A stretch of DNA of 64,000 nt from Sminthopsis crassicaudata (taxonomy: Eukaryota), in contig NC_133617.1 of NCBI RefSeq assembly GCF_048593235.1, positions 419,968,958 through 420,032,957 of the forward strand. The letters are read 5' to 3'. A program made the position numbers and the translations under genes. Under the pieces are notes generated by a model, which worked only from the letters and a program-made list of their open reading frames with translations, did not search any database and was not told where the DNA came from. Below, in pieces: positions 1 through 64,000 of this stretch. Position 1 is the stretch's first letter. Every line of letters begins with the position of its first letter.

Positions 1-215
1 TTCTCTTGTGCAGCAAGATAATCGTATAAATATGTATGCATATATTGTGTTTAACATATATTTTTACCATGTTTAACATATATTGGATTATTTGCCATCT
101 AGGGTAGGCGGTTGGGGAAGGATGAGGAAACTGGAACACAAAGTTTTGCAAGGGTCAATGTTGAAAAATTATTCATGCATATGTTTTGAAAATAAAAAGC
201 TTTAATAAAAATGAC
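1..215 (+). mobile_element. L1 3'UTR fragment (marsupial type)
   Basis: Shares text with other L1 3' ends in the window (e.g. 11370-11580: ttcttgtgcagcaagata...aattattcatgcatatgttttgaaaataaaaag) and ends A-rich. Confidence 0.6.
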
Positions 216-510
216 ACCTTATCAGAGAAACTTGCTTTAAAATTCCTTTTACAATCACTATTGCTAACTGTATCCCCCCCATTTATTCTATTATCTTTCT
301 TCTTTCATCCTTTCACTCTTCACTCAAAAGTGTTTTGCTACTGAACAAAATCAAGTGGGTTTTTTGATCCAAACTGGGATCTTGCAATATAACATTCCAA
401 AAGATATAGGCTTTCAACCAATATCCTTCAGTGCTAAGTATCATCCTGCAGGGGAGAAATTAGACCTAATAAAGTAGAGCATTTCTGATTTGAAACAAAA
501 CAAAACAAAC

Positions 511-680
511 AGGGGACAGCTAGGTGGCGCAGTAGATAGAGCACCAGCCCTGAATTCAGGAGGACCAGAGTTCAAATCTGGTCTCAGACACTTAACATTT
601 CCTAGTTGTGTCCCTGAGCAAGTCACTTAACCCCAGCCTCAGAAAAAAAGGAAAACAAAAAAAACAAACAAACAAAAAAA
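511..680 (+). mobile_element. WSINE1-like tRNA/CORE SINE
   Basis: ggggacagctaggtggcgcagtagatagagcacc...gagttcaaatctggtctcagac...gcaagtcacttaacccc followed by an A-rich tail; A- and B-box-like head. Confidence 0.85.
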
Positions 681-2369
681 GAGTGGAGTAATAACTTTGA
701 AATAAAAACAAGAGTTCACCAAAATCTAGAAAGTCAATTTACTAGAATAATTAGAAGGAGCTGTATGATGATACAGTATTAACATTCTAGTAGAGGGAGA
801 AGAAACAAGGATTTCTTCATGTTTTTGAATAATATTGAGGAAATTAAATGAGAGAAACAGAGGTCAAGGGAGTGGATTAATTCTGTTCTGAGATTTGAAG
901 AAGCAAAAGAGAAGAGAAGATAGATGGAATACAGTAGTGTGGAAAAGAGAAAAAAAAGTCAACAATAATGATAATTAAAAATAGAGGAAACTGGGAACAC
1001 ATACATAGGAGAAAACAAAGTACAGAAAGGAGAACAAATAAACAGAATAGTTTTGAAAGTAACATAGAACTTAATATATATTTCTTTTTTTAAAAGTGTG
1101 AAAATTTTAAAAAGTATAAAATGGAGATTTATAATTATGGAATTTTTTTTGGTATATTTCTGTGTGTATTGAAATCCTCTGTCTGTTCCTTAAGTTTATA
1201 ATTGAAGAAAAGGAAAGAAACAAGATAGAGATTAATCAAAATCATTTGTTATGCTTTGACCATGAGCCAAGCAGCATGCTAAGAAACACCTAATTGTTAA
1301 GAGTGAATTTGTAGTATGAGTTTGGAGCATATGTGTATGTATGTGAAGGGGATAATCCACTCCAGCAGTGGATCCCTTGACCTAAGGAAGATGTAGAACA
1401 AACTGACCAGATAATTGTGGCAGGAAAAAGGCAGGAACCTTTAAGACAACGGGTCCTCCAGCAGTCAACTTACTGGTCCTTTGGATTTCAGTAATAAGCA
1501 TGATCCTGGGCCATGAAGGGATTGCCTTCCCTATAGGAGTCAAAATGAATGATTATCATCTAACAAGCAATGAAATGGGATGAATAATACAGTGAGAGGG
1601 GATAATACCTTTCTTTTCACCTTTATGATTCTGGTATTGAATTTTTTTTTATTTTATTGCTAGAGTAAAGAAATTTAGGAAGCTGAGAATTTATACCTCA
1701 CCAGAAGGGGAGAGGTGTCAGTGGCTGGAGCTTTCTACTATACCTTTCACTTCTGATTTCACTCAGCTGTGGTCCCACTCTCGCTTTGTCACTCCCTCTG
1801 CTAAACATAGATGTCTGGGCTTTCAAGCTAGGGATCAAGAGAAAGTGATTTGTCACAGCCATAAGGGACAGAGAAGAGTGAAAGAAAGAGATTCGGAGAT
1901 AGTGTGGTACCCAAGGAACGGAGGGGGACTTGGAGTCTGCAGCCCTCAGATTGGATTCTGCCTCTCTGGGACTCAGTTTCCTTACCAGTAAAAGTGAAGG
2001 ATTAGGCTAGATAATCTCCAAGGTGCTTTCTAGATCTATTCTTAATTCTGTGATCCTGGTGAATTTTCTCACTTTGCCCTGTGCTGGGTTAACTCAAATG
2101 AAATGTCAGGGATCCATACTATCACCCAGACTAGGCAACACTCCTGAACTATAATGATCAGCAGACTCCAACTTCATTCCCTGTGCTTTGAGTTCCTGAT
2201 CCTGAGTTCTTCCAAACTTTCAGCTTACACTTCTAATGAAACAATCAACAAACATACACTCATCCTATTCAGAGGGGAACAGAAGTGAGAAAAAACAAAT
2301 ATTTCTCCATCCAGATTGATGTGATGTCTAGGAGACTTTTGGAATCTGAAAGAACGGTGAGCCTGAAAT

Positions 2370-2630
2370 GCCATTTTTATATATTTCTATTTTTTCTATT
2401 TTATATATTTGTATACATTTGTATATATTTATGTGTTTATGTTTTATATATTCATACATTTAATATATTTTTGTTTATATATTTTATATTTAAAATTATA
2501 CATATTTATTTATATATATATTTATTATACATTTTATATATTTATATATTTTGTGGTTTTATATATTTATTTTATGTTTTTAATATATACATTTTATATA
2601 TTTTGAAAATATATTTATTGTACAATATTC
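2370..2630. repeat. AT-rich low-complexity (TATATTT-like) tract
   Basis: Almost entirely A/T with degenerate TATATATTT units. The overlapping F/Y/I-rich ORFs are artefacts. Confidence 0.9.
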
Positions 2631-3029
2631 TCTAGTTCTTATGCACCATTTACTGGCTTACTAATACTGGGATAACATAGTAAGTACTTCCTATAGTGTC
2701 CAAGCAGATTTGCTTCTATGGAGCACAGACTCTACTTTGCCAAAGCTGATTAGGTTTTACCACAATATAGCAAGTTCTAAAAAAGAGACTAGTTTTCACA
2801 AATGGAGCTCAGAGCTATATTTCACTTAGACAAAACTACAAATCCACTTTCGCGTAAATTGACCTCATTCCCATAGAGAGAGAGACAGAACTGAGAAATT
2901 CGTCATCGATTTTCTAGAAATTATAGAATATAGTATTTAGTGCTTATGCAAACCTAGTCATGTAAAAGCCAGCATCAATGTAGAACTATCCACTGTCAAC
3001 ACCACCTGGTTGATAGACAGTAAAATGTG

Positions 3030-3140
3030 AATGTGTGTGTATACATGAATGTATATATACATTTGTGTGTGTATATATATATATATATATGTATGTATAT
3101 ATATAAATGTATACATTTACATATAATATATATAAATGAG
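3030..3140. repeat. (TG)/(TA) compound microsatellite
   Basis: gtgtgtgtatatatatatatatatatgtatgtatatatataa. Confidence 0.85.
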
Positions 3141-3229
3141 TTGTTTTTAGAAGATCACTTGGTGATGGGGGCTAAGCCAAATTAATAAATTATGAATTTA
3201 TCAGGAATAATTCTTAAATTTAAATTGTT

Positions 3230-3450
3230 GTTCATGTTTTTCAGTCGTATACAACTTTTCATGTTCCAATTTGAGGTGTTCTTGGCAAAGATGCTGGAAT
3301 GTTTTGCCATTTCCTTCTTCATTTTACAAATGAAAAACTGAGGCAAACAGACTTAAGTGACCTGCCCAGTTCAGTGTCTAAAACCAGATTTGAACTCAAG
3401 ATGAGTCTTCCTGACTCCAGATCTGGCACTCTATCCACTACGCTACTTAG
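3230..3450 (-). mobile_element. MAR1/RTE-tailed CORE SINE
   Basis: tttgccatttccttcttcattttacaaatgaaaaactgaggcaaacag...ctctatccactacgctac; the tRNA head is at the right end in reverse complement. Similar copies lie at ~6830-7020 and ~33440-33665. Confidence 0.65.
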
Positions 3451-3859
3451 GATTCTAAAATTAAATCACACTGGAACAACATGGACTGAAGAAGGCCTAA
3501 ATGCTAAGGTACCTGGGTATGTCCCTATGCACACATGCACAAGGACTTGGGACATAGATTTAGGTGAGGTACTGAAGATACTGCCTTCCCAAAGAGAAAG
3601 AGTTGGAATATCCCAAACTCCAACATCATTATCTTGTAGTTTATCATAAGTTAGCATTCTGAATAGTGATTCTGGTGGGGGAGGAGTAGGAAACATAAGA
3701 TACCAGTTACCATTTTATTGGAGAGCATGTACTTTGCCCTTTACTTAATCTGCTTTTCTATTTCTCAGTGTCAATGTAAACAGATTCTCCTATAGAGAGA
3801 AGGTTAGAGAACTTTCTCCTTTGAAACTAAGGTGGAAAAAGAGATCATAAAAGAGAGGA

Positions 3860-4490
3860 AAGGATGCACAAGTACAAAAATGTTTGTAGCAGCTCTTTTG
3901 TGGTGACAAAGAACTGGAAATTGAGTGGATGCCCATCAATTAAGTAATGTCTGAATTAAGTTGTAATATTTGAATATAATGGAATATTATTGTTCTATAA
4001 GAAATGATGAGCAGGCTGGTTTTGGAAAAGCCTGAAAAGACCTACATGAAAAGATGCTGACTGAAGGGAGCAGAACCAGGAGATCCTTGTTCACAATAAT
4101 AGCAAGATGGTCAACTATGATAGACTTAACTCTTCTCAGCAATACAGTGATTCAAGACAATACCAACAGACTTGGGATGGAAAATGTCATCCATATCCAG
4201 AGAGAACTATGGAGACAATGCAGATTGAAGCATACTATTTTTTTGTTTTGTTTTTGTTTTTTTCTTTTTGTTCTAATTTTTTTCACAACATGATTAATAT
4301 GAAAATATGTTTAAAATGTATACATGTATAGATATAGATTATATATATATATATGTTGTTTGTTGTCTTGGGGAGGGAAGAAATAAAGGAAAGAAGGGAA
4401 AGACTTAGAACTCAAAATCTTACAAGAATGAATATTGAAAACTATCTTTGCATGTAATTGGAAAAACAAAATACTATTGAATTTTTTTTA
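3860..4490 (+). mobile_element. L1 ORF2 end plus 3'UTR fragment
   Basis: aaaatgtttgtagcagctctt...aagaactggaaattgagtggatgcccatcaat (KMFVAAL...WK..GCPS) followed by 3'UTR. Confidence 0.8.
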
Positions 4491-4759
4491 AATTAGGGAA
4501 ACTAAGGTAGAAGCAAAAAAATACAAATTCAGAAGCCATTCAACTTACAAATATACAATCCATAATTAATGCAATGGGCTTGATTAGCCCACAGTTTTTT
4601 GAGCACACATTTCATCATTCCTGTCTGATAGACACTAATTCAAAATCATCTCTTCACTTCAGCATAGTTCTCAAGAATAGTCAGATTTAAATCTGGTACA
4701 GAAGAAAAAGATAAAAACATGGAAAATGAAAATAATAAAAATTGAAGGGGATGTAGGAA

Positions 4760-6170
4760 AATTGGGGTGCCAATGCAGTGTGGGTGAAGTTGTGAACTGA
4801 TCCAGCTATTCTAGAGAATAATTTGGAACTATTCCCTAAGGACTATAAACCTATGCATAGACTTGGATTTAGCAATACCACTTCTGGATCTGGACACCAA
4901 AGAGATTTTAAAAGGTGGGAGAGGACCTATTTGTACAAAAATAGTAACTCTTTTTGTCATAGCAAAGAATTGGAAATTGAATCTATGCCCATGAATTGGG
5001 AGATGGCTGAATAAGTTGTGGTATATGATTGTAATGGAATATTCCTGCATTTTAAGAAATAATGAAGAGGTGAATTTCAGAAAAACCTGGAAAGACTGAT
5101 GTGAAATGAAGTGATCAGAATCAGGAACACTACACCCAGTAACAATATTGTATGATAATCAGCTGTGAATGACTTAGATCTTCTTAGCAATACAATAATC
5201 CAAGATAATTTCTTTTTTCCCCACCTAATAATATTTTCCCAAGACATGTGAAAATAATTTTCAACATCACTTTTATAAGATTTTGAATCACAATTTTTTT
5301 TCTCCCTCCCTTTTTTTCTTTCCCCTCCCCAAGGCAGCAAGCAATCTGATATAGTTGCATATGTACAATCATTTTAAACACATTTCCATATTAGTCATGT
5401 TGTGAAAGAAAAATCAAAACAAAAGGGAAAACCACAAGAAAAACAAATAAACAAAAGTGAAAATAGTATGCTTCAATCCACATTCAGTCTCCATAGTTCC
5501 CTCTCTGAACGTGGATGACATTTTCCATTCCAAAGCTATTGAAATTATCTTGGATTATTGTATTGCTGAAAAGATCTAAGTCTATCATAATTGACCATCA
5601 TACAATGTTGTTTTTACTGTGTACAACATTCTCTTGGTTGTGCTCACTTCACACAAGGTTTTATGTAAGTTCACAAGGTTTATGTAAATCTTTCCAGGCT
5701 TTTCTGAAACTAGCCTGCTCATCATTTCGTATAGAGCAATATTATTCCCTTACATTCATATACCATAACTTATTCAGCCATTCTCCAATTGATGGACATC
5801 CAGATCCAAGACAGTCTCAAAGGATTCACAAAGAAAAATGCTATCCATCCCCTGAGAAAGAACTGATTGAGTCTGAATTCAGATCAAAGCGTACAATTTT
5901 TCACTTTCTATATTTTCTTTATAGTTTTTGGTCCCTTTGGGTCTGTGCCTTCTTTCACAACATGACTAATATAGTAATATATTTTGCATGATTGCACATG
6001 CAGAAACCATATCAAATGACTGACTGTCTCAGGTGGGGGTGGGGAATGAGGAAGGGAGAGAGAAAATTGGGAACTCAAAAAATTTCTTAAGTGAATGTTT
6101 AAAAATTGAACTATTTCTGTATTTTCTTCACTGAGAAAAAGTAAAATATTATTTTTTTAAAAAGAAAGAA
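4760..6170 (+). mobile_element. L1 3' fragment interrupted by an antisense L1 fragment (~5196-5800)
   Basis: The plus-strand L1 text breaks at aatccaagataa (~5177) and resumes at gatccaagacag (~5802). The intervening block is reverse-complement L1 3' sequence. Confidence 0.65.
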
Positions 6171-7449
6171 AAAAAGATGAAGACAAAGAGTCAGGAACAG
6201 TTAAAGTTTCTGATGGTTTCCTATATGGGATTTTCTGCTCCTAGGAATTAAAATTGATCCTTGAAAAATGATTAAAATTTGGAGAAGCAACATCAAGTGG
6301 TGGCAAGGTTATTAGATGTGAAGTTAAGAAATCTGAGGTCAGTTTCCACCTTATTATTGTCTAGCTATGCAACCCTAAAGAAGTCCCATAACTTCCAAGA
6401 GCCTAAATTTCCACAACTGTAAAATAGGAATAATAATATTTATGTTTCCTAGCTCAATATCATTGTGAGGAAAGTGCTTTATAAAACTGTTAAGGGGTAT
6501 AGAAGGTATTCCAAATATCTTAGGGCAGTTTCAATCTATCTTTTTGGACACCTTGCATAAATGTGAACTATTATTATAGACATAGTAGAGCCTAGTGTTA
6601 GAATAGAGAGAATAATGTGACTTGCAGGATAGAACATAAAGAAACCTGCCTGTAGACACTAAGATACTACTACTGTAACTCTAAATTGGTACAACTATTT
6701 TATAAAATAGGAATTTTACAAGTGTAGTACATGGCTGTGGCAGCTCATTGAAAACCACATGCATCCAGAGGTTTTTTCCTAGACTCCTACATCTTTTAGG
6801 TGCCAGGAAAAAACAGGAAAAAAATTTATCATGGAGTTGTTTTTTAGTCATGTCCGATTCTTTGTGACTCCATTTAGGGACTGGCAAAGAGGCTGCAATG
6901 TTTTGCCATTTCCTTCTTCAGGAAACTAAGGCAAACATGGTTAAGTGACTTGCCCAGTTACTAAATGTCTGAGGTCACATTTGAACTCAAGTCTTCCTGT
7001 CCAAGACCAGCACCAGCACCACCCAGATACTAAGATAGCATTAAAGCATTTAACATAAACAGAGCACCTAGGGTCATTCTAATGTTTCCCTCTGAGGGGG
7101 GAAAAGGAAGAGGGGAGAATTTAAAGAGTCACCTACAAGGAAGATGCTAGAGATCGGAGAGAAAAGAGAATGAATAAGGATTCTTCCTAATCTAGGGACC
7201 AATTTGTAATATCATCAGACCACAGGGGTTGCCAATCAAAAAATAGAGTGGTCATTCACCAGCAGGTATATTAGGTATTTGGTTCATTGAGATGATTCTT
7301 ACTTTCATTTATCCTTTGGGTTTATGATACTAAGAAACACTCGACTTAGAGGTATGGGGTCCCTTAGCTCACTGATGGCAGGAAACAGAACAAAAAGAGA
7401 AGATTGGAACTTAAAAAATTCTGAGTAACATAGCAACTGTGATTTACTT

Positions 7450-8860
7450 AAGCTATAAGAAGTTCTTATTTTTTTATTCTGAACTTAATAAGCTTCAAAT
7501 AAGGAATATTTCTATATAAAAAGTACAATAGAAAAAGGATTAAATTTGAAACCACAAGTCTTTATTATATCTAGTTTGCTTCCTTTTTAAGGTATTGATA
7601 AATTTAACTTATTAATTTAAAACTCTCTTGCTTATCAATTTCCTTCTAAACTTCCTTTCTTTCATCTTCTGTGCATTTAAAAAAAAGCCTCAATGATTCT
7701 TTTCTTTCTTTTGATTTCAAAAAATGTCTCAATGATTCTTTTCTTTCTTTTCTTTGCTAGCATCTACCATGATGAAAAGAAAAAGAAAAACACAATTCTT
7801 GTATAAAAATCATAGTCAAATAAAATTTATGTCATATTCTTCACTTTCATATCAGCCCTCTATCAAGAAGTAGGTTGCATGAATCAAAATAAATCATTTA
7901 GAGTCATGGTTGGTCATTATATTGATAGTAGTTTTAAAATCTTAAAATATTATTGTTAACATACATATTGTTCTCTTGGTTCTGCTTACTTCAGTCTGTA
8001 TCAGTTCATGTAATTCTTCCCAGATTTCTCTGAAACCTTTTTGTCATTTCTTCTGAAACAATAATATTCCATTACATTCATATAGCATACTTTTTTAGCC
8101 ATTCCCCCAGTTGATGAGTAGTACCCTGTTTCCAGTTCTTTGCTATAGCAAAAATAGCTGCTATAAATATTTGTGTATGTATGGGTCTTTTTCCTATTTC
8201 TTTGATTTCTTTGGGGTATAGGCCTAGGATTGCTGTGTTTAAAAAATATACACAGTTCAGTGACTTTTTGAGTATCATTCCAAACTGCTTTCCAGAGTGT
8301 TTAGATCAATTTTCAACTCCATCAATTTTTCATTAGGTGGTGCAGTGCATAGAGTACCAGCCCTGAATTCCGAAGGATCCCGAGTTCAAATCTGGTCTCA
8401 GACACTTGACACTTCCTAGCTGTGTGACCCTGGGCAAGTCACTTAACCCCAGCCTCCAAAAAAGAAAAAAAAAAAAAATATATATATATATATATAGGAC
8501 CTCCAATAATTGTCAATTTCTTTCTTTCTTTTTTACATCTTTGCCAGTCTAAAAGATGGGAGGTAAATCCTCAGAGTTGTTTTAAATGTTCATTTCTCTA
8601 ATTATTGATGACTCAGAGCATTTTTTCATCTGGCTGTTGATAGTCTGAATTTCCTTTGAAAACTTCATATTGTTTGATAATTTCTCTGTTAGAGAATGGC
8701 TTTTGCTTTTATAAATCTGAACCATTTCTTTTTATATCTTTATTATGAGATCTTTATTAGAGAAACTTGATGCAGTTTTTTTCCAGTTAACTGTTTTTCC
8801 CCCTAATTTTAATTGCATTGTGTTAGTACAATTATAATTATAGATAATAAAAAGTCTTAT
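7450..8860 (-). mobile_element. Old L1 fragment with a nested WSINE1 (+, ~8333-8480)
   Basis: The minus ORF 8078-8278 reads [35 protein letters not shown] (L1 ORF2 C-terminus). A SINE core and A-tail sit inside it. Confidence 0.75.
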
Positions 8861-9054
8861 TTTCTTATTTTTGTCTTCTTATGATTCTTTATAAACCTTG
8901 TATTGTGATAAACTTTTCTCCTTTTAACAATAGGAATAGTATTTTCTTCCTTACTCCTCCAATTTACTTGTGAAGTGACCTTTTTTTCTCTGGAAATATG
9001 GAAATAACTGTGTGTAACACTAGGAGTCACTTTTTCACTAAATATATACATATG

Positions 9055-9075
9055 CATATGTGTATGTATATATAT

Positions 9076-9117
<42 letters not shown>

Positions 9118-9165
9118 ACACACACACACACATACATATATTCCCACACATATACTTATACACAC
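9055..9165. repeat. (CA)n / (TA)n microsatellite
   Basis: tacacacacacacacacacacacacacacatacacacacacacacacac. Confidence 0.95.
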
Positions 9166-10869
9166 ACTATGGGGAGAAAGGAAGTAGATAATAAAGGGAG
9201 TGAAGGAGAGAAAAAGAGAGAGGCAAAAATAGGAGAAAAAAAGGGACAGGGAGAGAGAAAAGAGTTCAGATTGGGGAGTAAAAAAAAGGAAGACCTGGAA
9301 GAAAATCTTTTCTAAGCTCTACCTAGCTTCTTCCCAAAGTCTCCTCAGTGCCACTGATGAGTGGACCAGTCCCCCAAGCCACAACAACAATGAAAATTAA
9401 TGTCTTGGGAAGTGAATGATCCCAAACTCCCACTTAAAATTCTGCTTTGGGGAGATTATTACTACTAATGAAAGAAATGAATATGGGGTTGGGGTTCCAA
9501 GTCAGCTAAGGAGGAAAAATTACCCAGTACTTGTCTTTCTGTGACTAAAATTAGCTTTCCCTCCTCTGCTATATACTCATTCTAAGAACAAAGGAACCCA
9601 AGGAAATGCACACGCCTGGGTCAACCACAAATATTTATGAAAAAAATAAAACTAGGGCAGTAAAGATATAAATTAATAAAAGAGAAAAACTGAGTTGATT
9701 CCAGCAGTTTTATGCCTTGCAGCTTCTCCTGATGCCTTTCACTTTTTGTTTTTGCTGACTTGGTTGAAGAAAATACAGTTTCTTGGTATTGCTGCTATTA
9801 AAAACTTTTCTCAGCTACTTTTCAACTGATGTATTTTGGGGAAGAAGCCTCTCTTCTCTTGGTCTTTCCTTCTTTCCCCAGGACTCTACTAGACCTGACT
9901 CCTCTCAAAACCTTACCTTGAGAAATGAACAAAAACTCAAAATCCATGAATTCTCTGCATGTCTAGGTTATATTTCCTGTCTAAAGAGATGTTACAGAGA
10001 TATATGGTGTGAGATCTAGATCTAAATTTGTGGTGTAGTATATAGAGCAGGAAGCTCTTGCCTCGGACACTTTAGTGACCCCGAATAAGTCATTTAACTC
10101 ATTTACCTCGGTTTTCCTCATCTGTAAAATGACCTTTCATTACACCTTCACAATTTACCTTTCAAAGGTGGAATTGATTTTATTTGTAATTAATCCTTTC
10201 TTTAATCTATTCTACTTTTTAGTCCTCTTCTCCTTACTTCCAGTTTCTGCCTGATTCCCCTTTAATTTAGCATAATTTGAATTTACCTGTGCATTCAGCC
10301 CTCCTTTCTACAGTTTAGATGAAAGTAAGATTCATGTGTAGCCAGAATTTCTTACCTTCTTCCATGTTTGCATTCTTCTTATCCCAATTATGCAAAATAG
10401 TAAATTCTACCCCTTCCTTCCACTTTTTCCCTAATGTATTCTTTTTTCCTTTCCTTTCTTTTTTCTCTTAAGATCATCATAGTACAATAAAACAACACAG
10501 ACCATCTGCTTTATTACTCCTTCCATGACTCCTGAAAGTTTTGTTTCTGCTCCTTAGAATGTGAACATTGTATCATCACTCTTTGAATTGCTCAGATGCA
10601 TTTACCTTCCATATTTTTGATGACTCCTAAGTATTTACTTAGCTTTGTTCTCATCAGCAAGAATACCTAGAAGAGGCTATCTCTCAATAGCCATTTTAAA
10701 AAATGCTCCTAATCACTGATAGCTATCAAGATGCAAATTAAAGCAACTCTGAAATTCTATCTAATACCAATGAGATTGGCAATGATGACAAAAGAAAAAA
10801 AATTGCAAATATTGGAGAGATCACTAGAAAATAGCTACACTAATGTGGGAAGTTGTTCAAAATGGAACT

Positions 10870-13420
10870 GAATCAGAGGCAGTTGGAGATATGAGATTAG
10901 AGATCAGCAGAGAGTGGAACACAGATAAATTTTAAAATCACCAGCATAAAAATTGAAATTAAATCCATGGAAACTGAGGAAATGACCAAATGAAATGGTC
11001 TATAGGAGAAGAAGGCCCTGGACAGAATCCTGAGGGATTCCATGGTCAGAAGGAATGTCTGGAGGAAGATCTAGCAAAAGAGGCAGAGGAGAAGTGGTCA
11101 AATAGAAGGAAAACATGGAATATCAGGGAGGAGAAGGTGATCAGCAGTATCAAAAGGCTGCAAAGAAGTCAAGGAAAATGATGATTTTAAAAAAGGTTAT
11201 TCGTGGCTTTTTCCAACAATGAAATGATTGATGCCAGTTTCATGATCTTGTGATAAAGAGAGCCATCTATACCCAGAGAAGTCTGTGGGGACTGAGTGTG
11301 GATCACAACATAGCATTCTCACTTTTTTTGTTGTGGTTCGCTTGGATTTTCTTTCTCAGTTTTATATCTGATTTTTCTTGTGCAGCAAGATACTTGTATA
11401 AATATGTATGCCTATTTTACATATATTTTTACCATGTTTAACATAATCCAACATATTTTGGCCATTCAGGCCCTCCAGGGGTGAGGAGAAGGAAGGAAAA
11501 ATTGGAGCACAAGGTTTTTCAAGGGTCAGTGTTGAAAAAATTATCCTTGTGTATGTTTTGAAAATAAAAAAACTTCAATAAGAAAGAAAAAAGGAAAAAA
11601 AGTCATTGAATCTGGCAAATAAGAAAACATTAGTAAGGTTCAGTTAAGTAGTTTCAGTGGAATGATAAAGTTGAAAGCAAGAATGTAAGGAGTTAAAAGA
11701 GAGTAAGAAAAGAGAAATTGGAGGCTTGTCATAGACGGATTTTAGTTATAAAAGATAGAGATATAGAACAATATATATAGTTAACAGAGATGGAAGGATC
11801 AAGTGAGGTATTTTCTTTCTAGAACAGAGCAGACATGGATGTTTGTGGGCATTATAAAATGAAAATAAAAAGGAAGAGATTGAAAATGAGTGAGAGGGAA
11901 AAATTAAATAGTGAAGTGGATAAAGGATTTTCCTTGAAGTCAGGAGGACTTGAGTTCAAATCTGACCTCGGACCCTTAATGCTTACTAGTTGTGTGATCC
12001 TGGACAAGTCACTTAACCTCAATTGTCTCACCAAATTTTTTTTTTAAAGCAAGAATGGGATGACAGAAATTTTTTGAAGAAGAGATGGCATGGGATCGTA
12101 TGAAAAATTTCATTGTGTGAAACAGAGAGTGAAGGAAGAGTGAGTGAGAGGAGATGAGGAAGAGGGGAGAAGAGGGAATTCAAAATAAATGGCCTCTTTT
12201 CTATAAAATATGAGATAAGGCTCTCAGCCAAAAGTGGGGGGCGGAGGAGAGAAGGAGCCATGATGTGACATCTGAGGAAGATTTAGAAGAATTGATGTGA
12301 AGAGTGAGGGAAGTGTCTAGTAGGATTGCCTAGCAGTAGTGAGAGCCTAGTTGAGGAATGTAACATAAATTAATAGTGATAGTGATAGAATTAATAGTCA
12401 AAACAGTTGCATTATTTTCTCCACCTTCTTTTATATATATATATATATATATGTGAAAGTGGGAGGAATCCAAGACTGAGGCTTAACTGGACATAATCAG
12501 CATTGTGACAAAGGAATGAGGGATTCAAGAGAAAACAGTATTGGCATGAATTAACTTTCCAAGGGGTAAAGATAGGAAAGATTAGAAAGAGGTTAGGACA
12601 AGGGAAATAACCTGGCAGAGAATCTCAATGTCAAGGGATTGGAAATCATAATGAAGATGGAGAATAAGGTTATAGAAGGAATAGCAGAGGGAGAAGTGAG
12701 AAGGTCAGATAAGGGGATCTCAGCATTCTTTTGCTTTGAGATGGTACATTCCTGGGTGGTGACAAGATTGGAAGACTAGCTCAATAGGTTGAGGAACTGA
12801 GTGGTTAGAATGTTTGAAGGAGAATCAATATATATGTCGAAATCCCCTAATATGAGGTCAGGAGTTGGGAAGGAAAGAAAAATTGTGAGCCAGATATCAA
12901 ACTCATTGAGGAAGGAAGAAGAATAACCTGGGGGTCTGTACATAACAGCTACCAGGATTTTCATTGGGTGATAGCTATTAATAGCATGAATCTTAAAAGA
13001 AGAGAGGTTACTGAGTGAAGGAGGAAGAGGAGTAAGGAGAACTTGGAAGTAGAGATGGGAAGCAAGGAGTACTCTTATTCCCCTGCCTTGACTAGTGAGC
13101 CAAGGAAAATGAGTGAAGATGCAGCCAGGACTGGAAAGGGTGTCCAGGGAGGCTATGGAAAACCAGGTTTCAGTAAGAACTAGTAGATGAAAGGAGTGGG
13201 AGAGGAACAGATTTAAAATAAAGGGAATTTTTTTGCCTATGGAACAGGACATTCTAGAGGGCATAGTAGATGGGCTGGGTGAAATTAGCTTAAAGTTTTG
13301 GAGTTGAGGGGGATGGGAATGAGGAAACAGGTAGCAGGAGGTGTGGAATAGGGTTTGGATGGTGCTAAACAGTTCAGAATCATTGAAGAGTATGACCAAG
13401 GTATGAGAATGGTCATCACT
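10870..13420 (-). mobile_element. L2 LINE remnant including an APE endonuclease region, with an L1 3' fragment (~11200-11600, +) and a SINE (~11920-12050) inserted
   Basis: The minus ORF 12776-13399 contains LVLTETW, VAVMYRPPG and LILGDFDI (APE endonuclease motifs). The GA-rich plus strand is typical of antisense L2. Confidence 0.8.
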
Positions 13421-16229
13421 GAGTCAAGAACACAACTCTGTATCTCAAAAAAGAGGTACAGAAGGAGACAGGGAACCTAAAGTTGAATTGAGAGTTGTTC
13501 TTATTTTAATTGTGGGTTTTCTACATCCCAAAAGAGAAATTGGGCCGCCAGTAGCAGATGGAAGATGCCTTGTGGTTGTACAGAGAGAATTGGTTAATTT
13601 GAGGTAGATAGAAGATTCCTCACCTGGTCACTAGCAGCTTTTCCTCAGAGGACATGCTACATCAAATAGTGGATAGAAGGCTCAAAGTGTTAGTATACCT
13701 GCAGATTCAGATCTCACCTGAGGAGACTAGCTATGAGCTAGCAGCAAGAAGTGGAAGATTCCCTGTGCAGAGGGAAAATATCTGGCTACCCCCCAATATA
13801 GCCTTCCCTCATTTTAGACATGAGGAAAGTGAAGGCAGATGAAGAATAAATAATTTGCCCAGAGTCACACAGCTAGTTAGAGTCTGGATCTGGATCTGAA
13901 CTCATGTTTTCCCAATTCCAGGTCCCATTCTCTATCCATTGTGCCACCTAACAGATAGAACAAATTATGGCATATGAATGTAATAGAAAGGTTTCAGAGA
14001 AGCCTGGAAATGAACGAATTTTCTTTACTAGAGTAAAATGAGCAAAACTAGTAGAACAATATATGTAGTAATACCATAAAAACAAATAATTTCAAAAATT
14101 TTATAAAATCTAATCCATACAATGATCAATCATGATTTCAGAGGACTGATGATGAAGCATCTGGCAAAGAGGTAATAAACTCAGGGAGCAGAATGAGTCA
14201 TGTATTTTTTGGATATGGCCACTTTGAGAATTTGTTTTGTTTAATTATTCATATTTATTACAAGGGTTTTGTTTTGTATTGTTTTGGTTTGTTTGTTTTT
14301 TTAAAGGAGACAAGGAGTTGGGAAAGTTGGGAGGAAGGGAAAATAGATTTTAAATGAAAAAATAAAATTAACTTTTAAGAAAAATACACTTAAGAGTACT
14401 TTATTCCATTAAAGATCTAATGCCTTCTATGTCCTGTAATGTTATACTTAGTGGTATAAGATAAATCATCTTGGCTGTAAGCCTTTACCTAATACTTTCT
14501 CAAATTGTACATTCCAAGTTATTCACTTCTTTATAGGGATAGCTTCCAGGTCTTATGTGATCCTGACCTTGGTTCTGTAGGAACTTAACTCTTTTTTTCT
14601 GACTGCTTATAGTATTTTCTTTGACTTAGCAATTTTGACTAGAGATTATGATTTCTTGGAATACGATATCTCAGTTTGATCTATATTATCTGTGGTTTTA
14701 GTTACAACGGGAAGTTCTTCAAGAACCTTACAAGTTGTTCTGACCAGCAGTTGACTTAAGCACATTTGGTGCTAAGGAAACCTGATCCAGAACATGCCTC
14801 AATTATTGCCATCCCCAATTTAAGTCCCACAAGGTACACTAATTCTGATTAGGAGTCAATTGACATGACACAGTGTTAAGTTCCAGGAAAACTGTACCAG
14901 ACTATGGTTTAGGCTTCAATCTCCCTGCCCCTGGATAGATAGATAGATAGATATAGATATCTGTACTCTCCAGGCTTCCTTGCCTTTCCCCTAGTCTTCA
15001 AACTGGAAGGTTTCCATAAGTTTTATTCCTGGACTGGACTTTTCTTTCTAGACCCCTTCTTTAGTGCTCACAGTCTTTTGACTATGTCTCTGTGCAGACC
15101 CGAGCTGGCAATATGGATTTAATGTAGTTTCTCCTTTTATTTATTGATCGTGACTTTTTCTGTTTTTTTTTTTTTTGTTTTGTTTTGTTTTGTTTTTTCT
15201 AGCTAGAGTTATTGTGAGAAAGCTGGGCGTTTTTGTTTCTACTGATTCCATTATCTTCAGAAGTGTCTTTAGCTATGTCATGGTTTAATGTTGCATCTTT
15301 CACTTTCCATCTAATTTAGTAAATTTACTTTAATCTACCTGTATATAGTAAGATTGGGAAAGCAGTTGAAATCCTGTGAAAATGGGGACTAAGGCATCTG
15401 AGTAGTTAGTGAATTCTTGGAATTCCTTGGAATCCTTGGAAGGGCTTAGTATTTAGGACAATGCACTAATCACATTTGGTAGATGAATAAATCCTTCAAG
15501 ACTAGAACCTAGGAGCTGTTCACACTTGCACAAAGGAAGAGAGCTAGAATCCTTGAGATTAGAGTGTCACCTGCTGGCATACACAAATAATTGCAAGCTA
15601 TACCCTACAAAGCTCATCAAGGAATGAATGATTCCTCCAGCAAGTCCACAAGGATTAACCCTCATATACTCAAGTTTTGTTCCCTAGAAGGCTCCTTGCT
15701 GACGAGAGAGGGGCAGAAGCTGGAGTTGTGTTCTAGGCTATAAACATACAATATCAGGAAAAAGTGTGTGTTATTCAAAAAAAATTTAATTTTATCACTC
15801 CAAAAGCATTATGAGATGGCTTTGGGAATATGGGTCAAGAAAGAATTTTAGAGCTAAAAAGAAACTGATTTTTATTGGTGAGGTGACCCAGATGTCACTA
15901 AGTAGCATGAAACCCATGCTCAATCTTTCACTATTTATGTGGAATATAAACACAAACAAACCTTTGGAGTTTATATGAAATGACTTTATCTCTGGAAGCA
16001 GAGAAGTGTAATAAATTGAAATCAATTATCTTTCCCTCAGTTTACCAACCAGGATCCAAAAACATATATATTTCTAAACATAGTAAAGTCTTGTGCGAGG
16101 AAATATTACTCTGTATATGGATTTCCTGCCAGAATTCTCTCTGGTCAAGGTAGAGACTGAGAAAAATCTCCTAAAGAAGCTTGGTTTTGGCTGCATGTGA
16201 AGTCATGGCTAGCTAGTAAGCATCTTTTA

Positions 16230-16770
16230 GCCAATCTCTCAACAATAAAAAGATATGTTATATATGTTTGTAGCAGTTCTTTTTGTGGTAGCAAAGAACT
16301 GGAAAAGGAGTGGATGCCCATCAATTGGAGAATGACTGAATTGTGGTATGTGAAAGGTAATGGAATATTATTGTTATATTAAAAAAAAAAATGATGAACA
16401 AGCTGATTATAGAAAGGCCTGGAAAGATTTACATGAACTGATGCTGAGAGAAATAAGCAGAACTAGGAAAACATTGTACACAAAAGCAGCAAGAATGTGC
16501 AATGATCAACTATAAAAGGCTTCGTTCTTCTCAGTGGTTCAATGATCCAAAGCAATCCCAATAGACTTTGGACAGAAAATGTCATCTGCAACCAGAGAGA
16601 AAATTATGGACAATGAATGTAAATCAGTACATGCTACGTTCACTTCTCTTTTCTGTTTTTTTTTTTCTCTCTCCCATGGTTTTTCCCTTTTGCTCTGATT
16701 TTTCTCTCCCAACATAATTCATAAAACCATGTGTATTAAAAAATAACCTTATTAAAAATAAATTTAAAAA
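16230..16770 (+). mobile_element. L1 3' fragment
   Basis: tttgtagcagttctttttgtggtagcaaagaactggaaaaggagtggatgcccatcaattggag followed by 3'UTR. Related pieces lie at ~13960-14400 and ~20480-20800. Confidence 0.75.
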
Positions 16771-17329
16771 TAAAATTGTATATTATAATAGTAATAATAA
16801 AGAAGAATTAATATATGTCATAATAATAGAGCTATATTATAATGGAAACATGTTATATATAATAGTTATCATTATTGTGATTGTTGTACATGTGGATTAG
16901 AAATGCCACATGTTGACTTCATTGAGATTTTTGCTCAGATCTCAGTGTTCCTAACATGTTTATTAGAATACAATGAAAGTATTTCCTGCTATAATTCTCC
17001 TTGGGGACAAGAAGATATAGTTCTAGATTTCTTGATTTCTTGCCAAAGCAAATATTTCCATGAGCAGCTTATTCTCAAAGTTTCTGCCTTTGTAAGAATG
17101 AATTCTTTAAGGAAATTCAAAATGCTGAGAAATATTTCTTCTTCAACATGTTAACTAGTGTTAACTTTCTAGTTCTTGATTGGGTATGTCTGTGTACATC
17201 TGATAAAATAATCAGTTGCCTCTGAAATATAGCTCTTGATATGTTTGAGACTGGAGATTCTCAAACATTAAAACTCAATGACTCAGTGTTAGATATATTA
17301 CCCAGGGGGAAAAAAAATACCTCTTATTT

Positions 17330-19000
17330 TGGTTAAAAAAAAAAAAAAAAACTTCTGAGAAAACTGGAAAGCTGTGTGGCCAAAATTAGAGTTAGACCAA
17401 TATCTTATAATATATTTTACAATACATTATAAGTAGATATGTTACTCTAACTAAAGCTTGGACTATAAAATATTAAAAGAGAAACAGATCATATACTTGT
17501 CACAATTATGGAATAAGAAATGTATTCTTTATTGTTATCTTTAAATATTCTCTAAAATTCATTATTTATTCATTTAAAAAGTTGTTCTCTTTTTAAATTT
17601 TGAGCTCCAAATGCTCTCCTTCCTTCTCCCCGTCTTTCTTACTTATTGAGAAGGCAAGAAATATAAAATCAATTATACATATGAAATTATGTAAAACATA
17701 TTTCCATATTTTTAAAAAGCAAGAAAAAATAAAGTGGAAAAATATACTTCAATTTGCACACTCAGAATTATCCATTTTTTCTCTGGAAGTGAAGAACATT
17801 TTTTCATCATGAATAAAAGATATATTCTTGAATAAATAAGATATAGAAGCAATTACTAAAGATAAAATAGATAACTTTGATTACTTGAAATTGAAAAACT
17901 GCTGCATAGATAAAATTAATACATTAAGAGTAAAAAGGAATGTGGTTGGAAATCAAATTTTGCTGACAAAGGTTTAGTATTTGATATGTGTGTATTATAC
18001 CATATTCACAAACACCTCACACACACCATTCCCCAATAAGTGTATGGTCAAAAACTATTAACAAACAATTCTCAAAAAATTGTAAAGCATTCACAATCAA
18101 TGAAAGAATGTTTAAAATGATTAACAAGAGAAATACAAATCAATATAATACTGAAGTTTTAATTCACACACCCAAAAATTGGCAAAAGTGACCAAAAGTG
18201 ATAACAATCAATGTAGGAAGGATTGTAGAAAGATGAATATGTTGTTAGTAGAGCTGTGAAATAATACATCTATTTTGGAAAGCAATTTGGAATTATACAA
18301 ATAAAATTAATATTATATCCATATCATTTGAATCAGAGATTCCATTACTGGGCAATCATCAATAAGATACTTCAAAATATTTATAGCTTTATGTTTTATG
18401 ATGGCTAAGAATTGGAAACAAAAACTGAGGAATGGCTAAACAAATTGTGGTGCATGAATATAATAGAACACTACTGCATTCTGAGAAATTATGTGATAAA
18501 TACAGAGAAATATGGAAAGATCTATACGAATTGATGCAGAATGAAGTAAGCAGAACCAAGAAAACAGTAACTACAACCATATAAAGGAAAAGAACAAAAA
18601 TTAAAAGTAAATGTAGGTGGCGCAGTGGATGGAGCATCAGCCCTGAAGTCAGGAAGACCCAAGTTCAAATCTGGTCTCAGACACTTAACACTTCCTGGCT
18701 GTGTGACCCTGGGCAAGTCACTTAACCCCAGCCTCAGGAAAAAAAAAAAAGTAATTGTAACAAAATTATAAAGATCAAGCAGATACCTTCAACCTTTTGT
18801 AAAGGTAAAAGATACTAATATGTTACATGTTTCTGAACTTTTTCAACAAGTCATCAGTTTTCCCCTCCAAAAATAGTATTTGTCATATAAGTGGGCTCTC
18901 TGGGATGGGGGAAAAGAAGGGACATTTGGGATAACTATAGTAATTTAATAAAGAGAAAATATCAATAAAAACTTATTTTCTTTTAAAAAAATGTCAATGA
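17330..19000 (+). mobile_element. Old L1 ORF2/3' fragment with a nested WSINE1 (~18611-18750)
   Basis: Degenerate L1 ORF2 text. The SINE is flanked by a TSD-like pair aaaagtaaatgta / aaaagtaattgta. Confidence 0.65.
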
Positions 19001-21619
19001 AGATAAGTTCCAAAGGCATGCTAATGGTCATATTCTCCAAATGTAAAGCACAGTTTGCTAACCATATTCTTTGACCACATCAAATATAAGTCTCACCCTT
19101 CTGGAAGTGCATAGCATTTTTTCCATCATAAGTAGATATATTCTAAAATAAATAAGAGATGCACCTTCCATCTTCTGGAAATGAATAACAACTGCTACCA
19201 TCGCTTTCAGGGTCACAGAAGAAAATGCCCCAAGTGCCTATGGTTATTGGTACCATGTATGGGATCAGGTACAGAAAAGCATTCCGTTGAAGATCACCAA
19301 CCTTCTACTCTCATCTCAGCAATAAAGTACCTTGTAGGTAATGGACCTTGAGTCCTTTAGCTCCTTTCCATTGATTCTTGGTTCATATCACTTCTCCCAG
19401 TCCATCAGTCAACTGCTCCTATAACAGATTGCTCAAAGAACAACTGAGGCAAAGAATGAGATAAGGTTCACATGCAGTGCTGGCAGTCTGTCTAGTCAGA
19501 ATCTCAAACTCTCCCTGGCAGGTCTACCTTTGCAATCTTTCTCACTTCTCCGAAGGGTCCTCTGAGTCTGGATGCTATGGGCCCTTAAGAAACTGACCAG
19601 GAGATCATCCTATTGAGAATCTATTGGCCTCCTTTCATTTCTTTTCTCTTCCCCTCATACTGTCTGGGAGGAGAGCTAGGGGTCAGGGCAGGGGAGGGAC
19701 TGGCAAGTTCAAAAATGAATTAGTGGGACCAAGGAAACAAGGAAAAGTAAAAAACTGAAATGGAACACCATCAGCAGCGACTGGTTTTGTCCTGATCCAG
19801 TTGACACCATATTATACATTACCTCTTCTAGCCACCTCCAGGTTGTAGTAATTTAGTTTTCATAGAGCATCCACTCTCATTCGGCCCTATCTCCATCAAT
19901 GGTTTCATGACAATATTTCATTCATTATCATTATAGTAGCTAACACAGGAGCTTTATTATTATTATCTCATTTGATTTGCATGGCAACCCTGAGGAAACT
20001 GAGGCAAACAAAGTTAAGCACCGTGTATGAGGCCAGATTTGAACTTGGACCCTAACTCCAGGCTCAGTTCTCTAGCCACTGTACCAGCTAATTGCCCATA
20101 AATACAGAGATGCAATACTGAGCTTGGGCTTTTGAGGCCATGGATTTCAATTCCCTCTTTTGGAAAATAAGGCAACCCAAACTTTGTGTTTTTCAAGACC
20201 ATATAAGTAATATGTGGTGCAACTAGGGTTTTAATTCAGGTTCTGTGGTTTCAAATATGCACTTTACACTGCCCTGTGGTTCAAAGGGACAAATCCCCCA
20301 TGGTCTACTTTCTTTCACATGGCACAAAAAGCTTTCACTTCCTATGACTTTTTTTTCCCCCTGATCTCTTTCAGTATGCAAAGCTCTAGGCAGAAGTCTC
20401 TGTAAGAATAAAGAAAATGGAAACTCACGAACACAAAATACCATCACCTCTACTACTCACATGCTAGCAAAAGGGCCTGGAGAATGTCATACGACCATGT
20501 TAGTGTAGTCCAACAAGGTTGGTCATTCGAAGACTTCTTTATTTGTTATTCAAGTGTAGTTTGTTATTATTCAGAGATTCTTCTCAGTGGTTCAGTGATT
20601 CAAAGCAATCCCAATAGACTTGGACAGAAAATGCCATCTGCACCCAGAAAAAGAACCAAGGAGACTGACTGTAAACCAACGCGCGCTATGTTCACTTCTT
20701 TTTTCTGTTGTTTTCTCTCTCTCCCATAGTGTTTCCCTTTTGGTCTGATTTTTCTCTCCTAATATGATTTATAAAGCAATGTGTGTAAAAAGAAGTCATT
20801 AATTAATTTTTAAAAGGTTTGCTATTCAATCTCAACTCAACCTGTAATAAAGTAAATTAATCCTTTAATTTCTCCCTAATTAATTTTCTTTACCAAGTCC
20901 TCAACTCAAACTTTCTTGAGATAATGTGAACTCCCTTTTCTACCCTTCTTTACATCCCCAATACATTGACATCATCCCCCTTTATCTCTTCTTTTATTTC
21001 AGACTTTGATGAAAAGAAAGTCCTTCTCCCTTAAAAGCCTTCTGCTTACATCCTTAATCTTATTCTCTCTGCTTCCTCCTTCAGATTTTCCCACCATCAG
21101 CTCCTATCTCTGCCTTTTCTCCAATTATTCAGCCTGATACTCCCCTAGGTTAGCGCCTAGTCACTTTTCTCCTGAATTATTGAAATCCTCCGCCCCAGGT
21201 GTCTCCTCTATCTCCCACATATTTACCAAAGTAGTGTTGCTATAACACAGGACTGACCAAGTCACTTCACTGCTCAGGAAATTCTTGTGGCTCCCTGTAA
21301 TGTGCTGTTGTATAAAACAAGTGTAAATATGTGCACACACTTATAATTATAACTTCCACGTATACATATAGCTGTGTATTTGCACACATATCTCTACATT
21401 TGTACATATTTACACAGAAGGAGGAGGCGGAGAGCAGGCTGGATTGCTTTTAGAAAATTACAAGGTTCTTCTGGTGATTCCAAATTACCAAAGGTTTACC
21501 CATCCTTTTAACACTAAGGCAGAAAACAAACAAACAAAAAAAAACAAGCATTTATTAAGAGTTATTAACAATTGTGCTAATTGATTACAAATACAATTGA
21601 ATCTGATCTTCATAGTGAC

Positions 21620-24450
21620 TGAGAAATGCGCGCTGTTATTGCTCCCATTTTATTGCCGCGGAAACTGAGGCCAGCAGAAGCGACGTTGCTTGCCTAGATC
21701 CCATAGCTAAGAAATGCCTGCAGACCCCTTAGAACTTTCCGATTTCAGCTCGGAGCTCTATTCCCTGGGCCACCTGCTGGCTAACGTTCCTCTGCTGGAA
21801 TTGTACGTTTTGAGTAATGGAATATCAGTCTTAAAAGAACTAAAGTTAAGAGCAGCACGGGCCAGTGAAAAGCTGAGTGGTGGTGGTGAGGACAGAGATC
21901 CCACTTCTGGCCTTCACGAGGAGCGGAGAAGGGGATGATAATTCGGAACTCAAAAAGGATTTTTTTTTAAGGTTTAAAAAACATATAAATTGTTTTAAAT
22001 CGGGTTGGATTAAAAGGCCTCTAAGGACCTCCGGTTTAAGTCGATGATAGTTTGATTTACAACGAGGTAATGCAAGTTTTAAAGAAAAACAATAGCGCTC
22101 TCAAAGGGAAGCGGAGCGCAGTTTCTGGGTCCGCAGGGACCCCCGCATCGGTCCGACCAGCCGCTACTCCGGCTTCTTCAGAGGAAGAACGCAGCAGAAG
22201 GGAACAACGAGTCAGCTGCTTTCACCGGGCCGGACACCAGGCCAGTATCCCGCTTCCCAGAATGCAAAGGGCGGAAGGCTTCTCGAGACTTCATTTCCCA
22301 GGATGCCTCGAAAGAAAGATGTTCCAGGGCTTCGTTTCCCCGGATGTAAGGGCCCGGTGTATGAATGGTGCGGGATGAGGGTGTGGGAGGTCACACATGC
22401 GCAGTGCTGCTGCGGTGGTGCGTGGGTCTGAGCGGAGACGCGGCTGAGCTAGGCATTCGCCCTAAAGATAGGGAGGCTGAGGAAAGGGGCTGGGCTTTTG
22501 GCAGGAGCCCGGGCCGAGCAGGGTTGGGCCGCTGCTGCAGGGAGGGCGCGGGTCCTCCTTCCCACACTCCTGCAGGTACCGACCCAACCTGAGCTGAAGA
22601 CGGCCCCACCCATCCCAGGCTACCCCTGTCCCGGGGCGCCCCTCCCCCCTGCACGTCCGGCCCCGGCATGCGGACCTTCTCCCCCACCCCCACCTCCCCA
22701 TCCCGGCCTCCACCGCCCCTCACACACACGATTCACACCCCCAGCCCTGCCCCCTCCCCCGGATCCTGCACGCCCCCAGCCCTGGCCCCTCCCCCGGACC
22801 TCCTCCCCAACTTTGCCTCCCTCCACCACCCCTTTTATACACAAAGCACATCCCCAGCCTTGACCCCTCCCCCAGACCCATCTCGTCCCAAGCCCAGCCT
22901 TCTTCCGGCCCCTTTCCTCTCACACACTCAGCACATCCTCAATCTCGATTCTTCCCCCAGTCCCTACACCCCACTTCGGTACTCCTCCGTCCCAACCCCC
23001 CCCACCCTCACCACTGCCACTCAGTGAACATCCCCAGCTTGCCCCTCCTCCAGACCCTCCCCTCATTCCCGCTTTCCTCCACTGCCCTTCAAGCGAGCCC
23101 TGGCCCCTCCCCCTCTCCTTCCCTGCCCTGACCCCTGAACCCGACCCTCTACACCCACACGCACTCACGAACACGCACACGCGCGCTCCACAGCTTGAGT
23201 CTTTAGAAGGCTGCTACCACAGCTCTCCCCCTTCCCCCCCATCCCGTCCGTCCACCTGCCCGTCCCCCACCTCCCCATATTAGCACCGCACGTACCCAGA
23301 CACGTTGGCCCTCTCACCCTGGCCCGCCCCCCTCCTTTAAGGACTCAGTCCCGTCCGGACTCCCAGAATGTTGACCCGCACCCACCCCAGTCCCTCCGCC
23401 AGCCCTGCCCGACCCTTGGCTGCTTTCCTCCCCACTCCCCTATACATAGGCCCTCCAGAGCGGCTGCCCCAGGTAGGTTGCACCGTGCATCTGTCCTGAG
23501 TTATCGTTACTCCCACTCTAACCCTGGCCCGAGCACCGCCCTCCCCACGCCTCCCGTCAGTGTCTCAGGGTTCGCCTTGGGAGGGACTGAGCGGGCCCCT
23601 CCCGCTCCTGGGGCCCATTCACAGCCCCTGACTCCCCGCCCTTGGTGGTCATTCACATGTCTGGGAGGGGAGCGCTCCTCCCGCCTGAGTCCTGCTCCTC
23701 CTCTGTTCCAGCCCCACAGGCCCCTGCTGGAGGTCCCCACCCCCTAAGGGCAGGCACTCTGGGACTGCGCTGCCTCTCCCTGGGCGCTCCTCCCTCCCTC
23801 AGCCGCCCTGTGAGCACTGTCCCTGTGGGACAAGCAGCCTGCGCCGACGGCGCCAGCTCCCTCGGTCTCCCCGTCTTGGCCTGTGAACACCTCATCTCGG
23901 ATCCCTTTCTCCCTGGTACCCCAACCCCTCCCCATGCCCCGAGCGTCAGCCTGCCTCAGCCTGTCTGTTTTTATCTATGTCCCGTAGGCCATCTGTGACA
24001 GCCCCCTCCCCCAAGTCTCTCCTTTTCTGGGCTCCGTGCTCGGGTAGAGAGAGGAGCCTGAATGATGCCCCGGGGCCGGGCCTGGACCCAGCAGGAGATC
24101 AGCTGCCTCCTGACTCTGATCCAGGACTCTGGGGAGGTCACGCTGCTCATGGCCTCCACTTCCAGGCCTAATGAGGCCTTGTGGCAGTCCATCTCCCAAG
24201 GCCTGGGGGCGTCAGGCTATGGCAGGAGTGTGGCTCAGTGCCGGTCCAAGTGGAAGGCCCTGAAGCAAGCCTTCTACTCCGAGTGGGAGACCAGCCGCCA
24301 GGCGGGCGCTCCCTCCTCTCAGCCTCCCCCTCACTACCGGACCATGAAGAGGCTCTGGAAGGCTGCGGGAAGACCGGTTTTCGGAGAGCGTCGCCTGCCG
24401 GGTAAGGACAGAGCCCTGGGGACAGGCCTGGGAGAGACACACTCCCAGGG
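21620..24450. promoter_or_regulatory. CpG island: promoter and first intron of the Myb/SANT-like gene
   Basis: Abrupt rise in GC and CpG. A likely non-coding first exon ends at donor CAG|GTACCG (22575/22576); an acceptor lies at 23987/23988. Confidence 0.75.
22245..22350 (+). promoter_or_regulatory. Three ZNF143 (SBS/SPH)-like motifs
   Basis: TTCCCAGAATGCA (22254), ACTTCATTTCCCAGGATGC (22288) and TTCCCCGGATGT (22336). Confidence 0.65.
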
Positions 24451-26533
24451 CTAGCAGTGCCTCCTCCCAGGGTCCTGGCTTATTCCCGGCCTCCCCAGAG
24501 TTAGTGAGGCTCCTGCCTGGGAAGCATGGCGCCCAGCTGGAAGCCCCTCCCACAGCGAAGCCTCCGGGCGAGTGGGTGGCTGGGGACAGAGAAGGGGAGC
24601 CACATTTGATCCACAGTCATCCATTAAGTGCTCATTGGACACCAGACACTGACTTTTCATTGGAGATTCAGACATAAATAAAAGCTCGTGATGCAGTCTT
24701 GGGGAGGACGCAGAGGTTCCTGGAGCTGGTAGGCTGCCCTATCTTAGGCTGACATTCTTTCTCCACTACCCAGGCTCCGATACAAACCTTGAAACGGCGC
24801 CAGCACCTTGTGCCAAGAAAGAATCCTCCCGTGAGTACAACTGCTGTGGAGAAGAGAGCTGGGGGAGGCTGTGGGGACTCGGTGGGAGAGAAGGACCGAG
24901 GCGCTCGTCCGTGTGCCAGGGCAGCAGATGCCCGGGTCGGTGCCCGCTGTGTTCTTGGCCCCAGCTAGCTGCTGGGAATTCAGAGACAGAAATGAAAAGG
25001 TTCCTGCTCTCCAGGCTCTTCTTTTCTTCTGGGAGAAGGCAACATCGTTTGAGGAGCACCAGACAACTAGTAGCTGGTGTGGACAGAGCAGGAAGAGGAG
25101 AAGGAAGAGAAGGCAGTGCCTAAGTTGAGCTTTAAAGGGAGCTCATTCCGCCTAGGCTAGGGCCTGCAACTTGCCACAGACTTAGTGCCCAAGTGCCACA
25201 GCAAGCATGATTTTCAGGGATTAAAACATGCACATTTTATAAAAAGTGTCCTCTTCTGCATGAGTCCCCCTCCTAAGCGGGTTGTAAGCTACAGGACCGA
25301 CTGCCTAGTCTTTCCCTAACATTAGCACTTGTGGGGAAGGTTAAGTCGGGAAAGCCACGGAAGGGGTCAGGGTTGGGATCAGCAGGTAAATCTGAGTGCA
25401 TCTGCCCTCCTTCTGCAGCTCCTGAGGAGAAGCAGGCCAGCCCTGCCCCCACCCAGATTCCAGGTAAAGCTGAGGAGCTTCACTTTTCTTGGGTGATTTG
25501 GGGTGTTCCTAAGACCATGCTGGGAGGGGGGCATGATGGGGAGTGAAGTCTCTAGAGGAATAAAGATATTGAGGAAATAGAAAGCATGAGGAAGAAAACC
25601 CCCTGCGGACGAGAGTTAAATGTGTGGGGTAGAGAACCTGGAAGGTGGGGGTCCTTTGGCAGAATGCTATAGCCTGGGAAAGGGTGAGCACCACTGACTG
25701 GCTGTTGTTCCCCCAAGTTCTCATCTCATGGTATCCCCACTCCCTCTCTTCCCTCACCCCCCCACTTCCCCAGCTCTTTGGAGCCTTTCCCATCATGATA
25801 GTCAGCCAGCTTTGCCCAGTGCGCCCTTCTCTATTTTCAAGAGAGCTGAGACCAGCCCTGTCTTGGAGCTAGATGAACAGGGCTGAGTTGGGAGTAAAGG
25901 GGACAGAATCCTCATGGCAGTGGAGGAGTATGAGGAGGTGGAGCCCAGCAGGACTTAGCATGGTTTTTTTGCCTCCCCCTACCCAAGAAGAGCCTCCAGC
26001 TTTGGTGCCGGAGATCCCAGTCCGGCCAGATCTGGTCCCTCAGGGAGCCAGAGAAGAGCCCACCCATGTGTCAGCACTGCAGGGTAAGCTTCCTCCCCGC
26101 CCCTCCCTCACTGGGGCTCGGGCCTGGGCGTGGGGGTGGCAGGAGGAGGCCTTGACCTGCCTGGCGTACTGTTGCAGGCCCTGGGGTGGTGAGCCTCCTC
26201 CAGAACATGCAGGAGCTTCTGGTGCAGATCTTGCGAACGTCAAGGCAGCAGCAGGCGCTGCTCGAGAGCTTGGCCCAAGACACGGTCTCCCACCTGCATC
26301 TGCTTTCTGACGGCCTGGGCCAAATGGGCCAGACCCTGCAGGCCCTGCTGATGCACAGCCCCAGCTGGCAGAACCCCCGGTCCCTGCTCACGCCCGCACC
26401 TGCCCCTGCTCGACCTCACCCCCCGGCCCTAGGCCTACACGCTCCCCATTCCCCCTCCATTCCTGTTGCCCCTGCCAGCCCCTGCCTAAAGGAAGAGACC
26501 ATCCTGCCCCCACCCAGGTTTGCACCATTATGA
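24062..26533 (+). CDS. Uncharacterised Myb/SANT-like (Myb_DNA-bind_4/trihelix-type) DNA-binding protein with a C-terminal coiled coil, 297 aa
   Basis: Exons 24062-24401, 24774-24830, 25419-25463, 25988-26083 and 26178-26533; all GT-AG; 894 nt in one frame. An in-frame TGA lies immediately before the ATG. The N-terminus GRAWTQQEI..LL..I...LWQSIS..L...GYGRSVAQCRSKWKALK fits the Myb/SANT-like pattern. Confidence 0.8.
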
Positions 26534-27340
26534 ATCTGGACCCACTCCCTTCAAGTGGAGAGTGCAAGCCAATAAGACAACTCTCTCACCTCCTTTGTCC
26601 TGCTGGTGAATACAGAGTCCCGGGTCCCCCCACCCCAAGTAGTCTGTTCCCAAGACTGGAGACTTTTATGTAAATGTCCTCATATTTTAGAAAATATTTA
26701 ATTTAAAAGAAACATGCATCCTTTTTTTACAGTGAGAGATTATTTGATTAAAAAAATTTAAACAGCAGGAGAGGGGACTGTGTCCCTGGATCCACCCTGT
26801 TCTTTCAATTTCTTGGAAGCTGTCTCAGGGACTGAGGACAAAGGCTGCAGACACTGGTCATCTTGCTTGTCCTGGATCAGAATGATCCTGGCTTCCCCCT
26901 AACCTGCAGACATCCTTGCTCATAGGAGCTCTCACACCTGTGCTTGCTCTCTCATGCTATTAGGTCTTCTCACAGCTGTGTGTGTGCTTGCCCCCCAACC
27001 CCCCCAACACTGCCACCACTTCCTGTATTTCTGAAGAAACAACTAGAGGAGGGGAGTTGGGGCCGGAACTGGTTAACCTCAGAGGGACAGAGATGGGAGG
27101 ATTCATGAAAGCAGGGAGTTGGAAGGTGGAGTGGGTGTCTTGTCCAGGCTAGAAGCCTCCCCTGCCTCCTAGTATGGAGAGAGGCCACTGTCTCTGGGGG
27201 GGTACGCTCCCCTGCTATGTCCCGTGGTCATAACTCAAATGAAAACAACTGTGGGTCGGAAGGGAAGGTCAGGATGGGACTTCTTCCTACGGACAATGGC
27301 CTCCCTCTCAAATGTGTTTGATGCTGGGATCTGGGTCCTG

Positions 27341-28335
27341 TCACTCATCTCCTGGCTGGCTGTTGGCATAGTCCTCGTTAGGGAAGGCCGCCCGACGGGT
27401 CTGAGAGCCCACCGAGGCGTAGAGTTCAGGCTCCGGGAGCCGGGGCTTGGGGGTAGACTGCTCAGGCTCCAGCATCATCACCACCTCTGAGTATTTAATG
27501 GGGGACCCTGCATTGGGTCCTGGGGGGCGACCCTGAGGAGGCTGCAGCTGCAGGCTGGCATAGCACATTGCTTCTTCTCCCACCTGGGAATAAAGACAGG
27601 GTAGGGGATGTGAAGGGGACCCCAAGATCCTCATCCCTAGATTCACCCGAATTGGGCACCAGGTCAAACTTACTCGGGGGATGTCTCCTGCTGATTGCTC
27701 CTGAAGAATAGGCCCTGGCTTCTGCGGGAGCCGCCCTGAGATAGGATGGAACAAGAGCCTCATTCATGAGTTCCCAAATCCCTCTCTCCCACCCTTTTCA
27801 CTTGCTCTGGAAAACCCTTTTGCCTTACCCTGGTTCTTTCCCCCTCACCTGTTTGCAGGTACGTCAGGTTCCCATACAGTGGTACCTCTTCCACAGGCCT
27901 CTTAGGGCTACGAAATAAAGGAGAGGGGAGGGAACAAGTAAGATGGGAAAGCTGATGGTGCAAAAACGTCCCTCTGGAGTCTGAAGGATTAAGGGTGGCA
28001 GAGGGAAGGGCCTCTGTCCGGTGTCTTTCACCAGCAGTCTCACCTGTCCTGCTCCTGCAAAGTCTTGTTCTTTTTTCTGGTCCATCGGATTAGGTGTTCA
28101 GCCAGTGCCAAAAGGAGCAACAGAGTCACCACGCCCAGCAGGGCCCACAGCCCAAAGGCACACTGCAAGTCCGGGAACCCTGAAAGCCAGTCACTGGGCC
28201 ATCACCACACCCTCTTCTTGGCCAAGCCCTCCCCCTGTAGCCATACTGCCCCCCAACCTCCAACCTGCTCACACCCACCCGCCCTCCCATCCCCACCTCA
28301 CCAGCTGTAACATTGGAGCATTTCTTATCGTTCAT
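27341..28335 (-). CDS. SIT1: Signaling threshold-regulating transmembrane adaptor 1, 177 aa
   Basis: Exons 28335-28302, 28179-28044, 27907-27849, 27735-27674 and 27583-27341; all GT-AG. TM segment GLWALLGVVTLLLLLAL; motifs EEVPLYGNL, MCYASL, IKYSEV, ELYASV and YANSQP match SIT1. Syntenic position. Confidence 0.95.
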
Positions 28336-29559
28336 TAATGCCCAAGATATGTGGGTCTGAGCCTTCCAGGACAAATGCTGCTCCTTGATCCCCTGGAGCC
28401 AAGTCACTGTGGGATTGGGGGGCCCCCGGCTTTCTCCCCGTCCCTGCCTCAATCACCCTTTCCCCTGAAGCTCAACAACCAGCCACAGCTACAAAAGCCA
28501 CAGGAGCTTCCTTCCGGAGCACAGAGACAGGGGAAATGCTCCCCCCTCCCCAGATGTGGGAGTCCAATGAAAATAACTCCTCCTGCTCTCACCTCTTTTC
28601 TCTGCATTTTGACCTAATTGTTATTATGGAGTATTGAGGGGAGAGATTCCATATTGACTGAAAGGCAGGAGATTTCAGATCTATTAACATAGGGCGTTTT
28701 GGCTCCAGCCTCATGTACCTACCATGCCTTCCTGCTCCCACCGATCCAGAGTGAGTAGTCTTGCGATGCAGTGGAGGGAAGGAACAGGGGATGGAGAGGA
28801 GGGACGAAATCTGGGGCTCTGCCTGATAACTAGTTCTCCTTTCTAGCTTCCTTATTTCTAAAGCTGCCCAGATTAGAAGGAACCTCTCCTCTTTTATTCC
28901 TGCTGTAAGTAAAGCTTTTCCTGTTCTATGTGCTCAGCATCCCATCTTAGTTTACTTTTCTTTGGATTACTAGTTGGGCTCCCCTGCTACCAGCTTCTTT
29001 CTTCATCATGCCATCCAATCGGTATTCCTAACATACAAGCACATTTCAGTAGTACCCCAATTGCCTTCTTTATTCTGACCTCAGTCTTCCTTTTCAACCT
29101 CTTCATTTTAGTTTCCTCTAATCCGTAATCAAAAGGCAAGACATAAGCTTCCTTTTGATTTAGAGAGAGATAAACAGCACAAGTGATGAGCTATGGGGTC
29201 TCCAGGCACTGCATTCATCTTTTCTGGGGGTGTCCTCTCTGCTTTCTGGTATTTGGTGCTTCCTTGTCTCCAGCTTCCTTTCCATGTCAGATAATAGTTA
29301 CTCTATGGAGACAAGTCTGATTGAGCATTCACCTCCCTCAACTATTTAAGGCACAACCCTCTCAACTTTTCTTTTCCATTAAATTGCAGTCCTCCATCTA
29401 GACTGAGGATTATTTTAGGATATGTCAGGAGAGCCCAGGGAAGCAGTAAGCCAAAAAGCTTCTTCTATAAGAAATGGTATTTCTTTCCTTATCCCAAACC
29501 AAAATACCTTGTCCATAGGAGGGGAGGCCAGGTTTGTTACTATTGGTATTGTGCTTTTT

Positions 29560-30232
29560 GTTTTTTCTCCATATTTTTTGTGGGTTCTTTTGCTCTGCAA
29601 TTTGTTTTTTTTTTTTTTATTTTATAAGTATAACATTTTTTGACAGTACGTATGCATGGGTAATTTTTTACAACATTATCTCTTGCACTCACTTCTGTTC
29701 CAAATTTTCCCCTCCTCCCCTCCACCTCCTCCCCTAGATGGCAGGCAGTACCATACATGTTAAGTGTTTTTATAGCATATCCTAGATACAATATATGTGT
29801 GCAGAACCGAATTTCTTGTTGCACAGGAAGAATTGGATTCAGAAGGTAAAAATAACCTGGGAAATAAAACAAAAATGCAAACAGTTTACACTCATTTCCC
29901 AGTGTTCCTTCTCTGGGTGTAGCTGATTCTGTCCATCATTGATCAATTGGAACTGCATTGGATCTTCTCTTTGTTGAAGATTTCCACTTCCATCAGAATA
30001 CATCTTCATACGGTATCATTGTTGAAGTGTATAGTGATCTCCTGGTTCTGCTCATTTCACTCAGCATCAGTTCATGTAAGTCTCTCCAAACCTCTCTGTA
30101 TTCCTCCTGCTGGTCATTTCTTACAGAACAATAATATTCATATACCATAATTTACCCAGCCATTCTCCAATTGATGGGCATCCATTCATTTTCCAATTTC
30201 TAGCCACTATGAAAAGGGCTGCCACAAACATT
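29560..30232 (-). mobile_element. 5'-truncated L1 with TSD gtattgtgcttttt (29546-29559 / 30235-30248)
   Basis: Poly-T, then L1 3'UTR and ORF2 end in reverse complement; matching flanks. Confidence 0.85.
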
Positions 30233-30689
30233 TTGTATTGTGCTTTTTTTAAAAGCTTCTTGACTTCAGTTTTATTTTTCTAATTGTATCCTTGGCACCT
30301 AACTCTGTTCTTCACATATGGAATAATGTTTCATGATTGAGTCATATCATACATAGAATTATATAATGGAAGAGACTTCAAAGACCAGCTAGTCAAACCT
30401 TTTATGGCATAGAGAGAGAGTGGAGCTCCAGAGACAAAGTATTTCACCTAAAATCACAGAGCTAGTATCTTGTCATTATGAAAATGATAATTGTTATAAC
30501 AGTAATAGTATCTTATTTTCTTGTAAGAGTTAAATGACTTGCCCAAGGTCTCAGAGCTAGAAAGTGTTAAGTATTTTAGGCTAGATTTGAACTCAGGTCC
30601 TCTGACTCCAGGATAGGTAATCTATCTACTATAAAATAGTATCTTTGAAGAACTTTAAGGTTTGTAAAGCACTTTACCCTCACAACATT

Positions 30690-31465
30690 CTTGTTTTTTT
30701 TTCTTTTTTTATTATATTTTTAAAAATATTTTTATATTATACCTTTGTATTGATAGAACATATGCATAGGTCATTTTTCAACATTGTTCTTTGCACTCAC
30801 TTTTGTTCCAACTTTTCCCTTCCTTCCCTCCATCCCCTCCCCTAGATGGCAGGCAGTCTCATACATGGTCAACATGTTAAGATATATCTTAAATACAATA
30901 TATGTGTACATATTTGTACAGTTCTCTTGTTGCACAAGAAAAATCGGATTCAGGAGATAAAAATAACCTGGGAAGAAAAACAAAAATGCAAGTAGTCCAC
31001 ATTTATTTCCCAGTGTTCTTTCTCTGGGTGTAGCTGGTTCATCACTGATCAATTGGAACTGAATTAGATCTTCTCCTTGCCGAAGATATCCACATCCATC
31101 AGAATACATCCTCATACAGTATTCTTGTTGAAGTGTATAATGATCTCTTGGTTCTGTTCATTTCACTCAGCATCAGTTCATGTAAGTCTCTCCAGGCCTT
31201 TCTGAATTCATCCTGCTGGTCATTTCTTACAGAACAATAATATTCCATAACATCCATATACCATAATTTATTCAGCCATTCCCATACTGATGGGCATCCA
31301 CTCAGTTTACAATTTCTTGTCACTAGGAAAAGGGCTGCCACAAACATTTTTGCACATATGGATCCCTTTTCCTTCTTTAGTATTTCTTTGGGACATAAGC
31401 CGAATAGAAACACTGCTGGATCAAAGGGTATGCACAGTTTGATAACTTTTTGAGCATGGTTCCAA
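30690..31465 (-). mobile_element. 5'-truncated L1
   Basis: The minus ORF 31099-31413 reads [39 protein letters not shown] (L1 ORF2 C-terminus). Confidence 0.9.
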
Positions 31466-31809
31466 AGTGGAAAGATGGAGAGCCATCTTTTCTATACTTT
31501 CAAAGATTTTTGTTCCATATAGCTCAGAAATCATGTCTTTGGTTTGGAAACATCTATGAAAATCATTGTTCCCAAATTGTTTTGAATCAATGCTGTATCC
31601 AGGTGTTTATGGACAATAAGCCTGTGGTAATAGACTGGTTGTGGTACATTTTACTGAATGACCTCTCCAACATATTTTGAGGTCACATTTGTAGTATGGG
31701 GACTTGTCATCTATCAATCCATGAAATATAGTGAGCTTCTGGCATCAAATTCTAACCACCAAGTCATATCTTGCTAGGTATTTGGTAAGTACTATGGTAT
31801 TGTGCTTTT

Positions 31810-32840
31810 TTTTTTTTTTAATTTAGAATTTTTTTCCACAGTATATATGCATGAGTAATTTTTTTTGTAATATTATCCCTTGTATTCATTTTTCCAAATT
31901 ATCCCCCCCTCCCTCCACTCCCTCCCCCCGATGACAGGCAATCCCATACATTTTACATGTGTTACAATATAACCTAGATACAATATATGTGTGTAAATAC
32001 CATTTTCTTGTTGCACATTAAGTATTAGATTCCGAAGGTATAAGTAACCTGGGTAGATAGACAGTAGTGCTAACAATTTACATTCACTTCCCAGTGTTCC
32101 TTCTCTGGGTGTAGTTATTTCTGTCCAACCTTGATCAATTGGAAGTGAGTTGGATCTTCTTTATGTTGAAGATCTCCACTTCCATCAGAATACATCTTCA
32201 TACAGCATTGAAGTGTACAGCGATCTTCTGGTTCTATTCATTTCATTCAGCATCAGTTGATGTAAGTCTCTCCAAGCCTCTCTGTATTCCTCCTGCTGGT
32301 CATTTCTTACAGAGCAATAATATTCCATAACCTTTATATACCATAATTTACCCAACCATTCTCCAATTGATGGGCATCCGTTCATTTTCCAGTTTCTAGC
32401 CACTACAAAAAGAGCTGCCACAAACATTTTAGCACATACAGGTCCCTTTCCGCTCTTTAGTATTTCTTTGGGATATAAGCCCAATAACAGCAATGCTGGG
32501 TCAAAAGGTATGCACAGTTTGATAACTTTTGGGGCATAGTTCCAGATTGCTCTCCAGAATGGCTGGTTTCGTTCAAAACTCCACCAGCAATGTATTAGTG
32601 TCCCAGTTTTCCCACATCCCCTCCAACATTCATCATTATTTGTTCCTGTCATCTTAGCCAATCTGACAGGTGTGTAGTGGTATCTCAGAGTTGTCTTAAT
32701 TTGCATTTCTCTGATCAGTAGTGATTTGGAACACTTTCATATGAGTGGATATAGTTTCAATTTCATCATCTGAGAATTGTCTGTTCATATACTTTGACCA
32801 TTTATCAATTGGAGAATGGTTTGATTTCTTATAAATTAGG
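31810..32840 (-). mobile_element. Relatively young 5'-truncated L1 with a 17-bp TSD (31793-31809 / 32842-32858)
   Basis: 173-aa open ORF2 C-terminus ([18 protein letters not shown]...[16 protein letters not shown]); TSD tatggtat[t/c]gtgctttt. Confidence 0.92.
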
Positions 32841-33059
32841 ATATGGTATCGTGCTTTTAAGCTTCTGTGGAATAGCCTGGCCCCCTTGTCTCGCCGCTTA
32901 CACTCAGCCAAGCCTCAGCTTTGGGTCACTCCCACCCCTTGTGGCCTTTATGCCTACATAGGTGCTTCTGGAAGAATGGGGAGAAAATCATACAGCCATT
33001 CTGAGTGGTTCCACTGCAAATTTATGATATACAACATCCTCTGTGCCTTCACTGCTTTG

Positions 33060-34460
33060 AGGCAGTCCTATATCTCCCTCATGAACTCAACATCCCCTTC
33101 TCCACAGCAGCTCTTCCAAACCTTTTCATTCCTCCTCAATGCTTCCCCTCCCAATACTCCCCAGAACTTTGCCTCAACATTGGGGGGGGGAGCCATTTGA
33201 TACGAACTCCTTCTTTTCCCTTCTTTCTCATCTCCTATTGCCCAAGTGCCTTCTGCCACATTCTCCTCCTTCCCCCATTTCACATGAAGGAGTGGTTTTA
33301 TCTCTTACCAGGGCTTAAGCCCTCTACATATTCAAGTGAACCTATTCAATCCTGTTTTCCCCAATGGATTGCCCCTCTGTCATCCTGACTCTTCTATTTA
33401 TTTTCAGTCTCCCTATCTGCGGAGTCATTTCCTTTTGTTGTTTAGCCATTTCTAGTTAGCCTGGCTCTTCATTGTGACATTCTTGACAACGATACTAGAG
33501 TGGTTTGCCATTTCTTTTTCCAGCTCATTGTACAGATGAGGCAAACAGAGTTATGTGACTTGTCCGGGGTCCCACAGTCACTAAGTTTTTGAGGCTAGAA
33601 TTCAGCTCAGGAAGATGAGTCTTTTTGACATCAAACGCAGCACTCTATCCACTTCACCACTGAACTGCTGGAACCATTTCTTGCTTTTTACAAATATAGC
33701 CATGTCTTCCCATGCTGAAAAAACCCTCACTTAATCCTTCCATTTGCTATATCTCTCCTACCCTTCCTAGCATTAATAATAGATGCATCTTCTCACTTTC
33801 CTCCCCCTCTCTTCTTAACCAGTTACAGACTGGCCTTTGACCTTACTATTCCACGGAAATCACTCTCTCTAAAATTACCAGGGATCTCTTAGTTGCTAAA
33901 TCCACTGGCCTTTTCTCAAACCTTGTTCTCCTTGACCTCTCTGCAGCCTTGGACCTAGCTGACATCTCTCTTTATCCCTGTCTCTATGTGTGTGTGTATG
34001 TGTGGATCTCTGTCTCTCTTTTGCTTTGTTTGTCTGTCTCTCGAGGTTTTCATTCTACTATCTGATCACGCCTTCTCTCTCCTTTCCTGGATCCCTCTCT
34101 AGGTCACATCCACTAACCTTAGGGGTCCCTTGGGTTCTGTCTGGGGCATTTTTCTCCTTCTATACTAACTAGATGATTTCATCAGCTCCCATAGATTAAT
34201 TTGCAAATGATTCTTAAATTCTTAAATCTGCCTGCCTCAAGTCTCCCCACTGTAATCCAGTCATTACAATGAATTTCCCCCAAAGTAGCTCATGTTACAC
34301 TGCTCTCCCCCTTCCCCCCCCCCCAATAAGCTCTAGTGGCTCCCTACTGCCTCCAGGAGCAAATGGCTATTCCACAAACACTCTATCTCTGGGCTCCCTG
34401 CATTCTCTCAGGCTGTCCCCCATGCCTATAAAGCTCTCCTTCTTGCGCTGCAACTACTTT
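33060..34460 (+). mobile_element. L2 remnant (RT region) with a nested SINE
   Basis: cttgttctccttgacctctctgcagccttggac translates to LVLLDLSAALD, the L2 RT motif; CT-rich strand. Confidence 0.75.
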
Positions 34461-34700
34461 CTGTGCTTTGCTGTAAACCCAGATTAAAACCCACTTTCTG
34501 CAGGAAGCAGAAAATTTCCAGTCCCTTGCAGTACTTTTCTTTTTAAAATTTATTTTCTATTTATCCTGTACTCGCTTTGTGAATACGTTTGCGAATACGT
34601 TTGCTTGTCTTCTTGTTTGGAGTACAAAGCACCATCTTTTTGTGCATCCCCAGGACCTAGCTCGGTCGGGAAGAATTGGTTGTTGCAGCTGCTTATAAAA

Positions 34701-34987
34701 GGCTGGACGCGCTGAGAATGAGCCCCGTGGAGTTGGTGCGCGTGGCGGCGCACTGCCTGCGTAACTATCCTTCTCTGACTAAGGACGGCCTCGCCGCGCT
34801 CCTTCCACTCGACTCTTCCACCGAAGTAGAAGGGCTTCTTGGCGGGGCTACAGGGAGCTGCGACATAGGCCAGACGCACATGCGTGCGTGGCACTTTCTG
34901 CCAGAGGTCCGGGGACTTTCCCCTAGGCGCAGAATAAGGAACATGTCCCCCGTTTGTAGCCTAGGCAACAGGCCTTCAGCAAGCGCC
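34701..34987 (-). ncRNA. RMRP: RNase MRP RNA, ~287 nt
   Basis: The reverse complement reads GGCGCTTGCTGAAGGCCTG..CCTAGGCTAC...CCTAGGGGAAAGTCCCCGGACC...CCGCCAAGAAG...TAGTTACGCAGGCAGTGCG...CACGGGGCTCATTCTCAGCGCG, collinear with human RMRP. A TTTT terminator follows at 34697-34700. Confidence 0.97.
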
Positions 34988-35012
34988 TCAAGACGAGGGC
35001 ACCACTCCAGCG

Positions 35013-35240
35013 TTTATAAAGCTCCAAAGATCGTATTACTTTTACATTGTGGTTAGAATACTGATTTTTTCAGGATTCCCGAAATGGTGCTTTTTTGTTA
35101 AAAACAAAATTAGCACGTAACGTATAGGGGGTACATATTGTGGAAAAATCATTGAAAGAAACAGTGCTCCTGGAGAATTTAAGAGAGGAATGAGTCCGGC
35201 ATGCACCCGGACACTGGTTAGGTGAATATATTATGTAAAT
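35013..35240 (-). promoter_or_regulatory. Type-3 Pol III promoter of RMRP
   Basis: TTTATAAA at 35013-35020 (about -26 to -33); PSE-like CTAACCACAATGTAAAAGT at 35056-35038; octamer-like ATGTAAAT at 35233-35240. Confidence 0.8.
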
Positions 35241-35384
35241 AAATGCCTTAGCCGCACTCTTCCGTGCTGGGGTGGGCGGGGCTAGTTGGACGTACGTACG
35301 TACGTGCGTGTCGTCACGGGCTGCATGCCTACTTCGCTCCCACGCTGCTGTGCTGCTAGGCGAGGCTCGCGCCGCTCGCTCGAC

Positions 35385-36572
35385 ATGCGGGCGTCAGGGC
35401 CCTGCGGCCAGGCGCTCCTGCCGGCCGCATTGGCGTTGCTTCTCGTGACCGCAGTCCTCCGGATCTTCGAGGGAGGCGCCGGGCCGCGGCCCCCGGCAGG
35501 TGACGAGCGGGAGGGAAGGGCGCGGGTGGAGTCGGGGTCCTCTGGGAGCCTCTGGCTCATTGTGACCGGTGTGGCCTCGCTCTGTAGGGGATCAGGCCCA
35601 AGATGGGCTGCGGAGGACGCTGGAGGAGCCGCGGGTGGCGAGCCGGGCGTGGGGGCCGCTGCCCCTGGGAGCCTTGTACGCCGTGGGCGTCCTGGCCTTC
35701 GTGCTGCGCTGGTGTCTGCAGGTACCGGGGCCGGGCGGGGACGGTGACAGGGCCGGGGCCGGGAGGGGAGCCCCGCGGCCAGATCGCCTCCGCCGGGGCC
35801 GCGCAGCCCCCGCGTGTGGTGGTGGGACGACCGACCTGCCCTGTCTCATTTTAGGGACAAAACGAGGCCGAAGTTTCCCCGGAGGAAAAGCCCACAGAGA
35901 AGGAGCTTTTGCGCAGAGGTGAGGCGGGGGGCAGCAGCCGGTTAGGGGCCGCGGGGGCGCGGAGGGGGAAGGGACGTGGGCACGTCGGACCGTCTCGCAT
36001 TTTCTCAGAAGAGCAGCTGGCTCAGGAACTAGCGAAGACAGAGCATCTCCTGGGCGGCCTGCTGGACCAGCTGGATCCTCTGTTTGAGCGGTGAGAGCGG
36101 GGGCCAGGCTGGGGCGAGGGGGCGGCTGGGCGTAGAAGGGGACAGGTAGGAGGCTTGAGCGGACATCTCTGCAGGGTGGACGCTCTGGCCGGAGCCCAGC
36201 AGGACCTGCTGACATTAAGGCTTCAGACCATCAGCCAGCTGCTAGAGGACCAGGGACTGCGCACGGCTGTTGCCTCCCAAGGTAGGAGCTTTGGAGTGGA
36301 ACAGCTGTTTGGTGTCTGACTTACCTGATATGAGGACTCATGCTACCCCCTTCCCCCCGCACACAGAGTACAACCCCCCTGTCCGGGAGGACCTGAGTGC
36401 TGAGGAAGATGATGACAATGACCTTCAGACCTGGGGCTGGGGGGAGGAACCTGAGGAGGGAGTGCCCGAGGCCTGGGCCCCAAATGTCTCCTGGGGTCAA
36501 CTTGGGGAAAATGGGAAGGAGTGGGGACTCAGGAGGAGGAAGTGGATGGAGGGCACTCAAGTCACCCACTGA
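35385..36572 (+). CDS. CCDC107: Coiled-coil domain-containing protein 107, 235 aa
   Basis: Exons 35385-35499, 35588-35721, 35855-35918, 36009-36090, 36175-36281 and 36367-36572; all GT-AG; 708 nt. Signal peptide, TM PLGALYAVGVLAFVLRWCLQ and coiled coil LAKTEHLL..LLDQLDPLFERV..LAGAQQDLL; C-terminal GLRRR. Confidence 0.93.
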
Positions 36573-36701
36573 GAGAGATGGTGTAAGAGGGAGCTTTGGG
36601 TTAAGAGGGTGGTATCCATTTGAGAAAACCTGATAAGGAATTAAAGCTCAGATGTGAGGAAGTAGTAGGCGTTCTTCAAGGAGCCAAGATATTTTAGTAA
36701 A

Positions 36702-36713
36702 AATAAATTTATT
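36702..36713. terminator. Back-to-back poly(A) signals: AATAAA (+) and AATAAA (-)
   Basis: Perfect palindrome aataaatttatt between the convergent CCDC107 and ARHGEF39 stop codons. Confidence 0.65.
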
Positions 36714-36882
36714 CCATTTAAGTATATACTTGATCATCAAAAAATAAATGTGCTCAAACATAAATACCCATCATACACACATCACCCTCTTCTTCACCAC
36801 CAGACAGTGGCCGGCCACACTTGTCCTAGGGACGCCGAGGCGTCACAGCAGTCAGGCTCCCATATCTAACTGGAAACAGCTG

Positions 36883-39800
36883 TCAGGTGCGTTTCTGCCT
36901 TGTGTGGCTGCTACAGAGAAAGGACAATCCACCAGTGAGCCTTTTCCCCAGTCTGAGTGAGGACACTGGCAGCCAGAGGGGCAGAGTACGTGAGTGTTGA
37001 GGGGAAGGACACCACTAAATCCCTAGAAGCAGGGGAGACTCGAGGCATACCTGATGGCTGCCGTCAGACTGTGGTACCAACGGGATAGTGCCTCTTGATC
37101 CGTGGACATGAGCAGCAACTTTTCATGGGGAAAAGAAAGCTGGGGCAGGAGAAAGATGACTTAAGTTGTCTACCCAGAAAACAACAGTCCTAAAGTTGGA
37201 AGCACTGTTCTTTAGGGAAAGTTTGGTTAAGGATGGGGGTAGGGACTAGACTTGTGATAACCACTGATACAGGGAACCTCCAAGTGAGCAACTCTGATAA
37301 TACAGGTCTGTACCTTCACTACAATTTATATCCTTACAGAGTTGTCTAAAACAAGGGTTGGCAAATTTTAACTCAATGAGCTGAACTGTCTTTATTTAAA
37401 CTTTATTTAAAACTAAATTCCAAAACTTTATCTAAAAATGTAAAGATTGTTCTTAGCTTACAGCAATACAAAAACAGATGGCAGTTCATTTGCCAACCCT
37501 TGATCTAGGGTACTGCAGTTAAGTGATTTGACCAGTCATCTAAATAAGTATGTATCAGAGGTGGAACTTGAACTCAAGGTCTCATTGGTTCAAATGCTAG
37601 CTTTCTATCCATTGAACCACACTGCATATCATATACAGACTTAAAAGGTGTGGTAGCCTATAGAGTTAAGGACAAGAGGACAAGACTTCCTTCCTTAACC
37701 TGGAGAAGACTTAAGGGAAGGAGCACTAAGATAGTGTACAACCTTTTACCTTTGAGCCAGAAAGTCTTTAGAGGTAATGTACTGCAGATGGGGGAGAGGA
37801 AAACAGGTTCAGAGGGGTGATAACTTGCCCAGATTCACATACTAGCTGATAGTAGAAGTGGGATTGAAGCTCAGGTCTCCTGATCCTAGTTCAGTGCTCT
37901 TTTATAGTGTATAGGAGTTTTAAAAGAAATTCCTAAAGCTGGATCTAAATAGATTACTCAAGGAAGTTTGAGCCCCATTTCTGTCTTGGAGGAATATTAG
38001 AATAGCCACAGTGTTTCCTCTACAAATAGGGGCTTGATTTACTGTTCTGCTGATTGATGGATGTTAATAATGCTACAGATTAAACTTAAAAGTATGTCAT
38101 GTATATGTCTTTTTTTTTTTAGAGCAGATGTTTAAAGTATACCTGGGGGTAGTTGTGGGCTGATAATAAAAGAACTGTGGGCCTAACCCAGAGAACACTC
38201 CCTATCCCCAACTTACACTGAGCAGGCCACCCCCTGGCCCCCCTGAGTGACCAAAGATCCTTTGAAGCTGACATTGGGCCATGGGGTAAAGGGCCTGGCA
38301 AACAAAGGTCCCTCCGTGCAGGATATGTAAGACAGACCGGGGCTTGGTCATCAAAAGTGCATCAGAGAAGAGGAAGAACAGTCGAAGCTTTGGCTCCCCC
38401 TTAGGGGGGACCAGCAGCAGCCAGCCCTGCCGAAGGAACCAGCGCCCTGTGCCAGAGAGAAAAAAGAGTGGTTAGCATTGTTCAAAGAGACCAGAGTGTG
38501 ATGCTGGAAGTGGGCTGCTTCATTTTGAGATCCTGAGGATCCTTGTATGAAGCAGAAGTACTAGAGGGGGAGGGATTAGGGCTCTGACCTTTGGTCAGAC
38601 CTTTAGCCCCACGGCCACTGAGTAAAGCTTGAATACGATGGAGCTGCCGGTGGTTCTCCTGTTCTTGACCAATAGCACTAACTTGCTGGATGGCCTCACT
38701 CAACTTCTGAGCAGCTCCTAAAAAGACAACCCCACCCCAAAAATGCCATCTGATTAATAAAGCAACTTGGAAAGGAAATCAAAGAAAAGAAAAAATGAGA
38801 CTAAAGAGCTGGGTTCTAATTGTGGAACCAGTTTTGAAGTGTGGAATATATTAATGATATTGGCTCAGGGTAAACATACTTGTGAGCTGTTGAAAATCGG
38901 GGCTGTCAGGACCTGTATTTTCAGTCAAAGCTACAACCAGGTTTTCACATCTGAAACATAAAAATCCCCAAGCTTTTAGGGATATTAGTTCCAACTAAGT
39001 CTGAAAAGCAAACTTAACCAATCATACATTATTCAAAGTGCCACCTTTCCACAAGGCATATGGTTTCTGCCTTTCCTAGCTCAGAAGGGATTGATTTCTT
39101 GCAGCGCTGGCTTGAAGCCTCTTTCTCTATTCCTACATCAGTCTGGAACTGAATATGTGCTTGAACTTTGTTTTTCCACCTAGGACTAGAGGGCACTCTT
39201 TCCCTATTTTTCTGACTGAAATGTCAGGAGACCACAAAGCAACCAAGACAGAATTTCAAGTTATTTACTTAGGGAAAGGGAGTGCATACAGGGTATCTAC
39301 AAAAGTCTAGGGATCACTAGCTCTTAAGTCCTAATCTTAATTATGCTCCCCGAGGACAAAAAGTTTGTGAAAAGGACAACATAATCAGATATTCATGTAT
39401 TTAAATCACAATCACTTGCTCAGTGTTTGGGGACCAAAGAAGTGTGGCTGAACCAAGTCTTAATGGTAGCTGACCTTTTTATCTGTCGCTGCAGTATACT
39501 TGACATACTTTATCTCGTTTGATCCCAGTATGTACTACTGGTATTCTCATTTTACAGATGTGGAAACAGGCCAAGAGGAATTCATAAATGTCCAGTCACA
39601 GTCTATCTGAAGCAGAATTCCAAATCCTGGTGGTACTGATTTAAGATCAGCACCATCCACCCCAACCTTAGTAAGGATGGCTTCCCAATTGTGTGTATGG
39701 ACACGAAGAAGACATACACATTCAAAACTAGGGTAAAGGTCATAAGTTTAGCATCAGAGTAGAGATCATGGTAGAATCGGGGTCACTTACTGTTGGAGAC

Positions 39801-40848
39801 GGCGCAGTGGTAAGGGAAGTATGTCCACTAGCCGAAGGCCCCCAAATTCAGGGCGTCCCTCCTGAAGCTGTACAAACCTTCTGAAACTCTTCTTCTTTAG
39901 CCACTTCTAAGTTCAGATAGAGTTTGGGATACAAGAAAAGCAATAAGAGTACAAGTTGGTGCTCACGAGGCTTTTATAGTTAGTTACTTGTGCACACAGC
40001 AAATCTACCCAGATTAACTTTCTAGAACAGTCTTGTCTGACACAATGTTGACACAATGGCACACACGGTAGATTCACAATATCTTGAAACAAAATAAGAA
40101 ATGACCAAATGCTCAGAGTAGGGATGCCTCTTTGAGAAAATGAGGGTACCTGGAGGGTGGCCCTGGACTGCTCCTCATTGGCAGCGTAGTGGGTGTAGAG
40201 TTCCAAGTGGTGGCAGAATCTTTCTAGGCCTGCTCCCCAATTTCCAGCTTCCAGATGCAGGAGCAGCTCTCTGTAGATGGGACAAGACAGACTCTGCCTT
40301 CCCCTGGAACACCTCCATCCCACTGTCCTCCCACAGACCACCTTTCTGCCCTTACTCACTGGCTGGCAAGATGGATGGATTCCCAGGGTCCAAACACAGC
40401 CTTAAGCTCAGCTGGTGGCAGGGTCCCTTTAGCTCTTAAAATGCACACAAAGTACTGGGGAGGGGAAAGGAAGAGGCAAGTGACAGTCATCCAGCTTCCT
40501 GCCCCAGGTGGGGGGCAGGAGACCAGGCACAAACTATAGGGACCTTCTGCACAATCCGAGCAGGGTCCTGTGCTCACTAGTACCTCACTCCTTGCATCTT
40601 TCCACCAGCAGCCTGCCCTTCCCCCTGGAGCCCCTAGCCCACCGGCGCCTCTCCCCTACACCCAGTGCCCACCAGCCGAGGCCCCGCCCCTCCCCGCGGC
40701 GCGCGCCTCCGCACACCTGCACCACCAGCCCCAGCTGCTCCTGGTAACGCTGCTCCGTCTCCAGTAGCTCTCGTGCAGTGCGGCTTCGCTTCCTCTCCCA
40801 GCGGGCCCGCTGCTCACGCACCGGGCACCGGGGATCCGGGCTCGACAT
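36883..40848 (-). CDS. ARHGEF39: Rho guanine nucleotide exchange factor 39 (DH-PH), 336 aa
   Basis: Exons 40848-40717, 40454-40360, 40270-40150, 39906-39791, 38950-38880, 38717-38589, 38446-38217, 37139-37051 and 36910-36883; all GT-AG; 1011 nt. Contains RWERKR..TARELLETEQRYQEQL, FRRFVQLQEGRPEFGGL, RWFLRQGWLL and LSFPHEKLLLMSTDQE. Confidence 0.96.
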
Positions 40849-42100
40849 GGGGGGCAGGGCTGAGCTGGAGCGAACCAGGATGCAAACAATAACCTTCCCC
40901 GTACCCCCGGAGAGGGGGCACTCGGTCACCCGTGGAAAGAGACCCTAACCTGCCCGCGGCCTGCACGCACCCACTTGGAAGTGGCGAGCTCGCCACGCCC
41001 AATACCTCAGGTACCGGGGCCAGCCGGGATTCAAATTCCAACCGCCACCAGAGGAGGCGGGGCCGGGGAAGGGGATTCTCCATTCCGCCCTCTGCCGCCT
41101 CGGAGGCCTAGCAGTTGCCGACGCTGTGCACGTACAAAAGAGGGCTCGGGCTGCCGGCGCGTTCCCCACTTCCTCCTCAGGTTTTCCCGCTTGCGCACGC
41201 GTACGCTCCATCCTCGCCCCTATCTACTTGGGTCGGTCCAGGTGGGGTCGTGGCGCTCTTCTCCCGGCCGCGTCCCAGAACCTGGCGCAATCCCTTGCGG
41301 TCACGACCAAAAGTGGCTCAGTCCTGCTGGTGGGAACTCGGGGCTCAGAGAGGCTGAGCGATTTTCCAAAGTCACACAGCTGGTGGAGCAGGAAGGGTTT
41401 TAATCCTAGGCTGCCCGTGTTCTTCCCATCCGTGTAATTATGGTCAGTGCTATCTGCTGCCTTAGGGACGGAAACGGATCTGTTCTCAGGGACCTGGAGC
41501 ATGTCCTTGGAGCGGATTCAAAAACCTTGCCCTGCGTCTGTGGCTACGCCGTTACTCGTTCTGAGCTTCACGGACTCCCGAGGCCCAGCCAGCTAAGGGC
41601 TGCCTGAGCGCTCTCGCGGGGCTGCCGCACCCACGCTAATTCCGCCCGGGGCGGCCAGGTGCTGCGGTTCTTACACCCCACACCCCCTGTCCTGCCCTCC
41701 CCCCCCCCCAGCGAGATGCCCGGAGGCCAGGCCGCAGGAAGGCTCTGGCTCGGCCCAGAAGCGATCGCTGCACTAACAGCGGGGAGGGGGCCTCGTGTGA
41801 CTGCTGTGGGAGCCGGGAGGCAGCGACTTCCCCTGCCCCAGGAAGCGCAGCGGCCGGGATCGCAGGCCCGTCTCTGTGCCCATCAGTGGAGACATCGCGA
41901 GACAAATCTCGGAACTATAACGGACTCCTATCGCGCTGTGAGAAAGCACGTGTGAGACACGAGGAGCACCAGTGCAGGAGCTGATACAGAATTAAATGAG
42001 CAGGGCCGAGAACACACTGCGCCGCAAAAACAAGTGAAAAGGGCCGCGCAGAGTGTTCAAAACGAATCCCACCACATTATAAAGAACAAGTGTTCTCAAA
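40640..42100. promoter_or_regulatory. CpG island / ARHGEF39 promoter region
   Basis: CpG-dense; CCAAT at 40999-41003, a CHR-like TTTGAA (minus, 41030-41035) and GC boxes. Confidence 0.7.
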
Positions 42101-43229
42101 GAAGAGATGAAGACTCCCACCTCAGAACCTTTCGGAAGGGTGGGGACCATAAGTCATGCACGTAGTGCTTATTTCCAGACGTTTCTAATATATTGATAAT
42201 TAAGCCTTTTTTTGTTCTTGTGTGTGTGTCTTTAAAAACTTTGTTGGATGGATGGCTCTCAGAGTCGGGTGAGGTAAGGTTCCTGGGGAAAACCACACAG
42301 GGAAGAAGCAAAAACATCAATAACAATTCATTTTAAACCACAACCCAGCTCTCCCATTTCCGAATCCGTGCCCTTTGCAGAGGGCCCTGCTACCGCCCTT
42401 TAAGGGTACATATGGAAGACAACCACGGGCAGTGGGCCGGAAGGTATTCACATTTTCCAAGCGATTAACTTATTTTTTTAATCACGCTTTATCTCGCCAC
42501 CCTGTGACGTAATGTAAATATCCAGCTCAAACACTAAGCACCTATTCTGATAACCATTTTGGGGATGAGGAAATAAGGCTTAGAGAGTGTACTGAACATC
42601 AAACAATAATGCCCCCCAGGACCGAAACCCAAGTGTCCGACTCCAAACCCAGCAGGCCCCACGCCCTTTGAAATAACTCGCTTCCACAGCATTTTAAAGG
42701 CTGGCAAATGCTCTTTTTGCACAGCCACCCCTTGAAGCAGTAACTGCGTGTATTATACCTGTTTTCTCTAAGTGAGGGTGAGTGGGAAAAAAGCTAAAAT
42801 AAAGGTTTCAATCCCACTTCTGAGACTTACTAGCTGTGCTGTAAAGGTCCTGAGCCCTTGTGAGATTGTTTATGTGAGATTATATTTAATTAAAGGGTGT
42901 TAACCATTTTTAGATATTCTTTTTCTCCCTATAATGCTCATGAGCCTAGTTTGGCTCCGGAGGTCTCTCTGGGCTTCCAGCCCAAGTATGTTCCTCTCTG
43001 GCAGGACCCCCAAATACATGGTATGTTCTAGCACTGGAGCGCCTCCAGACTGAATTGGGAGCTACCTGGGTACTCTGGAAGAGAGAAGTTGTCTTTTCTG
43101 CAGCCCGAGAGCCACTTTCTGGAAGTCTCCAGATTGATTGCAGGTGATTGCTGACTTTGGGTGATCTACCCACATTCCTACTTAATCCCCTGACTAATAA
43201 TTGACTAATACTTTTCCAAATAATTGTGA

Positions 43230-44350
43230 ATACATCCAGCCATTCTGGAGAGCAATTTGGAACTATGCCCAAAGGGCAACCACTGCATACCCTTCGATCC
43301 AGCAGTAGGTCTGAATCCCAAGGTGACCATTAAAAAAATGAAGAAGGACCCACATGTACAAAAATGTTTCTAGCAGCTCTTTCTGTGGGGGCAAAGAATT
43401 GGAAATTGAGAAATTGCTCACCAGTTGGGGAATGGCTGAAAAAGTTGTTATGTGAATGTGAGCAGGGGGCAGCTAAGTGGCTCAGTGGACAAAGTGGCAG
43501 CCCTGAAGTCAGGAGGACCGGAGTTCAAATCTGGTCTCAGACACTTAACGCTTCCTAGATGTTTGACCCTGGGCAAGTCACTTAACCCCAGCCTGGGGGG
43601 GGGGGGGGGAAGAGAATGAAAGAAATGATGAGCAGGCAGATTTCAGAAAAACCTGCAAAGATTTACATGGACTGATGCTGAATGAAGTGAGCTAAACTAG
43701 AACATTATACACTGCAACACTGTGTGATGGTCAATTCTGATAGACTTAGTTCTTCTCAGCAACACAATAATCTAAAACAATTCCAAAAGATCATGATGGA
43801 GATCTTTCACCTTTTTTGGTTTTGTTTGTTTTTGGTGGCTTTTCCCTTTTGTTCTGTTTCTTCTTTCATAACATAACTAATATGGAAATATATTTACATA
43901 ACTCCACATGTATGACATATCAGATTGTCATCTTGGGGAGGGGAGGTGGAAGGGAGGAAGAAAAAAAAAAGAAACTCAAAATATTATAAAAAAATGAATG
44001 TTGAAAATTATATGTAATTGGAAAATAATAAAATACATTGATAGAAAATGTTATTCACATCCAGAGAAAGAACTATGGAGTCTGAATGCAGATCAAAGCA
44101 TACTATTTTTTTTTTGTATTTTATTTTTTGTGGTTTTCCTCTTTTGTTCTGAATTTTCTTTCACAACATGACTAATATGGAAATATGTAACATGATTTTA
44201 CATGTATAACCTATATTTAATTGCTTCCTGTCTTAGGGAGGGGGAAGCAAAGGGAAGGGAAGAGATGGAAAGAGAAAAATTTGAAACTCAAAATCTTACT
44301 AAAATGAATGTAATTGAGGAAAAAGAAAATACTATTAAGTATAAAAATAA
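43230..44350 (+). mobile_element. L1 3' fragment(s) with a nested WSINE1 (~43465-43610)
   Basis: aaaatgtttctagcagctctt...aagaattggaaattgag; the SINE core ends in a G run. Confidence 0.75.
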
Positions 44351-45149
44351 ATAAAACACCACTTACTCTTTAAAAAATACTTTCCTACATATTTTAAAGG
44401 TCCATGATTTCATCACTGTATTCTACTAATTCAGATCACAAACTTTCCATGCCTCAATTTTACAAGTTTAGTAAGGTGATGTAGTTATATAAAAATCCTC
44501 CCCACTTGGTTCTCAAATTTGACGGAAGGAGCCTTTCCAAATTTGGGTGAGCTGCTCCTAGGACAGCAAACTTACATACTGCTTTAGATCCTTACCCTCT
44601 ATCCCAGTCCAGCTAAGAACTTGTTGGAGCATGCTTTCCCATAGTATAGCCTTTCACTGCCTAAATTCCCTACCAGGATAAGGAATCTTGGAGAAGGAGG
44701 AGGAATTAATTTTAAAAAGCTCTGACACACAAGGTTATCCATGATCTAGTTCCAACATGTCTGTCTTTTCCTTATGCTTTTCCTCTTAATACTCAGCCAA
44801 ACTGGTCCATTCTCCTTTTATTTTTATTTCTCTTGTCCCTTCACTTATGCTTAAGCTGTCCTCAATGTCTAGAGTGGACATCCTCTCACCTCATCATCCC
44901 TCTCCATATTAAAGGTCTCTCTTTTCCTTCAAAATACATTTTAAATGTCACCTATTCCATTGTGCCTTTCTTAATTTGTTTCCTCCTTTTCTCCATTAAC
45001 CAAGGTTGAGCAATCAGAATACTTAATCCCCATCTCTACTTCTACATTCTCCCATAACAAACATCACTCTTCATTTGAGGTTAATTCAATGCACATCTGT
45101 CACCTAATCAAGATGATGATACCCAAGACACTTTCTTTCCTTCCTGAAT

Positions 45150-46160
45150 AAGTTAAATACCAGGCTCACAGTGCCTCTGTCCCAACTTCTGTCCTTATAC
45201 AAGAGAACTTCCAACATGCATACCAGTATTCCTTTAAACACCCTCATATCCATTCTCTTCAATCTCCTCAAAACCAACTTATTTCTTCACTCCATTTCAG
45301 CTACCCACAAAGATGATCAATCACATCTTGATCTTGCTCTGACCCACAAGTGTTCCACTTCCATGAATTTTCTCTTCTCCCTTCTCATCTCACACCACTG
45401 AAATAGCTTCCTTCATCATCTCCGCCTTTGCTATGTCTTATATGAAGGAAGTGGTCCTTCTTGCCAAAGCAAATACCTTTACCTGTACGTGTGATTCCAT
45501 TCCATTCTATCTTCAGGTTTCCCACACTACCTTTTCCTCTTTCTTACTAATCCAGTCTCTCAATGTCTGCTGGCTACTTCCCTGCTGCTACAAAGCAATC
45601 CTATGTCTTTCCCATCCTTAAAACAAAACAACTCACTTAATATGTCCATCCTCTCTACCATTCTATGTCGACTCTTTCCTCTCATTGTTTTCAGCTTTCT
45701 ATAATCTGGCTTCCAACCTCATCATTTAGCTGAAAAAACTCTCCCAAGTTACCAGTGTTCTCTTAATTACCAAATTTATTAAGCTTTTTTCCCCTTAATT
45801 TTCATCCTCCTTGATTTTTCAGTTACTTTTGACACTGTTCATCACCACCTTCTCCTTGATGCTGTCTTCTCTTTGGGTTTTTGTGGAACTACTGTCTCCT
45901 CTCCTTTTTGCTGGATCTTCATCCAGGTCATACTTGATAATGGGGTTGTATCTTCCTCTGTATTATTTCATTTGGTGCTCTCATCAGATCCCATACATTC
46001 AATTAACATTAAATTGATATTAGCATTTTTATAAACTTGATTCTCAGATTTATTTATCCAGTCCTACCCTCTGTCCTGACCCATCATCAGGTTCCCATCA
46101 TCAATTGTTTATTGGACATCTCTGACTGGATTTTCTGTAAACATCTCGAACTCAACAAAA
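45150..46160 (+). mobile_element. L2 remnant
   Basis: atcctccttgatttttcagttacttttgacactgttcatcac translates to ILLDFSVTFDTVHH (RT motif). Further L2-like text lies at ~49900-50550. Confidence 0.7.
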
Positions 46161-46429
46161 ATCCAAAACAGAATTTATTAATATTTTAAACATATTTTTA
46201 TATTTTCATGTTGAACAAGAAAAAGATGACTGTTTTTCTACAGCATTTCTCAGACATTAAATCTGATTCTAGAGCCTAGTCTTCTAGCCATAGAAAGCTG
46301 TCTCAGATGGGGATGAAATGGGTTCATGAATTAGATACTATTAGCAAATTATGAGAACAAGGGATAATCTACCTCTCAGATCTGTGGAGAAGACAGGAAT
46401 TTATGTCCAGAGAAGAACTAGAGAATATT

Positions 46430-48350
46430 ATGAAATGCAAAATGGATAATTTAAATTATATTAAATTTTAAAAATCGTTTTGTTTTGTTTACAAAATCAA
46501 TGCAGCCAAAATTAGAAGGGAAGGAGAAAACTGAGGAAAAAATTTGTATTCAAGGATTCTGATAAAGACCTCATTTCTAAAATATATACAGAATTGACTC
46601 AAATTTATAAGAATACAAGCCATTCTCTAGTTGATAAATAATCAAAGGATATGAACAATTTTCAGATAAAAAAATTAAAGCCGTTTCTAGTCATATGAAA
46701 AACTATTCTAAATCTCTAGTAGAGAAATGAAAATTAAGACAACTTTAAAATATCACTATATACCTCTCAGATTAGCTGAGATGACAGGAATAATGACAAA
46801 TGTTGGAGGAATTGTGGGAAAACTGGAGCACTTTGTTGGTGGAGTTGTGAACTCATCCAACTATTCTGTAGAGCAATTTAGAATTATGGTCTATATTCCA
46901 AAGAGATCTTAAAGGAGGGAAAGGGATCGGGCAGCCCTTTTTGTAGTGGCAAGAAACTGGATGCCCATCAACTGGAGAATAGCTGAATAAGTTGTAGTAT
47001 ATGAATGTTATGGAATATTATTGTTCTATAAGAAACAACCAAAAGGATACATGAACTGATGCTAAGTGAAGTGATAGGACCAAGAGAACACCATGCACAG
47101 CAATAAGATTATGTGATAATTAATTGTAATGGATGTGGCTCTTTTCAAAAATGTGATGGAGACTTGTGATGGAGAGAACCATCTGCATCCAGAAAGAGAA
47201 CCATGGGGACTGAATGTGGATCACAACATAATATTTTCTCCTTTCTGGTTATTTTTTGCTTGCTTTTTTTTCCTTTTTGATCTGATTTTTTTGTGCAGTA
47301 TGATAATTGTGGAAATATGTATAGAAGAATTATACATGTTTAACCATGTTCAATTTGCTGCCTAGGGGAGAGGGTGAGAGGAAGGGAGAGAGAAATTTGG
47401 AATACAAGGTTTTGTAAGAATGAATGTTGGGGGGACAGTTAGGTGGTGCAGTGGATAGAGTACCAGCCCTGAAGTCAGGAGGACCTACATTCAAATCTGG
47501 CCTCAGACATGTAATACTTCCTAGTTGTGTGACCCTGGGCAAGTCACTTAACCCCAACTGCCTCAACAACAAAAAAAAAAGTGAATGTTGAAAATTATGC
47601 TTGCATATAAAAAGCTTTATTTTTAAAAAGGGAAATCAAAAAAAGAAAATAAAAAAGCTATTATTAAGAAATGATGATCGGGGTAGCTAGGAGGTGCAAT
47701 GGATAGAGCACCAGCCCTGAATTCAGGAGGACCCGAGTTCAAATCTGGTCTCAGACACTTAACACTTCCTAGCTGTGTGACCCTGGGCAAGTCCCTTAAC
47801 CCCAGACTAAAAAAAAAAAAAAGAAAAAGAAAAAGAAAAAAGAAAGAAATGATGATCAGGCTGTTTGCAGAAAGGCCTGGAGATTACATGAACTGATGCT
47901 AAGTGAAGTGAGTAAGACTAGGAGAATATTGTACATGGCAACAGTAGCACTGTGTGATGATCAAATATAACAGACTCAGATCTTTTCAGTGATCAAAGAT
48001 AATTCCAATTAGGCTTGGGATTGAAAATGCCATCCACATCCAGAGAAAGAACTTTGGAGACTGAATGTGGATCAAAGCATACAATTTTCACTTTTTTTGA
48101 AAAACCAGTTTTTTGTTTTTTTCTTTCTCGTGATTTTTCCCTTTTGTTCAGATTCTTCTTTCATATCATGACTAATATGGGAATATGTTTGACATGATTG
48201 TACATGTTTAGCCTATATCTGATTGTTTGCTCTATCAGGGAGGGAAGAGAGAAGAGAGAGACTGTGAAAAATTTGGAACTCAAAATCTTACAAAAATAAA
48301 TATTGAAAGCTATCTTCCCATGTAATTGGAAAAAATACTATTAATTGAAA
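46430..48350 (+). mobile_element. L1 ORF2/3'UTR fragments with two nested WSINE1 copies (~47430-47580 and ~47680-47843)
   Basis: ORF 46727 reads MKIKTTLKYHYIPLRLAEMTG. The second SINE has a perfect 14-bp TSD aagaaatgatgatc (47666-47679 / 47844-47857). Confidence 0.85.
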
Positions 48351-48719
48351 AAATGGCACTTAGTAAATGCTGGCTGATGCTCTTGGTTAGATCCTTGCCT
48401 TCACTATTCCTAAGGTTACTGTACTGGAAGATAAACACTTTCTTCTATTGTTCAAAAAGGAAAGGATTTTAATACTAATATTGATATTGAATCCAAGACC
48501 AGCTAAGTATCTCAGTGGATAGAGTGTACACCTGAATCAAGATGAGAGTTCAACTTTCGACTTAGATACATACTAGCTATACCTGGGTAAGTCACTTAAC
48601 TTTTGCCTTAGTTTGCTTAACTATAAGATGGAGATAACAGCACCTATCTCCCAGGTTCTTTGTGAGGATCAAATGAGATAATATTTGTAAAGTGCTTAAC
48701 ATGGTACATGGAATAACAT

Positions 48720-49090
48720 CTTGCATGCCTGCAAACACACATGAACATATATGTACACACATGTAGGTACATAGACATATATTGTAATGTGTATATATAT
48801 TACTGTTGAGTGAAAACTGCTGTTATAGATGCTTATACATGTGCATGTATGTATTATGTGTATATGTATACACATTTATACATGCATACAAACATATATA
48901 TACACACTTCCAAAATAGCATTTATTTTACCCAATAGTAACATATTTCCTTCCCCCTTAATCCAAAACTGTAATTTACCATATTATATACTAGTATATAT
49001 TTACTATATTATAGCATATAATACCTTATTATATTCTGTATATACATATGGGTGTATATATATATATATATGTATATATATAAATATACC
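48720..49090. repeat. TA/CA-rich low-complexity tract
   Basis: Degenerate atatatgtacacac units. Confidence 0.75.
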
Positions 49091-52000
49091 ACATATATTT
49101 TCCTTATTCACTATTCCTACAAATGTTCCTTCCAATTATCTTGGAGGAGAGAAACCTATCTGAAGGTACAATAGGAGATCATAGCAGCTTAGACATTTCT
49201 CTCTCTGGGAAAGAATGCTTGGATTTAGAATCAAGTTAAATTGAATTAAATTGTTTCTGACAGACTTTTGCCTAAAACTCAGAGTATAATGTTAATATTT
49301 TTTTTCTTTGACATTAACTTATACCCAATATGATTTTTTTAAACCTCGAATAAGACTTGCATGGAAGCTGAGGTTGCCTGCATTTGTGGATACCTAGACA
49401 CAAACTATACTTGGGAGATCTTCCTAGAACAACTCTGGGATGGATCTTTTTGGCAGTCAGCTCCTGAGATTGAACCTTGTTTGAGCCAGAGCCCTGGATC
49501 ATTGATTGCAGCTTCTGTATCCTAGTTCTTTATCTATTTGTCATTCCTTCTTTTTGATTGTATACTCCCTGAGGGCAACATCCAAATCATATTTATCTCT
49601 GTAACCCCAGCACAGGGCTGTACAAACAGGAGGTATTTAATAACTAGCTATAGCTTCCCTCCCTCTTCCCAAATAACCCAGCAAACAAAGCAACTCGACC
49701 TGATATTCACCCTCAAGGTTCAACAAAAGACAACGACTTGCTTTCATATGTCTCTTATTTGCAAAGCACTGTGCCAGGCACTGGGGGAGATAGACTCTGC
49801 CTTCATGAGCTAACAGGAGGATATCTCTCTCACACACACACACACAAATAACTACTGTAAAATGCAAAATGGAACACCGTAAGTGTTTGGGAGAAAGGTA
49901 GTTTAAAGCCTAAGAGGAAAAGATCATAATATTTTCCCCCAAAATCTACTCCTCTTCTCAGTTCCCTTCTTCCGTCAATGACAGGATTATTCTCTCATTC
50001 AAGTTTGATTTTTTTTTTCAGTCATTCAAGTTTGAAGCTTCAGCATCACCTTTGTCATCCCTTTCCTTGGTCACATCCATGAAGTCTATCACCAAGTCCA
50101 TATCTATCACCATAGATTTTTTTCTCTATGGCATCTCTCTTGAATCTTTCCCCTGTTGACCATTTCTTCTTCCAATGAAGCTCATTAACTCCTGGCTGGA
50201 TTACTGTCTTCTCATAGATCTCCTGTCTTACAATTTCTTCCTCCTCCCCCACTGCCAAATTAATTTCCTCATTCGTGGCTCTGATTGTATCACTACCATA
50301 TTTGGAAACTCCTATTACCTACTAAATAAAATCCAAATTCCTTAGCTTGGTATTCAGGCCTCTATTATCTGTCTGCAACTTACTTCTCCAACCTTATCTC
50401 CCACTAATGCCTTTCATGATCTCTGTATTCCAAACAAATGCCTTCCTAGCTGCAGCCTTCTGTTCCCTAGGCCTGGAAGCCTTTCTCACAATCCTGCTCA
50501 TCAGTCTAGGTTTATCTCAAATGTCATTTCCTTTGTAAAGCTTTCCCCGATTCCTCAATGTTGTTTTCCCAAGACTAAAATATATCCTTTCCTCATCTCG
50601 GTGGCCCAATGGAAAGAACATTAGGTCTCGGGTGAGAGACCTGAGTCAAAATCCTTATTCAGACATTTACTAGTTGTGTGACCCTGATCAAGTCACTTAA
50701 TTTCTGTTTACCTTCATTTCCCCTTATGTAAAATGGAGATAATAACAGCACCTACCTTTCAGGGTTCTTGTGAGATTAAATGAGATAACATTTATAAAGT
50801 GCTTATAATAAATGCTTGTTTCATCCTTTCCTTTCTTCTTCTACTTGTTATAATTCCTGGCTTCTATATTAGGCTTCTCCTATTACTAATGTTTTCCCTC
50901 CATTATTTCATATGTCTTTTATATGTAATTATCTGTGTGTATGTTGTTTCCTCCCAAAAGAATATGAGCTCCTTGAGGAAAGAGATTATATCTTATTTTT
51001 ATTAGCCTCTCTCTCCTACTGCTTAGCATTTAATATATTAAGTAGTTATTGTTGAATAAATTTTGGGGGCTAGTGGAAAAGAATTAAGGAAGATTTCCTA
51101 GCAAAGACATCATTTCAGGTGGTTGTTGAAATATAGTATTTCCATAGGAAAAGGGGGAGGTGGGTAATAAAGGAAAGTAGTATGTGGCCAGAGCACTGCA
51201 GCAATAGAATGGAGCGTGGAATCAGGGCTAGGGTCCCCCAGCTTATAGATCCTATGGCCAGCCCTCTGGTGATAAGTGTCTCCAAACCTGACAACAGACA
51301 GCCAGGCTCTCCTTCCTTTGAACAAGTCCTTTGTACTTCTGGTGGGGCAGACGACCATGAAAGGGGCTTATCACCCCACCGGAAGCAATCTCCTTACTTG
51401 AGGGACTCTTGATTTGTAGGGAACAAAGACTCAGGCCCAAATGAATGGAGAGGAAAGACCTAAGTTATTAGAGGTGGTGAGCTTTGAAGTTCCTGGAACC
51501 AAGATAGTGAAGGCACTGAATAACTACGGACTCCCCCGGAGTGACACGGAAGACTACTCTGCGTTCTGTGATTTCTTGCTGAATCAAGGCATAGCTTAAT
51601 AGAGGAATGTAGACCCAGTATGAGCAAGATCCTTCTCAGGTTAGGACACAATGATTCAGGATAGTACAGAGCAGATGAGAGAAATGAGGGTGTATGAAGT
51701 TGGGAGATAAACAAAGGCACTCCGTGACCACAGTAAAGTAACATAAAGCTACTTGGAAAGACTTCAGAGCCCTGATTGATGCAATGACCCAATATAACTT
51801 CAGACAAGGGATAATGAAACTTGCCTTTGGCTTCTTTGCAAAAAACGGATGGATTAGAAAACCAGAATGAGACACTGATTTCTAGATATGGCAAATGTGT
51901 TGGTTTGTTTTGTTTGTAATTTGTTTGTTGCATACACATGAGCACACAGACACACAAAAATACAAAAAAAGAAAATATCAGCGTAACAAATATTCAAAGA

Positions 52001-52597
52001 GAAAATAAGTTTGGAATAGAATAAAGAAAATGAACAATTTTATTATTACTATGTTGAATATTAATTTCTTTTAAAACAAACTATGTGGCACATAATTTAC
52101 AATTCCACACATAATCATTTTTGTTCTTTGGTTGAAGGAGAAATTAACCTTCCTTTTTTAGTGACTTGCCCGGGGTCACACAGCTAGTTAGGTGTCTGAG
52201 GTCAAATTTGAACTTGGATCCTGGACTCCAGGGACCATGCTCTATCCACTATGCCATCTAGCTGCCCCAAAATTAACATTAAGCACCTACTGTGTGCTAG
52301 GGTCTGTGCTAAGCACTTTTTATAAATATTATCTCATCTGATCCCCACTGCAATCCTGGGAAGTAAGTGCTATTTTTATCCTCATTTTACAGTTGAGGAA
52401 ACCAAGGCAAACAGAATTTGTCACGGGTCACCTAGAGAGTTAAGTGTCTGAGGCTGGATTTCAACTCAAATTTCCTGACTCCAGGTTCAGCATTCTAACT
52501 CCTGAAACACCAGCGGCCTCTGAATGTTGGCTGACTATTGATTATTGTCAAGTTTATGGCAAAAGTAGAAGTGTAAAATGTCTAAAATAAATGAAGG

Positions 52598-53280
52598 TGT
52601 AGAGGGCGTAGCCCCTTTAAGATTCCTTGTCTGATCTACCTTTGGGACAAGATATTCCTAGGGGAAAAGATCAGTATCTGAGCCAGTTTAGGCTGTACCC
52701 AGCCCCCAGCTGGTTTGAGTTTTCAGCCCCTCTTTGATACAAGACCTGGTCAAACTAGTTTGGGCTTGTACCCAGCCCCCCACCGGATCTGAGCTGGCTT
52801 GGATAACCCAACCCTCAACTATCTGAAAAGCCCACAAAAAAATCAGGAATCCACCCATTACTTCTTCAAGCAGATAAAAAGAGCAAAACTAGAATCATCT
52901 TTGATCAGAGATTTGAAAGATGCCAGCCAAGATGTTTGCATCAGAGACTCTCTGTCCCGCAGCTTTTGGTGTATTTCTTCCTCTATCTAATGCCTGTTAC
53001 TAAACAGACCTTAACCTTGCTTCCAAACCTGACAATAAACATCTTTTTACTCATCTAGGTTTTCGGCCTGTAAATTCATTTACAGGGGACTCTCGCCGCC
53101 ACTAGACCTGATTTGACTATCCTTGCGCCAAATCCTAAGGGGGTTGCAGGGGAGTTCCGTGTGACTCCCTGTACCCTGAATCCTGCCACTAGACCTCACT
53201 TAATTCTATTGAGGTATATACCTCCTCATTAGGTATTTACCTCATCATGTTACCTTATTTGGTTCTCATATACCTCATCA
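52598..53280 (+). mobile_element. ERV LTR-like element (3' boundary uncertain: 53084 or ~53280)
   Basis: Starts TGTA; duplicated U3-like block tgtacccagcccc; GATAAAA box (~52872); AATAAA (~53034); ..TTTACA at 53084; internal repeat gccactagacct. No short TSD found. Confidence 0.55.
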
Positions 53281-55795
53281 TTGGTATTCAGAGTTGATAT
53301 ATAAATCTGCATCATCCAGGCTGAACAGCCAAGCTGGGGTTTGGAATATCCTGGAGGGTGAGGGGTTAAAAATTAATGGATAACTGATGTCAGCAAAGCT
53401 AGCATATATTTACATAATTTTCCCAGAAGAACACAAGATTTTCCATAGTCCTTCATGATAGAGTATCTAGTCTATCTGTAGTCTCTGAAAGTATTGACCA
53501 GTTTCCAGAAGCAAAACAAAATTGTAGACCCAGAATTCCCATCCCACAATGACCAGAAACCAAGGCCCAAGGCCTGGAGCATGGTTTCCATGGCTAGAAG
53601 TAAGACTCTCAAGTCACTGCAAACATTGCTTAAAACACAAATCTTAAGTGTTAGAGATACGCCCCTGAGTTGTTTAAACATATGGTACACACAACTTAAA
53701 TCTTGACTCTTATAGATGAATTTCTTCATCTGTAAAATGAAGAAGCTGAACCAGATAACTTGCAGGGGCTTTTTCTCTTCTAAATACAATAATTTAGAGA
53801 CACAGGGCCATTGTGGTACAGTCACAATAGGCAAGAGAGACAATGCTCCCGAAACCAGCTGCCTCTGAATGTTGGCTGAATATTGATTATTGTAAAGTTC
53901 ATAACAAAAGTGGAAATGTTAAAATGTCCAAAATAAATGAAGACATGATTCTAAGTGATTGGAGATAGCGTTCTAGGAAAAGAAGCTCACTCCATTTTGC
54001 CTCAATCACCATTCTGATACTTTGGTCCAGTTTGAGGGTGAGATATGAAGAAATCGAGCTAATTGAGAGGATTAGGACAGCAAGTGGTTAATTGTGAGAA
54101 TTGGGTGAACCCTACTGACTCCATCTTGTGACTTAATTCTGGAGCTAGTTCAGTTCTCTTTCTATTCAATTATGGGTCTAGTCCAAATTTGACAATTTAT
54201 ATGTTCGGGAGATTGAACCTTTATTTTCTTGATCATTTCATCTTTCTCTTGCCACATACCAGGATAAGTAGAGGAGAACTGAGCAGTCAATATGGGCTGA
54301 ACACATTCAGTCTATCTGATTCCCCATTCAAAAACACACTCACTGTGTGACTGGGTAAGCTGCTTAACTTTTCTCCCATCTTGTTTTCTTTATTTATTTA
54401 AAAAATGGATAATAACAATAATAGCAGCGCCTGATTCATAGGGTTGTTGTGAGGCTCAAGTTAAATAGCTGACATGAAGTACTACTGGGTGTTGTGGTGG
54501 TGGTGATGGTTGTGATGATATTGTTTAGAGACTGAAGAGACATGGGGTTAGAAATACTGAGACTGAAAGGAAGAATATTCTTCCCTATAGTGAGGGAAGA
54601 ATGACAGAGAGGAAGAGGGGAAGAGAGAAGCAAAGGAAGGAGAGAATATGAATGAATAGGCAACCATAAGCCATATTCAAGATTAATGAGGCAGATAATA
54701 GAAGACAGAAGAGAAAACTAAGGTTCCTTCCTGCCTAAGATCACAAAGTGAGTAAATGCCAAAGTTAGGGCTTAAACCTTCAGAATTCAAAGGTTCTTCC
54801 TGCTATATTGTATAATCATCCTAGACATTAGGCAATAAGGTTGAACAGATAGGGAGTTACAGAATTTGGGTATGAATCAGGCTTTGCCACTTCCTACTTA
54901 CATCATCTCGGGTAAATCACTTAAGTTCTAGGGTCTTAATTTCCTCATCTGTAAAATTAGGGGTTTGAATTATATGATCTATAAGTTCCTTTCCCAGATC
55001 TAGATTAAGACCAAGGGACAAAGGCAGCACAAGGGTAAACAGACAAAATGACCCAAAGAACAGAAAGACCCAGGAGCACAAAGGTCCAAAGACCAGCTAG
55101 CTCTGGGACTGTTTCCTCCCCTGTAAAGTGAAGAGGAAGGGCTGGCTGATCCACAAGCTGATCTGTTTAGATCCATAGACACATGATGCTGTCACAGATG
55201 CAGACATAGAAAATGAGGCAGGCTCAAGGAGAGAGAGAGGAACAGAGACATAAAGTCACACAGACAAGCAAAAAGAGCTGGCTGCAGCCCGTGAGACAGA
55301 CTCAGATGCAGTCACACATACATACATAGATGTTCAGGGACATGGCTGTGGCCGTCACCCATTCTGAGACACCCACATATTGAGACAAATACACAGATTC
55401 CTCACATCCAAAGACCTGCCTCTGCCCCTTTCAAAGTTGGATCAATGAAATCCTATCTGAGGGCAGATGCTTCCTTTCATTTCCCTCCTACCACCTCCAG
55501 ACCCTGTGGCTTGGGAAACAAAAAGATCTCTGGGATCTTTCCTTCTGGAAACCCCTCTCTCCTTCTGCAACCTTTGTGCCCTGTCGCTGGTTGAAGAGTT
55601 AGAGCAGGAAAGCAGGTTTTGGTACCAGGAAGGAGAATGTCCTGTGCACACCAGTGCCTAGCGCCAGGAGCCCAGCCTAGAACATTGATAAACTCTGCCC
55701 AAGCACACACCTGCCCTGCCAACCCTTGTTGCATATGGAGCAGTGGGCCAGGCCAGGAAGACTTTGGTTCCATCACTATAAAAGGGCTCTCTCTG

Positions 55796-55851
55796 TGAGT
55801 CACTCTGCTCCCCTGCCCCTCCCCACACGGCTCTGGCTCTGCTAGCACGTA
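55796..55851 (+). promoter_or_regulatory. CA9 core promoter: AP-1, Sp1/GC box and HRE
   Basis: TGAGTCA at 55796-55802, cccctcccc at ~55816, and gcacgta (TACGTGC on the minus strand) at 55845-55851, followed by cagaccgta as in the human CA9 TSS region. Confidence 0.85.
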
Positions 55852-55902
55852 CAGACCGTAGGCACCACCACCAGGGTATTCACCTCCCAGGCTGCAAGCA
55901 GC

Positions 55903-58900
55903 ATGGCTCCCCCTTGCCCAAGCTGGCTTTCCGCCTCATCCCCAGCCAGGGCCCCCATCTCTCTGCTGTTGCTCCTCCTGCTTCTGGTCCCCTCCCACCC
56001 CTACCGCGTGCTGAGGAGAGAGAGGGATTTATCTGAAGAAGAGGGAGATTCTGGGGCAGAGGATATACCCCGAGAGGAGAAGCCACCTGGAGAAGAGGAG
56101 CTTTCCAGTGAGGGAGATACACCTGGACAGGGTGAGCCATCCAAGGAAGAGGATCCACCCAGGGAGGAGGTCCCACACAAGGAAGAGGATCCGCCCAGAC
56201 AGGAGGATCCACCCCTGGCTGAAGATTCTCCAGTCCCTGGAGATACTCTTGGTCCTCACAAGAACATCCCAGAAAAGAAAGGTTAGTTTTCCATTGTTGC
56301 TTTCTGCCCCACAGCTACCCGGAAACCTCTCCCTCTCTCCCAGAAGCTAAACCCAAGGTCCAATCCAAGTATTTAATCCTTCCTTCTACATTGCACTGGG
56401 TGAGAAAAAAGGAAAGAATGGGAGTGAAAAGAACAGATTGCTGTATGTTGGGGCAGGGGAATGGCACAAAGGGAAGAGGTGGGGAGGGAAGAAGAGGATG
56501 AGGAAAGGGGTTTGGGGCTTTGCAGTTTTATCTAGAACTTTTATCTTTTGCAAGAAATGATAAACCCCAAGAAATTTTTCTTTTATAATTCATCAGGGAG
56601 AAAGAAAAAAATGGAGGGGAAAAAGAAAGGAAGGAAGAAAAGAAAGAAGGGTGAGAAAGAAAAAAAGGAAGGGGAAAGGAAAAGAGAGAAGGAGAAGATG
56701 GGAAATCTTGAACTGGGAAGAGTTGGAGGGAAGCAGATAGAGTGAAGTAAAAGAAGAAGAAATAAGAAAGGAAGGGGAAGAGGAGGAAAAGAGGGGGAAA
56801 ACTAGGGGAAAAGTAAAGTGAGGAATATGGGGGAGGGGAGAGAAGAGGTTAGTGAGGAGATGAGAAAAGAGGGACCAACAGTAAGGTGGCACAGCTGATA
56901 GCTGGAGTCCAGAGGATCTGAGTTCAAATCTAGCTTCAGACACTTACTATGTGACTCTGGGTCAGTCATTTAACCCTAATTGTCTCCAAAAAGGCGGGGG
57001 AGGGAAGAAGAAAGAAAGAAAGTAAGAAAAGAGGAAGAAAAGATTAAGAGAAAAAGGGAGAGAGGGAAAGGCAAGAAGAAAAAAAGAGACAGGTAGCTAG
57101 AGTTTTTATTAAACACTTATTATGCCTGGCACTGTGCTAAGAGCGGAGGATACAGATACAAGGCAGCAAGAGAATCCCTACCATGGAGGAGCTTACATTT
57201 TCCAGGGCAAGAAGAGAACAGCATCAAGGGGAACTGCAAAGGGGGGTAGTACAGTAAGGAGCCGTGTCTGTTGGGGTATCTTCAGAGACCTGCTTTGCTA
57301 GATAGCCCCGGAACCTGGGGTCACAGAAAGGAGATAGAGAAAAGGGAAAGAAAGAAAAAAGGGAGAGAGTGGAGGGAGAGAAGAAAAGAGGAACAGAGAA
57401 GTAGGGCTGAGAGGGAAGAGAAGAAAGGGAAAGAAGGGAGCAGTGAGGAGGCAAGAGGAAGGAGAAAGAAAAAGAAAGGAAAAGGGGAGAAGGGACAAAG
57501 AGAAGGAAATGAGAGAAGACAAGGATCTTTTTCCTTTGTGGTCCATCACGTGGTGACTGCCGATTAAAAAAAAAAAAAAAGCCTGCTGATTGATTTTAAA
57601 AGGAAAGAAAGAGAAAGAAAGGGGGAGAATGAAGAGAGAAAAAAGGAATAAGCATTGAAATGGATTAAGGTCACATAGTTAGGGGAGAAATGGGCCCCAG
57701 AATTTAAATGTCCAAATCTCCTTTGTAGAAATCATAGGAAAGGGGTATTTATGTAACGCTTTACGGCTTGCAAAACCCTAGTTTCCCAGTGCAGGAGCTC
57801 CTTACAGAGAAATTCCCAGGGCTGGGCTCTCCCCACAATACTACGAGCGCTGTTGCCTCGGTTTGCAGACAGCCAGGCCGGGCTCAGGGGAGCCGGGGGG
57901 CCTCGGAAGCCCGGTCCTGGGCTGTAACGCCCGGAGGCAGGGTCCGCAGCCGGGTTTTTCCGACTCTAAGCCCGGCTGTCATGCTGCTTCGCACGGAGTA
58001 ACGTGAACAGGACTGGGAAAGCGCAGAGCTGGGCGGGAGGGTGAGGCAGGCCTCGGAGGCCCGTCCTCATTCCCCTGTCTTTGCAGATGAAGATGACCAC
58101 CACTGGCGCTACGGAGGTGAGAGGCGCTTAGTGCCGCAGCCCGCCCGTCCCCTCCCCCAGTCATTCACCGAACGCCGGCATCCCCAGACCGGATCCCGCC
58201 CTGCCCCTGCTCGCGTGTGGTGGCCGCCCCCATTCCGGGGCACCGCCGCCCCAGCACCTCCTCCTCCCTGCCTTTCCTCCCTCTCTACCGCCCCTTCCTT
58301 CTTCTCTCCGCTTCTCATCTCTTCCTCTCCCTGTCCCTCTCTCTTTTCTTCTAATTCTTTCCCTCTCTTCTCTCTCCTCAGCCCCTCCAGCATCCACTAC
58401 CTGAGCCAAATAGCCTGCTCCCGCTCCTCCCTGCGTGAACCAATCATCCCCGACCTTTGGTCCCTCCCTAAGCCTTCGGACCCCGCCCTCACGCTCCCCG
58501 TTTTACGGACCTTCGCTCTCCCCGACCCCGACCCCTCCCTCATCTGCACCTCCCCTCCCCCGGGCGCCTCTTGACCCCGGTTCCCAGGCGGCCCCGTCTG
58601 GCCCCGGGTCTCTCGAGCCTGCGGGGGACACCTTCAGTCGCCAGTGGACATCCGGCCGGACTCCGCCTACTTCAGGCCTGACCTGGTGCCTCCCCAGCTC
58701 CACGGCTTCTCGCTCCCCCCGGATCGGCCTCTAAAGCTTCAGAACAACGGCCATACAGGTGAAGCCCCAAGGCTGCTACCCGGGCGGGGGGCGGAGAAGG
58801 GGAAGAGCGGCGACTAAGGGGTGGGGTTCTGGAGGGGGGCGGGGCCGGGCGCGGCTACCTGGCCTGGGTACCCGCGCGTGGCCGCGCGCTGGAGTGGGAC

Positions 58901-61900
58901 AGAGCATCTCGTCTCGGCCGTCCTCCGCAGTGCAGCTGACGCTCCCGCCCGGACTGTGGATGACCCTGGGCCTGGGGACGGAGTACCGGGCCCTGCAGCT
59001 ACACTTCCACTGGGGGGCCCCCGGGGCGCCCGGCTCCGAGCACACGGTCAGCGGCCACCGGTTTCCCGCCGAGGTGAGCCGCGGGCTGAGGTCGGTGCTG
59101 GAGGCTGGGCCGGGCGGCGGGCCGGAAGCTTGGTTTGGGATCCAGTATGGGTTCTTATTCTAGATTCACGTCGTTCACCTCGACACGCGATTTGACACGG
59201 TTGAGGAAGCCTTGGGGCAGCCTGGGGGCCTGGCCGTGCTGGCTGCCTTCCTTCAGGTACTGCCCGGAGCTGCAGTCTCTGCACCCCAAGACTGGACAAT
59301 GTGGACGCAGGACGCCCAGGCTCACCCCACTCTGTCCATCCCCAGAACTCCCACCCTGCCTTCCCTCTTCCCAGACCCTTGCTCCCAAGATCCACAAGCC
59401 CGCCTGCACTTTCCGCACCCTCTCCAACCCTCCAGCCTCTTCCCATTGTCTTGGGATCCCAGGTCCCGGTCTAGAAGCTCCGGCTCCCCTTCCCGCCAGC
59501 CTCCGTAATTTTCAGGGGGGAATCCCGGGGAGGTGGAGGGCACTGATTGAATGCAGTTCTCTCGGAGCCCCTCTTTGCCCAGTGCTCCACCCCAGCCCCC
59601 CCCCAGTCTCTCTCCTGCATCCCAGTCTTGTGTCTCCCCCTAAGGAGGGCCCAGAGCAGAATGACGCCTATGAACAGCTCCTGTCACATCTTGGGGCAAT
59701 TGACGAGGAAGGTTAGTGTTGCCTTTGTCCATTTCCCTTATCCCTACCTTCACAGGACAGGCCTTAGAGAACCCCTTGTCTGAGGGGAGAGATGTGGTCC
59801 CTTCCCTAAAGAGCCTCAGCTCAAAGTTTAGAAACTACACGGTCAGTGGCTGCTTTACTCTCAACGCTAAGGAAGAGGGGAAAAACGGACCAATAAGCCC
59901 AAATCAGCAGCATGGCATAGAGTGCGGAGTATTATGTAGTCAGAAAGACCTGGGTCCAAATCCTCTCTGATCCTTACTAGCTTTGTGACCATGGGCATTC
60001 TCTGCCTCAGTTTCCCCACCCATAAAATCAAGGTGTTCCACTGAATTGCCTTTACTCCCAGCTTTAAATCTGTGATACACAAGGGCCTTATAGAAACCAA
60101 ATAAACAGTAAAATCCCAGTTAGGTTTAGCTAGGGGTTCAACCTCCTTAAGTACCACAATTTAAAAAAATACCCATCTTGGATGGATAACCTTCTAAAAT
60201 GTACGCTTTCTTGTCCTCATAAACAGAAAGTACAAACAAAATATGTCCTTATCTTGATGACTTGGTCGACATTTATTTTAGACTAGACCTGTGATTTTTA
60301 TTGGCATAGGGAACTCCCTTTTCCAGGACGGACCAATCTGCTTTTTAGTCTCACACAGTTGCTTGGAAGCAGAGTGATTAAGTGATTTGCCCCTGCAAAC
60401 AGCCAGTATGTGTCAGAGGCAGAGGCCCCAAGCCCAGGATCTTTCTTGGTATAAAGTCAGCTTTCTATCTACCCTGTCATTATCCCTCTCTTGATGTTCA
60501 TTAGGAAGACTAATTGTACTGTGCTTGGATGCCTTGAGGGCCTGTTGAGATAGAGATAAGGTTGACAACTCATGTTTAATTGGGGATCTGAGAGATGCAG
60601 AGCAGCAGAGCCTCTGGACCTAAGAGGATCAAGTCTGGTTAGATATGCTTTTTAAAATTATTCTGTCTGCCTGATAACTCCATGCTGCAAAGATATCATC
60701 TTTCACTTGGGTCTGCTTGGCTGCTTACAGAACCTCCTATTCCTACTTCTAATTTGTTGCTACTTAGCAGTAATCAGATAACCAAGTTTGTTGGGATTGG
60801 CTGTAAAATAAAATAATTTCATGCAGTTAGTGTTTATGTGGGTGATCCTCTTATGTATAGAATTTATTTCAAGAATCTTGAAATATCCATTTTTATTACT
60901 GAGAGGCCCTTTTTGTTCCTAGTTCCAGATTAATGAAGGTTGATTGTATCTTTAAATGCTAAAGAGATCTAGGATAAAGAAGTGATCAGAACTGGGAGGG
61001 GAAGGGCGGTAAGCAAGAAACAATGAGTCATGGCTGGATATGGATTCTAAAGAGATCTTAGTTCAAATCCCCTCTCTGCCACTTAGTATCTGTATGACCA
61101 TGGACAAGTCAGTTAGATTGTCTGAGCCTCAGTTTTCTGTGTTGTAGGATGGAAATATTGTTATTTATAGTAACTCATTTTGTGACCATTAAATGAGATC
61201 ATATATGGAAAAAATGTGTATTATTACACTTGGAAAAGGAATGCCTGGTATTGGATGAGATTCTGAGGCTACTGGGTACTAAGAAAGAGTGTGTGTTTCA
61301 AATAAGACCTGAGAAAATGGAGGGAGGGCCAGATTTCCTATGATGATCTCCTGTGGGTCACTGCTCCTTCCTTGTGGTCAGATTCAGAGACCTGGATCCC
61401 AGGCTTAGATGTGTCTGCACTCCTACCTCACAACCTCCACCGCTACTTCCGCTATAAAGGGTCTCTGACTACACCCCCCTGCTCACAGGGAGTCATCTGG
61501 ACAGTGTTCAACCAGACGGTGCTTCTGAGTGCTGAGCAGGTGGGTCTGTAAGGGAGCCAGGACTCCCACAGGTGGGAGCAGGGAGGGGCAGAGCCCATGC
61601 ACCAGGAACTCAGAAGTTAGGAGAAAGGGTATATCTGGCCCAAAAGGAAAAATGGAGATATACAGGGCAGTGTATTAGGATGGGGGCCACAGTGGGAGAG
61701 ATGAAGAAGAGATGAAGAAGAGGGATGGGCAGGGTGGTAGGGAAATAAGATATCTGGGCATAGGAAATGATGGGGTTTAGGGTAATGACATAATAAGTAC
61801 CATTGAAGATTTTTGTATATGGGGACTGGGGGTGTTGGTGGACCATGAGATTTCTCATCTCCCCTCACTTCTCGTGCTTCAGCCTTCTCCTGTGATCCAC

Positions 61901-63692
61901 CCTATGATCAAATCATTCCTCCTCCCTCCCCTACCCCATTCCTGTCCCCACCCAGCTCCAGATTCTGTCTAGTTCTCTATGGGGCCCTATGGGCTCCCGG
62001 CTCCAATGGAACTTCAGGGCAACACAGCCTCTGAACGGGCGAATGATTGAGGCTTCCTTCCCTACTACTACCATTCCCGACGATAAACCACCACATCCTA
62101 GGGACCCAACTGCTGAGCCAGGTAAGACCATTCCCCGCCTCCGTGGATTCCTGTGTCCCTGAATCTTAGGTTCTAACTTTGTCATTTCCCTTTCTCTCCC
62201 CTATTCAGTGCATGGGAGCTCCTGCCTGAGTATTGGTAAGTTTTTGACAGGAAAAATCTTTCTTCTCCTGACTCCCAAGGATCCTTGAGGGTTCTTCTGG
62301 GGCCTCTTTAGATGGTTGTGGCAGCAACATTGGTCAAGAAAATGATCCATTTTGCCCTGCTTTGCTATCCCCATCTTTGACCTAATTAGGAATCCTATTA
62401 CCTGGTCCTTATTTTATCCCTGTTACTATCCCTAAATCCAGTGACCCCTGAGCACACATATTTATCTTATTATTGTTTGTTTTTCTTGCTGAGGTGGGGG
62501 ATTGGAGATAAGAAGGAATAACAAAGGGGAATTTAAATAAGAGGAAAAGATGAAGTTTCCTAAATAATTGCATGAGAAAGGTTAAGGTGTCCATGGATTA
62601 TTTGGTACCAGTTTTGAGCTCTGAAGGACCTCAGTATATGGCAGTATAACCCTTCATTTTACAGATGAAGAAATTGAGGTCTATAACTTGCCCACAATCT
62701 CATAGGTTGTAAGCCTCAAGAGTAGAATTTGAACCTGAGTCCTCTGACTTCCTGGGCAGTGTTCTTTCCATTGTATTTCACTGTTATATGTTAACTTTGC
62801 AGTTACTGCTCCTTGATCCCACCCTTCCATACCATTTCCTATCCCCATGCACATAGCTGCTTTATTATCCACACACAGCTACTAATCCTGTGTATATATA
62901 TATATATTTTTTTTGTAGACAACATAGGTAACTTCATAGGAAATCTTGGGACATAGATTAGTTTGTTAGTTACATCAGAGGTTTAAAAATTATTAATTTG
63001 CTTTACATGGAAAACACTTTATCTGCCAATAACTTTTTTTTTCACCTAACCAGCCTCTTTCACTCTTATATCCATCACTACCATTTCTATCATTTCTTTC
63101 CTACAGGCGACATCTTGGCCCTGATCTTTGGACTTCTGTTTGCTGTCACAAGTGTGGCCTTCCTCCTATATATGAAGCGTCAGAAAAGGCAAAGATTATC
63201 TAATTTTTGAATCAGAAGGAATTTTAACGTTATGTAGGTCAACCCCCTCAGTTTACAGATGAGAAAACTGAGTTCCCAAGAGAGGAAAAGTGCCCATCAT
63301 TCCATAGCTGCTGTAAATATTACCTTTCCTTTCCTGAAACCCAGTTCCTCTTTCCCCATTTCTTTCAGTACCACTAACCTCTTGCCCTCTTCCCTATTTC
63401 TCATCCCTTTACCGTACATACAATTTCTCATCCAGTGTGCACATCCTGTGTATACAAAGCTTCCTCTCCTTATCTGTCATCCCCTGACCCTAGGACCTTT
63501 GCCATCTTAACTCAGCAGATCCCAGACTCCTTTGGGTCATTTCAAGAGCATACAAATTCCCTGAAAGTGAGCTGATTGTGTTGCTTTGTGACTAAAATTT
63601 AATTTGGATCCCCTCTGTTTCCTAGGCCAAGGAGTGTTGCCAAAGACAATAGCATCTACTACCCTGCAGAGCTGACTGAGACAGCCACCTAG
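55903..63692 (+). CDS. CA9: Carbonic anhydrase IX, 460 aa
   Basis: Exons 55903-56281, 58087-58116, 58588-58758, 58931-59073, 59164-59256, 59645-59711, 61382-61539, 61956-62121, 62209-62235, 63107-63188 and 63626-63692; 1383 nt in frame; the last intron is GC-AG. Signal peptide, acidic PG domain, [35 protein letters not shown], and [21 protein letters not shown]. Confidence 0.97.
56400..57670. repeat. Purine-rich (GA) low-complexity tract in CA9 intron 1, with a SINE at ~56875-56990
   Basis: Long runs of gaaa/ggaa/gaag on the plus strand. Confidence 0.75.
57850..59300. other. Intragenic CpG island over CA9 exons 2-5
   Basis: High CpG density in exons and introns compared with the flanks. Confidence 0.65.
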
Positions 63693-63790
63693 CCAGGGAG
63701 GTAGACTGAAAGACTGATCTCAAAGTCCCAAAGAGCTGGAGATGAGCTCTTTCCCAACCACTTCCCCTGCAATCCCTCTATATTTTTTTA

Positions 63791-63809
63791 AATAAATGTT
63801 TCTAATAAA
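63791..63809 (+). terminator. CA9 poly(A) signals
   Basis: AATAAA at 63791 and 63804, about 100 nt after the stop codon. Confidence 0.8.
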
Positions 63810-64000
63810 ATGTTCCAAAGTCCCATGTTACCATTCAATCTTGGGGAGGTTGGGGAAGAAGAGGGTTGGATTCATCATCATTGGATTCATAGTCATTAAG
63901 TAGTTGCTCCCATGTCTCTGAGAAGATACAGGAAGGGAGATTCTACTGAAAGAACTCTTCCTAACAAGTGAGTTAGACTACTAAGAGTAATAGCTAGCAC

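What the first reader, a model, noticed from the sequence alone, without database searches (positions are those of the whole stretch)
24062..26533. Intact orphan Myb/SANT-like gene next to SIT1: candidate domesticated Harbinger-type accessory protein
Seen: a five-exon, 894-nt frame with canonical splice sites, a CpG-island promoter, a non-coding first exon and a poly(A) signal. It encodes an N-terminal W..E..L...W..IS..L...GY.RS..QCR.KW..L domain, a Pro/Glu linker and an amphipathic C-terminal helix. Known: this Myb/SANT-like fold (PF13837-type) occurs in PIF/Harbinger accessory proteins and in their domesticated derivatives (NAIF1, MSANTD family, ZSCAN29). I recall no named protein-coding gene between CD72 and SIT1 in human or mouse. 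Inference: this is an unnamed transcription/chromatin factor that is intact in marsupials and may be lost or mis-annotated as a lncRNA in some eutherians.
Basis: partly seen in the sequence, partly recalled or inferred. Interest (0 to 1): 0.8.

Follow-up and report, generated by a model that had tools for sequence, protein, structure and literature searches.

The report
Transposon-type Myb gene missing from placentals
This is a real, expressed and strongly conserved gene for a small DNA-binding protein of the kind carried by Harbinger jumping genes; marsupials, birds, reptiles and salamanders/caecilians have it, placental mammals apparently do not, and nobody has studied it.

Summary
Five coding exons (24062-26533, + strand) join through GT-AG introns into an 894-nt frame of 297 aa. 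The protein has an N-terminal Myb/SANT-like trihelix domain (PF13837, E 9e-15), a disordered Pro/Glu linker and one long, confidently predicted C-terminal helix.

The gene is not an orphan. NCBI annotates it as an "uncharacterized LOC" in every marsupial found, and in birds, turtles, crocodilians, squamates, salamanders and caecilians. The window matches the fat-tailed dunnart copy.

- **Expression:** an opossum transcript contig carries the same four coding junctions.
- **Selection:** dN/dS against opossum is 0.12 overall, 0.006 in the Myb domain and 0.02 in the helix.
- **Neighbours:** SIT1 and RMRP lie next to the gene. CD72 was not confirmed inside the window.
- **Placentals:** no eutherian or monotreme protein turned up. 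Two eutherians show no relic within 10 kb 3' of SIT1.

The Harbinger idea gained direct support. A recently active gecko PIF/Harbinger element encodes a homologue (E 2e-20) whose first intron has the same position and phase. A domain tree, however, puts that protein in a neighbouring subfamily, not as sister.

No named protein is close: MSANTD1/2/4/5/7 and UTF1 are at most 26% identical. Chicken's "UTF1" label looks like a misnomer.

Verdict: a new member of a known kind, a domesticated Harbinger Myb-like gene.

The parts
22000..23550 (.). CpG island, the likely promoter region upstream of the gene
   Evidence: 200-bp windows with GC at least 0.5 and CpG observed/expected at least 0.6. The window background is GC 0.43 and o/e 0.29.
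23988..24061 (+). 5' untranslated part of the first coding exon. An acceptor-like AG sits at 23986-23987. Any upstream non-coding exon is unverified.
   Evidence: The first 80 nt of opossum mRNA contig L001 align here and begin within 3 nt of the acceptor-like site. An in-frame TGA lies at 24059-24061.
24062..24401 (+). Coding exon 1: start codon and the whole Myb/SANT-like trihelix domain (residues 1-113; structured core about 24077-24367)
   Evidence: PF13837 at E 9e-15. GT-1 structures 2JMW/2EBI at E 1e-5. AF2 helices 10-102. W8, W41 and W64 are invariant in 30 orthologues. dN/dS is 0.006.
24774..24830 (+). Coding exon 2 (57 nt, phase 1-1), linker; skipped in a koala isoform
   Evidence: The junction is present in opossum mRNA contig L001. 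Koala isoform X2 lacks it. GT-AG intron.
25419..25463 (+). Coding exon 3 (45 nt, phase 1-1), Pro/Glu linker cassette
   Evidence: GT-AG intron. The junction is in L001. Koala isoforms X1 and X2 lack it.
25988..26083 (+). Coding exon 4 (96 nt), linker. A tandem NAGNAG acceptor (25988 or 25991) gives the 297-aa or 296-aa form.
   Evidence: P0178 (296 aa) differs from the window protein only by this one Glu.
26178..26533 (+). Coding exon 5: conserved long amphipathic helix (residues 180-238, about 26178-26353), Pro-rich tail and TGA stop
   Evidence: AF2 single helix 180-238 with pLDDT above 90. 23 columns in the helix are invariant. dN/dS is 0.02. 11 of 17 a/d heptad positions are hydrophobic.
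26534..26770 (+). 3' UTR with the ATTAAA poly(A) signal at 26747-26752
   Evidence: The 3' end of the opossum mRNA contig aligns to about 26694. ATTAAA was located. No AATAAA lies before 27589.
27341..27763 (-). Context: last exon of the neighbouring gene SIT1, convergent with the Myb gene; the two stop codons are about 800 bp apart
   Evidence: E 2.8e-46 to koala SIT1, and 92 SIT1 hits in all. Trichosurus and Monodelphis show the same arrangement.

Best explanation
This is a genuine single-copy protein-coding gene. RefSeq annotates it only as 'uncharacterized LOC' (LOC141550082 in the fat-tailed dunnart). It has kept its place beside SIT1 in three marsupials, and in chicken it lies on chromosome Z next to a C-type-lectin gene.

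The protein is a two-module adaptor. The N-terminal Myb/SANT-like trihelix keeps the three core tryptophans and a basic recognition helix, so it most likely binds a specific DNA motif. A flexible, alternatively spliced Pro/Glu linker joins it to a roughly 60-residue amphipathic helix. That helix is as strongly constrained as the DNA-binding domain and most likely mediates self-association or the recruitment of a partner. In Harbinger Myb proteins and their domesticated derivatives, the C-terminal part is the part that binds the nuclease-type partner.

The gene most likely arose by domestication of a PIF/Harbinger Myb-like accessory gene no later than the tetrapod ancestor, and was then lost on the eutherian stem.

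Shown here: the gene structure, the fold, the conservation, purifying selection, a spliced transcript in opossum, homology to a transposon-encoded protein, and absence from eutherian protein sets and from the region beside SIT1.

Inferred: DNA binding, the role of the helix, the direction of transfer between transposon and host, and the loss itself.
For: - **Gene model:** five GT-AG exons, 894 nt.
- **Domain:** PF13837 at E 9e-15 and plant GT-1 structures at E 1e-5.
- **Fold:** the AF2 model has a trihelix and one long helix, both at high confidence. Foldseek gives TM 0.68-0.75 by query to MSANTD7, GT-1 and GT-4.
- **Orthologues:** found in 13 marsupials and in turtles, birds, crocodilians, squamates, salamanders and caecilians at E 1e-160 to 1e-57. 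They share two invariant blocks, including W8, W41 and W64.
- **Transcript:** opossum contig L001 holds the intron-less 894-nt CDS with the same four junctions.
- **Selection:** dN/dS is 0.12 overall, 0.006 in the Myb domain and 0.02 in the helix.
- **Synteny:** SIT1, a 235-aa gene and a RhoGEF gene follow it in Trichosurus and Monodelphis. SIT1 and RMRP are in the window. In chicken it is on chrZ head-to-head with a Lectin_C gene.
- **Transposon kinship:** the gecko element is 14.6 kb with 16-bp TIRs, 3-bp TSDs and a DDE_Tnp_4 ORF, in five copies at 99.8-99.96% identity. It encodes P0292, which matches the window protein at E 2e-20 and 99.75% profile-profile probability. Bird orthologues are 43-47% identical to it. 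Intron 1 falls at the same aligned position and in phase 1 in both genes.
- **Immobility here:** the window holds no transposase-like sequence, no second copy and no flanking TIRs.
- **Literature:** the C-terminal part of Harbinger Myb proteins binds the nuclease, and the three tryptophans are needed for DNA binding (PMC7282668).
Against: - In the careful domain tree the proven Harbinger protein falls in a neighbouring subfamily (97/98 split). The backbone around the orthologue clade is unresolved. No direct transposon progenitor was identified, and capture of a host gene by a transposon is not excluded.
- Profile-profile comparison aligned only the Myb domain, not the C-terminal helix.
- No DNA-binding or interaction data exist.
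- Transcript evidence comes from a relative, not from this species.
- Eutherian absence rests on protein databases and on 10 kb beside SIT1 in two species. Whole genomes were not searched.
Confidence: 0.65

Rival explanations
1. It is an old cellular trihelix transcription factor that never was a transposon gene. On this reading the similarity to the gecko Harbinger protein reflects either the shared ancient Myb_DNA-bind_4 superfamily or capture of a host gene by the transposon.
For: - The gecko element is unusual in carrying two Myb genes, so one could be a captured gene.
- The careful tree does not place the transposon protein as sister.
- The shared intron fits transfer in either direction.
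Against: - The Myb domain is far closer to the transposon protein (31-47% identity, E 2e-20) than to any named cellular protein (26% or less).
- Several of the nearest relatives outside the orthologue clade are multi-copy genes in gecko genomes.
- MSANTD1-4 and NAIF1, which share this architecture, are accepted Harbinger derivatives (PMC9392472).
Confidence: 0.22
2. It is the pre-eutherian orthologue or direct ancestor of UTF1. On this reading UTF1 moved to the KNDC1-VENTX locus and diverged fast in eutherians, which would explain both the eutherian 'loss' here and the eutherian-only appearance of UTF1.
For: - NCBI names the chicken member UTF1, and two other pipelines call theirs UTF1 or UTF1-like.
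- The architecture is the same: an N-terminal Myb/SANT-like domain and a C-terminal helix. Foldseek aligns mouse UTF1 residues 53-326 to query residues 1-239.
- UTF1 is reported as eutherian-only and of unknown origin (PMC3706607). The two distributions are complementary.
Against: - The Myb domains are only 21-23% identical to mouse and human UTF1 (E 0.17-0.41). That ranks below MSANTD7, MSANTD2 and plant GT factors.
- No UTF1 appeared among 120 hits at E 0.01 or better in a search whose length window included it.
- The locus differs.
- The same architecture also occurs in MSANTD1 and in plant GT-3.
Confidence: 0.05
3. It is a decaying or non-functional lineage relic: an annotation artefact or a pseudogene with a chance open frame.
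For: Only that the gene has no name and no published function.
Against: - dN/dS is 0.12, and 0.006 and 0.02 in the two structured blocks.
- Long stretches are invariant from salamanders and caecilians to marsupials.
- Spliced transcript contigs exist in opossum and chicken.
- The intron position is conserved from chicken to marsupial.
Confidence: 0.01

Closest known systems
Myb-like accessory protein of PIF/Harbinger transposons (here the 375-aa protein P0292 of a 14.6-kb Eublepharis macularius element)
   Same: Both have an N-terminal PF13837 trihelix, an acidic or proline-rich linker and a C-terminal helical region. The match is E 2e-20, with 31-47% identity in the Myb domain. Both carry the LMAST and WKAAGRP motifs. 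The first intron has the same aligned position and phase.
   Different: The window gene is single-copy and has kept the same neighbours across the marsupials examined, with no TIRs, no TSDs and no DDE_Tnp_4 gene nearby. The C-terminal helices do not align. The transposon protein lies in a neighbouring subfamily in the tree.
[quoted passage not shown] 2022, PMC9392472)
   Same: They are the same kind of gene: immobile, syntenic, under negative selection, and built on a trihelix domain. MSANTD1 also aligns across both modules in Foldseek.
   Different: Domain identity is only 17-20% to MSANTD1/2/4. The distribution differs: this gene is found in tetrapods but not in eutherians. The 2022 screen started from human proteins and so could not find it.
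Human MSANTD7 (A0A1W2PQ72)
   Same: It is the best Swiss-Prot structural match to the Myb domain (TM 0.68, 26% identity), and its domain also sits at the very N-terminus.
   Different: 26% identity compares with about 62% between the marsupial and amphibian orthologues in the Myb domain. Its sequence could not be fetched, so the relation was not tested further.
UTF1 (undifferentiated embryonic cell transcription factor 1)
   Same: It has a Myb/SANT-like domain and a C-terminal helix or leucine zipper, and the chicken member of this family carries its name.
   Different: Domain identity is 21-23%. The locus differs. UTF1 is reported as eutherian-only (PMC3706607).
Plant GT-1/GT-3/GT-4 trihelix transcription factors (PDB 2JMW, 2EBI)
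   Same: The fold is the same, with phmmer E 1e-5 to the solved GT-1 domain. A long C-terminal helix follows the trihelix.
   Different: They belong to another kingdom, identity is 20-28%, and there is no orthology.

Membership tests
Pfam PF13837 Myb_DNA-bind_4 (Myb/SANT-like trihelix) | Profile match above the curated gathering score | tested here: met
   55.3 bits against a cut-off of 27, E 9.1e-15, covering profile positions 2-88 of 89
Pfam PF13837 Myb_DNA-bind_4 (Myb/SANT-like trihelix) | Helical trihelix fold with three conserved core tryptophans | tested here: met
   AF2 helices at 10-23, 38-50, 57-81 and 90-102. W8, W41 and W64 are invariant in 30 orthologues. TM 0.68-0.75 by query to GT-1, GT-4 and MSANTD7.
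Domesticated Harbinger Myb-like gene | Homology to a Myb-like protein encoded by a bona fide PIF/Harbinger element (TIRs, 3-bp TSD, DDE_Tnp_4) | tested here: met
   The gecko element was verified. Its protein matches at E 2e-20 and 99.75% profile probability. Intron position and phase are shared.
Domesticated Harbinger Myb-like gene | Immobile: single copy, same neighbours in distant species, no TIRs or transposase at the locus | tested here: met
   SIT1 is the neighbour in three marsupials. The chicken gene is on chrZ. The window has no transposase hit, no second copy and no flanking TIR pair.
Domesticated Harbinger Myb-like gene | Purifying selection on the coding sequence | tested here: met
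   dN/dS is 0.12 overall, 0.006 in the Myb domain and 0.02 in the helix, dunnart against opossum
Domesticated Harbinger Myb-like gene | Phylogenetic nesting among transposon-encoded Myb proteins | tested here: inconclusive
   The proven transposon protein is in a neighbouring subfamily. The backbone is unresolved with 115 columns. The mobility of the nearest relatives is unknown.
Domesticated Harbinger Myb-like gene | C-terminal region binds a nuclease-derived partner (HARBI1 type) | not testable with these tools
   Known for NAIF1, HDP2, ALP2 and Ping Myb (PMC7282668). Here there is only a conserved helix.
UTF1 | Orthology by sequence: closest named relative, reciprocal best match | tested here: not met
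   21-23% identity at ranks 16 and 23 in the domain Foldseek search. Absent from 120 hits at E 0.01 or better.
UTF1 | Position between KNDC1 and VENTX | tested here: not met
   The locus holds SIT1 and RMRP. Marsupials have KNDC1-VENTX without UTF1 (PMC3706607).
MSANTD1-4 / NAIF1 | Sequence membership of one of the five described orthologous groups | tested here: not met
   17-20% identity to MSANTD1, 2 and 4. NAIF1 and MSANTD3 appear only as weak matches.

The most novel reading that the evidence does not exclude
Eutherian UTF1, held to be a eutherian invention of obscure origin, descends from this tetrapod gene by relocation and very fast divergence. A weaker form: UTF1 functionally replaced this gene when it was lost on the eutherian stem. 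Either way, the 'eutherian-specific' pluripotency and germ-cell factor would gain an ancestor that can be studied in marsupials, birds and axolotl.
Probability: 0.05. Interest if true: 0.8.

Novelty: new member of a known kind. Interest (0 to 1): 0.5.

Why it matters
[quoted passage not shown] It therefore cannot contain a gene that placentals lack.

This gene would add a tetrapod-wide member. Its two structured modules are almost frozen over about 350 million years, which argues for an important function in marsupials, birds, reptiles and amphibians. Placentals apparently dispense with that function, or have handed it to another factor.

The gene is small and has clear orthologues in chicken, axolotl and opossum. 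It also suggests a testable partner question: self-association, or binding to HARBI1. In addition, the chicken gene name 'UTF1' looks wrong.

Tried and rejected
- **Earlier findings:** searches by place and by words returned nothing.
- **Pfam on neighbouring ORFs:** the ten longest other ORFs of the window gave no family.
- **Protein atlas:** the searches gave only generic PF13837 clusters or scores below 0.9.
- **Exact-protein look-ups:** these failed for the dunnart, wombat and sugar-glider isoforms. dN/dS therefore rests on one pair.
- **CD72:** the chicken Lectin_C protein and C-type-lectin motifs found nothing in the window upstream of the gene. CD72 is unconfirmed there.
- **Eutherian relics:** tblastn and six-frame profile searches in the tree shrew (L004) and the rhinoceros (L005) gave only chance-level hits. 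The best E-values were 0.24-3, against 2e-69 and 5e-37 for the positive control. A recurrent weak hit at L004 16345-16464 was rejected as leucine-rich noise, at 2.9 bits in the profile search.
- **UTF1 and MSANTD7 sequences:** none could be fetched with the capped searches. Their relation rests on Foldseek identities only.
- **SRA runs:** the runs behind the transcript contigs could not be traced to a tissue.
- **MSANTD7 at this locus:** rejected from my own recollection that the gene lies beside HSPA14 on human 10p13. This was not tested here.
Full report

Yes. Reading 23700-26900 and joining the segments 24062-24401, 24774-24830, 25419-25463, 25988-26083 and 26178-26533 gives an 894-nt frame of 297 codons plus stop. 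Every intron is GT-AG, and the exon phases are 0/1/1/1/1. A TGA lies in frame directly before the ATG, so the start is well defined.

The three internal exons are 57, 45 and 96 nt. All are multiples of three, and koala isoforms skip one or two of them. Exon 4 has a tandem NAGNAG acceptor, which explains the 297-aa and 296-aa forms.

A CpG island at about 22000-23550 meets the usual criteria, against a window background of GC 0.43 and CpG observed/expected 0.29. The only poly(A) signal within 1 kb of the stop is ATTAAA at 26747.

The claimed non-coding first exon is not verified. An acceptor-like site at 23986-23987 lies within 3 nt of the 5' end of an opossum transcript contig, which is suggestive only.

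**2. What does it encode?**

Exon 1 matches Pfam PF13837 (Myb_DNA-bind_4) at E 9.1e-15. Weaker matches go to Myb_DNA-binding and MADF. It also matches the solved trihelix domain of Arabidopsis GT-1 at E 1e-5. Exon 5 has no Pfam family.

I ran AlphaFold2 on an alignment of 30 orthologues. The first sequence was P0178, which is identical to the window protein except for the NAGNAG glutamate. The model shows:
- a helical trihelix at residues 10-102, mostly at pLDDT above 85;
- a disordered stretch at 106-178, with 14 Pro and 9 Glu in 67 residues;
- one uninterrupted helix at 180-238, at pLDDT above 90;
- a disordered Pro-rich tail.

In the best heptad register, 11 of the 17 a/d positions of the helix are hydrophobic.

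**3. Whose gene is it, and is it an orphan?**

It is not an orphan. An exhaustive HMMER search with exon 1 found 19 cluster representatives below E 1e-30. A full-length search returned orthologues at E 1e-160 to 1e-57. They came from 13 marsupials and from turtles, many birds, crocodilians, squamates, salamanders and caecilians. Nearly all are named 'uncharacterized protein LOC...' by NCBI.

The window protein equals Sminthopsis crassicaudata LOC141550082. The window is therefore the fat-tailed dunnart or a very close relative.

The alignment shows two near-frozen blocks. One is the Myb domain, with an invariant LLMASTSRPNEA run and invariant W8, W41 and W64. The other is the C-terminal helix, with 23 invariant columns. 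The linker and the tail vary freely.

**4. Is it expressed and under selection?**

A 1135-nt opossum contig assembled from a public sequencing run (L001) contains the intron-less 894-nt CDS. It translates exactly to the annotated opossum protein, and all four coding junctions fall where the window model puts them. A chicken contig likewise carries the spliced CDS.

I compared dunnart with opossum by Nei-Gojobori:

| Region | dN/dS |
|---|---|
| Whole CDS | 0.115 (0.12-0.14 by other methods) |
| Myb domain | 0.006 |
| Helix | 0.020 |
| Linker | 0.34 |
| Tail | 0.29 |

Differences fall 28/13/72 on codon positions 1/2/3. The intron after the Myb domain is phase 1 at the same place in chicken.

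**5. Surroundings**

- The ORF at 27341-27763 on the minus strand is the last exon of SIT1 (E 2.8e-46 to koala SIT1). It is convergent with the Myb gene.
- RNase MRP RNA lies at 34706-34988 on the minus strand (176.9 bits).
- In Trichosurus and Monodelphis the gene is followed by SIT1, a 235-aa gene and a RhoGEF gene. This fits what I recall of the human 9p13.3 order.
- In chicken the gene lies on chromosome Z. It is head-to-head, 610 bp apart, with a Lectin_C gene, and is followed by a DUF3522 gene.
- I could not find CD72 in the 24 kb upstream within the window. 'Between CD72 and SIT1' is therefore unverified here.

**6. Eutherians**

No eutherian or monotreme protein appears among the 120 best full-length hits.

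I then used a 204-aa natural 'mini' orthologue, P0013, in which the Myb domain is followed directly by the helix. This query shut out most long bird isoforms and let the list run down to E 0.01. All 120 hits were birds, turtles, crocodilians, squamates, marsupials or salamanders.

In Tupaia, Diceros and Loxodonta no gene is called within 10 kb 3' of SIT1. In marsupials this gene ends about 1 kb from SIT1.

In the two eutherian loci with DNA, tblastn with seven orthologues and six-frame profile searches found nothing better than E 0.24-3. The window control scored 2e-69 and 5e-37.

Loss on the eutherian stem is the best reading. Whole genomes and the full interval were not searched.

**7. The Harbinger link**

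The nearest relatives outside the orthologue clade include genes present as identical copies at many loci in the gecko Eublepharis macularius. Fetching five of these loci showed a 14.64-kb unit. The copies are 99.8-99.96% identical and sit on four chromosomes. The unit has:
- perfect 16-bp terminal inverted repeats exactly at its ends;
- 3-bp target-site duplications in four of the five copies (TCC, TGA, TGA, TAA);
- a DDE_Tnp_4 ORF (E 1.4e-31);
- two PF13837 genes.

It is therefore a recently active PIF/Harbinger transposon.

Its 375-aa Myb protein (P0292) matches the dunnart protein at E 2e-20 with 31% identity, and shares the LMAST and WKAAGRP motifs. Profile-profile comparison gives 99.75% probability over the whole Myb domain. 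Bird orthologues are 43-47% identical to it. Its first intron lies at the same aligned position and in the same phase 1.

By contrast, the window holds no transposase-like sequence, no second copy and no flanking inverted repeats.

Two cautions apply:
- A careful maximum-likelihood tree of 39 Myb domains puts the proven transposon protein in a neighbouring subfamily (97/98 support). The relations around the orthologue clade stay unresolved.
- The C-terminal helices do not align.

Domestication is therefore the favoured reading but is not proven. Capture of a host gene by the element remains possible.

**8. Named relatives**

Foldseek against Swiss-Prot models, using the domain-only model, ranks the hits as follows:

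| Hit | Identity in the Myb domain |
|---|---|
| Human MSANTD7 | 26% |
| Plant GT-1/GT-4/GT-3 | 22-28% |
| MSANTD2 | 20% |
| MSANTD5 | 19% |
| MSANTD1 | 17% |
| Mouse and human UTF1 | 21-23% |

With the whole model, MSANTD1, GT-3, MSANTD7 and UTF1 align over both modules. The 'trihelix plus long C-terminal helix' layout is therefore a family trait.

No named protein is close. The gene belongs to none of the five groups described as Harbinger Myb-derived in vertebrates. That study started from human proteins (PMC9392472) and so could not have found a gene missing from placentals.

NCBI's name 'UTF1' for the chicken member conflicts with three things: the low identity, the different locus, and the report that UTF1 is absent outside eutherians (PMC3706607). 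I treat the name as a misnomer. A UTF1 connection remains a low-probability novel reading.

**9. How it most likely works**

This part is inferred. The three tryptophans required for DNA binding in Harbinger Myb proteins (PMC7282668) are invariant here. So are basic residues of the long third helix: R55, R61, K63, K65 and K68. Sequence-specific DNA binding is therefore likely retained.

In Harbinger Myb proteins and in NAIF1, HDP2 and ALP2, the C-terminal part binds the nuclease-type partner. The equally constrained 60-residue helix here is the obvious candidate for partner recruitment or self-association. The alternatively spliced linker would set the spacing between the two modules.

I therefore propose a DNA-bound adaptor that recruits a partner to chromatin. 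The partner could be itself, HARBI1 or a chromatin complex.

**10. Verdict**

The gene is already annotated but unnamed and unstudied. It is best filed as a new member of the known class of domesticated Harbinger Myb-like genes, notable for its extreme conservation and its apparent loss in placental mammals.

Noticed in passing
window 34706-34988 (-): A complete RNase MRP RNA gene (RF00030, 176.9 bits, E 7e-51). It lies downstream of SIT1, which fits the human SIT1-RMRP order.
   Followed up: partly
window 27341-27763 (-): The last exon of SIT1, with its tyrosine motifs (YASL, YSEV, YASV, YANS). It is convergent with the Myb gene, so the two 3' ends are only about 0.6-0.8 kb apart.
   Followed up: yes
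window 25985-25993 (+): A tandem NAGNAG acceptor at coding exon 4. It adds or removes one glutamate, giving the 297-aa or 296-aa isoform.
   Followed up: partly
L006 1107-15749 (Eublepharis macularius; also L007-L010): A recently active 14.64-kb PIF/Harbinger transposon with perfect 16-bp TIRs, 3-bp TSDs and a DDE_Tnp_4 ORF. Unusually it carries two Myb_DNA-bind_4 genes: one resembles the ZSCAN20-type repeats, the other resembles the window gene. A fragment of a third Myb-type gene lies at 4322-4687 (-).
   Followed up: partly
proteins P0090 (koala LOC110193308), P0098 (platypus LOC103167602), P0042 (coelacanth): A second uncharacterised clade with the same layout, an N-terminal PF13837 domain and a conserved C-terminal helix. 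It is present in marsupials, a monotreme and the coelacanth, and groups with 97/96 support in the domain tree.
   Followed up: no
L002 7543-12755 and L003 (chicken chrZ): The chicken orthologue is named UTF1 by NCBI and carries an 87-aa N-terminal extension that other species lack. It sits head-to-head, 610 bp away, with a Lectin_C gene. One transcript contig spans both spliced genes, which suggests a bidirectional promoter with overlapping transcripts.
   Followed up: partly
window 1-22000: This stretch is AT-rich, with many AATAAA motifs (127 in the whole window against 72 expected). No C-type-lectin signature was found, so CD72 was not located inside the window.
   Followed up: partly
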